Source of the DNA: Actinomycetota bacterium | GTDB lineage: Bacteria > Actinomycetota > Acidimicrobiia > Acidimicrobiales > JAJPHE01 | Assembly: GCA_021325435.1 (NCBI GenBank) | Contig: JAJPHE010000126.1 | Span: 27,791-91,790, forward strand | Reading direction: 5' to 3' | DNA length: 64,000 bases | Part shown: one piece after another, positions 1 to 64,000 of the stretch | Layout: each line of letters opens with the position of its first letter | How positions within the stretch are numbered: the first letter of the stretch is position 1 | The notes under the pieces: model-generated | The model's input: the letters and a program-made list of their open reading frames with translations, nothing else | Told to the model about the DNA's origin: nothing | Databases searched by the model: none | Program-made: the position numbers and the translations under genes

Positions 1-348
1 CTTGCCCAGCGCCGTCTCCACCGCCCGGGCCTTGGCCCGTACCGACCGGGGCACCCAGTCGATGGAGCGCAGCTCGTCGATGATCGCCCCCTTGATGCGG
101 GCGATGGCGTAGGTCTCGAACTTCACCTTGCGGGTCATGTCGAACTTCTCGATTGCGTCGATAAGCCCGAATATCCCGTAGCTGACCAGGTCGGACTGCT
201 CGATGCTCTGGGGCAGACCAACCGCCACCCGGCCGGCCACGTACTTGACCAGCGGCGAGTAGTGCACGATCAGCCGGTCGCGGGCGTCGCGGGACGCCGA
301 GCTCTTGTACTGCTGCCAAAGCTCTTGTATTGCGTCGCTGGCGTCCAC
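1..348 (-). CDS. whiG: FliA/WhiG-family RNA polymerase sigma factor (5' part; runs off window start)
   Basis: Manual translation, not in the ORF track: [15 protein letters not shown]...[48 protein letters not shown]...[29 protein letters not shown], typical sigma28 region 2. Confidence 0.92.
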
Positions 349-355
349 GCAGTTC

Positions 356-1246
356 CTAGGCCCGCGGATGGCTGCGTTCGTATACGTGAAGCAGCCTTTC
401 CTTGCTCACGTGAGTGTAGACCTGCGTCGTCTGCAGGCTGGCGTGGCCCAGCAGCTCCTGGACCGCCCGCAGGTCGGCGCCCCCGTCGAGCAGGTGGGTG
501 GCGAACGTGTGGCGCAGGGCGTGGGGATGGGTGGGCGCCGCCGCCGCCCGGTCGAGGACGCGGCGGGCGTCGCGGGGACCGAGCCGCCTGCCCCGCGAGT
601 TGAGGAAGGCAGCGTCGGCGGGGGTCTCGTCCCTGACGAAGTGGGACCGGCCGTGTCGCAACCACCGGTCGGTCGCCTCGGCCGCCGGCACGCTCATGGG
701 AACCTGCCGCTGCTTGGACCCCTTCCCCCAGACCTTGACCAGCCGCCGCTTGAGATCGAGGTCGGCGGGCCGCAGCCCGCAAAGCTCGCTGACCCGCAGC
801 CCGCTTCCGTACAGCAACTCGAGTATCGCCTCGTCGCGCAGGGCCACCGCCGTCTGCCAGGGGTCCCCCGCGACGGCCGGGCGCCTCGCCGGTCCGTCGA
901 GCAGATCCTCCAGCTCGGCCCGGCCCAGAACCCGGGGCAGCCGTCCCTCACCGCGGGGCGCCGACACCCCGACGGTGGGGTCGACGGCGAGGACCCCGGT
1001 CCGGACCAGCCAGTGGAAGTAACGGCGCAGGGAGGCGACCTTGCGGGCCACCGAGCGCCGGGCGTAGCGGCGGGTGCCGAGGAAGGCGAGGTAGCGGCGG
1101 ACCAGCACCCGGGTCACGCCGGCCGGCTCCTCCACCCCCGCCCGCGCCGCCCACTCGGCGAACGATCGGAGGTCGGAGGTGTAGGCGGCGACCGTGGCCG
1201 GCGAGCTCGACGTCAGCGACCGTGCGAACTCGTCGACCCTCCACAC
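356..1246 (-). CDS. xerC: Tyrosine recombinase XerC
   Basis: [43 protein letters not shown] motifs. Start set at GTG 1246, 7 nt after TACGGT (-10). Confidence 0.9.
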
Positions 1247-1286
1247 CAGGACCACCGTACGGGACGCCGCCCCGGCCGGCGGCGAC

Positions 1287-2399
1287 CTACCGCCGCTCCC
1301 ACCAGCCCGCGCCCCGCAGGACCCGCCCGGCCGCCTCGAGCCGACCGAGGGCGGCCGCCGCCTCCACCGGGTTCATGCCGGTTCGCCCGAGGACGGTCTC
1401 GAACATGGTGGGGGTGGGGTCCACCGCCCACAGGACCCGGTCGTCGCCGGTCGGCTCCGGTTCCTCCTCAGGGTCGGGGGCCGGCGGCGCCGGGCGTTCG
1501 AGGGCGATGCGGGCCAGCATGTCCTCCACGTCGCGCGCCGGCGCGCACCCGTCGACCAACAGGGCGTTGCACCCTTCCGACGCCGGGCTGGTCACCGGCC
1601 CGGGCACGGCCATCACCGGCTTGCCCCGGGCGATGGCGGCCTCGACCGTGTGCATCGAGCCGCCAACCCGGTGCGACTCGACCACCACCACCACGTCGCC
1701 CAGGGAGGCCAGGATGCGGTTCCGCTCCGGGAACCTCCAGGCGGTGGGCGCCGCCCCCAAGGGAGCCTCGCTGAGCATCACGCCCGTGCGCGTCACCGCT
1801 CGCCAGAGGCCGGCGTTGCCCGCCGGGTAGGGGACGTCGATGCCACTTCCGCCCACGCCGGCGGGCGGACCGGCCTCGGCCGAGAGGGCTCCGCCGTGGG
1901 CGGCGGCATCGATGCCAGCTGCCAACCCCGAGACGACCACCACGCCGGCGGCGGCCAGGCCCCGACCGAGCGTCCAGGCCACCTCAGCGCCGTACCCGGT
2001 GCAGCGGCGGGTCCCCACGACCGTGGCGGTCGGCCCTTCGAGGACCGACACGTCCCCTGCCGCGAACAACACCGCGGGAGCGTGGGCGTCACCGGCGAGC
2101 CGGGCCGGATAGCCCTCGGCCCCGCGCAACAGCACGGTCACGCCCGCGGCCGTGCAGCGACACCAGAGCTCGTCCACGTCCGTGGACCGGGCCGCCGCCC
2201 GCCAGTTGCTCTTGGCCGTGGCGGACAGTTTGTGCAGTGAGGTCAGCCGGTTCACCTGCCGATTGCTGACCAGGTCGGACCAGACCAGGGAGGGCGGGGA
2301 GCCATCGAGCAACAGCCGAAGGGTCCGGGGGTTCATCGACGGCAGACCGAGGAGGGCCGCCCCGTAGGCCTCCTCCGGCAGGTGCCCGACGCCGCTCAC
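1287..2399 (-). CDS. dprA: DNA-processing protein DprA
   Basis: VGTRRCTGYG, VSGLAAGIDAAAH, FPERNRILA motifs; overlaps the comM stop. Confidence 0.93.
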   Translation of the reverse strand: MSGVGHLPEEAYGAALLGLPSMNPRTLRLLLDGSPPSLVWSDLVSNRQVNRLTSLHKLSATAKSNWRAAARSTDVDELWCRCTAAGVTVLLRGAEGYPARLAGDAHAPAVLFAAGDVSVLEGPTATVVGTRRCTGYGAEVAWTLGRGLAAAGVVVVSGLAAGIDAAAHGGALSAEAGPPAGVGGSGIDVPYPAGNAGLWRAVTRTGVMLSEAPLGAAPTAWRFPERNRILASLGDVVVVVESHRVGGSMHTVEAAIARGKPVMAVPGPVTSPASEGCNALLVDGCAPARDVEDMLARIALERPAPPAPDPEEEPEPTGDDRVLWAVDPTPTMFETVLGRTGMNPVEAAAALGRLEAAGRVLRGAGWWERR

Positions 2400-3904
2400 C
2401 GCTCCCCCATCAGCCGCCCGTAGGCGGCCCGCAGCTCGAGGGCGCCGGCGACGTGCTCGGCTCCCACCCGCTCGGCGGCGAATAGGTCGGCGATCGTTCG
2501 GGCGACCCTTCTCAGCCGGTGCAGCCCCCGGGCCGACAGCGACCCCCGCCGGAGCTGACCCTCGAGCGCCCGGGCGGCGTCAGGCTCCAGCGGGGCCACC
2601 CGGTCGAGAGCCGACGCCGGGATGAGGCCGTTGGCCATCACCCCCCGCTCCGCCGCTCGGGCCCTCGCCTCGGCCACCCGTTTGGCGACCACCTCGGTCC
2701 CGTCCCCGTCGGGGGGCCCGAGCAACTCGGCCGGCTCGGGCCGGGTCACCGCCACCCGCAGGTCGAACCGGTCCATGAGGGGCCCCGACAGCCGGCGGGC
2801 GTAACGCTTCCTCATCCCGTCGGTGCACCGGCAGTGCGAGGGGGTCTGGCCCTCGCCGCACGGGCACGGGTTGAGCGCGCCCACCAGCAGGAAGCGAGCC
2901 GGGAAGCTCGCCGACGCCGCCGCCCGGCACACCGTGACGGTTCCCTCCTCCAACGGCTGGCGCAGGCCATCGAGCACGGCCGGAGCGAACTCGGCCATCT
3001 CGTCGAGGAACAGCACGCCGTTGGTGGCGGCGCTGACCTCGCCCGGCCGCATCGAAACCGTGCCACCGCCGATGAGCGAGGCGGCCGAGGCGCCGTGGTG
3101 CGGGGCCCGGAACGGGGGTCGGCTGACCAGGCCGGCCCGGGGCAGGGGAAGTCCGGCCGCCGAATGGATGCGGGAGGTCTCGAGGGCCTCCTGCTGGGTC
3201 AGCTCGGGCAGGAGCCCCGGCAGCCGACGGGCGAGCATCGTCTTGCCCGAGCCCGGGGGCCCGATGAGGAGCAGGTGGTGCCAGCCGGCGGCGGCCACCT
3301 CGAGGGCCCATCGCCCCAGCCGCTGGCCTCGCACATCGGACAGGTCCGGGGCGTCCTCGTCCTCGGGGTCGGCCGGGCGGGCCGGCGGCTTGGGCCAGTC
3401 GCCCTGGCCGGTCAGGGCGTCGAACAGCTCGCGCAAGTTCCGGGCCGGGCGCACCTGGCAGCCGGCTACCAGCGACGCTTCGGGGAACGAGGCCCACGGC
3501 ACCACGGCGGCGTCGACCGGCATGGCGGCCACCAGCGACATGGCTCCGGGCACCCGGCGCAGGCCGCCGTCAAGGCCGAGCTCCCCGACGAACCCGCATC
3601 GCGAGACGCACTCCGGGGGCAGCTGGCCGATCGCCGCCAACAATCCGACGGCGATGGGGAGGTCGAGGCCGGACCCGGCCTTGCGCACCCCCGAGGGCGC
3701 CAGGTTGACCGTCACCCGCTTGACCGGCCAGGACAGGCCGCTCGACAGCAGAGCCGCCCTCACCCGGTCTCGCGACTCACGGCAGGCGGCATCGGGCAGG
3801 CCGACGACGGTGAAGCCGGGCAGGCCGTTGGAAACGTGGACCTCTACTCGGACCGGGGTTCCTTCGACCCCGTTCAGGATTGCCGAGAAGACGCTGGCGA
3901 TCAT
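2396..3904 (-). CDS. comM: YifB/ComM family Mg-chelatase-like AAA+ ATPase
   Basis: VGLPDAACRESRDRVRAAL, GPPGSGKT, PGEVSAATNGVLFLDE, NPCPCG. Confidence 0.93.
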   Translation of the reverse strand: MIASVFSAILNGVEGTPVRVEVHVSNGLPGFTVVGLPDAACRESRDRVRAALLSSGLSWPVKRVTVNLAPSGVRKAGSGLDLPIAVGLLAAIGQLPPECVSRCGFVGELGLDGGLRRVPGAMSLVAAMPVDAAVVPWASFPEASLVAGCQVRPARNLRELFDALTGQGDWPKPPARPADPEDEDAPDLSDVRGQRLGRWALEVAAAGWHHLLLIGPPGSGKTMLARRLPGLLPELTQQEALETSRIHSAAGLPLPRAGLVSRPPFRAPHHGASAASLIGGGTVSMRPGEVSAATNGVLFLDEMAEFAPAVLDGLRQPLEEGTVTVCRAAASASFPARFLLVGALNPCPCGEGQTPSHCRCTDGMRKRYARRLSGPLMDRFDLRVAVTRPEPAELLGPPDGDGTEVVAKRVAEARARAAERGVMANGLIPASALDRVAPLEPDAARALEGQLRRGSLSARGLHRLRRVARTIADLFAAERVGAEHVAGALELRAAYGRLMGER

Positions 3905-3970
3905 GGGACTCCTCCCGCGACGAAACGGACTTACTTGGGGAGGAGGCGCCCTTCTCCGAGGCTTGCCCTC

Positions 3971-3992
3971 AGCCTACGGAGGGGCTGTGACA
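3971..3992 (-). promoter_or_regulatory. PafBC/RecA-NDp-type DNA-damage promoter upstream of comM-dprA
   Basis: Minus strand reads TGTC-ACAGCCCCTCCG-TAGGCT (TGTC-N12-TANNNT). Confidence 0.6.
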
Positions 3993-3999
3993 GCGAGGC

Positions 4000-4770
4000 T
4001 CAGCGGCCCTGATAGCGAGGCTCCCGCTTCTCGATGAAGGCGGTCATGGCCTCGGTCGTGTCGGCGGTGGTGAAGTTGACCGCCTGGCAGCGGGCCTCGT
4101 TCTCCAGCGCCTCGTCCATCGACACGGAGAACGAGCCGTTGAGCAGCGTCTTGGTCATCGACAGCGCCAGGGGCGGCCCGGCGGCCAGCCGGCGGGCCCA
4201 GTCAGCGACGAACTCGTCGATCTCGCCGCTGGCCACGACCCGGTTCACGAGGCCGAGCTCGGCGGCCTGCTCGGCCGAGAGGATGTCGGCGAAGAAGGCC
4301 AGCTCCTTGGCCCGGTGCAGGCCGATGAGCCGGGGCAGGACCCACGACCCGCCGAAGTCGATGGTCAGGCCCCGGCGAGCGAAGATCTCGCTGAATCGAG
4401 CCTGCTCTGAAGCGACCACCAGGTCGCATCCCAGCGCCAGGTTGCAGCCGGCGCCGGCGGCCACGCCCGTCACCTTGGCGATGGTGGGCTTGGGCACCCG
4501 GTGCAACGCCAGGGCCACGTCGGCGACGTGGCGCATCCGCACCAGCTGGTGGCTGCTGGTCGCCCGGGGGTCGGTGAGGTCGGCGCCCGAGCAGAAGGCC
4601 CCGCCGGCTCCGGTCACCACCACCACCCGGTCGTCGGTGCGGTCGGCCACCTCCTCGAAGGTCTCGAGCAGGTCGTCCCACATCTGGGTGTTGATGGCGT
4701 TCTTCTTGTCGGGCCGGTTGAGCGTGACCGTCACCACGCCCTGGTCCCGCTCGACCAGCAGGGTCTCCAT
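4000..4770 (-). CDS. Enoyl-CoA hydratase/isomerase family protein
   Basis: TLNRPDKKNAI, AFCSGADL, GAGCNLALGCD, FIEKREPRYQG. Confidence 0.9.
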   Translation of the reverse strand: METLLVERDQGVVTVTLNRPDKKNAINTQMWDDLLETFEEVADRTDDRVVVVTGAGGAFCSGADLTDPRATSSHQLVRMRHVADVALALHRVPKPTIAKVTGVAAGAGCNLALGCDLVVASEQARFSEIFARRGLTIDFGGSWVLPRLIGLHRAKELAFFADILSAEQAAELGLVNRVVASGEIDEFVADWARRLAAGPPLALSMTKTLLNGSFSVSMDEALENEARCQAVNFTTADTTEAMTAFIEKREPRYQGR

Positions 4771-5024
4771 GGTGCGGACCTTATCCAGGCCCGTTGGCGC
4801 GAGCCGCTGGCCGGGCTTGCGTCACGGACCGTCGCCGGCGTTTATCGCCGATGGACCGGAGGGGCGGGCGGGCTGAAAAAAACAGTGTCCCGAATCCGGA
4901 CAAACGTGTCGACCACGCCACCACCTTTGCCAATGATGGTTGACACAATTTTTTTGACGCGCGCCGGGAGCCCGTCCGTCAACGCATGTTCACGCAAGTG
5001 ACGGGCGGCGGAGGCGCCGAGAGC

Positions 5025-5378
5025 TCAGAAGGCGTTCTCGACCACTTCCACCTGCCCGCCCAACACCGCGGCGACGTCGAAGCGGATCGGGCCGGGCCCG
5101 GAGCCCCCGGCCTGCTCGAGCCACGTGGCGGCCAGGCGCCGCAGGCGGGCCTGCTTGGTCGGCGTCACCGCCTCCAGCGGAGATCCGAAGGCGTCGGAGG
5201 TGCGGGCCTTGACCTCGCAGAAGACCAGTAGCCGGCCGCGGCGGGCGATGAGGTCTATCTCGCCGTGACGGCAACGCCAGTTCCGGGCGACCACCTCGTA
5301 GCCGTGCTCCTGGTACCAGCCGGCGGCGGCCTCTTCTCCCGCCGACCAGACCGACCGGCGACCGGAGGCACCGGTCAA
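5025..5378 (-). CDS. yraN: YraN family endonuclease
   Basis: ARNWRCRHGEIDLIA, FCEVKAR, IRFDVAAV. Confidence 0.9.
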   Translation of the reverse strand: MTGASGRRSVWSAGEEAAAGWYQEHGYEVVARNWRCRHGEIDLIARRGRLLVFCEVKARTSDAFGSPLEAVTPTKQARLRRLAATWLEQAGGSGPGPIRFDVAAVLGGQVEVVENAF

Positions 5379-5380
5379 GC

Positions 5381-5674
5381 TCAGAGGTCCTTTTCGGGGA
5401 TCTCCTCGACGTTGACGTCCTTGAAGGTGACTACCTTCACGGAGGAGACGAAGCGGGCGGGCCGGTACATGTCCCAGACCCAGGCGTCGCGCAGCTCGAT
5501 CTCGAAGTACGTCCGGCCACCCTCGTTGCGGGGGTCCATCCGGACCTCGTTGGCGAGGTAGAAGCGCCTCTCGGTCTCGACGACGTACTTGAACATCGGG
5601 AGGACGGCTCGATACTCCTGATAGAGCTGGAGCTCGATCTCCGTCTCGTACCGCTCGAGGTCCTCAGCGCTCAT
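5381..5674 (-). CDS. DUF2469 family protein
   Basis: MSAEDLERYETEIELQLYQEY...DAWVWDMYRPARFV, conserved actinobacterial protein; true start at ATG 5674. Confidence 0.9.
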   Translation of the reverse strand: MSAEDLERYETEIELQLYQEYRAVLPMFKYVVETERRFYLANEVRMDPRNEGGRTYFEIELRDAWVWDMYRPARFVSSVKVVTFKDVNVEEIPEKDL

Positions 5675-5778
5675 GAGTACCCACCTCGTCCACTGTAGGG
5701 CCCGGGGCCAGGCCTCGTCGTCAACGCTCGGCCCGGCCGAGCCGCCCCGATCGGGCCGCCGGCGGGCGTCGCACCAGG

Positions 5779-6459
5779 TCAGAGGAACGACGCATCGTGG
5801 GGCGGCCACACCCGGAAGTCCGCCCGGCCGACCACGGACGACTGGGTGATGGCGCCCTCCGGGAAGCAGCGGCTGTCGCAGGAGTCGCCCCGGTTGTCCC
5901 CCAGCACCCACAGATGGCCGGCGGGCACCACCACCGGGCCGAAGTCGCTGGTCAGCACCTGGGGGGCGAGGTAGGGCTCGACCAGCAGGTGGCCGTTGAC
6001 GTACACGTGGCCGCCCCGGGCCTCGACCGTGTCACCCGGAAGGCCGATCACCCGCTTGATGTAGTCCTCGGTGGAGGGGGTCACCACGCCCACCGCCTCG
6101 CCGGCGTCGCGGATCCAGCGCACCACGAGGGGCAGGGGCCGGGGCTGGACCGGCTGCTGGCTCGGCGGAGCCCGGAACACGATGATGTCGCCCCGCCGGG
6201 GGGCGTGCAGGTCGTAGGCGATCTTGGACACGACGACCCGGTCGTTGATCATGAGCTGGGGGATCATCGACCCCGACGGGATGTAGAAGGCCTGGGCGAT
6301 GAAGGTCTTCACCAGCACGGCGATCACCACGGCGATGGCCAGCAGGGTGAGGCCCTCGCGCGCCACGGCGGTGCCCGAGGTCTCGGTGAGCGAGCCCTCG
6401 GTGCCGGGGAGGGGGGGGAGGCCGGGCTCGTGAGGCGGCCGCCGGCGCCGGCCGGTCAC
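5779..6459 (-). CDS. lepB: Signal peptidase I
   Basis: TM segment, FYIPSGSM, YIKRVIGLPGD, GDNRGDSCDSR; start uncertain. Confidence 0.92.
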   Translation of the reverse strand: MTGRRRRPPHEPGLPPLPGTEGSLTETSGTAVAREGLTLLAIAVVIAVLVKTFIAQAFYIPSGSMIPQLMINDRVVVSKIAYDLHAPRRGDIIVFRAPPSQQPVQPRPLPLVVRWIRDAGEAVGVVTPSTEDYIKRVIGLPGDTVEARGGHVYVNGHLLVEPYLAPQVLTSDFGPVVVPAGHLWVLGDNRGDSCDSRCFPEGAITQSSVVGRADFRVWPPHDASFL

Positions 6460-6491
6460 CGTCCCGGCGAGGGGGGGCAACCGGGTGGCGG

Positions 6492-6842
6492 TCAGCGGAC
6501 CTGGCGCTTCTCTTTGATCTTGGCCGCCTTGCCGATCCGGTCGCGCAGGTAATACAGCTTCGCCCGCCGCACGTCGCCCACGGTCACCGGCTCGATCTTG
6601 GCGATGATCGGCGAATGGACGGGGAAGGTCCGCTCCACGCCCACCCCGAAGCTGACCTTGCGGACGGTGAAGGTCTCGCGCACGCCTGAGCCCTGGCGGC
6701 GGATGACCGCCCCCTGGAACACCTGGATCCGCTCGCGGTTTCCCTCGACCACCCTGACGTGCACCTTCAGGGTGTCGCCGGGGCCGAATTCCGGGATGTC
6801 CTCACGCAGGCTGTCGCGGTCGACGAGGTCGGTCGGGTTCAT
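6492..6842 (-). CDS. rplS: 50S ribosomal protein L19
   Basis: [29 protein letters not shown]. Confidence 0.97.
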
Positions 6843-7615
6843 GGCGCGGAAGGCTCCTCGGAGTCGCCAGGGAGAAGCTCAGAATAGCCGTGCTCGGAGA
6901 GCAGCCGCACCTCGTCATCTCGCAGCCCGCCTCGGGCGGCGATGAGGTCGGGGCGCCGGCGGAGGGTGAGGGCCAGGGCCTGCGCCTTGCGCCAGCGCTC
7001 CACCTTGCCGTGGTCTCCCGAGCGGAGGATCTCGGGGACCTCCCAGCCCCGGAAGTCGGCGGGGCGGGTGTAGTGGGGGTACTCGAGCAGGCCGTCGGAG
7101 AAGCTCTCCTCCTCGGCCGACGCCTCGTTGCCCATGACCCCGGGGACGAGCCGGGCCACGGCCTCGACCACGACCACCGCGGCCGCCTCCCCGCCGGCCA
7201 GGACGTAGTCGCCGACCGAGAGCTCCTCGTCGACGAGGTGGTCGACGATCCGGTGGTCCACCCCCTCGTAGCGTCCGCAGAGCACGGAGAAGCCGCCCGA
7301 CCGGCTCGAGCGCAGACCGGCCAGCCGTTGGGCCTCGGCCTGGTCGAAACGGCGGCCGGCGGGGCTCATGAGGATCAGCGGCCGGGGCGGGTCGACCCGC
7401 TCCACGGTGGCGAACACCGGCTCGGGGGCCAGCACCATGCCGGCCCCTCCTCCGAAGGGGGAGTCGTCCACCGAGCGGTGCGGGTCGACGGCGGCCGAGC
7501 GCAGGTCGTGGACCCGCAGGTCGAGCAACCCTTGGCGGCGGGCCTTGCCGATCAGGCTGTGGCCGAGCCACGCCTCCACCATGTCGGGGAAGACGGTGAT
7601 GACGTCGATGCGCAC
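6839..7615 (-). CDS. trmD: tRNA (guanine-N1)-methyltransferase TrmD
   Basis: [41 protein letters not shown]. Confidence 0.95.
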
Positions 7616-7625
7616 GGCGTCACCC

Positions 7626-8084
7626 TCAGTCGAGCAGCCCGGTGGGAAGGTCGGCCACGACCACGCCGGGCCGGTGCTCGACGACGAAGCGCAGCGGCAC
7701 CAGGCCGCCGCCGTCGAGGACGAGCAGGTCGCTGGCCGGGTTGGCCTGGACGGCCACCACCGTGCCGTGGTCGGCACCGTCCGGCTCGACGAGACGGCAC
7801 CCGATCAGCTCATGGACCCAGAGCTCCCCGGGGTCCTCCACGGGCTCGGCGCTGAGGATGAGGTCGCGCAGCGCCTCGGACCCCTCCCGTCCTTCGACTC
7901 CGGCGAAGGTCACGATCCACCGGTGCTGGTGGGGCGAGGAGGCGAGAACCTCGAGCTCGACGTCCCCGGCGTAGAGGCGGCTGCCCGGGTCGAGCCGTTC
8001 GGTCCGGTTGGTGGTCAGCTCGACCACCACCTCTCCCCTAAGGCCGTGGGGCTTGACGATCCGGCCGACCTCCAGCCGGCTCAC
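7626..8084 (-). CDS. rimM: Ribosome maturation factor RimM
   Basis: VGRIVKPHGLRGEV, ANPASDLL; synteny. Confidence 0.9.
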   Translation of the reverse strand: MSRLEVGRIVKPHGLRGEVVVELTTNRTERLDPGSRLYAGDVELEVLASSPHQHRWIVTFAGVEGREGSEALRDLILSAEPVEDPGELWVHELIGCRLVEPDGADHGTVVAVQANPASDLLVLDGGGLVPLRFVVEHRPGVVVADLPTGLLD

Positions 8085-8088
8085 CGGA

Positions 8089-8388
8089 TCAGTCGACGAT
8101 GTCGACCTGGACGTCGACCCGGTCGCGGGCGCCGGCGGCCCGGACCACCGCCCGCAGGGCCTGAGCGACCCGGCCCCGACGTCCGATGACCTTTCCCATG
8201 TCGTCGGGGGCGACGTGTAGGCGCAGGGTGGTGCCGTAGCGGGCCTCCTCGGTCTCGACCACCACCGAGTCGGGATCGTCGACGATCGAGCGGGCCACGT
8301 AATCGAGCACCGAACGGGATACGGCGGCCGGCACCCGGTTGCCAGCCATGTCGTCGACCTGCTCGTCGTCGTAGTTGGGATCACTCAC
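8089..8388 (-). CDS. khpA: KH-domain RNA-binding protein (KhpA/YlqC family)
   Basis: [18 protein letters not shown], between rpsP and rimM. Confidence 0.9.
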
Positions 8389-8657
8389 GACGTGGCGCCT
8401 CCCGACTTGAACGTGTCCCAGGCGCCGGAGAGCCGGAGCAGCTTCTGCACCGTCTCGGTGGGCTGGGCGCCCTTCGACAGCCACTGCACGGCCCGGTCGT
8501 TGTCGATCTTGACCACCGACGGCTCGGCCCGCGGCTCGTAGGTGCCGAGAATCTCGATGAACCGGCCGTCGCGCGGCGAACGGCTGTCGGCCGCCACGAC
8601 CCGATAGGTCGGCTGCTTCTTCTTTCCCATCCGCATCAGGCGGAGCTTCACTGCCAC
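8385..8657 (-). CDS. rpsP: 30S ribosomal protein S16
   Basis: [34 protein letters not shown]. Confidence 0.97.
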
Positions 8658-8680
8658 TTCAGTTGGTCCTTTCGTCGTGT

Positions 8681-10045
8681 TCAGCGCCGCCGCTGCGGGC
8701 CGAGCCCCGCTGGCGTCACCCGGCCCCGTTTGGCCTTCTTCGCCTTCTTGTTGGAGATCTTGGCGCTGAGGCCCATGGCCTGCATCATGCGCTGCATCTC
8801 ACGGAACTGCTTGAGCAGCAGGTTGACCTCGGAGGTGGTGCTGCCGCTGCCGTTGGCGATCCGCAACCGGCGGGAGCCGTTGATGAGCGACGGGTCCCGC
8901 CGCTCCTCGGGGGTCATCGAGTGGATGATCGCCTCCACCCGGGTGAGCTCGCGCTCGTCGATCTTGGCGTTCTTGATCTCCTTGGGGATGCCCGGCAGCA
9001 TCCCGACGATGCTCTGCAGCGGGCCCATCTTCTTGATCTGCTGCATCTGCTCGAGGAAGTCCTCGAGGGTGAAGCGGCCCTCCTGCAGGGCGGCCGCCGC
9101 CTTGGCCGCCACCTCCTCGTCATAGGTCTGCTCGGCCTTCTCGATCAGGGTGAGGACGTCGCCCATCCCGAGGATGCGGCTGGCCATCCGGTCGGGGTGG
9201 AAGGTGTCGAAGTCGTCGAGCTTCTCGCCGGTGGAGGCGAAGGCGACGGGCCGGCCCACCACCTCCTTGACCGACAGGGCGGCGCCGCCCCGGGCGTCGC
9301 CGTCGAGCTTGGTGAGGATCACGCCGTCGAGGGCGAGGGCGGCGTGGAACGCCTCGGCCGTGGTCACCGACTCCTGGCCGATCATGGCGTCGATGACGAG
9401 GAAGGTGTAGTGGGGCGAGGTCGATTCCGAGATCCGCCGGACCTCGCCCATCAGCTCGTGGTCGACGGTGAGGCGCCCGGCGGTGTCGATGATGAGCACG
9501 TCGCGGCCGGTCCGCTCCGCCTCGGCCTTGCCGGCGACGGAGACGGCAACCGGGTCGGTGGTCTCGCTGAAGACGGGCACCCCAGCCTGGGACCCGAGGA
9601 CCCGCAGCTGCACGACGGCAGCCGGTCGTTGCAGGTCGGCGCCGACGAGCAGGGGGTTGCGGCCCTGCTGGCGGAACCAGCGGCCGAGCTTGGCCGCGGC
9701 GGTTGTCTTACCCGCTCCCTGCAGGCCGGCGAGCAGGACCACGGTCGGAGGCTTCGACGCGTAGGTGACGCGCAGGGGCTCGCCGCCGAGTACGCCGATG
9801 AGCTCCTCGTGGACGGCCTTGATGACCTGCTGGGAGGGGCTCAGGCTTTTCGAGAGCTCGGCCCCGACGGTCCGCTCTCGAATTCGGGTTATCAGACCCC
9901 GGACGACCTGGAAGTTGACGTCCGCTTCGAGCAGGGCGACGCGGATCTCGCGCAGCGCCTCGTCGACGTCGGCCTCGTCCAGGCGGCCGCGGCCACGCAG
10001 ACGGGTGAAGATCCCCTCAAGCCGCTCCGATAGAGACTCGAACAT
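8681..10045 (-). CDS. ffh: Signal recognition particle protein Ffh
   Basis: [25 protein letters not shown] domain. Confidence 0.97.
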
Positions 10046-10108
10046 GCGGCGTCCCAGGCTACTGGAGACCCGCTGGGCCCATTAGCGGGGGCTGCAGGGC
10101 GGGACGCC

Positions 10109-11329
10109 TCAGTCGAACAGGGCCTCGACGAACTCGTCGGGGTCGAAGTCCACCAGGTCCTCGGCGGCCTCGCCGACGCCGACCAGCTTCACCGGCAGTC
10201 CCAGGTCGTGCTGGATGGCCAGGACGATGCCGCCCTTGGCGGTGCCGTCGAGCTTGGTCAGCACCACGCCGGTGACCCCGACCGCCCCGGTGAACTCGCG
10301 GGCCTGGGTGAGGCCGTTCTGGCCGGTGGTGGCGTCGAGGACGAGGAGGACCTCGGTCACCCGGCCCGGCTCGCGCTCGGCGACCCGGCGGACCTTCTTG
10401 AGCTCCTCCATCAGGTTGACCTTGGTGTGGAGCCGCCCGGCGGTGTCGGCCAGGACGAGGTCGGCGCCCCGGGACGCGGCCCGCTGGACGGCGTCGAACA
10501 CCACCGAGCCCGGATCGCCGCCCTCGGCCCCCCGTACCAGGTCGGCGCCGACCCGGCGGGCCCACAGCTCCAGCTGCTCGGCGGCGGCCGCCCGGAAGGT
10601 GTCGGCCGCCGCCATCACCACCTGCTGGCCCTCGCTCACGTGCCGGAGGGCGACCTTGCCGATGCTGGTGGTCTTGCCCACCCCGTTCACCCCCACGAAC
10701 AGCCAGACGTTCGTCGCTCCGGCCTCGAGGTGGAGGGCGTGGTCGCCTTCGGAAAGGTCCTCCTTCAGCTGGGCCTTGAGGGCGGCGACCAGCTCTTCCG
10801 GCGTGCCCAGAGACTCGGCCTTCACCCGCTGGCGGAGGGAGTCGAGCAGGGTTTGAGCGGTGGCGACGCCGACGTCGGCGCGGATGAGTGCCTCTTCGAT
10901 CTCGTCGAACGCCTCCTCGTCGATCGAGGTCCGGGACAGCACCGAGCCCACGTAGCCGGACAGCAGGCTGCGGGCCCGGCCCATGCGCTGGCGGAAGCTG
11001 GGCCGGGGCGGGGCCTCCGGGGGAGCCGGGGCCTCGGGCTCGGGCAGAACCCGGAGGTCGGGCACGGGCTGGGCCTCGACGACCTCGCCCGGCGCCACCT
11101 CGACCGGAGAGGTGGCGTCCTCGGGCAGGGCGGTCTGGAAGGCCTCCTCGACCTGGCGGGCGACGTCGGCTTGGACCTGGTCGGCGACGGCCCGGTCGCG
11201 ACTGTCGACGGCCACCCCCGGAGCGGGGGGCTCGAGGTCCACACCGCGCCGCGACCGGACGGCCACCGCCGTCAGCACGACGAAGGCGAGAGCGACCGCG
11301 ACAACGACGATGACAACCACGACTTCCAT
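10109..11329 (-). CDS. ftsY: SRP receptor FtsY with N-terminal TM helix
   Basis: GVNGVGKTT, DTFRAAA, DTAGRLH, TKLDGTAKGG. Confidence 0.96.
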   Translation of the reverse strand: MEVVVVIVVVAVALAFVVLTAVAVRSRRGVDLEPPAPGVAVDSRDRAVADQVQADVARQVEEAFQTALPEDATSPVEVAPGEVVEAQPVPDLRVLPEPEAPAPPEAPPRPSFRQRMGRARSLLSGYVGSVLSRTSIDEEAFDEIEEALIRADVGVATAQTLLDSLRQRVKAESLGTPEELVAALKAQLKEDLSEGDHALHLEAGATNVWLFVGVNGVGKTTSIGKVALRHVSEGQQVVMAAADTFRAAAAEQLELWARRVGADLVRGAEGGDPGSVVFDAVQRAASRGADLVLADTAGRLHTKVNLMEELKKVRRVAEREPGRVTEVLLVLDATTGQNGLTQAREFTGAVGVTGVVLTKLDGTAKGGIVLAIQHDLGLPVKLVGVGEAAEDLVDFDPDEFVEALFD

Positions 11330-11365
11330 CGCCGGGGAGCCTACCGAGCCCCCGCGGCCGCTCCG

Positions 11366-14300
11366 TCAGGCGCCGGCGGCGACCTTCTCGCTGATGACCC
11401 GGCTGGAGCCGCCCGGCTGCATCGTCACCCCGTAGAGGCAGTCGGCGGCCTCCATGGTGCGCTTCTGGTGGGTGACGATGAGGAGTTGGGCCTCGTCGCG
11501 GAACTCGCGCACCAGGTCGATGAAGCGATGGAGGTTCACGTCATCGAGGGCCGCTTCGACCTCGTCCATCAGGTAGAAGGGCGAAGGGCGGCTGCGGAAC
11601 ACGGCGAACAGGAAGGCGATGGCGGTCAGCGACCGCTCCCCGCCGGACAGCAGCGAGAGGCGCCGCACGTTCTTCCCCGACGGCCGGCCCTCGATCTCGA
11701 CGCCGGTCTCCAGCAGATTCTCCGGGTCGGTGAGACGCAGCTGGCCGGAGCCTCCCGGAAAGAGGGTGGAGAACAGGTCCGAGAAGTTCGCCGACACGTC
11801 GGCGTAGGCGGCGGCGAACACCTCCACGATCTCGGTGTCGACGGCCCGGATGACCTTGGCCAGCTCGCGGCGGCTCGACTTCACGTCCTCGAGCTGGCCT
11901 TCGAGGAAGCCGTGACGCTCCTCCAGGGCGGCGTACTCCTCGAGGGCGAGGGGGTTGATGGGCCCCAGCAGACGCAGCTCGCGCTCGAGGTCGCGCAGCC
12001 GGGCCTCGGGCGAAGCCCCGTCGGGCATCTCCGGTCGGGGCGCGGCCTTGGCCGCGTCCGGCTCACAGTCGAGGTCGCGCCGGATGGTCTCCACCACCGC
12101 CTCGAGGCGCATGCGGGCCTCGGCTTCCTCGAGGGCGCCCTTCTGGACCCGGTCGCGGATCTGCTCGAGGGTTCGCTCGGCCTCGGAGCGAGAGCGCCGG
12201 AGCCCGTCGAGGTGGGCGGCCGCCGCCCGGGTGTCCTCCGCCTGGCGGCGCCGGCGGTCGCGCACGTCCGCGATCAGCTCTTCCAGGACGGCCGAGTGGC
12301 CGGACACGGTCTCCGCCAGCCGCTCGACGGCGGCCAGCGAGCGCTCGATGGCGACCCGGCGGGCGGCGGCCCGCTCGCGCTCGGCCACGTTCGAGCGCAG
12401 CCGCTCCTCGACCTCGGCGAGGCGTTGGGAGAGGACAGAGCGTCGCTCCTCGAGACCGGCGGCCCGTACCTCGAGGTCGGAGCGGAGGGCGGCGGCCGCC
12501 ACCACCAGCTCGTCGAGGCGCCGGCGCGCCTCGCGGCGTTCGGCGGCCCGCTCGGTCTGAACCCGTTCGGCTTCCTCCAGCTCCGGCAGGCGAGCCTCGA
12601 GGTCGGCCAGGGAACGCTCCTCTTCGGCGGCGCGGGCCTCGGCCTCACCCAGCTGGCGGGCCAGCGACTCGTCCTCGGCCTCCAGCTCGGCCCGCTGGGC
12701 GGTCAGGCTGGCCAGCTCGGAACGGTTGCGAGCGGCGGTGGATCCCCGTTCGGCGGCGGCCCGGGTGGCGACGTCCTCGTCTTGGCGGGCCTGGCTCAGG
12801 CGGGCCCGGGCCGCTGTCAGCGCCTCTGCGGACCGGGCGGCGTCGGCGGCTGCCTCGCCGGCCCGCCGGCGGGCCTCCTCGAGGGCGGCGCCGGTCGCTC
12901 CGGGTCCGGCCGCTCCGGTCCGCCAGCCGCGGGGCCCGAACCGGTGCCCCTCCCTGGTGACGGCGACGACGGCCGGGGCGTCGGTGGCGAGCCCCACCGC
13001 GTCCGACCAGGTGGCGGCGACGACCACGCCACCGAGGAGGGCGTCGAGGAGCTCGCCGACCCCGGGGTGCGAGGAGCGGACATGGGACCGGACCAGCTCG
13101 GCGCCCGACGGCACGGCCCGTCCGGTGGATCCTTCGCCGTCGGGCCGGCGCAGACCGAGGGGCAGCAGGGCGCCCCGCGCGTCTTGCTCGTGGAGCCGCG
13201 CCACCGCCGCCCGGGCGGCGGGGGGCCCGTCCACGACGACGGCGGCCACCGCGTCTCCCAGGGCGGCCTCGAACGCCGCCTCCCATCCGGGGTCCACCTC
13301 GACCAGGTCGAGCAGGGTGCCGACGATGCCGTCCATGCCGGCCAGGCGGGCGGCCCCGGCCCGGGCGGCAGCCTCGTCGAGGGCGAGCGCCAGGGCCTCG
13401 GCCCGGGCCGACCACGAGTGGCTGGAGCGCTCGGCGGCTCGCGACTCGGCCTCGGCCCGCTCGGCGGCAGCCTCGGCCGCCGCCCGGGCGGACGTGGCCT
13501 CCTCGACGGAGCGGGCCAGCTCCTCGGCGGAGCCGGATGCCACCGCCAACTCCTGCTCGAGGCGGGCGACCTCGGCGCCCAGGCGGGCCTTGCGCTCGGC
13601 TAAGGCGGTGCGCCGGGCGGCCAGGCGAGACATCTCCGCCCGGTCTCGCTCGAGGGCGGATCGGCGGCCGGCGACCGTGGCCCGCAGCTCGGCGGCGGAC
13701 GAGTCGGGCGCCTCCTCGTCCCCTCCCCACCGGGCGGTGAAGGCGTCTCGCTCCCGTTCGACCTTGAGCTCGGCCTCCTCCACCCGGCCGACCTCCTCGG
13801 CCAGCGAGCTGGCGCCCCGGTCGACCTCGGCCAGCTGGGTGGTGAGGGCGGCGGCATCGGCCTCGAGGGAGGCGACCACGCCCTCGTCGCGGGAGGCGGC
13901 GAGGTCTCGCTCCAGGGACCGGCGACGCTCGGCCAGCAGGGCGGTGAGGCCCCGAGCCCGTTGGCGGGCGCTCTCCAGGCGTCCGAGGGTGTCGGCCAGG
14001 TCGTCGTTGGCCGCCGATGCCGACACCGCGTCCTCGGCCTGGCGCACTTCGGCGTCGAGGCCGGCCAGACGCTGCTTCACCTCGACCTCGTTGGTGGCCA
14101 GCAGCCGCCGGCTGTCCGCCGCGGCGGCCAGCCGGTGCTCGAGGGAGGCGACCTCGCGCCCGGCGACGTGCAGGCGCAGGTCGCGCACGTGACCGGCGAG
14201 CTCGGCGTGGCGGCGGGCCGCTTCGGCCTGCTTCTCGAGGGGACGGAGCTGACGGCGAACCTCGCGGAGAAGGTCGTTGAGCCGGGTGAGGTTGGCCTCG

Positions 14301-14851
14301 GTCGACTCGAGCCGGCGCTGGGCCCGCTCGCGCCGGCGCCGGTACTTGAGGACCCCGGCCGCCTCCTCGATGACGAGCCGCCGGTCCTCCGGGCGGGCGT
14401 TCAGCACGGAGTCGAGCTGGCCCTGGCTGACGATGACGTGCTGCTGGCGGCCCACGCCCGAGTCGGAGAGCAGCTCCTGGATGTCCAGGAGGCGGCAGGG
14501 CACACCGTTGAGCGCGTACTCGCTCTCCCCCGAGCGGAACAGGGTGCGGGTGATGGTCACCTCGGTCAGCTCGATCGGAAGCAGCCCGGCCGAGTTGTCG
14601 ATCGTGAGCGACACCTCGGCCCGCCCGAGGGCGGGTCGCGACGAGGTGCCGGCGAAGATGACGTCCTCCATCTTGGCCGAGCGCACCGTCCGGGGGCCCT
14701 GGGCGCCCAGCACCCAGGCGACGGCGTCGACGACGTTCGACTTGCCGCTGCCGTTGGGCCCGACGACCGCGGTGACCCCGGGCTCGAACTCGAGCGTCGT
14801 GGAGTCGGCGAACGACTTGAAACCCTTGAGGGTGAGGGACTTCAGGAACAC
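11366..14851 (-). CDS. smc: Chromosome segregation protein SMC
   Basis: GPNGSGKSN, coiled coils and hinge, LSGGE, MDEVEAALD. Confidence 0.96.
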   Translation of the reverse strand: MFLKSLTLKGFKSFADSTTLEFEPGVTAVVGPNGSGKSNVVDAVAWVLGAQGPRTVRSAKMEDVIFAGTSSRPALGRAEVSLTIDNSAGLLPIELTEVTITRTLFRSGESEYALNGVPCRLLDIQELLSDSGVGRQQHVIVSQGQLDSVLNARPEDRRLVIEEAAGVLKYRRRRERAQRRLESTEANLTRLNDLLREVRRQLRPLEKQAEAARRHAELAGHVRDLRLHVAGREVASLEHRLAAAADSRRLLATNEVEVKQRLAGLDAEVRQAEDAVSASAANDDLADTLGRLESARQRARGLTALLAERRRSLERDLAASRDEGVVASLEADAAALTTQLAEVDRGASSLAEEVGRVEEAELKVERERDAFTARWGGDEEAPDSSAAELRATVAGRRSALERDRAEMSRLAARRTALAERKARLGAEVARLEQELAVASGSAEELARSVEEATSARAAAEAAAERAEAESRAAERSSHSWSARAEALALALDEAAARAGAARLAGMDGIVGTLLDLVEVDPGWEAAFEAALGDAVAAVVVDGPPAARAAVARLHEQDARGALLPLGLRRPDGEGSTGRAVPSGAELVRSHVRSSHPGVGELLDALLGGVVVAATWSDAVGLATDAPAVVAVTREGHRFGPRGWRTGAAGPGATGAALEEARRRAGEAAADAARSAEALTAARARLSQARQDEDVATRAAAERGSTAARNRSELASLTAQRAELEAEDESLARQLGEAEARAAEEERSLADLEARLPELEEAERVQTERAAERREARRRLDELVVAAAALRSDLEVRAAGLEERRSVLSQRLAEVEERLRSNVAERERAAARRVAIERSLAAVERLAETVSGHSAVLEELIADVRDRRRRQAEDTRAAAAHLDGLRRSRSEAERTLEQIRDRVQKGALEEAEARMRLEAVVETIRRDLDCEPDAAKAAPRPEMPDGASPEARLRDLERELRLLGPINPLALEEYAALEERHGFLEGQLEDVKSSRRELAKVIRAVDTEIVEVFAAAYADVSANFSDLFSTLFPGGSGQLRLTDPENLLETGVEIEGRPSGKNVRRLSLLSGGERSLTAIAFLFAVFRSRPSPFYLMDEVEAALDDVNLHRFIDLVREFRDEAQLLIVTHQKRTMEAADCLYGVTMQPGGSSRVISEKVAAGA

Positions 14852-14905
14852 GCTGGGGCGAGGTTACGTCAGGGTCCCCGGCCGAGGGTGTACCTCCGGA
14901 GCCGC

Positions 14906-15742
14906 CTATCTCTGGCAGTTGGGACAGAAGAAAGTCGACCTTCCACTCCACCGCAGGCGCTGCACCGGGCCGCCGCAGCGGCGGCAGGGAAGGCCCGCCC
15001 GGCCGTACACGCGGTGACGGAGCTGGAAGGCCCCGGGCACCCCGTAGATGTCGCGGTACTGGGCGTCGGCCAGCGAGGACCCTCGGTGTTCGACGGCCCG
15101 GCGCAGGGTGGTGACCATGGCTCGGTGGAGGCTTCGGGCCTCGGGCTCGGTCAGCCCGTCGGAGGTGCGGTCATGGCGCAGCCCGGCGGCGAAGAGGATC
15201 TCGTCTGAGTAGATGTTGCCGATGCCGGCCACGAAGCGCTGGTCCATCAGCAGCGCTTTGAGGCCGACCCGCCGGCCGCTCAGGCGGCGGGCGAACTCGG
15301 CCGGCCCGACCCGGTCCTCGAGGGGATCGAAGCCGAGGTGGGCGAGCTCGGCCAGCTCCGCCCCCGGCGCGGGCGGGGCGGTGACGAACAGCTCGCCGAA
15401 GGTGCGGGGGTCGACGAAGAGCAGGCGGCGGCGGTCGTCGAGCTCGAGGGTGACGTGGGTGTGGCGGGGCGGCTCGTCCTCCGGCGCCAGCAGCACCAGC
15501 TGGCCGCTCATCCCCAGGTGGATGACCAGGGCCTGGTCGCTGTCCAGCACGGCCACGATGTACTTGCCTCGTCGGCGGGTGCCCACCACCCGGTGGCCGG
15601 CGAGGCGGCGTCCGACCTCCCCGGGGTCGGCGTGGCGGCGGACCGACCGGATGCCCGTCGCCGCGGCGGAGACGACCCGCCGGCCGGAGACCTCGGCCTG
15701 CAGGCCCCGCCGGACGGTCTCGGCCTCGGGCAGCTCGGGCAC
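14906..15742 (-). CDS. mutM: Formamidopyrimidine-DNA glycosylase
   Basis: N-terminal PELPE, HLGMSG, GIGNIYSDE, C-terminal Zn finger CRRC..CPNCQ. Confidence 0.95.
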   Translation of the reverse strand: MPELPEAETVRRGLQAEVSGRRVVSAAATGIRSVRRHADPGEVGRRLAGHRVVGTRRRGKYIVAVLDSDQALVIHLGMSGQLVLLAPEDEPPRHTHVTLELDDRRRLLFVDPRTFGELFVTAPPAPGAELAELAHLGFDPLEDRVGPAEFARRLSGRRVGLKALLMDQRFVAGIGNIYSDEILFAAGLRHDRTSDGLTEPEARSLHRAMVTTLRRAVEHRGSSLADAQYRDIYGVPGAFQLRHRVYGRAGLPCRRCGGPVQRLRWSGRSTFFCPNCQR

Positions 15743-15747
15743 CGGCC

Positions 15748-16518
15748 CTAGCCGGGCTCGGCGACGGGCTCCGGGTCGGGACCCGCCGCGTCGGGCGAGC
15801 GCCGCTCGTCGCCCAGAACCGTCCACGCCGATCGGGCGGCGGCCTGCTCCGCCTGCTTCTTGGAGCGCCCCTCGCCCCTTCCCACCTCCCGGTCGCCGAG
15901 ATACACGGTGGCGTAGAAGCGCTTGGCGTGGTCGGGGCCGTCGTCGGAGACGTCGTAGCGGGGCAGCTGGTCGGCCCGGCGGGTGGCGAGCTCCTGCAGC
16001 CGGGTCTTGTAGTCCTGGCCCCCGGGGCCGAGGGCGGCCTCCTGGATCCGCTCCCCGAGCAGGCTCATCACCAGAGCCGATGCGGCACCCCAGCCCCCGT
16101 CGAGGTAGACGGCGCCGAGGACCGCCTCCATGGCGTCGGCGAGAATCGACGGCTTCTCGCGGCCACCGGAGAGATCCTCCCCCCGGCCGAGCAGCAGGGC
16201 GGGCCCGAGACCGACCGACGTCGCCACCTCGGCCAGCACCTCCGAATTGACGACGGCGGCCCTCAGCTTGGCCAGCTCCCCCTCGGGCAGGTCGGCGTAG
16301 GTGCGGAAGATGTGGTCGGTCACCACCAGGCCGAGCACGGCGTCCCCCAGGAACTCGAGGCGCTCGTTGGAGTGGTTGCCCGGGTTCTCGGCGCACCAGG
16401 AGCGGTGGGCCACGGCCCGGGCCAGCAGTTCCGGGTCGGCGAAGCTCAGGCCCAGCCGCTCGACCAGGGCGGCGACGCCGTCGGCCGGCTCCGGATCAGG
16501 ACGTTCCGAGCTTGGCAA
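15748..16518 (-). CDS. rnc: Ribonuclease III
   Basis: NERLEFLGDAVL, dsRBD (GPDHAKRF, SKKQAEQAAA); start uncertain. Confidence 0.95.
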   Translation of the reverse strand: MPSSERPDPEPADGVAALVERLGLSFADPELLARAVAHRSWCAENPGNHSNERLEFLGDAVLGLVVTDHIFRTYADLPEGELAKLRAAVVNSEVLAEVATSVGLGPALLLGRGEDLSGGREKPSILADAMEAVLGAVYLDGGWGAASALVMSLLGERIQEAALGPGGQDYKTRLQELATRRADQLPRYDVSDDGPDHAKRFYATVYLGDREVGRGEGRSKKQAEQAAARSAWTVLGDERRSPDAAGPDPEPVAEPG

Positions 16519-16792
16519 CCACGTAGTCGACCGCGTCGCGGACGGTCTTCAGGTCCTCGAGGTCCTCGTCCTCGATGCGGAAGCCGACCGTCCGCTCGCC
16601 GAGCTCCTCTTCGAGGGCCTCGACCAGCTCGATGAGGGCCAGGGAGTCGGCGTCGAGGTCCTCGCTAAAGGAGGCCGACTCGGTGATGGTGTCCGGCTCG
16701 ACCTCGAGGATGTCGGCCAACCGGTCGCGGATCAGCTCGAAGACCTGCTTGCGGTCCATCGGGGTCCTCTCCACGTGGGTCTCAGCCGGCAC
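16496..16792 (-). CDS. acpP: Acyl carrier protein
   Basis: DLDADSLALIELV phosphopantetheine motif; acidic. Confidence 0.93.
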   Translation of the reverse strand: MPAETHVERTPMDRKQVFELIRDRLADILEVEPDTITESASFSEDLDADSLALIELVEALEEELGERTVGFRIEDEDLEDLKTVRDAVDYVVAKLGTS

Positions 16793-16889
16793 TTCGTCTC
16801 CAGGCGGTGTCGTCGGGCCTCCGATGATACCGGGCCGTCCGCCGGCCCCTTCCGGCCCGGCGTCCCGGGGTTGGGCCAGCGTCAGGCGG

Positions 16890-17897
16890 TCAGGCCGAAG
16901 GCCGGGCGGCGGCGGCGGGGGTGGTGGTGGGGGACACCGCCTGGCGGATGCGGCCGACCAGGTCGGCGCCGACCATGTCGCGGGCGACGCCCAGGGCGTT
17001 GACGATGGCCCGGGCCGAGGACGAGCCGTGGCTGATGATGCAGACGCCGTCGACCCCGAGGAGCATCGCCCCTCCCGTGGTGTCGGGGTCGAGCTGCTCG
17101 GCCAGGGGGGCCAGGGCCGGCATGAGGACCTTGGCGGCCTCCCGGGCCTCGTCGGTCGAGGTCATGGCGGCGAGGACGGCGTCGACCACCGCCCGGATGC
17201 CGCCTTCCAGGGTCTTAAGGGCGACGTTGCCGGTGAACCCGTCGGTGACGACCACGTCGACCCGGTCACTGACGATGTCGCGCCCCTCGACGTTGCCGAT
17301 GAACTCCACCCCGGCGCCCCCCTCCAACAGGGCGTGGGTCTCCTTCACCACCGGGGTCCCCTTGGAGGGCTCCTCGCCTATCGACAGCAGGCCCACCCGG
17401 GGCCGGTCGATGCCGTAGCGCTCGGCGGCGAAGGCGGAGCCCATCTGGGCGAACTGGACGAGCATGGCCGGGGTGCACTCGGCGTTGGCCCCGGCGTCGA
17501 GCAGGACGGTGGGGGTCGAACCGGGCACCGGTATGGGCGTGGCGATCGCCGGCCGGCTGACCCCGGGCAGCCGGCCCATGCGCAGCAGGGCGCTGGCCAT
17601 GGCGGCCCCGGTGTTGCCTGCGCTGACCATGGCGGAGGCCCGCCCGTCGCGTACGGCCTCGGCCGCCCGGACCAACGACGAGTCCTTCTTGCGCCGCACG
17701 GCGTTGGCCGGGTCCTCGTCCATGGCCACCACCTCGGTGGCGGGCAGGACGGCCAGGCCACCGGCGTCGCCGATCCGGTCGGGGGGACCCACGAGGACCA
17801 CCTCCACGCCGAGGGACTCGACGGCCTGGCGGGCGCCGGCGACGATCTCGCCGGGGGCGTGGTCGCCCCCCATGGCGTCGAGGGCGATGGGAAGCAC
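16890..17897 (-). CDS. plsX: Phosphate acyltransferase PlsX
   Basis: IALDAMGGDHAP, SAGNTGA, TDGFTGNVALK, ISHGSS. Confidence 0.95.
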   Translation of the reverse strand: MLPIALDAMGGDHAPGEIVAGARQAVESLGVEVVLVGPPDRIGDAGGLAVLPATEVVAMDEDPANAVRRKKDSSLVRAAEAVRDGRASAMVSAGNTGAAMASALLRMGRLPGVSRPAIATPIPVPGSTPTVLLDAGANAECTPAMLVQFAQMGSAFAAERYGIDRPRVGLLSIGEEPSKGTPVVKETHALLEGGAGVEFIGNVEGRDIVSDRVDVVVTDGFTGNVALKTLEGGIRAVVDAVLAAMTSTDEAREAAKVLMPALAPLAEQLDPDTTGGAMLLGVDGVCIISHGSSSARAIVNALGVARDMVGADLVGRIRQAVSPTTTPAAAARPSA

Positions 17898-17903
17898 GGG
17901 CCG

Positions 17904-18083
17904 CTAGTCGACGTCGAGCGCCTGCCGGCCCCCGTACCAGCCGCAGTTGGGGCACACGACGTGAGGCAGCTTGGCCTCGCGGCAGTGGGGGCAGACGCTG
18001 CGGGGCGGAGCGGACAGCCGCCAGTTCGAGGCCCGCCGGCTGCGGCTCTTGGCCTTCGATGTCTTCTTCTTGGGGACGGCCAT
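17904..18083 (-). CDS. rpmF: 50S ribosomal protein L32 (Zn-binding form)
   Basis: Manual translation MAVPKKKTSKAKSRSRRASNW...CPHC...HVVCPNCGWY; not in the ORF track. Confidence 0.95.
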   Translation of the reverse strand: MAVPKKKTSKAKSRSRRASNWRLSAPPRSVCPHCREAKLPHVVCPNCGWYGGRQALDVD

Positions 18084-18089
18084 GTCGGT

Positions 18090-18605
18090 CTAGCTCCCGT
18101 GTGAGTCGGTTTGGCGCAGGGAGTCGAGGGCGGCCCAGCGGGGGTCCCCGCCCGCCGGCGGGCACTCGCACCGGACCTCGTTCAGGTCGGCTCCGCACGT
18201 CGGGCAGAGTCCCCGGCACTCCTCCCTGCAGAGGGGTGCCTGGGGCAGCTCGAGCAGTACAGCGTCGCGCGCCAGCGGCTCGAGGTCGAGCTCGTCACCG
18301 GCCAGCGGGTAGGTCTCGTCGCCGCTGCTGTGCTCCTCGTACAGCTCGCGGACCTCGGCGTGGAGGGCGCCGGTCGCCTGACCCAGGCAGCGCCGGCACT
18401 CCCCCTCCCACTGGGCGTCGACCCGGCCGGAGACCATCACCCCGTGGGTGACCGGCTCGAGCAGGACGTTGACGTCGATCTCGGACCCGGGACGGACCCG
18501 ACTGCCCGACACCGCCAGCCCGGCGATCTGGCCCCGTCGATGCTCGCGGCGGCTCCCCTGCCGGGCCAGGGAGGCGATCCCGACCCGGAAGTCGGTCCTG
18601 GTCAC
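18090..18605 (-). CDS. DUF177/YceD family protein
   Basis: ECRRCL, PLCREECRGLCPTCG, DPRWAAL; upstream of rpmF. Confidence 0.92.
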   Translation of the reverse strand: MTRTDFRVGIASLARQGSRREHRRGQIAGLAVSGSRVRPGSEIDVNVLLEPVTHGVMVSGRVDAQWEGECRRCLGQATGALHAEVRELYEEHSSGDETYPLAGDELDLEPLARDAVLLELPQAPLCREECRGLCPTCGADLNEVRCECPPAGGDPRWAALDSLRQTDSHGS

Positions 18606-19180
18606 GACCGGTCCTGGTCGAAGAACCCGCTGGCCGCCGGAGTAGTCGGCCCCGCCCCGGGCTCCACCATGCGGCCCACACCGTCGCCCCCCGCCTCGCT
18701 CGGGGGCGCCGGCGTGGCCTGGAGCCGCTCGCGCCCGGCGTGGACAGTCTTCATGGTCCGCTCGAGGACGATCTCGAAGGCGGCCAACTTCTGGTCGCAG
18801 TAGTCCTCCGCCTCGTGCCGGAGACGGGCCGCCTGCTCGCGGGACTCCTCGAGGATGCGCCGGGCGGCGTGCTCGGCCTCGCGCACGATCTCGGTGCGCT
18901 GCACCATGCGCTCGGCCCGGACCCGGGCGGCCTGCAGGATCTCGTCGGCCTCCCGCTGCACCTTGTCGAGGTACTCCTGGCGTTCGCGCAGCATCCAGCG
19001 GGCCTGGCGCAGCTCGTCGGGGAGCCGGTCGAGGGCCGCTTCGATCAGCTCGATGACCTCGTCCTTGCTGCTGATCAGAACCGAGGTCGAAAGCGGGACC
19101 GACTTCCCGTTGTTGATGACCTCCATGACCCGGCGCAGGAGCGTCTCGGAGTCGGGCTGGTCATGGCCGTCGGTGGTCAC
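18602..19180 (-). CDS. SepIVA/DivIVA-like coiled-coil protein
   Basis: LPDELRQARWML...AEDYCDQKLAAFE; located between coaD and DUF177. Confidence 0.75.
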   Translation of the reverse strand: MTTDGHDQPDSETLLRRVMEVINNGKSVPLSTSVLISSKDEVIELIEAALDRLPDELRQARWMLRERQEYLDKVQREADEILQAARVRAERMVQRTEIVREAEHAARRILEESREQAARLRHEAEDYCDQKLAAFEIVLERTMKTVHAGRERLQATPAPPSEAGGDGVGRMVEPGAGPTTPAASGFFDQDRS

Positions 19181-19656
19181 TGGGACAGCTTCTTCTTGAG
19201 GCGGGCGGCGACCGGTGACGGCACCAGGTCGGAGACGTCACCGCCGAGGCGGGCGACCTCACGTAGCAGGCGCGAAGCGATGAACGAGTAGGCGGGGCCG
19301 GTGGGCATCAGCAGCGTGTCGATCCCCGACAGGTTCTTGTTCATCTGAGCCATCTGCAGCTCGCTCTCGAAATCGGCCACCGCCCGAAGGCCCTTTACGA
19401 TCGCCTCAGCTCCCTCGCGACGGGCCACCTCCACGGTCAGCCCGGTCGCCGCCACGGTGCGGACGTTTCCGAGATGGGCGACCGCTTCGTCGATCATGGC
19501 CTGGCGCTCCTCGGCGCTGAACAGGGGGGCGGACTTGCTCGGATTGGGCAGCACCCCCACGACTATCTCGTCGAACAGCCGCGCCGCCCTCTCGACGACC
19601 TCGAGGTGGCCGTTGTGGAAAGGGTCGAAGGACCCCGGGATGAGGGCGATGCGCAA
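19177..19656 (-). CDS. coaD: Phosphopantetheine adenylyltransferase
   Basis: PGSFDPFHNGH, KGLRAVADFESELQMA; TTG start at 19656. Confidence 0.95.
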   Translation of the reverse strand: MRIALIPGSFDPFHNGHLEVVERAARLFDEIVVGVLPNPSKSAPLFSAEERQAMIDEAVAHLGNVRTVAATGLTVEVARREGAEAIVKGLRAVADFESELQMAQMNKNLSGIDTLLMPTGPAYSFIASRLLREVARLGGDVSDLVPSPVAARLKKKLSQ

Positions 19657-19660
19657 CTGG

Positions 19661-20209
19661 CTACCTTTCGAGCGGAGAAGGGCTGTCGCCCCCTGCCGCC
19701 GCCTTGGCGAAGAGCACAACAACGGTACCGCCGTGGCGGCGCGACCTGAGAACTCTCCAGCCGTCGGGGGCGGCGACCTCGTGGTCCGATTCCACCGCCA
19801 CCACCGAGGCGTCGAGTCGTCCCAGCAGTTCCGGCCATCCGGCGAAGTCGTAGGGCGGGTCGCACAAGGCGAGGTCGTAGGGCTCTCCGGCCTGCAGGAA
19901 GGAACCGGCGTCGGCTCGCACCACCCGGGCGGGCCCGACCCCGGTCGTCTCGAGGTTGGCCCGCACGACCCGCAGGGCCTCCGGGTCGCGGTCGACGAAG
20001 GTGGCCGACGCCGCACCTCTGGAGAGGGCTTCGATGCCCAGGGCGCCGGTGCCGGCGAACAGATCGAGGACCTTGGCCCCCACCACGGCGTCGAGGCTTC
20101 CGAGCATGGAGAACAGCGCCTCGCGCACCCGGTCGGAGGTGGGCCGGACGGATCGGCCAGCCGGCGTGACCAGCCGGCGGCCCTTCGCCGTGCCGGCGAC
20201 GACCCTCAC
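19661..20209 (-). CDS. rsmD: 16S rRNA m2G966 methyltransferase RsmD
   Basis: RPTSDRVREALF, LDLFAGTGALG, DPPY. Confidence 0.93.
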   Translation of the reverse strand: MRVVAGTAKGRRLVTPAGRSVRPTSDRVREALFSMLGSLDAVVGAKVLDLFAGTGALGIEALSRGAASATFVDRDPEALRVVRANLETTGVGPARVVRADAGSFLQAGEPYDLALCDPPYDFAGWPELLGRLDASVVAVESDHEVAAPDGWRVLRSRRHGGTVVVLFAKAAAGGDSPSPLER

Positions 20210-20243
20210 GGAGCGACAGTACCGGGCCGCTACCGTCGGGCTC

Positions 20244-20651
20244 GTGGACGGAGGCTGCTACGCCTGTGGTGACGACAATCCCGTGGGGCTCGGCCTGACC
20301 TTCGAGGCTCGCCCCCCGGGGGTGGTGGCCACCTTCAAGCCGCGCGCCGAGCATCGGGGGGCGCCCGGATTGCTGCACGGAGGGGTGGCCGCCACTTGCC
20401 TCGACGAGACCATGGCCGCCCTCGGCTTCCTGCTCGATGGCGTGCACACGGTCACGGCGACGCTCGAGTTGCGCTACCGGCACCCGGTTCCGCTCGACGG
20501 CGGGGCTGTCACCATCGAGGCGTGGCGCGATCGCACCGAGTCGCGGCGGCGCCAGCGGGTGCACGGTCGGCTGCTGTTGGCCGACGGACGAGCCGCAGTG
20601 GAAGCGCGGGGCATCTTCGTTCAGGTGCCGCGACGGACGGGGGGTGGTTGA
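20244..20651 (+). CDS. PaaI-type hotdog thioesterase
   Basis: CYACGDDNPVGL, LHGGVAATCLDE, LELRYRHPVP. Confidence 0.85.
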   Translation: MDGGCYACGDDNPVGLGLTFEARPPGVVATFKPRAEHRGAPGLLHGGVAATCLDETMAALGFLLDGVHTVTATLELRYRHPVPLDGGAVTIEAWRDRTESRRRQRVHGRLLLADGRAAVEARGIFVQVPRRTGGG

Positions 20652-20652
20652 G

Positions 20653-20829
20653 GTGACCGGGGACTGGCCCGACCCGGTGATCACCTGTGTCGAGTGCGGG
20701 GGCCAGGCTCATCTGCTCACCCGCTTCCGTGACGACGAGCCGGCCATGCCCGGAGACCTGGCCGTCTACCGGTGCGCTGACTGCGCCGATCGGTTCGACA
20801 TAGTCGTGCCCGAGCGCGACGACGATTGA
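20653..20829 (+). CDS. Small Zn-ribbon protein (58 aa)
   Basis: CVEC...CADC; starts 1 nt after the thioesterase stop. Confidence 0.7.
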   Translation: MTGDWPDPVITCVECGGQAHLLTRFRDDEPAMPGDLAVYRCADCADRFDIVVPERDDD

Positions 20830-20830
20830 C

Positions 20831-21028
20831 CTAGTCGGCCACCGTCGGGGCCCGCCGGTGCTCAACCACCGATCCCGGCGCGGCGTTGCGATCCTCCTGG
20901 CGGATGTCGGACTCCTCCAGCACGGCGGCGGCCTGGCCCTCGGGGTCCTCACTGCCGACGTTGGCCTCCTCCGGCAGGAGGCCGGCGGCCCGGTCGCGGC
21001 GGCGTTCTCGGTCTGGTCGGTCGGCCAT
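20831..21028 (-). CDS. Small acidic hypothetical protein
   Basis: MADRPDRERRRDRAAGLLPEEANVGSEDPEGQAAAVLEESDIRQ; resembles short conserved actinobacterial proteins. Confidence 0.6.
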   Translation of the reverse strand: MADRPDRERRRDRAAGLLPEEANVGSEDPEGQAAAVLEESDIRQEDRNAAPGSVVEHRRAPTVAD

Positions 21029-21148
21029 GGCGCTAGTGATTCCCGCCCGGCGCTCGGCCCATCCGCCGCGGCCGATTGGACACCAGTTCCTGGGAGTAAC
21101 TAGACAGTCCGCCTCCCGTCTTCCCAGGCTCGACCTGGCGCGCCCTGA

Positions 21149-21715
21149 ATGCGACGACTTCCCCCACCTGCCATCGCGCTGCTGCTCGGCGCCGCCGCGC
21201 TCGCCGTCCAGTGGACCGCCACACCGGCGTCGGCGCGGGTGCGGTCCGAGCCCCTCGTATCCCCGATCCCGGCCGTCGGCCGGGAGGCCCCCCCGGCCTG
21301 GCTCATGATCGAGTCGGTCGGGCCCTCCGACCTGGCCGCCGCCGCCGGTGACCCGTCGCTGCCGCAAACGGCACGGGCCCAGATCGCCGTGGCCGAGGCC
21401 GAGACCTACATCGGCACCCCCTACCAGCGCGGCGGCACCACCCACGCCGGCATCGACTGCTCAGGCCTGACCATGGTGGCGTGGCGCGCCGCCGGGGTGC
21501 AGCTCGGGCGCTCGACCTGGGCCCAGCACGACGAGGCGGCGGCGGTGGCGCTGACCCAGCTGCAACCAGGTGATCTGGTCTTCTACGCCGGTCTTGCCCA
21601 CGTCGCTCTGTACGTGGGCGGCGGCCAGGTGGTCGAGGCCCTCACCTACGGGGCCCGGGCCGGCGTGTATCCGATCGGCTACACGGGCGAACCGGTGGCC
21701 GCCGCCCGTCCCTGA
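21149..21715 (+). CDS. Secreted NlpC/P60 (C40) peptidase
   Basis: Signal peptide, [27 protein letters not shown]. Confidence 0.9.
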
Positions 21716-21736
21716 CAAAGTCGTAACTTCCCGGGC

Positions 21737-22948
21737 ATGCGCGACTGCAGGCGGGGAACGTCCGCCGGTGTGGCTCGTGGCGGCCGGCTCCTGGTGGCCG
21801 CCCTGGTCGTCGGCGTCTCGCTGGCGGCATGCGGTTCTGCCGGCTCGCCCAATGCCGGGGCGGCGACGGTGAAGATCGCCATCGAGGGGCCGATGACCGG
21901 ACCGCAGTCCTCGACCGGTATCGACATGTGGCGGGGCGCGCAGCTGCTCGCCAACCGGGTCAACGCTGCTGGCGGGGTCCTCGGTCGCCGGCTGCAGCTG
22001 GTGCAAGTCGACGACAAGGCCGACGCCGCCACGGCGGCGGCCACCGCCCGCAAGGCCGTCAGCCAGGGCGTGTCCGCCGTCATCGGCCCCTACAACTCGG
22101 CCGTGGGGCTGGCCAACCTGCCGGTCTACCTCCACGCCCACGTCATCACGATCCGTCTGACCAGCAACCAGAAGACCAACCGGATGGGTATCACCGTGCA
22201 GCCGATGGACTATCAGGTGGCGCCCATCGAGGCGGCGGCTGTCCAGAAGAGCCCGGCCATCAAGCGGGTAGGCATCGTCTACGACACTTCGGCCTACACC
22301 TCCGGTGTGGCCGCACAGATGCGCTCGCTCCTCACCGGCGCCGGAGTTCAGGTGCCCGCCTTCGAGTCGATCCAGAGCGATCAATCCGACTTCCACGACG
22401 TGCTCACCCAATTGAAGGCGACCAACGCCGACCTCGACTACTTCGTCGCCTACGACCCACAGGCAGAGGACCTCGTCCAGCAGGCGGCAGCAGTAGGCGT
22501 GCCCGGTGAGTGTCTCGTCGACGGGCTGGCCGCCCAGGGACCCACCTTCCTCAAGACGGTCCCTCTGGCCCTGGCGGAGAGGTGCGTGTTCAGCGGCGTG
22601 CCCACTGCCGACCAGATGCCCGATGCCCTTCCCTACCTGAGCGCCTATCGGGCCGCTTACCATCAAGACCCGGGCACCTGGGGCGCCTTCTCCTACGACT
22701 CGCTCGGTGTGTTGGTCTCCACCGTGCAGTCAGTGCACAGCTGGGAGTGGTCCAGGGTGGAGCCGGGGCTGTTCCACGTTTCGGGCTACCGGGGCATCAC
22801 CGGCACGATCAGCATCGACCCGCCCACCGGCAACCGGCTGAACCCGCCACTGGTGATGCAGGTCGTCGACCCGTCGGGCCGCTACGTCGTCCCGTCGGAC
22901 TGGACCGCAAACGGCCGGCTACCGGTCTTGCCGAAACTGTCCGGCTGA
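21737..22948 (+). CDS. LivJ-like branched-chain amino acid ABC substrate-binding lipoprotein
   Basis: Lipobox LAAC, GPMTG, NAAGGVLGR, VIGPYNS. Confidence 0.85.
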   Translation: MRDCRRGTSAGVARGGRLLVAALVVGVSLAACGSAGSPNAGAATVKIAIEGPMTGPQSSTGIDMWRGAQLLANRVNAAGGVLGRRLQLVQVDDKADAATAAATARKAVSQGVSAVIGPYNSAVGLANLPVYLHAHVITIRLTSNQKTNRMGITVQPMDYQVAPIEAAAVQKSPAIKRVGIVYDTSAYTSGVAAQMRSLLTGAGVQVPAFESIQSDQSDFHDVLTQLKATNADLDYFVAYDPQAEDLVQQAAAVGVPGECLVDGLAAQGPTFLKTVPLALAERCVFSGVPTADQMPDALPYLSAYRAAYHQDPGTWGAFSYDSLGVLVSTVQSVHSWEWSRVEPGLFHVSGYRGITGTISIDPPTGNRLNPPLVMQVVDPSGRYVVPSDWTANGRLPVLPKLSG

Positions 22949-22956
22949 GCTCGGGG

Positions 22957-23970
22957 TCAGCGCCCTTCGCGGTCGTGTTCAGGCGCCCTTCGCTCGTCCA
23001 GTGGCTGGCGGTCGGCCTCAGCGCTGAAGAGGGCACCGACTTCGACCTCGGGCCGGCGGGCCTCCATGGCCGCCAAGCGGGAGAAGGTGCGCCTGTCGCC
23101 GTCCGTGAGGGGGGGCTGGGTGATCGAGCGGGGCCAGAGCCGATAGCGGCGCACGACGTTGACCTCTGCCGCCAGGAGAGTGAGCTGGGCCCCGATGTAG
23201 AGCCAGGACAGAAGGCCGATCACGATGGCGAAGAAGCCGTAGGTGGGACTGGCATGGGCCAGCGAGCGCCGTACGTAGAACCCGCCGAGGCTTTGGAGGA
23301 GCTCCCAGAACAGGGTGGCCAATCCGGCCCCCACGGCCACGTCACGCCAGCCCAGGCGCTCCGAGGTCAAAAGCACGAAGGCAGCCGTGAACACCCCGAA
23401 GTTGATCACGGTGGAGACAGCGATCGACGCGGCGGTGGCGACATGGCCATGGAGCAGGCCGGGCGCGAAGCCGGCCACGGCAGTGGCGGCCAAGGTGGCC
23501 CCGCCCAGCACGGCAAGGATGGCCATACCGCGCAGACGCCGCAGCCAGAAGTTGGGCCAGTCCTTGTAGGGCACGTTCCAGACGGTGTGCATGGCATTGA
23601 GGGACGCCTGACCTACCCCTTGGGCCCCGTAGATGGTCCCGGCAATCCCCACGGCCACCGCCACGGCGCTTCCTCGCAAAGGCTGGGTGGCCGAGTGCAG
23701 CTGGTTGCCGATGATGGGCAAGTCGGCCAGGGCGGTGTTGAGAACCCGCTGCCGGTATCCGGGATGTCCGCCGAGGATGAAGCCAAGCACAGTCGCCAAG
23801 AGCAGCAGGAGGGGGAAGAGGGCGAACAGGCCGTAGTAGGCGACCACCACGGCCTTCCCCCCAGCCTGGTCGTTGCCGTACTTCTGAATGACGGCATACG
23901 GAAAGCCGAGAGCCGCATGGCGCTGCTGAAACCCGTCGAGGCGGCGCACCAACACCTCAGCCCGGTTCAT
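22957..23970 (-). CDS. YihY/BrkB family membrane protein
   Basis: AYYGLFALFPLLL, multiple TMs, YGFFAIVIGLLSWLY. Confidence 0.9.
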   Translation of the reverse strand: MNRAEVLVRRLDGFQQRHAALGFPYAVIQKYGNDQAGGKAVVVAYYGLFALFPLLLLLATVLGFILGGHPGYRQRVLNTALADLPIIGNQLHSATQPLRGSAVAVAVGIAGTIYGAQGVGQASLNAMHTVWNVPYKDWPNFWLRRLRGMAILAVLGGATLAATAVAGFAPGLLHGHVATAASIAVSTVINFGVFTAAFVLLTSERLGWRDVAVGAGLATLFWELLQSLGGFYVRRSLAHASPTYGFFAIVIGLLSWLYIGAQLTLLAAEVNVVRRYRLWPRSITQPPLTDGDRRTFSRLAAMEARRPEVEVGALFSAEADRQPLDERRAPEHDREGR

Positions 23971-24015
23971 CGCTGAGGGTCTCCTGGAACCGGGGGGCCC
24001 GTCCGAATCGTCGTC

Positions 24016-24354
24016 CTAGGCGACGTCGCCGGTACGGGGTCTCGTCCCGAGGAATCGGATGGCCCGCTCGAGGACGTCGACCCCTCCCGCGACGTCAGCG
24101 TCGCCCCCGTCTGCCAGCAGCCTGGTTCTTCCCAGTGCCATGGCGTGGGCCATGGTCGAAGCGTCGCGTTGGGCGGCCCGGAGCAGGTCCAGGGCGACCT
24201 CGGGCGGAGACTGTCCATTCGGAAGGGCGGCCAGCTCCACAGCGCGTTGCCACACCACCTGCGCCCGCTCCGGCGGTCGCGGGCTATGGGCGGTCGCCAG
24301 CTTGCGGCGACGACGGTGCGTCCTGACCACCCACTTCCCAAGGTCATCCGCCAT
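24016..24354 (-). CDS. Hypothetical protein
   Basis: 112-aa ORF with helical character, co-oriented with yihY. Confidence 0.5.
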   Translation of the reverse strand: MADDLGKWVVRTHRRRRKLATAHSPRPPERAQVVWQRAVELAALPNGQSPPEVALDLLRAAQRDASTMAHAMALGRTRLLADGGDADVAGGVDVLERAIRFLGTRPRTGDVA

Positions 24355-24360
24355 GATCGC

Positions 24361-24519
24361 TCACCGGGCCGACCGGACCGAGGATGGATGGCGCCTGACG
24401 GCTCCCAGCAGGGCCTCTCGACAGGGCATGCAGATCCACCACTCGGGCAAGGCGGTGGGGTGGAGGGTGGGGTCCCCCTCGAAGATCCCCCGACACCGTC
24501 CACACTGACGCGGCTGCAC
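24361..24519 (-). CDS. Small CxxC...CxxC Zn-binding protein
   Basis: QCGRCRGIFEG...EWWICMPCREAL; start uncertain. Confidence 0.55.
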   Translation of the reverse strand: MQPRQCGRCRGIFEGDPTLHPTALPEWWICMPCREALLGAVRRHPSSVRSAR

Positions 24520-24739
24520 CTCCGCCCCCCCGGGCGGCGTCAGGTCCTGCGGCTTGACAGGCCGGTCCGCCGTTACAGCAGGACCGACGCCCTTGACATC
24601 GTTGGGCCAGTGCCGCTCGGGACTCTGGTCTGGACCGACAATCCCGGCGACAAGCACGGCGGGCTCCTCTGGCCGCCGGACGGGGGGCGGCCAGCGGCAG
24701 CCCTCTTGGCGGTAAGTCCGAGTCTACGCCTGTATTCTT

Positions 24740-24760
24740 AGACTAGCAATTTGCTTCTAG
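24740..24760 (+). promoter_or_regulatory. Putative operator, copy 1 (AGACTAGCAATTT-NN-TTCYAG)
   Basis: Near-identical copy in inverted orientation at 26053-26073. Confidence 0.55.
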
Positions 24761-24890
24761 AATTGTTGTACCATTCTACGAGTGGCTGACCGCAGCTCGC
24801 TGACAATCACCCTCGCGCCGTGGTGCTCACAGCCAAGCACCGCCGGGCGCGGCTCAAGCGCCGATAGACGTCGGCGAAAGGAAGGTCATC

Positions 24891-25682
24891 GTGTTCGGCT
24901 TCCACGTCATCGATCAGTACGAGCTGGGCATCGTGTTCAGGTGGGGCAAGCTCCAGGACAAGGTCCGGCAACCAGGCCTCACCTGGCTCAACCCCTTCAG
25001 CTGCCGGTTGACGAAGGTGAACATGCAAACCATCGTGGCCCCGGTCCCGGCCCAGGAGGCCATCACCAGGGACAACGTGACCCTCACCGTGGACGCGGTC
25101 GTCTACTTCCGGGTGGTGGACCCCGTCAAAGCCGTGGTGAACGTGCAGAACTACCACCACGCCGTGTCCCAGGTCGCCCAAACGTCGCTGCGCTCGGTGA
25201 TCGGCCATGCCGACATGGATCAGCTCCTCTCCGAGCGCGAGCGGGTCAACGCCGAGCTTAAAGACGTCATCGACGAGCCGACCGAGGGGCCGTGGGGTCT
25301 GCACATCGAACGGGTTGAGGTGAAGGACGTGGCCCTGCCGGACTCCATGAAGCGCTCCATGTCACGCCAGGCCGAAGCCGAGCGCGAGCGTCGGGCCCGG
25401 GTCATCGCCGCCGACGGCGAATACCAGGCCTCCGAGAAGCTGTCCCAGGCGGCGGCGGTCATGGCCGACACGCCGGGGGCCCTTCAACTCCGCCTGCTGC
25501 AGACCGTCGTGGACGTCGCCGCCGAGAAGAACAGCACCTTGGTCATGCCCTTCCCGGTAGAGCTGTTGCGCTTCTTCGACCAGGCCACCACCTCGCCAAC
25601 TGCGCCGACCGCTGCCCGGTCCGCCACGGACTTGCGAGCCACCTCACCCGCGGAAGCCGACGGTGCGGTGAGAATCCCATGA
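24891..25682 (+). CDS. SPFH/band-7 (slipin) family protein
   Basis: QEAITRDNV, AQTSLRSVIG, QAEAERERRA, LQLRLLQT. Confidence 0.93.
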   Translation: MFGFHVIDQYELGIVFRWGKLQDKVRQPGLTWLNPFSCRLTKVNMQTIVAPVPAQEAITRDNVTLTVDAVVYFRVVDPVKAVVNVQNYHHAVSQVAQTSLRSVIGHADMDQLLSERERVNAELKDVIDEPTEGPWGLHIERVEVKDVALPDSMKRSMSRQAEAERERRARVIAADGEYQASEKLSQAAAVMADTPGALQLRLLQTVVDVAAEKNSTLVMPFPVELLRFFDQATTSPTAPTAARSATDLRATSPAEADGAVRIP

Positions 25683-25722
25683 CGATGGCGGTCCCGAGCC
25701 AAGGACCGCTGTGACGAAACAC

Positions 25723-26034
25723 CTACCGGCGGGCCCGGGACCGGGGCGGAGCCGGAGCATCGGTGTCGGTCAGAAGGGCCAGAAGCTCCCCGACAGTGCG
25801 CTTGCGCTTCGACGACTCGGGCAGAGGGAGGTGGGTGCGCACCCGGTAGCGGTTTCGCCGCCCGTCCTTCTCCTTCACCAGATAGCCCGCCTCGGTGAGG
25901 TCGGAAACGATGCCGTAGGCATGGCGTTCGGTTATCGCCAGCTCAGAGGCGATGTCGCGCAGCCTGATGCCGGGGTCATCGGCGATGCACATCAGAGCCC
26001 GGGCGTGGTTGGTCAAGAAAGTCCAGTCGGCCAC
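25723..26034 (-). CDS. Winged-helix transcriptional regulator (MarR/AsnC-like, WTFLTNH type)
   Basis: WTFLTNHA, RLRDIA, ITER, GRRNRY. Confidence 0.85.
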   Translation of the reverse strand: MADWTFLTNHARALMCIADDPGIRLRDIASELAITERHAYGIVSDLTEAGYLVKEKDGRRNRYRVRTHLPLPESSKRKRTVGELLALLTDTDAPAPPRSRARR

Positions 26035-26052
26035 CCATGGAGTCTACCATTA

Positions 26053-26073
26053 CTGGAATTAAATTGCTAGTCT
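26053..26073 (-). promoter_or_regulatory. Putative operator, copy 2, upstream of the wHTH gene
   Basis: Minus strand AGACTAGCAATTTAATTCCAG, just upstream of -10 TAGACT. Confidence 0.55.
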
Positions 26074-26163
26074 TCGTCGACGGGTGTAAGGTGGCTGTAC
26101 CGGACCAGAGCGCTCCGGAACTGCGCCAGAACGACTAGCGCTCACTCAAACAGGGATTGTCAA

Positions 26164-26538
26164 ATGACCGACACCAAGGGCCTGCCAGTAAGCGACATCG
26201 TCAGCGACGGCAATTCACAAGCCCCCCGCGGGCCGGAGGGCGCCCCGACCACTTCGGTTGGCGCTCGCCAGCCGAGGGTCACCCGGCTGGGCAACGCCCA
26301 TGCCGGCCTCATCGCCGCCGCGGTGGTCCTCGTCCTGTTGCTCGTGTTCATTTTGGAAAACGCCCATTCGGTCAACGTCGGCTTCCTCGGAGCGCACCTG
26401 CAGCTGCCGCTGTCGGTTGCGCTGCTCTTGGCCGGCGTGGGAGGCGCACTGCTCGTCGGTGCCGTCGGCGCCGGCCGCATTGCGCAGCTGCGCCGGGCCG
26501 TGCACCGCGAAGCGCACCGGTTCGACCAGCCCCGCTGA
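26164..26538 (+). CDS. LapA/DUF1049 family membrane protein
   Basis: LLLVFILEN...V.VGFLG...LPLSVALLLA...RIAQLRR. Confidence 0.82.
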   Translation: MTDTKGLPVSDIVSDGNSQAPRGPEGAPTTSVGARQPRVTRLGNAHAGLIAAAVVLVLLLVFILENAHSVNVGFLGAHLQLPLSVALLLAGVGGALLVGAVGAGRIAQLRRAVHREAHRFDQPR

Positions 26539-26609
26539 TCGGCAGGCTTTCGACTCCACAGGCGAGCGCCTGCCTGATCCTCGGCGTCCAATTCAGAGGA
26601 GTACCCGTC

Positions 26610-26942
26610 ATGCGAGATCCCTTCACGCCTCCTCCCCGCAACGCACCGGACGCTGCCCACTCGTCGAGCATCCCGGTTCGGTTTCAGGTCCGACCTGTCG
26701 CCTGGGGGGACCGTCTTCGCTACGAGGTGGTAGACAGCCGCACCGGCACGACACTCGTCGTCTGCTCCACCCGCCACGGCGCCGACGGCGACGTCATGGT
26801 GTTGAACATGGGCGGCCTGGGCGGGCCTCGGGTCCTTGCTGCCGCCCTCCTCCCCCACGACCCCGATCCGCCGGCCTCCGGGGTCGGCCTGGGAGATGCG
26901 GACGCAATCTGGCCCACCGGGGTCGTGGTGCCGGCCCGGTAG
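26610..26942 (+). CDS. Hypothetical protein
   Basis: Good RBS (AGAGGAG) before ATG 26610; RFQVRPV...RYEVVDSRTG. Confidence 0.45.
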   Translation: MRDPFTPPPRNAPDAAHSSSIPVRFQVRPVAWGDRLRYEVVDSRTGTTLVVCSTRHGADGDVMVLNMGGLGGPRVLAAALLPHDPDPPASGVGLGDADAIWPTGVVVPAR

Positions 26943-26979
26943 CGATGCGGTCTCGTTGGTCGTGACAGGCTCGGCGTCC

Positions 26980-27195
26980 GTGCTCACCGCCTTCGGCGTC
27001 ACCGCCCTCACCTTCATGATGGTCATGTACGCCCTGGAGCGCCGGGGCCGACCGTACCTGGCCGGCTTTGCCGCCGGGTGCGCCCTGTCCAGCGCCTACG
27101 GGTTCCTGGCCGGCACCTGGCCGTTCGGGGTCATCGAGGCCATCTGGAGCGTCGTCGCCCTCAGGCGGTGGGCCACCGCCCGGAGCGTCTCCTAA
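26980..27195 (+). CDS. Small 3-TM membrane protein
   Basis: LTAFGVTALTFMMVMYALE...YGFLAGTWPFGVIEAIW. Confidence 0.75.
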   Translation: MLTAFGVTALTFMMVMYALERRGRPYLAGFAAGCALSSAYGFLAGTWPFGVIEAIWSVVALRRWATARSVS

Positions 27196-27278
27196 AGACC
27201 GCTGTCCGGTGGGGCTCACGGTCTCAGTGGTGACCCCCGAGGCGCTGGAGGCCCCCGGGGGCGGGACCATGATCCGTA

Positions 27279-29405
27279 TCAGCTCTTGAAGAGGAACTCC
27301 GCCTCTTCGTCGTCGATAAGTAGCCGGATCTCGTCCGCCAGGTCCGGGTGTCCGGCCAGGGCCGGGTCGGCGGCGACCAGCTGGGTGGCCACGTCGCGGG
27401 CATCGGACACCAGGTCCTTGTCGCGCCGAAGGGAGGCCAGCTTCAGGTCGTTGCGGCCCTTCTGGCGGGTGCCGAGGATCGTTCCCTCCCCGCGCAGCTC
27501 CAGGTCCACCTCGGCCAGGTAGAAGCCGTCCGTGCTCTGCTCCATGGCCTCCAGCCGGGCCTCAGCCTCCGGCGTCGACCCGGAGCCGAGCAGGAAGCAC
27601 CAAGAGACCGCCGCCCCTCGGCCCACCCGGCCTCGCAGCTGGTGGAGCTGGGCTATGCCGAAGCGCTCGGCGTCCTCGATCACCATGACGGTGGCGTTGG
27701 GCACGTCGACACCCACCTCGATGACGGTCGTCGCCACCAGCACCTGCAGCTCCCCCCGCCTGAAGGCGCCCATCACCTCCTCCTTCTCGCGGCCGGGCAT
27801 CTGCCCGTGAAGCAGTCCGAGGCGCAGACCGGCGAGCTCGGCCGCCCCCAGCCTCTCGAACTCGTCGGTGGCCGACCGGGCTTGGATCTTCTCCGATTCC
27901 TCCACGAGCGGGCACACCACGTAGGCCTGGTGGCCGGCCTCCACCTCCTCCCTCACCCGGGTCCAGGCCCCCTGCTCCTCGATGGGCCCGCGCGACCACA
28001 CGGTCTTGACCGGAGTCCGGCCGGGGGGCAGCTCGTCGAGCGTCGTCAGGTCGAGGTCCCCGTACACGGTCATCGCCGCCGTTCGGGGAATCGGCGTGGC
28101 CGTCATCACCAGCACGTCGGGATCCTCGCCCTTGCCCCGCAGCGCCGCCCGCTGCTCGACGCCGAACCGGTGCTGCTCGTCGATGACGACCACGCCGAGG
28201 GAGGAGAACTCCACATGTTCGACCAGCAGGGCGTGGGTGCCGACGAGGATGTCGACGTGGCCGGCGCGCAGAGCGTCGAGGATCTTGACCCGCGCCGACG
28301 CCGGGGTCCGGTTGGTGAGCAGCTCGATGCGCAACGGCCGTCCGCCCATCAGGGTGCCGGGGTCGGGGATCTCGAGACCGGCTAGGACATCGCGCACCGA
28401 CAGGTGGTGCTGCTCGGCGAGGACCTCGGTGGGCGCCATGAGGGCACCCTGGTGACCACCCTGGACGGCGACGAGGAGGGCGGCGACGGCCACCAGCGTC
28501 TTGCCCGCCCCCACGTCGCCCTGGAGGAGGCGGTGCATGGGGTGGGGCCCGGCCAGGTCAGCACAGATCTCGTCGATTGCCTTGCGCTGGGCGCCGGTCA
28601 GGGCGAACGGCAACCCTGTGACGAAGTGGTCGAGCAACGCTGGCGCACCCTCGGGGGACGGGCCGACGACGTGGCGGATCCCCTTGGACTCGCGCTCGAC
28701 GGCCCGCTTGCGCATGACCAGCATGGCCTGGAGCCGGAACAGCTCGTCGAAGGCGAGGCGCCGGCGGGCCGCGTCCTTGGCGTCGATGGAGTCGGGCAGA
28801 TGGATCTGGTGCATGGCCCAGGTCCGGTCCTGCAGGTTCAGCCGGTCGCGCCAGCGGTCGGGTAACGGGTCGACCAGCTCGCCGGCGCGGCGCAGGGCCT
28901 CGGCTATCCACACCGACAGGTCGCGGCTCGAGACCTCCGCCTTCTCCGACTGGGGGTAGATCGGGATGATGCGGCCCGTCTGGTCGCCGACCCGGTCGAC
29001 CAACGGGTTCGTCATCTGCCGGCGACCCCGGTAGACGTCGACCTTGCCGAAGAAGATCGCCTCGGTGCCGACGGGCAGCTGCTTCACCCTCCACGCCTGG
29101 TTGAAGAAGGTGCACGTGAGGTAGCTGGTTCCGTCGAAAACGGTCAGCTCGGCGATGGACCTTCCGTTGCGTGCCCGGCGGGCGGATGCCTTCCTGACCG
29201 TCGCCACCACCACCGCCTCCTCGCCGACCCGCAGCTCGCGGATGGAGGCCTGTCTGGTGCGGTCGTGCCAGCGCCGTGGGTAGTGCGTAAGCAGGTCGAG
29301 CACGGACGTGATCTCGAGGGCCCCCAGGGACTCGACGGCCTTGGGCCCGACGCGGTTCAGCTCGCTGACCGGTAGGGCGGCGAGCTTGCGGAGAGGGGTC
29401 GCCAC
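27279..29405 (-). CDS. recG: ATP-dependent DNA helicase RecG
   Basis: RLLQGDVGAGKT, IDEQHRFGV, ATPIPRT, QLRGRVGR. Confidence 0.96.
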   Translation of the reverse strand: MATPLRKLAALPVSELNRVGPKAVESLGALEITSVLDLLTHYPRRWHDRTRQASIRELRVGEEAVVVATVRKASARRARNGRSIAELTVFDGTSYLTCTFFNQAWRVKQLPVGTEAIFFGKVDVYRGRRQMTNPLVDRVGDQTGRIIPIYPQSEKAEVSSRDLSVWIAEALRRAGELVDPLPDRWRDRLNLQDRTWAMHQIHLPDSIDAKDAARRRLAFDELFRLQAMLVMRKRAVERESKGIRHVVGPSPEGAPALLDHFVTGLPFALTGAQRKAIDEICADLAGPHPMHRLLQGDVGAGKTLVAVAALLVAVQGGHQGALMAPTEVLAEQHHLSVRDVLAGLEIPDPGTLMGGRPLRIELLTNRTPASARVKILDALRAGHVDILVGTHALLVEHVEFSSLGVVVIDEQHRFGVEQRAALRGKGEDPDVLVMTATPIPRTAAMTVYGDLDLTTLDELPPGRTPVKTVWSRGPIEEQGAWTRVREEVEAGHQAYVVCPLVEESEKIQARSATDEFERLGAAELAGLRLGLLHGQMPGREKEEVMGAFRRGELQVLVATTVIEVGVDVPNATVMVIEDAERFGIAQLHQLRGRVGRGAAVSWCFLLGSGSTPEAEARLEAMEQSTDGFYLAEVDLELRGEGTILGTRQKGRNDLKLASLRRDKDLVSDARDVATQLVAADPALAGHPDLADEIRLLIDDEEAEFLFKS

Positions 29406-29410
29406 CCGGG

Positions 29411-31063
29411 CTACTCGATGCTGAACAGGTACGGGTAGAGGGGCTGGCCGCCGTGGTGCACCTCGGCTGACACCATCGGGCGGTGCTCGGCGAGCCACTC
29501 GGTCACCCGGCGGGTGTCGGCGGCGCTCGACCCTTCACCCTCGATCAGGGTCACGATCTCGTGGTCGTCGGTCACCAGCTTGTCGAGCAGCCCGCAGGCC
29601 GCCTCCTCGAGGGTGGTGGCGACAACCTCGACACCGTGGCGCGACAGGCCCATCCAGTCACCCTCGTTGATGCTCCCGGCCGGGCTGTCGGAGGAGCGGA
29701 CGGCCCGCGTCACCTCGCCGGAGACGACCCGCGACGCCGCCTCTCGCATGGCTTCGGCATTGGCGTCACCGTCCGCCTCGGGGTCGTAGGCCAACAGGGC
29801 GGCGAATCCTTCGGCCACCCCTGAGGTCGGCACCACCCGCACCCGCTTGTCGGTCAACGAGGCGACCTGCTCGGCCACCGGGACGATGTTCTTGTTGTTG
29901 GGAAGGATGACCACCTGGTCGGCGGGCACCCTCTCGACCGCCTCGAGGATCTGGGCGGTGGAGGGGTTCATCGACTGACCCCCGGCGACCACCCCGTGAA
30001 CCCCGAGGGAGCGGAAGATGCGCCGGATACCGCCCCCGGTTCCCACGGCGACGACGGCGGTCGTCTGGGGCGCGGCGGGCCACTCCTCGTCCTCGGCAGC
30101 GGTGCCCGCCTCGCGGACCCACCGCTCCTCCTCCACCTGCTCGAGCAGGTCGGTCACCCGGATGTTTCGGGGCCGGCCGACGTCGAGGGCGGCCTCGATG
30201 GCGGCCCCGATGTCGTCGGTGTGGATGTGGCAGTTCCACAACCCGTCGCCGCCCACCACCACTATCGAGTCCCCGCAGCCGGCCCACACATCACGGAAGC
30301 CGGGCACCGACTCGTCGGCCGCCTCCAGCAGGTACATGACCTCGTAACGCAGGCCCGATATGTCCTCGCCTTCGCCGGCCGGCGGCTGGAACCGGGCCAG
30401 CTGGGTGCCGCTGGGGGCGGGAGGCTCGGGCAGGGGCCGCCCGGCCGTCACCTTGAGCAGGGCATCCACGAACAGCAGAAGGCCGGCGCCTCCGGCGTCC
30501 ACCACCCCGGCCTGCTTGAGAACGGGCAGCATCTCCGGCGTGCGGGCCAGGGCGTCGGCGCCCGCCTGCCGGACCCGGTCAAGCACGTCGACCAGGCCCA
30601 CCCCGTCGTCGACGGCCAGGCGGGCGGCGGCACCCATCTCGCGGGCCACGGTCAGGATGGTCCCCTCGACCGGGCGCATGACCGCCTTGTAGGCGGCCTC
30701 GCTGGCCGCGCACAGCCCGGCGGCCAGCTCGTCGGCCCCGGCAGAGTCGAGCCGCGACAGCTGGTCCGACAGGCCCCGGAGCACCTGGGACAGGATCACG
30801 CCGGAGTTGCCGCGTGCTCCCATCAGGGAGCCGTGGGCGATCGCCTTGCACACCGCCGGCATCTCCGTGGCCGCCCCGTCGATGGCCTGCAGCTCGCTCA
30901 CCACCGACTCGAGGGTGAGGGCCATGTTGGTGCCGGTGTCCCCGTCGGGCACGGGATAGACGTTCAGCCGGTTGATGGCGTCCTGGTGGGCGCGCAGGGC
31001 GTCGCGGTAGCTCGTAACGACCGCCACCAGGTCATCGGCGGCCAGCCGTTCGAGCGACTCCAT
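29411..31063 (-). CDS. DAK2-domain protein (FakA/YloV family)
   Basis: NVYPVPDGDTGTNM, GARGNSGVILSQ, GGQSMNPS, GGQPLYPY. Confidence 0.93.
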   Translation of the reverse strand: MESLERLAADDLVAVVTSYRDALRAHQDAINRLNVYPVPDGDTGTNMALTLESVVSELQAIDGAATEMPAVCKAIAHGSLMGARGNSGVILSQVLRGLSDQLSRLDSAGADELAAGLCAASEAAYKAVMRPVEGTILTVAREMGAAARLAVDDGVGLVDVLDRVRQAGADALARTPEMLPVLKQAGVVDAGGAGLLLFVDALLKVTAGRPLPEPPAPSGTQLARFQPPAGEGEDISGLRYEVMYLLEAADESVPGFRDVWAGCGDSIVVVGGDGLWNCHIHTDDIGAAIEAALDVGRPRNIRVTDLLEQVEEERWVREAGTAAEDEEWPAAPQTTAVVAVGTGGGIRRIFRSLGVHGVVAGGQSMNPSTAQILEAVERVPADQVVILPNNKNIVPVAEQVASLTDKRVRVVPTSGVAEGFAALLAYDPEADGDANAEAMREAASRVVSGEVTRAVRSSDSPAGSINEGDWMGLSRHGVEVVATTLEEAACGLLDKLVTDDHEIVTLIEGEGSSAADTRRVTEWLAEHRPMVSAEVHHGGQPLYPYLFSIE

Positions 31064-31122
31064 GGCCCGGGATGCTAACGTCTGGGGGTTCCCCAAAAGG
31101 ACCCGTCGGGAGGGTGCGCGTC

Positions 31123-31317
31123 ATGGCAGCGGTTTGCGAGGTGTGCGGCAAGCATCCCTCGTTCGGCATGAGCATCAGCCACTCTCATCGGCGCACCAAG
31201 CGGCGGTGGAACCCGAACATCCAGCGGGTCCGGGCCCTGGTGAACGGATCGCCCCGCCGCCTGCACGTCTGCACTTCCTGCATCCGCGCCGGCCGGGTCA
31301 CCAAGGTCGCCCGCTAG
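31123..31317 (+). CDS. rpmB: 50S ribosomal protein L28
   Basis: CEVCGK...SHSHRRTKRRWNPNIQ...CTSC. Confidence 0.96.
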   Translation: MAAVCEVCGKHPSFGMSISHSHRRTKRRWNPNIQRVRALVNGSPRRLHVCTSCIRAGRVTKVAR

Positions 31318-32252
31318 GCGGATCCCCGCCAGTGCTCGAACCCTGAGGGGTCCAGCCGGCGACCCTGCAGCTCGACCGAACCCGCCTCCTGGGTGCAGGC
31401 TCCGATCCGTACCGGCGGGGGCAGGCCCCTGTCGGCGAACGCCGAGCCCAACCGGTCGGGGTCGGGGCCGGTGAAGGCGAGCTCGTAGTCCTCGCCCCCT
31501 CCGAGCGCCTCCTCCTCCGTCGCCCCTTCGGCCACCGGCACCCGGTCGAGAGTGATCCCCACCCCGGAGGCCTCCGCCACCCTCGCCAGGTCGAGGGCGA
31601 GGCCGTCGGAGACGTCGATCATGGCTGTGGCCCCGCCGATCCGCGCCGCCTCCCCCTGGTCCAGGAGGGGGCGGGGCCGTCGGTGGGCGGCGACCAACCG
31701 GTCGGATCGGACGGCGCCGGCGGACCGCAGCGACCGCAGGCCGGCGGCCGAGGCTCCCAGGGGGCCGGTGACGAACACCGTGTCCCCCGCCTCCGCCCCC
31801 GACCGCAGCACGGGTCCCGGTCCGAGAGGCCCGACCTCTCCGGTGACGGCCACCGACACCAGGACGACCGGGGCGGCGGAGAGATCCCCTCCGACGACCG
31901 GGCAGCCGTAGGCGGCGGCCGCCTCGAGCAGCCCCTCGTACAACCCTTCCAGGTCCAGATGGGCCGGCCCGGCCACCGACACCAGGGCGTGGCCGGGGCG
32001 CCCGCCCATGGCGGCGAGGTCGCTCAGGTTGGCGGCCAGGGCCTTCCACCCCACGTCGGCGGCCGAGCACAGCCCCGGCTCCCAATGGACGCCTTCAACC
32101 ATCATGTCGGCGGCCAGCAGGAGGCGGGCGCCGGCCGGCGGCGGTCCGACCACGGCGGCGTCGTCGCCGATCCAGGCCTCGCCCGCCGGCGGGCGGGGCA
32201 GATGGTCAGCCAGCCAGGCCAGCGCGAACCGCTCACCCCCGCTGGCGCCCAT
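31314..32252 (-). CDS. thiL: Thiamine-monophosphate kinase
   Basis: [30 protein letters not shown]. Confidence 0.94.
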
Positions 32253-32412
32253 GGGGCCAGGCTATGGGCCCGGCGGGGGCGGACGGCGGGGGATTGGAAG
32301 GCGCCCTCGGCGGGGAACGCTCCCGCGGCGAATTGGGAGCGGCTGGGGAGGCGGCCCTAGCATCTTCGGATCCGATCGATCCGCGCAACGGCGCGTGGAG
32401 GAGGGCGAGAGA

Positions 32413-34218
32413 GTGTCGTCGGTTCCCCCGACCAACCACAGGAAGCTCATCGAGTGGGTGGAGGAGATCGCCGAGCTCACCCAGCCCGAGCGCGTCGAGT
32501 GGTGTGACGGCTCGGCCGAGGAGTACGACCGGCTGGCCCAGCTCCTGGTCGACCAGGGCACATTCACCCGGCTGTCGGACGCCAAGCGGCCCAACAGCTA
32601 CTGGGCCCACTCGGACCCGGCTGACGTGGCCCGGGTCGAGGACCGCACGTTCATCTGCTCTCAGCGTCCCGAGGATGCCGGCCCCACCAACAACTGGCGT
32701 GACCCGGTGGAGATGCGCGAGACGCTGCGGGGGTTGTTCCGAGGCTCGATGCGGGGACGCACCATGTACGTCGTCCCGTTCTCCATGGGACCCCTCGGCT
32801 CGCCGATCGCCCACATCGGCGTGCAGCTAACCGATTCGCCCTACGTGGCGGTGAACATGCGGATCATGACCCGCATGGGCACCGGGGCCCTGGAGGTTCT
32901 GGGCGACGACGGTGTGTTCGTGCCCTGCCTGCACTCGGTGGGCGCCCCCCTCGAGCCCGGCCAGGACGACGTCCCGTGGCCGTGCAACTCGGAGAACAAG
33001 TACATCGTCCACTTCCCCGACACCCGCGAGATCTGGTCCTACGGGTCCGGCTACGGCGGCAACGCCCTGCTCGGCAAGAAGTGCTTCGCCCTTCGCATCG
33101 CGTCGGTCATGGCCCGCGACGAGGGGTGGCTGGCGGAGCACATGCTCATCCTCAAGTTGACCTCCCCTGCCGGTGAGACCCGCTACATCACCGGCGCCTT
33201 CCCTTCCGCCTGCGGCAAGACCAACCTGGCCATGCTGGTGCCGACGCTGCCGGGCTGGAAGGTCGAGACGGTCGGCGACGACATCTGCTGGATGAAGTTC
33301 GGCGCCGATGGCCGGCTCTACGCCATCAACCCGGAGGCGGGGTTCTTCGGCGTGGCCCCCGGCACCAGCAACTCGACCAACCCCAACGCCATGCTGACCC
33401 TCGACGCCAACTGCATCTTCACCAACACCGCCCTCACCGACGACGGCGACGTGTGGTGGGAGGGCATGGACGGCGACGCACCCGCCCACCTCACCGACTG
33501 GCAGGGCAACGACTGGACGCCCGGCTCGGGCCGGCCGGCCGCCCACCCCAACGCCCGTTTCACCGCCCCGGCCAGCCAGGACCCGGCCATCGCACCGGAG
33601 TGGGAGGACCCCGCCGGGGTGCCGATCTCCGCCATCCTGTTCGGGGGACGGCGTTCGTCGGTGGTGCCCCTCGTGTTCGAGGCGTTCGACTGGCAGCACG
33701 GCGTGTTCCTCGGCTCGATCATGGCTTCGGAGACCACGGCGGCGGCCGCCGGCGCCGTCGGCAACCTGCGGCGCGACCCGTTCGCCATGCTTCCGTTCTG
33801 CGGCTACAACATGGCCGACTACTTCGCCCACTGGCTAAGGGTCGGGGCCAGCTCCTCCCATCCCGAGCGGCTGCCGAAGGTCTTCTACGTCAACTGGTTT
33901 CGCAAGGACGAGAACGGCCGCTGGCTGTGGCCCGGCTACGGCGAGAACAGCCGGGTTCTCGAGTGGGTGTTCGAGCGGGTCGCCGGACGGGGGGACGCGG
34001 TGGACACTCCCATCGGCCGGGTGCCTGCGCCCGGCGCCCTCGACCTCGACGGTCTCGACGTGACCGCCGAGGACCTGACCGAGCTGTTGAGGGTCGACCC
34101 CGAGGACTGGCGGGCCGAGGTGCCCCTCATCCAGGAGCACTACAGCCGCTTCGGGGACCGGCTGCCCCAAGAGCTGCGCGACGAGCTCGAGGCCCTGGCC
34201 AAGCGGTTGCAGGGATAG
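32413..34218 (+). CDS. pckG: PEP carboxykinase (GTP)
   Basis: [36 protein letters not shown]. Confidence 0.96.
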
Positions 34219-34281
34219 CATCGCCGCGCCGGGCCTGACCCCGGTACCGCCAAGCGCCGAGGCGCCGTTCGAGGAGGCTCA

Positions 34282-34518
34282 GTGGCCGTCCACGCCTACG
34301 TCCTGATCCAGACCGAGGTGGGCAAGGCGGCCCAGGTCGCCTCGCAGGTGTCGGGGATCCCCGGCGTCGTGTCGGCCGAGGACGTGACCGGCCCCTACGA
34401 CGTCATCGTTCGGGCCGAGGCCAACTCGGTGGACGAGCTCGGCAAGATGGTGGTGAGCAAGGTGCAGATGGTGGACGGGATCACCCGCACCCTCACCTGC
34501 CCGGTCGTGAATCTCTGA
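34282..34518 (+). CDS. Lrp/AsnC ligand-binding domain protein
   Basis: AYVLIQTEVGKA, VTGPYDVI, ITRTLTCPVV. Confidence 0.9.
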   Translation: MAVHAYVLIQTEVGKAAQVASQVSGIPGVVSAEDVTGPYDVIVRAEANSVDELGKMVVSKVQMVDGITRTLTCPVVNL

Positions 34519-34579
34519 TCGGCCGGCGCCGGCAAAACCGGTAGGAACAGCCAGGCGCGCGCCTGTCAGACTGCCCGGC

Positions 34580-35464
34580 GTGCAGCTGGCGGAGCCCGAC
34601 CGGGCCGGCTTCGTGGAGGTGAACCGAACCCGGCTGCGGGTGTGGGAGTGGGGTGATCCGGCCGACCCGCCGGTGATCTGCGCCCACGGCGCCCATGACC
34701 ACGGCCGGATGTGGGACGACTTCGCCCCTCGCCTGGCCCGGCTCGGGTACCGGGTGGTGGCTCCCGACCTGCGGGGCCATGGTGACAGCGGCCGGGTGTC
34801 CTCGGGGCACGTCTGGTCCTCGTCGGCGCTCGACCTGGCCCTGCTGGCCCGCCACCTCGGCCCCCCGGTGGGCATGGTCGGCCACTCGTTCGGTGGCGGC
34901 CAGGTCGGCTATGTGGCGGCGGTGTGGCCCGAGCTGGTGCGCTGGGTCGTGAACCTGGACGGACTGGGCCCCCCGGCCGGCGCCTTCGAGGAGGCCGACC
35001 TGGTCGAGATGGCCACCCGGTCTCTGCAGGCGGCCCACCGGGCGCTGTCGGGCGCCCCCCGGGTCTACCCGACGCTCGATGACATGGCCGAGCGACGGGC
35101 CCAGGTCAACGTGCGGCTGCCCCGACCGTGGCTCGACCACCTGGTGGTTCATGGGGCCTCCCCGGTCGACGGGGGCTACCGGTGGAAGACCGACCCGATG
35201 TTCGGCGCCGGCATCCCCGACGACTTCTCCCTCGACCACCTGCGGGCCGAGCTCAGCGGCGTGACCTGTCCGGTCCTGGTGCTGACCGGGGCCGAGCACG
35301 ACACGTGGAGCGAGCTGACGCCCGAGCAGGTCGAGGAGCGGCTGGCCTGGATGCCCAACGCCCGCCACCACGTCATCCCGGGCGCCGGCCACTACGTCCA
35401 CGTCGAAGCGCCCGAGGCGGTCTTCGCCGAGGTGGCCTCCTTCCTGCGGGAGGTCCGCGGTTGA
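34580..35464 (+). CDS. Alpha/beta hydrolase
   Basis: DLRGHGDS, GHSFGG, GAGHYVH. Confidence 0.9.
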   Translation: MQLAEPDRAGFVEVNRTRLRVWEWGDPADPPVICAHGAHDHGRMWDDFAPRLARLGYRVVAPDLRGHGDSGRVSSGHVWSSSALDLALLARHLGPPVGMVGHSFGGGQVGYVAAVWPELVRWVVNLDGLGPPAGAFEEADLVEMATRSLQAAHRALSGAPRVYPTLDDMAERRAQVNVRLPRPWLDHLVVHGASPVDGGYRWKTDPMFGAGIPDDFSLDHLRAELSGVTCPVLVLTGAEHDTWSELTPEQVEERLAWMPNARHHVIPGAGHYVHVEAPEAVFAEVASFLREVRG

Positions 35465-36129
35465 GCGCCGGCCTGCCCCTCCTCGTGCTCCACGACTTCG
35501 GGGATCCGGCCGCCGGCGGCCCGTGGGTATCCGCCCTGCAGGAATCCGGTTGGCCCGGGGCGGTGCACGGCCCCGAGCTCCCCGGCCACGGCTCCTCGCC
35601 AGGGCTGCCGGGCAACTACGAGTCGTCCGACATCGCACTCAGCGCCCTCCGGGCCCTGGCCGATCAGCAGTGGGAGCGACCGGTGGTGCTGGGGGTCGGC
35701 GCCAGCGGTTGGCCGGCCCAGGTGCTCGCCCTAGGTGGGCGGGCGGCGGCGGTCGTGCTGGTAGACGGCCTCGGCGGCCCGTGGGCGGACGCCGAGGAGG
35801 TCATCGACGCCGGTCGCCGGTGGCTGCGGGCCATAGCCGACGACCCCGAGGCCCACGCCCCGCCGGTGCCGGGCCGCCCCGATCCCCGGGTGCGCCACGG
35901 AATCAGCGCCCAGCGCAGTCGGGCCCTGGCCGAGCGGGCGGCCGCCGCCATGCCCGTCCCCGCCCTGCTGGTGGTGACGGGGGCGAGTCCGCTTCCGGAG
36001 GCCGAGGCGGGCCGGCTGGCGTCCCTCTTCCCGTCGGGGGCCGTGCTGGCCAGGGCGACCGACCCCTCCCCGGGGTCGGTGGCTGGCTTGGTGGCGGAGT
36101 GGGGCAGGGCGCTCGCCAGTCAGGCGTGA
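35461..36129 (+). CDS. Degenerate alpha/beta hydrolase-fold protein
   Basis: LVLHD, ELPGHGSS; elbow reads GVGASG; TTG start overlaps the upstream stop. Confidence 0.65.
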   Translation: MSAGLPLLVLHDFGDPAAGGPWVSALQESGWPGAVHGPELPGHGSSPGLPGNYESSDIALSALRALADQQWERPVVLGVGASGWPAQVLALGGRAAAVVLVDGLGGPWADAEEVIDAGRRWLRAIADDPEAHAPPVPGRPDPRVRHGISAQRSRALAERAAAAMPVPALLVVTGASPLPEAEAGRLASLFPSGAVLARATDPSPGSVAGLVAEWGRALASQA

Positions 36130-36164
36130 CTGCCTGAGGGACCCGGCGCTACCCGGGCGCTCGG

Positions 36165-36992
36165 CTAATCGACAGTGGGATGGGCGGCGGCGATCATCGC
36201 CTCCGCCTCGCGCTGGGCCTCAGCGGCCACGTCGACCAGCTCGACGATCTCGCCCTCGGAAAAGCCGGCCATCTGGCGGAACCGGCGGGCGAGATGGACA
36301 GGGTTCTCGTCGGCCTCCCCGCGGAAGCCACCGAGGCTGAACAGCTTGTCGACCGTGCGCTGGAACTCGAGCGCCCGAGTCTGGCGTTCCTTGTCGTCCG
36401 CCGTGACCCGACGCAGCCAGTCCGAGCCCATCTTCACGTGGGTCACCTCGTCGGCCAGCATCCAGTCCTCGCAGAAGAACAGAACCGGGTCGGCCACGGC
36501 GTCGCCGTAGTCGCGCATGGTGTTGAACACGTCGATGGCCAGGCCCTCGAGGGCCCGGTTGACGCCGGTGAGACGGAGGATGGGGTCGGCGTTGCAGGCG
36601 GCCTCGAACAGGAAGGTCTGCTCGGCGAACTCTCCCACCTGCGATCCCATGTGCTCGGTCAGCTTCACCGAGATCTCGACGTGGCGGGCCTCGTCCCAGC
36701 ACTGCCGGGCCATGTCCAGCTTGAGGGCGTAGGGGACCTCGTCGGGACCGGTGCCGACCTCGAAGTCGTAGCACGTGCGCCCGGCCCCCTCGAGGGCCTG
36801 GACCTCGCCCATGAAGATGCCGTGCATGAGCTGACGGGCGGCGTCGGGGGACTCCGAGTCGGTCGGCTTGAAGGGGTTCTCGCTGCGGTTGCGCGAGACC
36901 GCGTTGCGGGGGTCGAACACGGCGTCCTCGATGCGGGTCCGGACGAACCGGGCATCGCGGGCCAGATCGTCCACCGTGAGCATCCGCTTCAT
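36165..36992 (-). CDS. Ferritin-like diiron protein (DUF455-like)
   Basis: Two DExxH motifs (DEARH, DEVTH) plus helix glutamates; strong RBS AGGAGG. Confidence 0.75.
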   Translation of the reverse strand: MKRMLTVDDLARDARFVRTRIEDAVFDPRNAVSRNRSENPFKPTDSESPDAARQLMHGIFMGEVQALEGAGRTCYDFEVGTGPDEVPYALKLDMARQCWDEARHVEISVKLTEHMGSQVGEFAEQTFLFEAACNADPILRLTGVNRALEGLAIDVFNTMRDYGDAVADPVLFFCEDWMLADEVTHVKMGSDWLRRVTADDKERQTRALEFQRTVDKLFSLGGFRGEADENPVHLARRFRQMAGFSEGEIVELVDVAAEAQREAEAMIAAAHPTVD

Positions 36993-37068
36993 GGGTTCCC
37001 CTCCTCTGACAGCTGCGTCAATCCTAACCGGCCGGCAGGTACTGCCAAACTCAGGACTCCGCCCGCCG

Positions 37069-37617
37069 TCAGCGCACGACCGTTTCCGCCTCGCTGCCCC
37101 GCTGCACCACGGTCAGGGTCCCCCCGCTGGAGTCGAGCACCGTGGTCGAGCAGTACCCGGGCCGGAAGCACGTGACCCGGCGGTCGCCGGTGGCGTGGCC
37201 GACGGCGGCGTTGATGGCCACGAAGTGGGTGACCACCACCGCGTCGGACTCGAGTCCGAGAAGGGCTTCGACCACCCCCCGGCGCCACTGGTGGAGGACG
37301 GCCGGCTGGTCCTCCCACGCTCCGGCGAGCACGCCGGCCAACCAGGCGCCCCGCTGGGCGAGCGGGAGGCCCGGAGACGGGATCTCACCCACCCGCGGTT
37401 CCACCCGGGCCGTCACCGACCAGGCCCGCTCGAGGGCGGCGGCGGTGGCCCGGGTGCGGCGCAGGGGGCTGGCGAGCAGGGTGAGGGGACCGGCCGGGGC
37501 CAGGGCGGCGGCCATGTGCTCCGCCTGGAGGGCCCCCTCCTCGTCGAGGGTGGGGTCGGGGTCCTCGTCCCAGCGGGCCGCGGCCCGACCGTGGCGGACC
37601 AACGTGAGCCTCGGCAC
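37069..37617 (-). CDS. Histidine phosphatase family protein
   Basis: LVRHG, SPLRRT, VTHFVAIN. Confidence 0.88.
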   Translation of the reverse strand: MPRLTLVRHGRAAARWDEDPDPTLDEEGALQAEHMAAALAPAGPLTLLASPLRRTRATAAALERAWSVTARVEPRVGEIPSPGLPLAQRGAWLAGVLAGAWEDQPAVLHQWRRGVVEALLGLESDAVVVTHFVAINAAVGHATGDRRVTCFRPGYCSTTVLDSSGGTLTVVQRGSEAETVVR

Positions 37618-37618
37618 G

Positions 37619-38764
37619 TCAGGCGACGGCGCCGGCCTGCCTCAGCTTGGCGATCTCCTCCTCGCCGAAGCCGAAGTCGGCAAGCACCGCGTCGGTGTGC
37701 TGGCCGGCGTGGGCCGGGGGTCCGGCCACCTCGACGCCCGTCCGGCTGAACCGGGGAGCGGGTGCCGGCTGGCGCACGCCCGCCACCTCGACGAAGGTCT
37801 GGCGTTGGCGGTTGTGGGGGTGATCGTAGGCCTCGGTGATGCTCAGCACCGGGGCGAAGCAGACGTCGGTGCCTTCCATCAGCCGGCACCACTCCTCGCG
37901 GGTCTTGGCCCGGAACACCTCGGCCAGCCGCTCCTTCATCGCCGGCCACTGCGAGCGGTCCATCTGGTGCGGCAGCTCGGCGTCGGCCAGGCCGGTGAGA
38001 CGCAGCAGCTCGGCGTAGAACTGGGGCTCGATCGATCCGATCGATACGTACTTGCCGTCGGCACATTCGTACACGTCGTAGAAGTGGGCGCCGGTGTCGA
38101 GCAGGTTGGTCCCCCGCTCCTCGCTCCATAGCCCCATGGCCGAAAGGCCGTGGAACAGGGCCATGAGCACAGCCGCCCCGTCCACCATGGCCGCGTCGAC
38201 GACCTGGCCCTCACCGCTGCTGCGGGCGCTGAGCAGGGCGCACACGACGCCGAAGGCCAGCAGCATGCCGCCCCCGCCGAAGTCACCCACCAGGTTGAGG
38301 GGCGGCACCGGGGCCGCTCCGGCACGGCCGATGGGGTCGAGGGCCCCGGCCAGGGCGATGTAGTTGATGTCGTGTCCGGCGGTCGGGGCGTAGGGGCCGT
38401 CCTGGCCCCAGCCGGTCATCCGCCCGTAGACGAGCGCCGGGTTGCGGGCCATGCAGTCCTCGGGGCCGATGCCCAGCCGCTCGGCCACCCCGGGGCGGAA
38501 ACCCTCGATCAGGGCATCGGCCCGCTCCACCAGTCGCAGCACGGTCTGCACACCGTCGGGATGCTTGAGGTCCACCCCGATGGAACGCCGGCCCCGGTTC
38601 AGGACGTCCATGGGCGGCCGGTCGGGGTCACCACCGCGCACCGACTGGGCCCGGTCCACCCGGATCACCTCGGCGCCCATGTCCGACAGCATCATGGCGG
38701 CGAACGGGCCGGGCCCGATGCCGGCGATCTCGATGACGCGAACGCCGCTGAGGGGGCCGCTCAC
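37619..38764 (-). CDS. CaiB/BaiF family III CoA-transferase (alpha-methylacyl-CoA racemase-like)
   Basis: [44 protein letters not shown]. Confidence 0.92.
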
Positions 38765-39681
38765 GAGCGCACCTGCGCCCGAGCCGCGTTGGCCACCACG
38801 GCCTCGACGATCTGGGCCCAGGCTCCCTGGGGTAGGTCGTGGCCCATGCCCGGGATGACCAGCAGCTCGGCGCCGGGGATGGCCCTGGCCGTGGCCTGCC
38901 CACCGCTCGCCTGGACCAGGGGGTCGTCGGCGCCGTGGATGACGAGGGCGGGCACGTCCAGGGAGCGCAGGGCCGGCGTGCGATCGGGCGAGGCGACGAT
39001 GGCAACCAACTGCCGGGCCGTGCCCGCCGGGTGGTAGCCTCGATCGAAAGCGGTGGCCGCCCGCCGGCGCACCCGGTCCTCGTCGAAGGGGAAGCCGGGC
39101 GAACCGATGACGCGGGATGCCCTGACCGCCGCCTCCACGTATCCGTCGCGATCCGCCGGTGGGCGTTCGAGCAGAGCGGCCATCGCCTCCGGCGTGGGGC
39201 CACCGACCGAGGGGTCCCCGGTGGTCGACATGATCGAGCAGAGGCTGAGGACGCGCTCCGGATGGCGGATGGCGAGGGCCTGCACGATCATGCCGCCCAT
39301 TGACGCTCCGACCACGTGGGCCGCGGCGATCCCCAGGGCGTCGAGCAGCCCGGCGGCGTCGTCGGCCAAGTCATCCAGGAGGTACGGCGCATCGATGTTG
39401 GCGGGGGCGTCCGGATCGGCCATCCGGGCGATGAAGGCCTGTTGCACCATGCCGGCGGCGTCGGGTTCCCCGCCGGCGTGGTCGAACCAGGTCGAGCGGC
39501 CGACGTCGCGGTTGTCGTAGCGGATGACGTGGTATCCCTCGTCGGCCAGCAGCTGACAGAACCGCTCGTCCCAGGAGATCATCTGGGCTCCGAGGCCCAT
39601 GACGAGTAGCAGGGCGGGTCGGTCGTTGTCGCCGAAGGTCTCGTACTCGATCTCTATCCCGTTGGCGTTGGCGCGCGGCAT
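38761..39681 (-). CDS. Alpha/beta hydrolase
   Basis: [21 protein letters not shown]. Confidence 0.9.
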
Positions 39682-39701
39682 GGGCCCGATGCTGTCGCCG
39701 C

Positions 39702-39719
39702 CTTGACCGCGCGGTCAAG
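39702..39719. promoter_or_regulatory. Perfect 18-bp palindrome between divergent operons (putative operator)
   Basis: CTTGACCGCGCGGTCAAG is its own reverse complement. Confidence 0.6.
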
Positions 39720-39747
39720 CGACGGGCCCGTGACATGCTGGGCTACC

Positions 39748-41154
39748 GTGCCCGGCCTGCTCCCCGATGGCTTCCGGTTCGGCGTTGCCATGGCCGGGTT
39801 TCAGAACGAAGGCGGCTTCAACGGGCCCGGCGAGCCGGCCAACAACTGGGCCCGATGGGAGGCCGAGGGCCGAGTGGAGCCGTCCGGCGTCGCCCTCGAC
39901 TTCTGGAACCGTTATGACGAGCACCTGGGACGGGCGGCGGCGGCCGGGTGCGACGCGGTGCGGCTGTCGGTGGAGTGGGCCCGGTGCGAGCCGGCCGACG
40001 GCGTGTTCGACGACGACGCCTTCGCCCGCTACCGACAGATCCTCGAGGCCTGCCACGCCCACGGTCTGACGCCGCTGCTGACCCTTCATCACTTCACCCA
40101 TCCGGCCTGGCTCGGTGAGGACTTCTGGACACAGCGGGAGGCACCCGAGCGCTTCGCGGCGTGGGCCGAGGTGGCGGTGGGGACGCTGGCCGACCTTTGC
40201 GGCGCGTGGGTGACGCTGAACGAGATCAACGTCCTCGCCCTGCAGAGCTACTCCTCGGGCTTCTTCCCCCCCGGTCGGCGGCTCGACATCGCCGCCAGCG
40301 TGCGGGCCCTCGACAACCTGCTCGCCGCCCACGTCCTCACCTACGCGGTCATCCATCAGCACCGGCCCGACGCGGTGGTCTCGACCAACAACCAGTCGCT
40401 CACCGTGTACGAGCTCGACCGTCTGCACACCGACCTGCTGCTGGTCCGCTCCGAGGGGATCAACCGCTACGACGTCCGGCCCTGGCTGGCCGAGCGCCGG
40501 CGCGACTTCTACGCCACCGCCGTCCCCCCTGGGGCGGCGGAACGGGCGCTGCGCCGGTTGTCGGCCGCCGCCGTCCCCCTCGACCAGGCGTTCCCCCGCG
40601 CCATCGAGGCGATCTACGCCAGCCCCCACGAGCGCTGCACCGACGTCAACCAGATCGACTACTACAACCCGCTGGTCTCCAGCCACCTGCGGGTTCCGGG
40701 TCACCGGACCTCGGGCGGGCGCGGCTGGCTGCCGGGGAGGCTCCTCTGGGACGATCCTCCCTACCCGGCCGGGCTCACCTACCGGTGCGGCCTCGGCGCC
40801 GACGACGGCCTGGCGGTCTGGGTGGTGGAGAACGGCATCTGCAACCGGGTGCGGCGGGGTCGCAGTTGGCCCCGGGTCGACCGGTGGGACCGCCCCCGCT
40901 ACCTGCGGGCGAACCTCGCCGCGGTGGTGGACGCCCTGGACCGGGGAGTGCCGGTTACCGGCTACTACCACTGGACCCTGGCCGACAACTACGAGTGGGG
41001 CAGCTACGAGCCCCGCTTCGGGTTGTACGGCGTCGACCGCGACCGCGGGGTCCGCTGGAGCGAGCTGGACGCCATGGGACACGACTCGGCCGGCGCCTAC
41101 CGCCGGATCATCGAGGGCCTGCGGGCGGGGGACCGCTCCGTGCTCGAGAAGTGA
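39748..41154 (+). CDS. Glycoside hydrolase family 1
   Basis: FRFGVAMAGFQNEG, TLHHFTHP, TLNE (acid/base), VENG (nucleophile), DNYEW; start uncertain. Confidence 0.93.
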   Translation: MPGLLPDGFRFGVAMAGFQNEGGFNGPGEPANNWARWEAEGRVEPSGVALDFWNRYDEHLGRAAAAGCDAVRLSVEWARCEPADGVFDDDAFARYRQILEACHAHGLTPLLTLHHFTHPAWLGEDFWTQREAPERFAAWAEVAVGTLADLCGAWVTLNEINVLALQSYSSGFFPPGRRLDIAASVRALDNLLAAHVLTYAVIHQHRPDAVVSTNNQSLTVYELDRLHTDLLLVRSEGINRYDVRPWLAERRRDFYATAVPPGAAERALRRLSAAAVPLDQAFPRAIEAIYASPHERCTDVNQIDYYNPLVSSHLRVPGHRTSGGRGWLPGRLLWDDPPYPAGLTYRCGLGADDGLAVWVVENGICNRVRRGRSWPRVDRWDRPRYLRANLAAVVDALDRGVPVTGYYHWTLADNYEWGSYEPRFGLYGVDRDRGVRWSELDAMGHDSAGAYRRIIEGLRAGDRSVLEK

Positions 41155-42008
41155 GCGACACCCGGTTCGACCCGCTCAGCGGCACGCCGGTGGTGGTCGT
41201 GTCCGAGCGCCAGGACCGCCCCCATCTGCCCGATAGCGGCTGCCCCTTCTGCGTGGGCGGCCTGGAGGCCCCCGAGCCCTACGAGGTGCGGTGCTTTCCC
41301 AACCGCTGGCCGGCGCTCCCCGACGGACGGTGCGAGGTGGTGCTCTACACGCCGGACCACGAGGCCACGTTCTCGTCGCTCGGCCGGGATGGCGCCGAGC
41401 GCGTCGTCGCCCTGTGGGCCGAGCGCACGCGGGTCCTCGGCGACCGCCCCGACGTCGACTACGTCTTGGTCTTCGAGAACCGCGGGCCCCAGGTGGGGGC
41501 CACCATCTCCCATCCCCACGGCCAGATCTACGCCTACCGCGACGTGCCACCGGTCGCCGCCACCGAGCTGGCGGTGACGCGCTGCCCGCTGTGCCGACCA
41601 CCGGAGCAGTCGCTGGCGGTGGCCACGGCGCCGGGGTGGACGGCGTCGGTTCCCGCGGCCGCGGCGTGGCCGTACGAGCTGTTGATAGCGCCGGCCCAGC
41701 ACGTGCCCGACCTGCCGTCCGCCGCCGGGGGGCGCGCCGGGCTGGCTCACGTGCTGGTTGACAGCCTGGCCCGCCTGGACCAGCTGTTCGACGCGCCGAT
41801 GCCCTACATGCTCTGGGTGCACCAGCGGCCGACGGACGGCGGCGAGTGGCCCGGCGCTCACCTCCACGTCCACGTGGCGCCGATCCTGCGCGACCGGGGG
41901 GTCCCCCGCTTCGTCGCCGCCGCCGAGCTCGGGGCCGGCGTCATCTTCAACCCGGTCGAGCCGGCTCGGGCCGCCCAGCGTCTGCGCGCCCTTCCGGGGC
42001 GGGGCTGA
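41151..42008 (+). CDS. galT: Galactose-1-phosphate uridylyltransferase
   Basis: CPFC, FENRG, GATISHPHGQIY. Confidence 0.92.
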   Translation: MSDTRFDPLSGTPVVVVSERQDRPHLPDSGCPFCVGGLEAPEPYEVRCFPNRWPALPDGRCEVVLYTPDHEATFSSLGRDGAERVVALWAERTRVLGDRPDVDYVLVFENRGPQVGATISHPHGQIYAYRDVPPVAATELAVTRCPLCRPPEQSLAVATAPGWTASVPAAAAWPYELLIAPAQHVPDLPSAAGGRAGLAHVLVDSLARLDQLFDAPMPYMLWVHQRPTDGGEWPGAHLHVHVAPILRDRGVPRFVAAAELGAGVIFNPVEPARAAQRLRALPGRG

Positions 42009-42013
42009 CCGCC

Positions 42014-43057
42014 GTGCTGGTGAGGGCGCACGCGCCCGGCCGGGTGAACCTGATCGGGGACCACACCGACTACACGGGGGGCTTCGTGCTGCCGATGGCC
42101 ATCGGTCTCGGCACGACGGTGGAGATCCGCCGCCACGGCGACCGGGTCGAGCTGGTGTCCGCCGACGAGCCGCTGGCCGCCATCGTGCCGCTCGACGTCG
42201 CCGCCGACGACGTTCCCCTTCTGGCCCCGTCCTGGGCCCGTTACGTCGGGGGGGTCGTCTCCGCTCTGCGCCCGTCGACCGGGGGAACCGGCACGGTGCG
42301 CAGCAACCTGCCGATCGGCGCCGGCCTGTCCTCGAGTTCGTCCCTGACGGTGGCGGTGGCCCTCGCCCTCGGCTACCGAGGGCGACCGGTCGAGGTGGCC
42401 CGGGTGTGCCAACGGGCGGAGCAGATGGGATCGGGCGTGCCCGGCGGCATCATGGACCAGCTGTGCTCGGCCGCCGGAGTGGCCGGTCACGCCCTGCTGA
42501 TCGACTGCGACTCCCTCGACATCACCCCCGTGCCGCTGCCCGCCGGGGCCGAGGTGGTGGTCCTCCACTCCGGGCAGGCCCGCTACCTGCCGGGCTCCGC
42601 CTACGCCGACCGGCGGCGCGACTGCGACCGGGCCACCGCCCTCGTCGGACCGCTGCGCCAGGCCACCGAGGCGGACGCCGCCGCCATCGAGGATCCGATC
42701 CTGCGCCGCCGGGCCCGGCACGTCGTCACCGAGAACGCCAGGGTGCGGGCGGCCGCCGCCGCTCTCGCCGCCGGCGACCTCGCCTCCGCCGGACGGCTGA
42801 TGACCGAGAGCCACGCCAGCCTCCGCCAGGACTTCGAGGTCTCCACTCCCGCCCTCGACGCCCTGGTGGAGCGGCTGGTGGCCCACCCCGGGGTGGCGGG
42901 AGCCCGCCTCACCGGCGCCGGCTTCGGGGGTTGCGTGGTGGCGTTGGTCGAGCAGGGAGCAGCCGCCTCGGCCGCGGCCCTGGCCCCCCGGTCGTGGGTG
43001 GTGGAAGCGGTCGCCGGTGCCGGCGCCGAGGTTCTCGAGGAGGCCCCGCCCGGCTGA
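42014..43057 (+). CDS. galK: Galactokinase
   Basis: PGRVNLIGDHTDY, PIGAGLSSS, GARLTGAGFGG. Confidence 0.93.
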   Translation: MLVRAHAPGRVNLIGDHTDYTGGFVLPMAIGLGTTVEIRRHGDRVELVSADEPLAAIVPLDVAADDVPLLAPSWARYVGGVVSALRPSTGGTGTVRSNLPIGAGLSSSSSLTVAVALALGYRGRPVEVARVCQRAEQMGSGVPGGIMDQLCSAAGVAGHALLIDCDSLDITPVPLPAGAEVVVLHSGQARYLPGSAYADRRRDCDRATALVGPLRQATEADAAAIEDPILRRRARHVVTENARVRAAAAALAAGDLASAGRLMTESHASLRQDFEVSTPALDALVERLVAHPGVAGARLTGAGFGGCVVALVEQGAAASAAALAPRSWVVEAVAGAGAEVLEEAPPG

Positions 43058-43063
43058 GGCCGG

Positions 43064-43564
43064 TCAGCGGTAGACGCGCCGCCGGAACACCGCCGACGGC
43101 CCGGCCACCCGATCGAGGAACACCTTCCCGTCGAGGTGGTCGATCTCGTGCAGCACCGCCCGGGCTTCGAAGGCGTCGACGTCGAGGACCCGCTCGCCGC
43201 CGTCGGCCGTCAGCCCCCGAACCACCAGCCGGGTCGGCCGGGCCACGTCCCCGGTCAGATCGGGCACGCTCATGCATCCCTCGCGGGCGGTCTCCACCCC
43301 TTCGGCCACGAGGATCTCGGGGTCGAACAGCACGACAGTCCCGTGGCAGGAACGGGCCTTGCGGTGACCGGTGACGTCGACCACGAACGCCCGACGGGCC
43401 ACGCCGATCTGCGGGGCGGCCAGCCCCACGCAGGCCGGAGAGGCCCGCATGGTGTCGACCAGGTCAGCGGCCAGCGCCCGCTCCTCGCTTCCCACCACCC
43501 CGACCGGTTGGGCCACCCGCGACAACACCGCCTCGGGCAGGCGAAGCACGGCCCGGACGGCCAC
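43064..43564 (-). CDS. def: Peptide deformylase
   Basis: VGLAAPQIG, EGCMS, HEIDHLDG. Confidence 0.93.
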   Translation of the reverse strand: MAVRAVLRLPEAVLSRVAQPVGVVGSEERALAADLVDTMRASPACVGLAAPQIGVARRAFVVDVTGHRKARSCHGTVVLFDPEILVAEGVETAREGCMSVPDLTGDVARPTRLVVRGLTADGGERVLDVDAFEARAVLHEIDHLDGKVFLDRVAGPSAVFRRRVYR

Positions 43565-43567
43565 GAG

Positions 43568-44104
43568 TCAGAGGACGTCGGCGCCCGATGGGTGCATCGA
43601 GCAAGCGACACCGAGCTCCTCGGCCAGTGCTTCGAGCCGCCGGCGCAGCTCGTCGGAGTCGGTGTCGGGCGGGATGACGACCTCCAGCAGCATGGCGTAG
43701 ACCGGCCGGTCCTCCGGGCCGATCACCCGGGTGGAAAGGTCGCAGATGTTGACCCCCGCCCCGCCCAGCACGGCAGTGACCCGGTGCACGATGCCGGGGC
43801 GGTCGGCGCCGTGCACCGACACCGCCCAGGTGTCGCCCTCGACCGACTGGGGGACCGACTCGTCGATGGCATGGACCCACACGGCGAGGTCGAGTTCCTC
43901 GGCGGCGGGCGACACCGCCGCCTCGATGGCTTTGGCCTCGAGGCGGTCGGGGCCGGCGAGGACCATCACCATGGCGAAACGCCCCCGCAGGATCGTCATC
44001 GACGTGTCCTCGAGGTTGCATTCCAGTCCCACCAGGGGACCGGTAACCCCCGCCACGATGCCGGGACGGTCGGCCCCTACCGCCGTCAGCGTGAAATGGC
44101 GCAC
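43568..44104 (-). CDS. Tandem ACT-domain protein (GcvR-like)
   Basis: Two GADRPGIV repeats. Confidence 0.88.
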   Translation of the reverse strand: MRHFTLTAVGADRPGIVAGVTGPLVGLECNLEDTSMTILRGRFAMVMVLAGPDRLEAKAIEAAVSPAAEELDLAVWVHAIDESVPQSVEGDTWAVSVHGADRPGIVHRVTAVLGGAGVNICDLSTRVIGPEDRPVYAMLLEVVIPPDTDSDELRRRLEALAEELGVACSMHPSGADVL

Positions 44105-44105
44105 G

Positions 44106-45206
44106 TCAGCCCAGCTTCCCGGCGATGGAACCGGCGGAGCGCAGGGCCCGGCCGTCGGCGCCCTCCGTGCTGTAACGGGCGGTGGGACGGCGGCGGGCCT
44201 CATCGACCAGATCGCGCAGCAGTTGCAGGAACGGCACCGCCGGCTCGATCCAGAGGTAGCGGGCCAGCGAACCGGGGACGGTGTTGATCTCGTTCACGTA
44301 GAGCTCTCCCTCTCGCCACAGGAAGTCCAAGCGGGCGACGCCCCTCACCCCGCACAGCTGGCCCACCCGGCGGGCCAGCCGGCGCAGCTCGTCGGCCGTC
44401 GAGGGGTCGATCTTGGCCGGCAGCTCGCGGGGGGCCGACGCCATCCCCTCACCGCCCGAGTACTTGTCGGCGTAGCTGTAGAACCCGGCCGAGCCGGTGC
44501 GCTCGGGGCGCTCGATGGCCGACACGGACAGCTCGGGCCATGAGCGGATGCCGATCTGCAGGTCGGTGAGATCGGCCCGGTAGGGTTCGATGACCGCGCC
44601 GGCGCGCAGGTGGAGATTGGCGTTGAGACGGGCCCGGGCCGTTTCGGCGTCCTCGACCACGTCAATGCCGATGGACGACCCACCGAAGCGGGGCTTGACG
44701 ATGTAGGGGCCGTCGAAGGGGATGTCACCGTCGGCGTCGAGGGCCACCCGGGGCAGCGTAGGCAGCCCGGCCGCGCTCACCACGTCGCCGAAGGCGAGCT
44801 TGTCCATGCCGAGGGCCGCCGACGCGACCGAGGGTCCGCTGTAGGCGACACCCGCCAGGTCGAGCACCGCCTGCAGGGTGCCGTCCTCACCCGGACCGCC
44901 GTGGCAGCAGACGATGGCGGCGTCGACCTCGAGGGGGCGGTCGCGGCCCAACGAACGCGAGGCGCTGAAGCCGCCTCCCGGTCCCACCACCAGACGCACG
45001 GGCGTGGCGCCCCGGGGCGCCCCGTCGGCGAAGTCGGCCGCCTCGAGGTCGGCGGGGACCTGCACCCAGTCGCCGCCCTTCGACCAGTACAGGCAGGCGA
45101 CGTCGTCACCCGAGTCGACCAGGGCCCGGGCGCACTGCAGCCCGGTCAGCACACTCACGTCGTGCTCGGGGGAAGGCCCGCCGAAGATCACAGCCGTCTC
45201 GGTCAC
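44106..45206 (-). CDS. ddl: D-alanine--D-alanine ligase family (atypical type)
   Basis: FGGPSPEHDVS, HGGPGEDG, VKPRFGGSSIG, NEINTVPGSLA. Confidence 0.88.
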   Translation of the reverse strand: MTETAVIFGGPSPEHDVSVLTGLQCARALVDSGDDVACLYWSKGGDWVQVPADLEAADFADGAPRGATPVRLVVGPGGGFSASRSLGRDRPLEVDAAIVCCHGGPGEDGTLQAVLDLAGVAYSGPSVASAALGMDKLAFGDVVSAAGLPTLPRVALDADGDIPFDGPYIVKPRFGGSSIGIDVVEDAETARARLNANLHLRAGAVIEPYRADLTDLQIGIRSWPELSVSAIERPERTGSAGFYSYADKYSGGEGMASAPRELPAKIDPSTADELRRLARRVGQLCGVRGVARLDFLWREGELYVNEINTVPGSLARYLWIEPAVPFLQLLRDLVDEARRRPTARYSTEGADGRALRSAGSIAGKLG

Positions 45207-45225
45207 CGCCCGCTCCTTGGCCCGA

Positions 45226-46785
45226 TCACGGGTAGTGATCCGGCAGGTCGTTCTCGTACAGGACTGCGTCAGCCGGTCCGAGGTGGTCCTTCACCCATGC
45301 GACCGCCTCCTGGCGCGTTCCGACGGTAACCACCTGGGCGGCGCCCTCGGACGAGCCGTCGAGCAGGGCGCGTCGGTTGACCCGGCCGACGATCACCAGG
45401 TGGGTGGCGACGGCAGCCGCCTGACGAGCGAACTCACGGTTCTCGTCGTACTGGCGCCGGCCCAGCTCCACCATGCCCGGGGTGACGACCACCCGCCGGC
45501 CGCCGGCGGGGGCGATCGCTTCCAATGTCTCCAGAGCGGCCCGACACCCGGCCGGATTCGAGTTGTAGGTGTCGTCGAGGATCAGGAAACCCTTGGCCCC
45601 GGTGGTGGCGGTCAGCCGGTTGGGCGCCGGGGGCACGGTGGACAGCCGCTCGGCCAGGGCCGGCCGGGGGACGCCGAGCTCGAGGGCCACGGCCACCGCG
45701 CAGGCCAGGTTCGACGCCATCGGCGGCAGCCGGTCGGGCACCCGGCCGTCACCCCGCGGCGGGTCCGCCACGGTGGCGATGACGTCCCCGCCGGCCTCGA
45801 CGACGAGCCCGCCGTCGGCCCGGTGCACGGTCACGTCACCGCCCCCCCGCCGGGTGGAGCAGGTGACCACCTTGCGCCGGCTGCGCTCCGCCTCGGCGAT
45901 GGCGGCCAGCCGGCTGTCGTCGACGTTGAGGACCGCCACCCTGGCCTTCTCCAGGATCTCCGACTTGGCCTCGGCGATGGCGTCCTCGCTCCCCATCCGT
46001 TCCAAGTGGACCGGCCCGATGGCGGTGATCACCGACACGTCGGGCGGGATGAACGAGCACAGCTCGGCGATCTCGCCCTTGCCGTAGGTGCCCATCTCGG
46101 CCACGAAGACCTCGGTGCCGACCCCGAGGTTCTCGTTCACCGAGCGGGCCAGGCCGGCTCGGTTGTTGAAGCTGCGAGGTGTCGCCACCACGGTGCGGGC
46201 CGCCGAAACCAGGTGGGCCACGTATCCCTTGGTGGTCGTCTTGCCGTACGAGCCGGTGATGGCCACCACCGTCGGGCGCACCGAGCGCAGCCGGGACGCC
46301 GCCGAGCGCACGTAGCGGGCACCCAGCCGGCGCTCGACGGGAGCAGTGATGGCGCAGGCGGCGTCCACCGCCAGCGGCACGAGCAGAGCACCGGCGGCCG
46401 CCGCCGTGGCCGGAGCCCCGGCAACCGCGCCCCCGGCGATGCCCGCCGCCTCCAACACCCCGGCGACGCCCGCCAGCGTCCGCATGCGCCTGGTCCACGC
46501 CAGGCGCGACGTCCGGCCCCGCAGGCCGAGCCCCGCCGGCCACGCCGCCACCACGGCGGCGGCGCCGACCCCGGCCCAGGGTGTGGCCGCCGTGGCCCCG
46601 GTGAGGGCCACTCCGGCCACCGGCAGGCCGCCGTTGAGCGGGCTCGAGCGGGCCCACCGCAAGGCGAAGCGGGTCACCGACCCCGGCAGGTAGTGCTCGC
46701 GCTGGGCGACCCGCAGCCAGCGCAGGCCGCCCACCCCGGCGGCGATGGACCCGGCGGCCAGCCCGACGGCGGAGCCCGGCGTCAA
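45226..46785 (-). CDS. murF: MurF-like Mur ligase with N-terminal membrane domain
   Basis: Hydrophobic N-terminus, ITGSYGKTTTK, SFNN, EMGTY, DDTYNSNP, TPGMVELG, ENDLPD. Confidence 0.85.
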   Translation of the reverse strand: MTPGSAVGLAAGSIAAGVGGLRWLRVAQREHYLPGSVTRFALRWARSSPLNGGLPVAGVALTGATAATPWAGVGAAAVVAAWPAGLGLRGRTSRLAWTRRMRTLAGVAGVLEAAGIAGGAVAGAPATAAAAGALLVPLAVDAACAITAPVERRLGARYVRSAASRLRSVRPTVVAITGSYGKTTTKGYVAHLVSAARTVVATPRSFNNRAGLARSVNENLGVGTEVFVAEMGTYGKGEIAELCSFIPPDVSVITAIGPVHLERMGSEDAIAEAKSEILEKARVAVLNVDDSRLAAIAEAERSRRKVVTCSTRRGGGDVTVHRADGGLVVEAGGDVIATVADPPRGDGRVPDRLPPMASNLACAVAVALELGVPRPALAERLSTVPPAPNRLTATTGAKGFLILDDTYNSNPAGCRAALETLEAIAPAGGRRVVVTPGMVELGRRQYDENREFARQAAAVATHLVIVGRVNRRALLDGSSEGAAQVVTVGTRQEAVAWVKDHLGPADAVLYENDLPDHYP

Positions 46786-47516
46786 GGCTTGTTCCGCTCC
46801 ACGGCCGCCCGTAGCTGCTCGGGGGCGGTGAGCGGGGTGAGGTGACCGGCCCCCGGGCACACGGTGAGGCGGGCGTCGGGAAGGGCGGCGGCCGCCTGCC
46901 GGGCCACCTCCAGAGGGGCGGCGGTGTCGTCGTCCCCCCACACCAGCTCGACCGGGCAGGCGATCCGGGCCAGCTGGGCGTCGTAGGTCTCGTTGACCAC
47001 CCGCACGTGGACCTGGCGCATCACCCCGGTGGCCATGCGGTAGTCCTCCGACCCGTAACGCTGGCGGTAGGTCTCCATGCGGGAGTCCCCGATCAGCCCC
47101 CGCCGGTGGGCCCAGCGGACCAGACGGTAGGGGGTGGCCGGGCGGCGGGCCGGGCCCACCCGGAAGAGGGGCACGCCGGTGAGGACCAGGGCCGCCACCC
47201 GATCCGGCCGCCGGGCCGCCAGGTGCACCGCCACCCGGCCCCCGAAGGAGTGGCCGACGACGACTACCCGGTTCGCCAGCTGGTCGAGGAGCCCGTCGAG
47301 GGCGGCGGCGTACTCGGCCGACCCCCAGGCCTCCGGAGGCGGGGGGGTCGCCCCGAAGCCCGGCAGGTCGACGGCGACGGCGTCGAGGCCCGGCTGGCCG
47401 AGGACCTTCTCGAAGTCGTCGTGGGTCCTCCGCCAGCCGTGCAGGGCGAGCACCCAGGCCGGGGATGATCCCCAGGCGGAGCCGAACAGGCGGCCGGAGT
47501 CGAAGGCCTTCAGCAC
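46782..47516 (-). CDS. Alpha/beta hydrolase coupled to murF
   Basis: LHGW, DLPGFG, GHSFGGRV, GAGH. Confidence 0.9.
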   Translation of the reverse strand: MLKAFDSGRLFGSAWGSSPAWVLALHGWRRTHDDFEKVLGQPGLDAVAVDLPGFGATPPPPEAWGSAEYAAALDGLLDQLANRVVVVGHSFGGRVAVHLAARRPDRVAALVLTGVPLFRVGPARRPATPYRLVRWAHRRGLIGDSRMETYRQRYGSEDYRMATGVMRQVHVRVVNETYDAQLARIACPVELVWGDDDTAAPLEVARQAAAALPDARLTVCPGAGHLTPLTAPEQLRAAVERNKP

Positions 47517-47620
47517 GTCAGGACGGGTCGGTGACAGCGGGTCGCACGGGGGCAGCGGACGTTACCCGCTGCCGGGCCCCCCGCCGCCACGGACCATGGC
47601 CAAAGTTGGGACCGAAGTCC

Positions 47621-47649
47621 TTGACGACGCCCCTCGCCGGCAGCAGACT
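47621..47649 (+). promoter_or_regulatory. SigmaA-type promoter for the candidate ncRNA
   Basis: TTGACG-17 nt-CAGACT. Confidence 0.6.
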
Positions 47650-47655
47650 CGCCTT

Positions 47656-47844
47656 ACCGGTAACGGGAGATCGCAACCGACCGTCCGCCGGACGCCACGG
47701 GTGTCCGCCGGGCCGGCTGTGATCCCCCGCCCGGCTCTGGAGGACGGCCTAGAGGCCGACCGGCCGCCCGGCCGGAGACTCCGGAGGGAGCGTGGGCCCC
47801 GAGGAGCTCGGGGGCGCAAGCCCTCGGTTACTCGGGGTCGCTCC
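47656..47844 (+). ncRNA. Candidate structured non-coding RNA (unassigned family)
   Basis: Three abutting paired domains after a consensus promoter; GCAA tetraloop. Confidence 0.45.
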
Positions 47845-47866
47845 GCGTCAGGCGCATCCACCACGC

Positions 47867-47888
47867 CGTCACACCCCGTCGGTACGGT
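47867..47888 (+). promoter_or_regulatory. PafBC/RecA-NDp-type promoter of leaderless uvrD2
   Basis: CGTC-ACACCCCGTCGG-TACGGT, with ATG 7 nt later. Confidence 0.58.
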
Positions 47889-47895
47889 CGCCCAG

Positions 47896-49914
47896 ATGTC
47901 CGCCGACGACCTGCTCGAGGGGCTCGACGAGGGCCAGCGCCTCGCCGTCACCAGTGACGGCGCCCCCCTGTGCGTGCTCGCCGGCGCCGGCTCGGGCAAG
48001 ACCCGGGTTCTCACCCGGCGGATCGCCTGGCGGGTCCGCACCGGCGACGCCCACCCCGGTCACCTCCTGGCCCTGACGTTCACCCGCAAAGCCGCTGGGG
48101 AGCTCTCCGAGCGCCTGAAGGCCCTCGGCATCCGCGACCGCATGGCGGCCGGCACCTTCCACGGGGTCGCCTACGCCCAGCTGCGGCGGCGCTGGGCCGA
48201 CCAGGGACGCACCCCACCTGCGCTGCTGGACCGCAAGTCGCGGGTCCTAGGGCGGATCGTTCCCCGCTCGGAGCGGGCCGGCGGCCTGCAGGCGGCCGAC
48301 GCCGCCACGGAGATCGAGTGGGCCAAGGCCCGCATGATCCTCCCCGACGGCTACGCCGAGGGGGCGGCCGCCGCCGGCCGCCGGCCGCCGTGCCCGCTCG
48401 AGCAGATGGCGTCGATCTACCGCCGCTACGAGGAGGAGAAGCGACGCCGGGGGCTGGTCGACTTCGACGACCTACTGGCCGAGTGCGCCGTGGCCGTCGA
48501 GGAAGACCAGGAGTTCGCCGCCGCCCAACGGTGGCGGTTCCGCCACCTGTTCGTCGACGAGTTCCAGGACGTGAACCCGGCCCAGTTCCGCCTGCTGTCG
48601 GCTTGGCTCGGCGGGCGCACCGACCTGTGCGTCGTGGGTGACCCCAACCAGGCCATCTACTCCTGGAACGGCGCCGACCCCACCCTGCTCACCCGGTTCA
48701 CCGAGCGCTTCCCGGCCACCACCGTCGTGAGGCTGGACGCCAACTACCGCTCCTCCCCCGAGGTCCTGTCGGTCGCCTCGGCCGTGCTGCGAGGCCCGGG
48801 TCGCACGGCCCCTGCGATGGTGGCGACCAGGGCGGAGGGCCCGGTGCCCTCGGTGCGGTCTTACTCGTCCGATCTCGACGAGGCGAGGGGCATCGCCCGG
48901 CTGGCCCGCACCAGCCGGCGCCCGGGCACACCGTGGTCCGACCTGGCCGTGCTCACCCGGACCAACGCCCAGCTGGCCGTCATCGAGCGGGCGTTCCGCG
49001 AGGCGCGCATCCCTGTGCGGGTGGCGGGCGGGGGCGCCTTCCTCGACCAGCCCGAGGTGCGCGACGCCCTGCGGGGACTGTCCCGCGGCGCGGGGTTCGC
49101 TCCATGGCTGACCGACCTCGACACGGCGGTGGTCGGGGACCTGGATCCCGTGGGCCCGGCCGACGCCTCGGCCGTAGAGGAGCGCCGCCTCCAGCTGGCC
49201 AACCTCGCCCGCCTCGGACACGAGTACGCGGCGATCGACCCGTCCCCGAGCGGGGGCGGCTTCACCGCCTGGTTGGCGTCCACTCTGGGTGCCGAGGGTG
49301 AGGACATCCGGCGCGACGCCGTCGATCTGGTGACCTTCCACCGCTCCAAGGGCCTCGAGTGGCCGACGGTGTTCTTGGCCGGCCTCGAGCGGGGTCTGGT
49401 GCCGATCGGGCGGGCGGCCGACCCGGCCGCCGAGGCGGAGGAGCGCCGCCTTCTGTACGTGGCGGTGACCCGCGCCGAGCGGCGGCTGCACTGCTCGTGG
49501 GCGGAGCGGCGCAGCTTCGGTGGCCGCCCGGTGTCGCGGTCGCCCTCCCCCTACCTCGAGGCGGTGGAGGAGGCCTGCCGGGCCCTGCGCGGTGGCCCGA
49601 CGCCGCCTGCGCCCGGCCGCATACGGACCGAACGACAGCGGCTGCACCGGAAAGGGGTGTCTCCGTCCGAGAGCCTGGCCGACGGGGCGGACCCGTCGGT
49701 GCTGGCCGCCCTGCGCCAGTGGAGGTCCGAAACGGCCCGGGCGTCGGGGGTCCCCGCCTATGTGATCTTCCACGACTCGACCCTGGCGGCGGTGGCGGCG
49801 GCATGCCCGTCTTCCGCCGACGAGCTCCTCGAGCTACCTGGCCTTGGGCCGGTCAAGGCGTCGCGCTACGGGGAGACCCTCCTCGCCTTGGTGGCCGAGC
49901 ACCGTCCCCTCTGA
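47896..49914 (+). CDS. uvrD2: ATP-dependent DNA helicase UvrD2 (C-terminal HRDC)
   Basis: AGAGSGKT, VDEFQD, GDPNQAIY, KGLEW, YVAVTRA, HRDC (VPAYVIFHDSTL). Confidence 0.92.
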   Translation: MSADDLLEGLDEGQRLAVTSDGAPLCVLAGAGSGKTRVLTRRIAWRVRTGDAHPGHLLALTFTRKAAGELSERLKALGIRDRMAAGTFHGVAYAQLRRRWADQGRTPPALLDRKSRVLGRIVPRSERAGGLQAADAATEIEWAKARMILPDGYAEGAAAAGRRPPCPLEQMASIYRRYEEEKRRRGLVDFDDLLAECAVAVEEDQEFAAAQRWRFRHLFVDEFQDVNPAQFRLLSAWLGGRTDLCVVGDPNQAIYSWNGADPTLLTRFTERFPATTVVRLDANYRSSPEVLSVASAVLRGPGRTAPAMVATRAEGPVPSVRSYSSDLDEARGIARLARTSRRPGTPWSDLAVLTRTNAQLAVIERAFREARIPVRVAGGGAFLDQPEVRDALRGLSRGAGFAPWLTDLDTAVVGDLDPVGPADASAVEERRLQLANLARLGHEYAAIDPSPSGGGFTAWLASTLGAEGEDIRRDAVDLVTFHRSKGLEWPTVFLAGLERGLVPIGRAADPAAEAEERRLLYVAVTRAERRLHCSWAERRSFGGRPVSRSPSPYLEAVEEACRALRGGPTPPAPGRIRTERQRLHRKGVSPSESLADGADPSVLAALRQWRSETARASGVPAYVIFHDSTLAAVAAACPSSADELLELPGLGPVKASRYGETLLALVAEHRPL

Positions 49915-49968
49915 GGAAAGGGGCGCACGGCCATTGACTAGCGGCCGGAGAGGCGCGACAACGGGTCC

Positions 49969-50265
49969 ATGGTCAAGTTCATCTGGCCGTCGGAGGACGG
50001 TTGGCCCTATCCCGACGTCGACGACGACGTGGTCGACCCGGACTGGTCGGAGGACGACGACCTGATGTCGCTGCGGGTCACGCCCGCCGGCCTGATGTCA
50101 GGGCTTGACAGCGATGAGCGCGACGTTATTACCGCCCGTTTCGGCTTGGACGGTCGGCCACCCCGCTCTCTCAAGCAGATCGAGGCGGCCACGGGGATGG
50201 CGCCCGGGGACCTCCGCCACCTCATGGGATCGGGTCTGGCCAAGCTGCGCACCCAGCTGCGCTGA
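49969..50265 (+). CDS. Stand-alone sigma70 region-4 domain protein
   Basis: LDSDERDVITARFGLDGRPPRSLKQI...GLAKLR. Confidence 0.75.
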   Translation: MVKFIWPSEDGWPYPDVDDDVVDPDWSEDDDLMSLRVTPAGLMSGLDSDERDVITARFGLDGRPPRSLKQIEAATGMAPGDLRHLMGSGLAKLRTQLR

Positions 50266-50269
50266 CGAC

Positions 50270-50995
50270 TCAGGCGCGGCCGTCACCGGTCCGGCCGCGC
50301 CTCTCCTCGCGGCGGGCGTAGAGCTCGGCGATCCGGTTCAGGTCGACCGAGATGAACACCCCCTCGGCCTCGGAGATGAGCTCCCCGTCGAGGAGGCAGC
50401 GACCGACAGTGGACGTCTTGCGGCCCTCGATGGCGACGATCTCGCCTTCGAGCCGCAGCTCGCGGTGCAGCGGCGTCGGCCTCCGGTAGCGGATGGTCAG
50501 GGTTCCGGTCATTCCGGGCTGGCCGCCGAGAGACTGGGTCATGCCCAGCAGCTCGTCGAACACGGCGGCCACGTATCCACCGTGGACGCACCCCGGTGGG
50601 CCCTCGTAGGCAGCTCCGAAGGTGACTCTGCCGACGACCATGTCGCCTTCGGGGATCAGGGATGCCGGCGGGGCCAACGGATTGGCTGGCCCCATCATGG
50701 GGCTGTGGTCGAAGAAGGCCCGGGGGGTGCCGGCGTTGGCCGATTCGGCGAATCCGTCGTAGGTCCGGCCCTGCCGGTGTCCCTCGAACGACTTGGCCAG
50801 CTGCTCGGCGGCGTCGGCAGCTCGGCGGATCTCCTCGAGCGGGGCCTCGGTGTTGACCAGCTTGTCGATCAGGTGCCGCAAGGCGTCGCCGAGCCGTCGC
50901 TGCTCCGCCCGGCGAGGAGTGAGCTCGGCCGCCATGGCCTCTCGCATCCGCTCGGCCCACTCCTCGTTGAAGCTCCCCTTGGCCGGCTCAGTCAT
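50270..50995 (-). CDS. PaaI family thioesterase
   Basis: GPANPLAPP, EGPPGCVHGG, FDELLG, YRRPTPL. Confidence 0.9.
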   Translation of the reverse strand: MTEPAKGSFNEEWAERMREAMAAELTPRRAEQRRLGDALRHLIDKLVNTEAPLEEIRRAADAAEQLAKSFEGHRQGRTYDGFAESANAGTPRAFFDHSPMMGPANPLAPPASLIPEGDMVVGRVTFGAAYEGPPGCVHGGYVAAVFDELLGMTQSLGGQPGMTGTLTIRYRRPTPLHRELRLEGEIVAIEGRKTSTVGRCLLDGELISEAEGVFISVDLNRIAELYARREERRGRTGDGRA

Positions 50996-51803
50996 CGGTC
51001 CTGAAGTCGATCACGAGCGGCGCATGGTCGGAGGGCAGCTTGCCCTTGCGAGCGTTGCGGTCGATCAGAGCCCACTGGGCCCGGGCGGCCAGCCCGGGGG
51101 TCGCCAGCACCAGGTCGATACGCATTCCCCGGTGCTGGTGGAAGTCGCCGGCCCGGTAGTCCCACCAGGTGAACAGCCGGTCCTCGCCCCGCACCTCACG
51201 GAACGTGTCGACCAGGCCCCACTCGAGGATGGCCCGCAGAGCCTTGCGCTCTGCGTCGCTGACATGGGTGGCCCCGACGAATGCCGCCGGATCCCACACG
51301 TCGCGGTCCTCGGGGGCGACGTTGAAGTCGCCGCAGACCACCACGTCCCCCTTCGGGTCGCACGATGCCTCGAGGTGAAGCCTCAGCTCCTCGAGCCAGT
51401 CGAGCTTGGCCACGTAGTGCTCGCTGCCCACGCTGCGCCCGTTGGGCACGTACACGGAGCAGACCCGGACTCCAGCGCAGGTGGCGGCGATGAAGCGGCT
51501 CTCCGCCTCTTCCGAGTCGGTGTCGAAGCCGGCCACAACCGCCTCCAAGCCGACGCGGGAGAGAATGGCGACGCCGTTCCACCGACCGGCGCCCCCGTGA
51601 TGGGCGCTGTCGTATCCCAGAGCTGAGAAGGCCATCGCCGGGAAGGCGGCATCGGAGACCTTGGTCTCCTGCATGCACAGGACGTCCGGCCGGGCGTACT
51701 GCAGCCACTCCTCGACCCGGGGCATGCGGGCCCGTAGCGAGTTGACGTTCCAGGTGGCGATGCGGAGGGTTCCGGGCGGCCGCCAACTCTGCTCCACCCA
51801 CAC
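50988..51803 (-). CDS. xth: Exodeoxyribonuclease III / AP endonuclease
   Basis: ATWNVNS, QETK, YVPNG, GDFN, RIDL, SDHAP; start uncertain. Confidence 0.94.
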   Translation of the reverse strand: MWVEQSWRPPGTLRIATWNVNSLRARMPRVEEWLQYARPDVLCMQETKVSDAAFPAMAFSALGYDSAHHGGAGRWNGVAILSRVGLEAVVAGFDTDSEEAESRFIAATCAGVRVCSVYVPNGRSVGSEHYVAKLDWLEELRLHLEASCDPKGDVVVCGDFNVAPEDRDVWDPAAFVGATHVSDAERKALRAILEWGLVDTFREVRGEDRLFTWWDYRAGDFHQHRGMRIDLVLATPGLAARAQWALIDRNARKGKLPSDHAPLVIDFRTDD

Positions 51804-51853
51804 GTTCTAGCCGAGCGGGAGGGGCTGGCGGACCGCCCCGTAGGCTGCCGGTC

Positions 51854-52441
51854 GTGGAGGCCGTGGTCTGGAGCGACTATCTCTGACCCTGGTGTTACGT
51901 CGGCCTGGATCGGTCGGCCCGGTTGGTCGAGCTGGGGGTGGCGGTCGTCCAGCTTCCCTTCGAGCTTCATCCTGAGATACCGCGGGGCGGCGTCGTCCGG
52001 CGCCGAGGCCCGGAGTCGTACGCCCGCATAGCGGACGAGTGCGCCAGGGCGGCCCTGGCCTTCAACCCTCCTCAGAGGGTCCCCAACACCCGCCTCGCCC
52101 TCGAGGCAGCCGAACTGGTGCGCCTCCGGTATCCGGCGGCATTCGAGCAGCTGAATCGCTCGCTCTTCGAGGCCCACTTCGTCGAGGGAGGCGACATCGG
52201 CGATCCGACGGTCGTCTACTCGCTGGTCGAGGAGGCGGGGGCCGATCCGGAGGAGATTCGGAGCCGGCGCCAGATCGGGGAGGGGCGTCGGATGGTCGAT
52301 TCCTCCATGGCAGCCGCCCGCGAGGCGGACGTGACCGGCACCCCGGCTTGGCTCCTCAACGGGTCACTGCTCATCCCAGGAGCTCAACCTCGCGACCTGT
52401 TCGAACGGGTGGTGCGGAGGCTCAGCTCCAGACACGGCTGA
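51854..52441 (+). CDS. FrnE/DsbA-family thiol oxidoreductase, probable selenoprotein (Sec at TGA 51884-51886)
   Basis: MEAVVWSDYL-U-PWCYVG...PFELHPE...PNTRLA...VTGTP...GAQP; in-frame TGA at the first Cys of CPWC; -10 TAGGCT 7 nt before GTG. Confidence 0.85.
51899..51918 (+). promoter_or_regulatory. Putative bacterial SECIS hairpin
   Basis: GUCGGCC-UGGAUC-GGUCGGC, 7-bp stem with GG in the loop, starting 12 nt after UGA. Confidence 0.65.
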
Positions 52442-52444
52442 AGG

Positions 52445-54175
52445 TCAGCCCGCCGTCTTGCGGGCGGACGTCTTCTTGGCCGGTGCCTTCTTGGCTGGTG
52501 TCTTCTTGGCTGCGGCGGTCGTCTTCGACGATTCGGCCTTCTTTGCGCCCGTCTTGGCGGCTGTGTCGGGCGCCTTCTTGGTCGTCTTCTTGGCCGTCGA
52601 CGCCCTCTTCGTCGTCGCCGTCTTCTTCGCCGTGGCGGTCTTCTTCGTCGTCGCCGTCTTCTTCGCCGTGACCGCCTTCTTCGTCGGGGCCGTCGTCTTC
52701 TTCGCCGCCACCGGCTTCTTGGACGCGGTCTTCGTCGCCGCCGCCTTCTTCGTAGTGGTGGCCTCTTTCGCCGCTGTCTTCGTCGTAGCGGCCTTCTTCG
52801 TCGTAGCGGCCTTCTTCGTCGCGGCGGCCTTCTTCGTCGCGGCGGCCTTCTTCGTCGCGGCGGCCTTCTTCGTCGTGGCTGTCTTCTTCGGCGCCGCCGC
52901 CTTCTTCGCCACCGCCTTGGTGGTGGCGGCCTTCTTCGTAGTAGCGGCGTCCTCTACGACTGCCGACGTCTTGCTCGCCCGGCGGGCGACCTTCTTGGTG
53001 GCCCCCGCCTTGCCCGCTCCCCTGGCGGGGACAGCCGCCTCGGCGGCTGCCGCCTTCCGGGTCGACTCACGCCTGCTTGTCTCATCCCTTCCGTCGCCGG
53101 GGGTGGAATCGGCTGTGATGCCGCCGGCCTCGGGACCAAGGCCATCGGTCGCCACCGCCCCGCGACGGCGACGACGTCCTCCCCGGCGGCGCGACCGGCG
53201 GCGGCTGGCCGACTCGGTCGATGCGATCTCGGCCTCGACCGTCTCCTCCTGGGGTGAACCCGACACGTGGACGTGTCCAGGCAGGGCCAGTTCGATCCCC
53301 CGCCGCTGAGGATCCAGCGCCTGGAGCACGAAGCGGCGGGTCTCGCCTTTGCGCAGGACCTCTCGGGCGCTGCGGGGCGGGGGGTCGCCCATCGCCGACA
53401 GCGGGATGTAGCAGCGGGCGTCCTCGACGACGACGAAGGCGCCGTGGGAGGAGAAGCTGTCGACCTCCCCCTCCAACTCATCGCCCAGCGGGTGGGCGGC
53501 GACGAAGGTGATGAAAGTAAGGGGTTCGTTCACCGCCTCCGGAGGAGGACCCGCCCTCTTGCGGCGGGGGGAAGAAGAGGAGGTGACTTCCTCGGTGGCG
53601 GTGGCGATCGCCTCCTGAACGGTTCCCCTCTGTTCTCGGCTGCGCCCTCGAGGGGGCGGCGCCTTCGGAACCGGCATGGGCTGAGAGGCGTCCTTCGACC
53701 CGATCCTCACGTTCTGGCGACGGGCCTCGCGAACCGCCTCACGACTCTTGGGGCCTCTCACCGGGTTGCGGGGCGTGAAGATCCAACCAATCCCAGGGAC
53801 GGGCTTGCCCCCGATGAGCCGGCCCTTGTCGAAAAGCCAGTCGTACTCACCGTGGAACTCCTGGAAGGAGTCGTTCGAGAGCACGGTCGCCCCGGACTTG
53901 TCGGCGATACGCAACAGGAAGGCATCGCCCCGTCCGATGGCCCCAGCGGGAGGTGACACCAGTTCGCCGTGGGACTGGGCCTCCTGGAACGCCTCTCGTT
54001 CCTTCTCCTCGATCCGGTGGCCGAAGGTGGCGTCGACCACGACCGTTATCTCCACGTCCGGGTGCTCCCGCTGGAACTCGCGGACGGCGTCGTCGAGCTG
54101 GGCCAGGCTGGGAACCGACCGCCCCTCAGTGGCGATGTTGGAGCCGTCGACGACGACGTGGGTGAAGGGCGGCAT
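52445..54175 (-). CDS. NYN (Zc3h12a/Regnase-like) RNase + S1 domain + Arg-rich tract + histone-H1-like tail
   Basis: VVVDGSNIA, VVVDA, GDAFLL, LSNDSF; S1 (GEVDSFSSHGAFV...YIPLS); RRRSRRRGGRRRRR; K/A/T repeats. Confidence 0.82.
   Translation of the reverse strand: MPPFTHVVVDGSNIATEGRSVPSLAQLDDAVREFQREHPDVEITVVVDATFGHRIEEKEREAFQEAQSHGELVSPPAGAIGRGDAFLLRIADKSGATVLSNDSFQEFHGEYDWLFDKGRLIGGKPVPGIGWIFTPRNPVRGPKSREAVREARRQNVRIGSKDASQPMPVPKAPPPRGRSREQRGTVQEAIATATEEVTSSSSPRRKRAGPPPEAVNEPLTFITFVAAHPLGDELEGEVDSFSSHGAFVVVEDARCYIPLSAMGDPPPRSAREVLRKGETRRFVLQALDPQRRGIELALPGHVHVSGSPQEETVEAEIASTESASRRRSRRRGGRRRRRGAVATDGLGPEAGGITADSTPGDGRDETSRRESTRKAAAAEAAVPARGAGKAGATKKVARRASKTSAVVEDAATTKKAATTKAVAKKAAAPKKTATTKKAAATKKAAATKKAAATKKAATTKKAATTKTAAKEATTTKKAAATKTASKKPVAAKKTTAPTKKAVTAKKTATTKKTATAKKTATTKRASTAKKTTKKAPDTAAKTGAKKAESSKTTAAAKKTPAKKAPAKKTSARKTAG
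52785..52874. repeat. Five tandem 18-bp units encoding TKKAAA/TKKAAT
   Basis: GTAGCGGCCTTCTTCGTC x2 then GCGGCGGCCTTCTTCGTC x3, within a larger degenerate array (about 52450-52990). Confidence 0.9.
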
Positions 54176-54245
54176 GACGCCGAGTAGTCAAGCATCCGGT
54201 CGCCACCCCCGTGGGCGACCGCCCCGGCGGCCATAGCATGGGCTC

Positions 54246-55577
54246 ATGGAACCGACCGGCGAGGTGGTGGAGCTCCTGCAGCAGCTGATCCGGAACCGCT
54301 GCGTCAACGACGGCACCCCCGATTCCGGAGACGAGAGCCGCAGCGTCGACACCCTCAGCTCCTATCTGGGCTCGGGCGGCTTCGAGCTCGAGGTCCACGA
54401 GGCCCGGCCGGGCCGGTCCTCCCTGGTCGCCCGGATCGAGGGAAGCGACCGCTCGGCCCCCACCCTGATGCTCATGGGCCACACCGACGTCGTGCCGGTC
54501 TCCCTCGACGGCTGGAGTCGCGATCCCTTCGGCGGGGAGCTCGTCGACGGGGAGGTATGGGGGCGGGGGGCGGTGGACATGCTCAACCTCACCGCCTCCA
54601 TGGCCGTGGCCTTCCGCCGGCTGGCCTCGAGCGGCTTCCGACCCCGGGGCGGGCTGGTGTACCTCGCCGTGGCCGACGAGGAGGCCCTCGGAACCTACGG
54701 GGCCGAGTGGCTGACGGAGAGCCGTTCCGACGCCGTGGCCGCCGACTACGTCATCACCGAGTCGGGCGGTATCCCCATCCCGACCCCGGCCGGCCCCCGC
54801 CTGCCGGTAGTGGTGGGCGAGAAGGGGACCTTCTGGTGCCGCCTCACCGTGCGCGGCACCCCGGGGCACGCGTCGCAGCCGCTGCGGACCGACAACGCAC
54901 TGATCAAGGCGGCGGAAGTCGTCCGACGCGTCTCCGCATACCGCCCGCAGGCCCGCATCCACGACGCCTGGAGGCGTTTCGTCGAAGGTCTCGGCCTGCC
55001 ACCCGAGCTGTCCGCTCCCCTGGTCGACCCGGGCCGGGTGACGGAGCTGTGCGAGACCCTTCCCGCTCTGGGCCTCGCCCGGCAGGCCCACGCTTGCACC
55101 CACACGACCTTCGCCCCGACCGTCGTGCACGGTGGAACCAAGACGAACGTCATCCCCGATCGGGTGGAGCTGGAGCTCGACATCCGGACCCTGCCGGGTC
55201 AGAGCGCCGAGGAGGTTAGAGCGATGATCCAAGAAGCGCTAGGTGACCTCTCCGGAGAGGTGACCGTGGACCCCCTCTCCCACGACCCTTCCACCGAGTC
55301 GCCCATCGAGACGCCGCTCTGGGACGCCCTCCAGAGGGTGGCGGCCGCCTTCCACCCGGGGGCCCAGACCATTCCCTTCCTGACCGCGGGCGCGACCGAC
55401 GCCCGTTTCTTCCGCCGCCTCGGCGTCCCTTCCTACGGTTTCGGCCTCTTCAGCACCCGCATGTCCTTCGACCAGTTCAGCGCCATGTTCCACGGGGACG
55501 ACGAGCGCGTCGACGTCGAGTCGCTGCGGCTCTCCACCGAGATGTGGCAGGCCCTGGCCCAGGACTTCCTCAGTTGA
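54246..55577 (+). CDS. M20/M25/M40 metallo-hydrolase
   Basis: GHTDVVP, WGRGAVDM, ADEE, GHAS, HGDDER. Confidence 0.92.
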   Translation: MEPTGEVVELLQQLIRNRCVNDGTPDSGDESRSVDTLSSYLGSGGFELEVHEARPGRSSLVARIEGSDRSAPTLMLMGHTDVVPVSLDGWSRDPFGGELVDGEVWGRGAVDMLNLTASMAVAFRRLASSGFRPRGGLVYLAVADEEALGTYGAEWLTESRSDAVAADYVITESGGIPIPTPAGPRLPVVVGEKGTFWCRLTVRGTPGHASQPLRTDNALIKAAEVVRRVSAYRPQARIHDAWRRFVEGLGLPPELSAPLVDPGRVTELCETLPALGLARQAHACTHTTFAPTVVHGGTKTNVIPDRVELELDIRTLPGQSAEEVRAMIQEALGDLSGEVTVDPLSHDPSTESPIETPLWDALQRVAAAFHPGAQTIPFLTAGATDARFFRRLGVPSYGFGLFSTRMSFDQFSAMFHGDDERVDVESLRLSTEMWQALAQDFLS

Positions 55578-56197
55578 CCGAGGTCAAGGCGGTGCTGTGG
55601 GACTTCGGCGGCGTCATCCTGTCGAGTCCGTTCGAGGCCTTCGCCCGCTACGAAGCCGAACAGGGTCTGCCCTCCGGCTTCATCCGCCGGCTGAACGCCA
55701 CCAACCCCGACGCCAACGCTTGGGCCCGGCTCGAGCGCAGTGAGGTCGGCATCGAAGAGTTCTGTGACCTGTTCGAGGCCGAGGCCAAGGCCGCCGGCCA
55801 CACCCTCGACGCCCGCGACGTGATCACCTTGCTGGCCGGCGAGATCCGCCCGGCGATGGTCGAGGCGGTCCGCCGCTGCCGCCGGCTGTTCAAGACGGCC
55901 TGCCTCACCAACAACTTCGTGGCGGGGGAACGCAGCTCCGACACCCTCGGAGTGCTCGAGCTGTTCGACGTGGTCGTCGAGTCGAGCCGGGTAGGCGTGC
56001 GCAAACCCGATCCCCGGTTCTACCGCATCGCCTGCGACGAGCTCGGCATCGAGCCGCGGGAAGCGGTGTTCCTCGATGACCTCGGCGTGAACCTCAAACC
56101 AGCCCGGGCGATGGGAATGACGACCATAAAGGTCGACGAGCCCGACCAGGCCCTCACCGAGCTGGAGGCGGTGTTGGGGCTCCCCTTGCGCGACTAG
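55574..56197 (+). CDS. HAD-IA family hydrolase
   Basis: WDFGGV, CLTNN, RKPDP, FLDDLGVNLKPA. Confidence 0.9.
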   Translation: MTEVKAVLWDFGGVILSSPFEAFARYEAEQGLPSGFIRRLNATNPDANAWARLERSEVGIEEFCDLFEAEAKAAGHTLDARDVITLLAGEIRPAMVEAVRRCRRLFKTACLTNNFVAGERSSDTLGVLELFDVVVESSRVGVRKPDPRFYRIACDELGIEPREAVFLDDLGVNLKPARAMGMTTIKVDEPDQALTELEAVLGLPLRD

Positions 56198-56202
56198 CCC
56201 GA

Positions 56203-59200
56203 CTACAGGCCGGCCAGAGCGCGGTTCAGGAGGTCGTCGCTCTCGAGCTGGTGGATGGCGGTACTGCCGGTCGCCGGGCTGGCGGCCTCGCCCCGGCTGA
56301 CGTGGGTGAGGGCGAAGCGGTCGCGCAGGAGCCGGTGCAGGCGCCCGTGGACGAAGGACCAGGCGCCCATGTTCTCCGGTTCCTCCTGCACCCAGTAGAC
56401 GTCCTTGGCATTCGGGTAGCGGTCGAGGGCTGCAGCCACTTCCGCTTCCGGCCAGGGATACAGCTGCTCCACCCGCACCACCGCCGCCTTGCCACCTGTT
56501 GCGTCGCGCCGGGCCATTACGTCGTAGGCGACCTTTCCCGAGCACAGGATGACCCGCTCGACCGCCTCGGGGTCGGGCACGTCCCTGTCGTCCAGGACCA
56601 TGGAGAAGCAGCCGTCGGTCAGATCGGCGATCGGCGAGCGCGACGCCCGGGCCCGGAGGAGTGACTTCGGGGTCATGACCACCAGCGGCACCTTCACCGG
56701 TCGGCGAGCCTGGGACCGCAGCAGGTGGAAGTACTGGGCCGACGTCGTGCAGTTCGCCACCGAGATGTTGCCCCCCGCCGCCAGGGTCAGGAACCTCTCG
56801 AGCCGGGCCGAGGAGTGCTCCGGGCCCTGCCCCTCGTAGCCGTGGGGCAGGAGCAGGACCAGACCCGAGCTCTGGCCCCACTTGTCCTCGGCCGCCACGA
56901 TGAACTGGTCGATCACGACCTGAGCACCGTTGACGAAGTCCCCGAACTGCGCCTCCCAGGCCACCAAGGCGTCCCTGTGCACCACCGAGTACCCGTACTC
57001 GAACCCGGCCGCGGCGTACTCCGACAACAGCGAGTCGTAGATGAAGAAGCGTCCCCGCTGGCCGTCGGGCCCCGACAACACGGCGAGGGGCACCCGCTCC
57101 TCGCCGGTGTGGTAGTCCACGAGCACGGCATGGCGCTGGCTGAAGGTTCCCCGGCGGGTGTCCTGTCCGGACAGCCGGACGTCGGTGCCTTCCATCAGCA
57201 GGGACCCGAAGGCCATCGACTCGGCGAGGGCCCAGTCCACCTCCCCCGCCGCGTACAGATCAGCGTGGGCCTTGAGCTGTCGCTCCAGCTTCGGGTGCAC
57301 GGTGAAGCCACGGGACGGCCGCACCACCGCCTCGGCTACCAAGTCGAGCACCGAGCGGGCGACCCTCGTCTCCACCGGCGGCAACGGACGGGGATCGCGC
57401 ACGACCACGGGCAGGCTCGTGGGCCGGGGCGGAGCCGAGGATCTGGTCTCATCCAGGGCCACCTGCAGACGCTGGGAGAAGTCCTCCAGCGCCTTCTCCG
57501 CCTCTTCGAGGGTGATGTCACCCCGCCTGACCAGGGCCTCGGTGTACAGCTTGCGGACCGAGCGGTGCCGATCGATCCTCTCGTACATCTGGGGCTGGGT
57601 GTAGCTCGGCTCGTCGCCTTCATTGTGGCCGTACCGGCGGTAGCAGACCATGTCGATGACGACGTCTTTGTAGAAGGTCTGGCGAAACTTCATGGCCAGC
57701 CGGGCCACCCTGACGCAGGCCTCGGGGTCGTCACCGTTCACGTGGAAGATGGGGGCCTGGACCATCTTGGCCACGTCGGTCGCGTACACCGACGAGCGGG
57801 CGGACTCGGGCGAGGTGGTGAAGCCCAGCTGGTTGTTGATCACCAGGTGGATGGTCCCGCCGGTGCGGTAGCCGCGCAGCTGCGAGAGGTTGAAGGTCTC
57901 GGCCACCACCCCCTGGCCGGCAAAGGCAGCGTCCCCGTGGATGAGGAGGGACAGCACCGGAAAGCGACCGGGGCTGTCGAGCAGGTCCTGCTTGGCCCTG
58001 GTCATGCCCTCCACCACCGGGTCGACCGCTTCGAGGTGGGACGGGTTCGACGCAAGGGTCACCGGTATCTCCACGCCGGTCAGGCCGACGAACTTGCCGC
58101 TGGCCCCCTTGTGGTACTTCACGTCGCCGGAGCCCTGGACGGTGTTGGGGTCGATGTCGCCTTCGAACTCGCGGAACAGCTCCTCGTACGACTTTCCCAC
58201 GATGTTGGCCAGGACGTTCAGCCGTCCCCGGTGGGCCATGCCCATCACCGCTTCGGACAGCCCGGCCCGGGCCGCCTCGTCGAGGGCGGCGTCGATGAGG
58301 GCGATGGCCGACTCGCCGCCTTCGAGCCCGAAGCGCTTCTGTCCCACATACTTGGTGTGCAGGAACCGCTCGAAGGCCTCCGCCGCGTTGAGCCGGAACA
58401 GAATGTGGCGCTGCTCCTCGGCAGACAGGTTGGCGGGCACCCCTTCGACGTGCTCCTGGATCCAGCGCTTCTGGTCGGGATCCTGGATGTGCATGTACTC
58501 GACGCCGACGGTGCGGCAGTAGGCGTCACGCAGGATGCCGAGGATGTCCCCGAGGGTCATCGTCTCGCGCCCCGCCAACCCGTCGGTCAGGAACTCGCGC
58601 TCGAGGTCCCAGAGCGTCAGACCGTACGTGGCCGGATCGAGCTCGGGGTGCATGCGGGGCTCGTGGATCGCCAGGGGGTCGAGGTCGGCGATCAGATGGC
58701 CCCGCACCCGGTACATGTTGATGATCGTCTGTACGTGCACCTGCTTCTCGAGGCGGGTGCCGTCGTGATCGACAGGGTTGACGTCGGGCCGCCACCGGAC
58801 CGGCTCGTAGGGGACACCTACGGAGCGGAAGATGTCGTCATAGAAGCCGTGCTCGCCCAGCAGCAGAGCGTGGACGCGGGCGAGGAACTCACCGGACTCG
58901 GCGCCCTGGATGATGCGGTGGTCGTAGGTGGAGGTGAGGGTTACGACCTTGCCGACTCCGAGCTCGGCGAGCATCCGCCGGTCGGCCGCCTGGTAGGCGG
59001 CCGGATGCTCGATCGCCCCCACTCCGACGATGACTCCTTGGCCCGGCATCAGCCGGGGAACCGAGTGGACAGTGCCGATCGTCCCCGGGTTGGTGATGCT
59101 GAGGGTGGCTCCCGACAGGTCGTCGGCGCTGACCTTGTTATTGCGGACCTTGCGGATCAGGTCCTCATAGGCCAGCCAGAAGGCCCGGAAAGCCAGGGTG

Positions 59201-59901
59201 TCGGCGTTCTTGATCACCGGCACGAGCAGCGTCCGGCTGCCGTCGGGCCGGGTGTGGTCGACGGCGATGCCGAGGGCGGCGTGGTGGTGGCGCACGACGC
59301 CGGGAGTGCCCTTCTCATCTATCGACTCGATGAACTGCGAGTTCATGGCGGGCACGTGGGCGAGTGCCTTCACCACCGCGTAGGCGATCAGGTGGGTGAA
59401 GCTGACCTTGCCTCCCCGCCCGCGAGCCAGGTGATTGTTGATGATCTTTCGATTCACCTCGAGGAGACGGGCGGGCACCTCGCGCACGCTGGTGGCCGTG
59501 GGCACCTCGAGACTCGCCCGCATGTTGGCCGCCACCCTCGCCGCCGCGCCCCGAAGCGGCTCAGGCCGGTCCTGATCCTCCTCGGCCGGACCCTCCTCTG
59601 CCGCCTCCTGCTCGGCAACCCCCTTGGCGCCCTGGTCACCAGCCGGCTCCGCCACCCGGTCTGCGGCGGCCGGGGCCGGCGCCGGCGCGCCATTGGTCGA
59701 CGGGGTGGCGATGGGGCCGATGCCGTCACCCTCGGCCACGGGCGGCTGCGCCTCGGACGGCTCGTCGCCCCGCCGATAGTCGGCGAAGAACTCGCGCCAG
59801 CTCTCGCTGACCGACGAGGGGTCCTGCCGGTACCGCTCGTACATCTCGTCGACAAGCCAGGCGTTCGGGCCGAAGGCGGCGCTGGTCACTTCCTCTGGCA
59901 T
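56203..59901 (-). CDS. kgd: Multifunctional 2-oxoglutarate decarboxylase/dehydrogenase (E2-E1 fusion)
   Basis: FGPNAWLVDEMY, YDHRIIQGAE, GMAHRGRLN, HGDAAFAGQG, WEAQFGDF. Confidence 0.96.
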   Translation of the reverse strand: MPEEVTSAAFGPNAWLVDEMYERYRQDPSSVSESWREFFADYRRGDEPSEAQPPVAEGDGIGPIATPSTNGAPAPAPAAADRVAEPAGDQGAKGVAEQEAAEEGPAEEDQDRPEPLRGAAARVAANMRASLEVPTATSVREVPARLLEVNRKIINNHLARGRGGKVSFTHLIAYAVVKALAHVPAMNSQFIESIDEKGTPGVVRHHHAALGIAVDHTRPDGSRTLLVPVIKNADTLAFRAFWLAYEDLIRKVRNNKVSADDLSGATLSITNPGTIGTVHSVPRLMPGQGVIVGVGAIEHPAAYQAADRRMLAELGVGKVVTLTSTYDHRIIQGAESGEFLARVHALLLGEHGFYDDIFRSVGVPYEPVRWRPDVNPVDHDGTRLEKQVHVQTIINMYRVRGHLIADLDPLAIHEPRMHPELDPATYGLTLWDLEREFLTDGLAGRETMTLGDILGILRDAYCRTVGVEYMHIQDPDQKRWIQEHVEGVPANLSAEEQRHILFRLNAAEAFERFLHTKYVGQKRFGLEGGESAIALIDAALDEAARAGLSEAVMGMAHRGRLNVLANIVGKSYEELFREFEGDIDPNTVQGSGDVKYHKGASGKFVGLTGVEIPVTLASNPSHLEAVDPVVEGMTRAKQDLLDSPGRFPVLSLLIHGDAAFAGQGVVAETFNLSQLRGYRTGGTIHLVINNQLGFTTSPESARSSVYATDVAKMVQAPIFHVNGDDPEACVRVARLAMKFRQTFYKDVVIDMVCYRRYGHNEGDEPSYTQPQMYERIDRHRSVRKLYTEALVRRGDITLEEAEKALEDFSQRLQVALDETRSSAPPRPTSLPVVVRDPRPLPPVETRVARSVLDLVAEAVVRPSRGFTVHPKLERQLKAHADLYAAGEVDWALAESMAFGSLLMEGTDVRLSGQDTRRGTFSQRHAVLVDYHTGEERVPLAVLSGPDGQRGRFFIYDSLLSEYAAAGFEYGYSVVHRDALVAWEAQFGDFVNGAQVVIDQFIVAAEDKWGQSSGLVLLLPHGYEGQGPEHSSARLERFLTLAAGGNISVANCTTSAQYFHLLRSQARRPVKVPLVVMTPKSLLRARASRSPIADLTDGCFSMVLDDRDVPDPEAVERVILCSGKVAYDVMARRDATGGKAAVVRVEQLYPWPEAEVAAALDRYPNAKDVYWVQEEPENMGAWSFVHGRLHRLLRDRFALTHVSRGEAASPATGSTAIHQLESDDLLNRALAGL

Positions 59902-59964
59902 CGGTGACTCGATCCTAACGACTCGGAGGTCCCTTGCGTCCCGGTAGGCGATACCTTCCGGTGG

Positions 59965-61644
<1,680 letters not shown>

Positions 61645-61660
61645 GCCCGGGACGCGCAAA

Positions 61661-61702
61661 CGCCGGGGGCGGGTGCACGGCGGACGCACCCGTTCCCCGG
61701 CG
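61661..61702 (+). terminator. Long GC-rich hairpin after ettA
   Basis: CGCCGGGGGCGGGTGC ... GCACCCGTTCCCCGGCG; short U tail, as is common in actinobacteria. Confidence 0.6.
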
Positions 61703-61791
61703 CTTCGAAACAATCACAGCTTTCGGTCCGGTCGTCAATGCCAGTCAGTGCCAGTTGTCCGCATATGTCCCGCGAAGTGGCCCAAAAAGGC

Positions 61792-61818
61792 TCAGATCGC
61801 CTCGCGCCCGGCCGACAC
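61792..61818 (+). promoter_or_regulatory. Sigma28/WhiG-like promoter
   Basis: TCAG-N15-GCCGACAC, GTG 7 nt downstream. Confidence 0.45.
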
Positions 61819-61825
61819 CCACTAC

Positions 61826-62050
61826 GTGGCCAATGCCGTGACCAACCGAAGCCGTGCGGTCGTCCGCACCATCGAGCCGGGCAACACCGCTGCCTGCGCC
61901 CACTGCGGCGCCGCCGTGAAGTTCGTGGCCCGCTCCCAGCTCAAGCAGGTGATCGCCAACGTCTACGTGGGCGGCACCTGGGACCGGGTGGAGCACTTCC
62001 ACGAGGCCTGCTACTTCGAGGCCGGGGAACCGCACGGCCCCGCCGCCTAA
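61826..62050 (+). CDS. Small putative Zn-binding protein (CxxC...HxxC)
   Basis: CAHC...VKF...QVIANVY...WDRVEHFHEACY. Confidence 0.7.
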   Translation: MANAVTNRSRAVVRTIEPGNTAACAHCGAAVKFVARSQLKQVIANVYVGGTWDRVEHFHEACYFEAGEPHGPAA

Positions 62051-62086
62051 CCGGTCGGGGTCTCCTCGCCAATTAGGCTCGCCCCC

Positions 62087-62437
62087 GTGCGAGCCCGGGT
62101 AACCAGGGCCTTCAGCTTCGAGGCCGCCCACCACCTGCCATGGCACCCCGGGCGTTGCCGGCGGCTGCACGGCCACCACTACCGCCTCGAGGTGACCGTC
62201 GAGGGCCCCGTCGGGCCGGACGGGATGGTCGTGGACTTCGACCGAATCAAGCAGGTCGTGGAGCGTGACGTGGTCGACCGTTTCGACCACCGCCTGCTCA
62301 ACGACTTCATCGACAACCCCACCGCCGAGCTGGTGGCGGCGGAGGTCTGGAAGATGGTGGAGGCCGGCGGCCTGACCGTGGCCGGCATCCGCCTGTGGGA
62401 GACGCCCGATTCGTGGGTTGAGCTCCTGCCGGGGTGA
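62087..62437 (+). CDS. queD: 6-carboxytetrahydropterin synthase
   Basis: FEAAH, CRRLHGH, DHRLLN, NPTAE, LWET. Confidence 0.93.
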   Translation: MRARVTRAFSFEAAHHLPWHPGRCRRLHGHHYRLEVTVEGPVGPDGMVVDFDRIKQVVERDVVDRFDHRLLNDFIDNPTAELVAAEVWKMVEAGGLTVAGIRLWETPDSWVELLPG

Positions 62438-63120
62438 ACCCCCGGAGCGCCGATCTCGTCATCCTGTCCGGTGGGCTGGACTCCACCGTCTGCCTCGCCC
62501 TGGCGGCCCGGGACGCCCGAACCCCTCCCCTCACCGTCACCTTCGACTACGGCCAGCGCCACCGGCGCGAGCTGGACTCCGCCGCCTCCGTGGCCCGCTG
62601 GTACGGCGCGGAGAACTTGGTCGTCGAGCTCGACGCGTCGAAGTGGGGTGGCTCCGCGCTCACCGACCCGAGCGTCGAGGTGCCGAGCACCGGCCCGTCC
62701 GACGGGATACCGGCCACCTACGTGCCCGCCCGCAACATCATCTTCCTCGCCGTGGCTCTCGGCATCGCCGAAGCCCGCCAGGCCGATGCCGTTCACATCG
62801 GGGTGAACGCCGTCGACTACAGCGGGTACCCGGACTGCCGACCCGAGTTCATCGAGGCCTTCCGCCTGGTGGCGGCGGTGGGACAGAAGCGCGGGGTCGA
62901 AGGGCGGCCGGTCGAGGTCGTGGCCCCGCTCATCGAGGCGTCCAAGGCCGACATCGTCCGCCAGGGCGTGGAGCTCGGCGCCCCGCTCGAGTTGACGTGG
63001 TCCTGCTATCTGCCGGGGCCTCGGCCCTGCGGCACCTGTGACGCCTGCCGGCTCCGGGCGGCGGGCTTTGCCGCGGCCGGGGTGGACGACCCGGCCCTGG
63101 CTGGGGCGGATGACCGGTGA
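62434..63120 (+). CDS. queC: 7-cyano-7-deazaguanine synthase
   Basis: SGGLDS, YGQRH, YVPARN, YPDCRP, TWSCY...CGTCDAC. Confidence 0.95.
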   Translation: MNPRSADLVILSGGLDSTVCLALAARDARTPPLTVTFDYGQRHRRELDSAASVARWYGAENLVVELDASKWGGSALTDPSVEVPSTGPSDGIPATYVPARNIIFLAVALGIAEARQADAVHIGVNAVDYSGYPDCRPEFIEAFRLVAAVGQKRGVEGRPVEVVAPLIEASKADIVRQGVELGAPLELTWSCYLPGPRPCGTCDACRLRAAGFAAAGVDDPALAGADDR

Positions 63121-63866
63121 GCCGGTCCCTCCTCGTCAGCGAGGTGTTCTCCGCCATCCAGGGGGAGGGGGCCAACGTGGGCCGCCGGCAGGTGTTCCTG
63201 CGCCTCGCCGGCTGCAACATCCGGTGCGACTACTGCGACCAGCCCGAGGCCCTCGAGCTGGCGCCGGGGCCGTGCCGGGTCGAGCGCACCGCCGGGCGGC
63301 GCGACTGGGAGCAGCGGTCGAGCCCCCTGGCGGTGGACGAGGTGGCAGAGGCGGTGACCCGACTGTGGGGGCAGCTGCCCCACCATGCGGTGAGTCTCAC
63401 CGGCGGGGAACCGCTCATGCAGGCCGGCCGGCTGACCCAGCTGCTCCCCCTGCTCGCTGACCTGCCCGTCTGCCTGGAGACGAACGGCACGCTGCCGGCC
63501 GGGCTGGCACAGGTGATCGAGTGGGTCGACGAGGTGAGCATGGACCTGAAGCTGCCGAGCGTGGACGGAGAACGGGTCCGGCCATCGATCCAGCGCCGCT
63601 TCCTCGAGCTGGCCGCCACCCGTCCCACGACGGTGAAGATCGTGGTCGGCGCGGGCACCGACGACCGCCAGCTCGAGCAGGCGACAACCATGGTCGCCGA
63701 GGTCGCCCCCCGGTCGACCGTGTACCTCCAGCCGGTGACCCCGTTCGGCGCTGTGACCGCCGGTCCGACCCCCGAGCAGGTGCTGGGCTGGCAGGAGCTG
63801 TGCCTGGCCCGCCACGGCGACGTCCGAGTGGTCCCGCAGACCCACAAGCTCATCGGCCAGCTCTGA
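63117..63866 (+). CDS. queE: 7-carboxy-7-deazaguanine synthase (radical SAM)
   Basis: IQGEG, CNIRCDYCD, TGGEP, ETNG, PQTHK. Confidence 0.94.
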   Translation: MSRSLLVSEVFSAIQGEGANVGRRQVFLRLAGCNIRCDYCDQPEALELAPGPCRVERTAGRRDWEQRSSPLAVDEVAEAVTRLWGQLPHHAVSLTGGEPLMQAGRLTQLLPLLADLPVCLETNGTLPAGLAQVIEWVDEVSMDLKLPSVDGERVRPSIQRRFLELAATRPTTVKIVVGAGTDDRQLEQATTMVAEVAPRSTVYLQPVTPFGAVTAGPTPEQVLGWQELCLARHGDVRVVPQTHKLIGQL

Positions 63867-63909
63867 GGGCGCTTCGCCGGGGCCGGCGGGTGGGCGCGAG
63901 CATGAGCGC

Positions 63910-64000
63910 ATGAAGGTGGTGGTGACCGGCTCCCACGGGTTGATCGGCTCCGCCGTGGTGGCCCGTCTGCGGGCCGACGACCACGATGTGGTCCGGCTCG
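63910..64000 (+). CDS. NAD-dependent epimerase (TIGR01777-like), 5' fragment
   Basis: MKVVVTGSHGLIGSAVV Rossmann motif; runs off the window. Confidence 0.75.
   Translation, partial: MKVVVTGSHGLIGSAVVARLRADDHDVVRL

Follow-up and report, generated by a model that had tools for sequence, protein, structure and literature searches.

In Escherichia coli fdhF, the UGA codon is followed by a hairpin within the coding sequence that carries G/U in its apical loop, and recoding uses a dedicated SelB. A closer counterpart of the gene described here is the 'DsbA-like protein' family of selenoproteins (COG2761), which was reported in 2005 from the Sargasso Sea as nine sequences with a UxxC motif and downstream SECIS-like stem-loops (PMC1088965). 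A genome survey of 2006 counted four members of the family (PMC1794560), a table in a 2016 survey gives 41 and 45 for it (PMC5029168), and reviews of 2022 and 2026 list it as PF01323 with UxxC (PMC9312934, PMC13188914). The 2006 survey also named three phyla with a wealth of selenoprotein families, Actinobacteria among them with 19 proteins in 12 families (Symbiobacterium included; PMC1794560), and a 2026 preprint, in which the word 'DsbA' is absent, describes universal selenocysteine (Sec) machinery in the Actinomarinales, another order of the class considered here (10.64898/2026.04.03.716425). On the enzyme side, FrnE of Deinococcus radiodurans has been described as a disulfide reductase/isomerase of the cytoplasm whose redox site is of the CP(W/F)C kind. 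Many FrnE proteins carry a CxxxxC tail at the C terminus, for which a role in regenerating the active site has been proposed, but those of S. roseofulvus and D. maricopensis do not, and the tail is therefore not defining for the subfamily (PMC8945050). Recoding of UGA to Cys by the tRNA-ReC (SelC*) system has been described as well (Vargas-Rodriguez et al. 2018, as cited in PMC13582414).

Here we describe a gene in a 64,000-nucleotide stretch of DNA (the window) from a metagenome-assembled genome (MAG) of a soil member of the Acidimicrobiales. On the evidence of sequence comparison, we put the probability at about 0.88 that positions 51854–52441 are a genuine Sec-encoding DsbA/FrnE-like gene with predicted Sec insertion at an in-frame TGA. 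The gene is a further case of a selenoprotein family described twenty years ago, not a new kind, and it leaves knowledge of how selenoproteins work unchanged. An earlier note on this DNA had set the find against Sec use that, beyond formate dehydrogenase, was poorly documented in Actinobacteria; with the family known since 2005 and 12 families counted in 2006, that framing has to be given up (PMC1088965, PMC1794560).

The product resembles the DsbA-like selenoproteins in belonging to PF01323, in having its predicted Sec first in UxxC, in its widespread Cys homologues and in a stem-loop with a small, G-containing apical loop right after the UGA. Unlike the hosts named for the family in the papers cited above (Deltaproteobacteria, Clostridia, Asgard archaea and marine metagenomes), the host here is a soil Acidimicrobiales MAG, and within the literature available to us, supplements aside, we found no explicit report of the family in that order. 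The family assignment is by domain and motif. With D. radiodurans FrnE (DR_0659; PDB 5cnw) the protein shares the DsbA fold and an N-terminal CP(W/F)C-type motif that aligns residue for residue; FrnE has Cys, 260 amino acids and the CxxxxC tail, whereas the window protein has a predicted Sec, 195 amino acids and no tail. The likeness to fdhF recoding lies in a hairpin within the coding sequence after the UGA and in a SelB with C-terminal winged-helix domains; unlike the fdhF SECIS, the hairpin here is a small one, with 7 bp in 20 nt, and the two have no sequence relationship. As in tRNA-ReC systems, a second tRNA-Sec-like gene is found beside a canonical one in a genome with a putatively SECIS-dependent UGA; in contrast to the discriminator U of those systems, both tRNAs here have a UCA anticodon and discriminator G.

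The frame runs over 195 codons on the forward strand, contains a single in-frame TGA and ends at the stop TGA 52439–52441 (Table 1). Nine sense codons separate the initial GTG from the in-frame TGA, which is codon 11, and 184 codons with coding-type GC3 remain open beyond it. GC by codon position for the gene (0.75/0.50/0.83) fits this frame. Read with TGA as U, the product starts VEAVVWSDYLUPWCYVGLDRSARL. The layout proposed in the earlier note (TAGGCT, a 7-nt spacer, GTG, TGA and an open frame) is present in the sequence as it was described, and the mis-called gene that it foresaw is seen in the standard-code (table 11) list, where the ORF begins at TTG 51923 and the gene is truncated. An overlapping antisense ORF (51383–52177) is not coding-like, with GC by codon position of 0.65/0.73/0.71.

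Table 1. Features of the DsbA/FrnE-like locus, in window positions.
Feature	Position	Strand	Basis
-10-like hexamer TAGGCT, TANNNT type, 7 nt before the start	51841..51846	+	TANNNT position in homologues
GTG start codon, 10 codons before the predicted Sec codon	51854..51856	+	Start codon at the same place in homologues
Predicted DsbA/FrnE-like selenoprotein CDS	51854..52441	+	Translation with TGA = U; Pfam DSBA; PDB matches; GC by codon position
In-frame TGA, predicted Sec codon (U11) that opens the U-P-W-C redox motif	51884..51886	+	Aligned with the first Cys of CPWC
TGT, predicted resolving Cys (C14) of the UPWC motif	51893..51895	+	Sequence; conservation among Sec forms
SECIS-like hairpin	51899..51918	+	Arms 51899-51905 / 51912-51918, loop 51906-51911; conserved among Sec forms
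TTG where the standard-code ORF call begins	51923..51925	+	Table-11 ORF list; 172-aa truncated product without the active site
CCG, Pro164 in GTPAW, candidate cis-proline	52343..52345	+	Aligned with TGVPFF of FrnE 5cnw

The TGA is not peculiar to one assembly of the data. A separately built Logan contig (4,284 nt, depth 31.5) has zero differing letters from 51500 to 52800, the sole exception being an 18-nt insertion in a repeat at 52776, outside the gene. The earlier note had made its claim depend on the reads at 51884, and the Logan assembly has the same TGA there; the sole public run with this stretch is probably the source sample, so the contig is not independent data. Our search of public sequencing runs for the stretch returned one DNA run and zero RNA runs. 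The gene is flanked upstream by a divergent Exo_endo_phos nuclease gene (50988–51803, minus strand) and downstream by a convergent gene for an NYN-RNase/S1 protein with a Lys/Ala-rich tail (52445–54175, minus strand). With neighbours so oriented the gene looks monocistronic, and neither of them is an obvious partner.

The 195-residue product matches Pfam DSBA (PF01323) with E = 1.8e-24 and 87 bits (cut-off, 25.6) over residues 5–185, corresponding to profile positions 4–188 of 191. This bears out the FrnE/DsbA identity that had been read from the letters. The closest solved chains are FrnE (5cnw, E = 1e-9, covering residues 4–181) and SCO1869 (3gl5, E = 3e-8); in the FrnE alignment, U11 falls on the first Cys of CPWC, the placement that had been proposed for the TGA, and T163-P164 falls on GVP in the TGVPFF segment. 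Pro164 is presumably the cis-proline of the thioredoxin fold. The resolving position C14 is kept as Cys in 21 of the 23 Sec forms described below and is Ala in the other two (L102 and L104). The UPWC motif occupies residues 11–14, and the 10 residues that precede it are too few for a signal peptide; the protein is thus predicted to be cytoplasmic. No C-terminal CxxxxC tail is present, the product ending at residue 195 with its only other Cys in ADECAR. The product is very probably a thiol-disulfide oxidoreductase of the DsbA family, FrnE subfamily, with a predicted Sec as the attacking residue.

To place the TGA among homologues, we compared the gene with relatives at two depths. In the genome itself (G000) and 60 relatives, 29 of the 61 genomes matched at E ≤ 1e-10, giving 30 family- and order-level loci, 7 of which have a TGA aligned with position C11 (G000, G030, G043, G029, G039, G028 and G027). 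From named genomes we took the best 80 of 253 relatives: 16 have TGA, 53 have TGC or TGT, and 11 received no call by regular expression (9 without the motif; L064 and L086 with off-target matches only). After removal of identical sequences, the 30 loci and the best 80 of 253 comprise 23 Sec forms, the window's included, and 71 Cys forms, and the two alternate at exactly codon 11, which is the pattern on which the earlier note had staked its reading. Hosts of the Sec forms are Acidimicrobiales, Anaerolineae, Dehalococcoidia, other Chloroflexota and Dormiibacterota. Conservation holds on both sides of the TGA, and the stretch WSDYL[C/U]PWCYVG, where conservation in the family is highest, lies within the 23 codons before TTG 51923. 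The recurrence of TGA at the same codon in 22 other homologues excludes a one-off nonsense mutation.

On a phylogenetic tree of 93 rows, the Sec/Cys label requires 7 changes, at least 4 of which are forced by well-supported branches; the tree comes from a quick maximum-likelihood search with many weakly resolved forks, and L021 and L112 (too short) and four exact duplicates were left out of it. The window's gene falls in an Acidimicrobiales clade of 48 rows, of which 45 are Cys and 3 are Sec. In the five remaining genomes of this organism's GTDB family an orthologue is missing, and there is just a Cys-type paralogue with 28–34% identity.

The 7-bp hairpin that had been proposed 12 nt after the UGA, with a GG-containing loop, is present (arms GUCGGCC and GGUCGGC, loop UGGAUC). 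Two of its seven pairs are G-U, its energy is -10.8 kcal/mol and it overlaps the codons for the conserved peptide YVGLDRSA. The 67-nt stretch 51884–51950 folds no better than shuffled sequences (z = 0.08), so that the hairpin alone is not evidence and gains its weight solely from the homologues. In the minimum-free-energy fold the 5′ arm instead pairs with a GGUCGA further downstream, an alternative conserved in neither L016 nor L050.

Under a strict definition (a stem without mismatches, 6 pairs or longer, beginning 11–13 nt past the codon and closed by a 3–7-nt loop), the hairpin occurs in 15 of 23 Sec forms, 8 failing, versus 8 of 71 Cys forms (Fisher P = 1.1e-6, with kin counted as independent). 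At other start offsets, Sec-form hairpins number 0 at 5–10 nt, 9 at 14–16, 1 at 17–19 and 1 at 20–22. By a loose criterion, 32 of the 71 Cys forms also have a fold at this position, because GC-rich coding sequence folds readily. The stems at the same offset are clade-specific: GUCGGCC/GGUCGGC, GUCGGCAC/GUGUCGAC, CUCGGCCU/GGGCCGAG and UCGACUC/GAGUCGA. In eight Sec sequences hand-picked for a common 5-nt loop, 92.2% of cells are paired, compared with at most 45.3% when the arms are slid, and four of the eight pairs change on both sides. In a covariance-model alignment of 21 of the 23 Sec forms, 86.8% of cells are paired, and sliding brings this to 50% or less; double changes are seen in 15 cells, a figure that 0 of 500 shuffles attain. 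Counted by pair, double changes affect 3, which is not distinctive, as 228 of 500 shuffles attain that count. This alignment is fitted to its model and places L014 (the window's sequence), L050 and L103 oddly; at E ≤ 1e-5 the model search drops L102 and L104, and at E ≤ 1 it returns 14 off-target matches.

The nucleotide sequence of the hairpin is also held more tightly than the protein would lead one to expect. All 20 nt are identical in the Sec orthologues L016 and L050; over the 21 nt that encode VGLDRSA, L014 and L016 are identical and L050 differs at the last nucleotide, with proteins that are 56–58% identical. A Cys form with the same VGLDRSA peptide has four synonymous-site differences. 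The loop Asp codon is GAT in 7 of 7 Sec forms versus 6 of 31 Cys forms (P = 1.4e-4). All of these tests treat relatives as independent, which overstates significance; the direction is nevertheless consistent. The hairpin thus appears to be conserved among the Sec forms with compensatory changes, and the covariation that the earlier note had looked to is found in both the 8- and the 21-sequence sets. In the nearest Cys orthologue, L015 (TGT), the same stem carries a loop, UCUCCC, without G. Retention of this stem would fit a recent switch, putatively from Sec to Cys. Switches between Sec and Cys within one orthologous clade, together with a stem kept in a Cys form, offer a small system in which the gain and loss of a SECIS within a coding sequence can be followed.

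The start of the gene shows a comparable regularity. In 68 non-identical homologues, ATG, GTG or TTG occupies the position exactly 10 codons ahead of Cys/Sec, and the N-terminal peptide VEAVVWSDYL is conserved. A TANNNT hexamer lies 6–9 nt before the start codon in 41 of these 68 (at exactly 7 nt in 29), and other spacings within 40 nt account for just 4 hexamers; SD-like motifs were seen in 3 of the 68. The position-specific hexamers lend support to the -10 box and GTG start that had been proposed, and, read in the light of actinobacterial promoters in general, they suggest that the mRNA is leaderless. A sigma-70 consensus scan at the locus found no promoter, so the leaderless reading draws on the TANNNT positions. 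We see an even chance that the gene gives a leaderless selenoprotein mRNA beginning at the GTG and that Sec and Cys have switched several times in soil Acidimicrobiales with this architecture kept. With a start at the GTG, the UGA would be nucleotides 31–33 of the transcript and the hairpin about nucleotides 46–65. Ribosomes initiating as 70S particles would in that case have to engage SelB on a structured element very close to the 5′ end, and the gene would offer an apt natural system for testing how SelB recodes leaderless mRNAs. In a literature search judged by titles and the opening of abstracts, we found no treatment of leaderless selenoprotein mRNAs in bacteria.

These features can be assembled into a putative sequence of events. 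The mRNA probably starts at or next to GTG 51854. When the ribosome reaches the UGA at codon 11, the hairpin 12 nt downstream, exposing its G-containing apical loop from within the YVGLDRSA codons, would recruit SelB and Sec-tRNA(Sec), and Sec would be inserted in place of termination. In the finished protein, the selenolate would attack substrate disulfides and Cys14 would then resolve the selenenylsulfide; this catalytic cycle, like the physiological reductant presumed to serve it, is predicted from the motif and fold.

The MAG comprises 160 contigs and 4.0 Mb and is 96% complete; the contig that contains the window is labelled C148. The Sec machinery on which the earlier note's reading depended is found in it. 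SelA matches at 351.7 bits; the SelB wing domain matches at 61.5 bits, at the end of an elongation-factor-like frame of 533–549 amino acids; SelD matches at 341.2 bits and has an in-frame TGA of its own, reading GAGUACK. Two tRNA-Sec genes score above the Rfam cut-off, both with anticodon UCA and with discriminator base G followed by CCA, and are about 79% alike. All of selA, selB, selC and selD thus occur in the same MAG; they lie on contigs C60, C65 and C66 and the DsbA-like gene on C148, so that their co-residence rests on binning. The second, divergent tRNA-Sec gene is on contig C125, which has a GC content of 67.3% compared with 71.1%, contains a low-GC island and carries an ORF that we take to encode an IS21-type transposase. 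This contig may be foreign to the organism. UGA ends 616 of 868 long, high-GC3 frames, as it ends this gene, and therefore is the main stop codon and has undergone no global reassignment. Among 41 Acidimicrobiales genomes searched, this one counted, 26 have tRNA-Sec, including all five relatives in that set with a Sec-type DsbA gene (G027–G030 and G039); the 25 relatives with a match have one gene each.

The second tRNA gene bears on whether Sec is what the UGA specifies. The UGA could be recoded through SECIS and SelB but with Cys inserted, by a Cys-charged tRNA of the tRNA-ReC type, perhaps the one on C125. The presence of two tRNA-Sec-like genes, about 79% alike, where the 25 relatives have one each, speaks for such a tRNA, and in a genome with tRNA-ReC a SECIS-dependent UGA may be Cys, a case that sequence analysis cannot tell apart (PMC13582414). 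However, the discriminator is G in both tRNAs, as opposed to the U that is quoted as the tRNA-ReC criterion (PMC13582414), SelA and a Sec-containing SelD are encoded in the genome, and C125 is itself perhaps foreign; we consider Cys insertion very improbable.

Slightly less probable again is that the gene is dead or truncated in this strain, its TGA having arisen by recent nonsense mutation or through faulty assembly. The predominance of Cys in the Acidimicrobiales clade (45 of 48 rows) and the missing orthologue in the five other same-family genomes, with just the distant Cys-type paralogue, could be taken that way. Set against them are the intact frames of the 22 other homologues that have TGA at this codon, the 184 open codons of coding-type GC3 past it, a hairpin that is nucleotide-identical in L016 and L050 despite 56–58% protein identity, and the TGA of the Logan contig at a depth of 31.5. 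We give least credence to a true start downstream, at TTG 51923 or later, with a product that lacks the redox motif and an upstream frame that is fortuitous. This is what the standard-code ORF call amounts to, yet the 23 codons before that TTG encode the most conserved block of the family, a product from the TTG loses the CXXC-bearing part of the DSBA match, which starts at residue 5, and the -10-like hexamer is positioned for GTG 51854. A Sec-encoding gene that starts at this GTG is the reading we prefer.

If the gene is so read, standard-code gene callers cut off its active site, and do the same to its 22 Sec-type homologues. The genome has other genes with in-frame TGA codons: one for an FdhA-like (formate-dehydrogenase-like) molybdopterin enzyme (…QARIUHSST…), one for an AhpC/Redoxin-TPR protein (WASWUGC), one for a UGSC-family protein and one for a class-I glutamine-amidotransferase-like (GATase) protein (GTUGG, GxUxG type). 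They come from a genome-wide scan for TGA plus hairpin that yielded 37 candidates, of which these four were picked by eye from 10 and checked against Pfam, and it is not a census; as the scan required a hairpin, the hairpins of the four genes give no independent support. The scan missed the DsbA-like gene and SelD, whose parts before the TGA are too short for its filters. Of the 37 candidates, at least one proved to be two adjacent genes in one frame, the peptide after its TGA being presumably the start of ribosomal protein S4. The families of the four genes are all listed as selenoproteins in a 2026 review (PMC13188914). Judged by motif and family, the MAG has at least six candidate selenoprotein genes, and the others would be miscalled by standard-code gene callers likewise. 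Together with the tRNA-Sec genes in 26 of 41 genomes, these candidates add to what is known of Sec use among aerobic Actinomycetota of soil.

Selenocysteine (Sec) use in the source genome (G000) probably extends to five further genes with an in-frame TGA, and the selenoprotein families named in a 2026 review include those of all five (FdhA-like, AhpC/Redoxin, GATase, UGSC and SelD; PMC13188914). The first four genes in the table below came from a scan of the genome and were chosen partly for the presence of a hairpin, and these four are therefore not an unbiased census. With the window protein as the query, the sole match in G000 is the Sec-type gene (E up to 1e-10), whereas all five genomes of the same family examined at this cutoff encode a Cys-type FrnE paralogue instead. 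Two weaker DSBA-domain matches in G000 are also listed.

Features of the source genome and the window
Feature	Location	Handle	Strand	Remarks
FdhA-like molybdopterin enzyme	G000:C74:6805-10047	L143		in-frame TGA; QARIUHSST
AhpC/Redoxin-TPR protein	G000:C101:2746-3822	L144	minus	in-frame TGA; WASWUGC
GATase class-I-like protein	G000:C100:4222-4914	L145	minus	in-frame TGA; GTUGG
UGSC-family protein	G000:C17:4569-5111	L146		in-frame TGA
SelD	G000:C65	L011		in-frame TGA; GAGUACK
DSBA-domain match	G000:C71:695-1147	L136		34.9 bits; no stops; weaker match
DSBA-domain match	G000:C72:80-529	L137		32.9 bits; no stops; weaker match
tRNA-Sec(UCA) copy 1	G000:C125:2208-2303	L001:1501-1596
tRNA-Sec(UCA) copy 2	G000:C66:13136-13227	L002:1501-1592
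NYN-RNase/S1 protein	window 52445-54175		minus	576 aa; convergent with the Sec-type DsbA/FrnE gene

Two tRNA-Sec genes are present in G000, compared with one each in its relatives. The copies, on contigs C125 and C66, are only about 79% alike, and both have G as the discriminator base. The C66 copy shares 86–92% identity with the tRNA-Sec of relatives; a blastn-short comparison of the C125 copy with the same tRNAs returned no match. Contig C125 is 10.97 kb in length, has a GC content of 67.3% (versus 71.1%) with a stretch of 59–61% GC at 4–8 kb, and contains an ORF that we take to be an IS21-type transposase. The C125 copy may be a selC gene carried on a mobile element, or the contig may be mis-binned.

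Among the closest orthologues of the window gene is a Cys form from the relative G024 (L015:1531-1590, identical to L044), which shows 58% identity, as does the Sec form L050. The Sec position in this Cys form is TGT, and the 7-bp stem of the window gene (GUCGGCC/GGUCGGC) is retained, with a loop (UCUCCC) that lacks G. This stem is possibly a relic of a SECIS element left after a switch from Sec to Cys, or possibly a pre-adaptation. Cys-type homologues from Asgard archaea (L105, L113, L118, L119 and L122; Promethearchaeota and Thorarchaeota) form a single clade that, in an unrooted tree, is nested among Sec-type sequences of Chloroflexota. Archaeal DsbA-like selenoproteins are placed only in Asgard by the 2026 review (PMC13188914). 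Two Acidimicrobiales homologues (L102:3031-3081 and L104:3031-3081) read L-U-P-W-A, with Sec present and the resolving Cys absent, and some Cys forms likewise have CPWA (L020, L021 and L060). The hairpin 3′ of the TGA is shifted or weaker in both Acidimicrobiales sequences, which fall under the threshold of the covariance model of the hairpin.

The NYN-RNase/S1 protein encoded by the convergent neighbour of the window gene has a long, repetitive tail that is rich in Lys, Ala and Thr (notably at 52450-52800). Within the repeat, the contig from Logan, probably assembled from the source sample, has 18 nt extra at 52776 relative to the window. Three terminator-like hairpins on the plus strand (52453-52498) lie within the coding tail of this gene.
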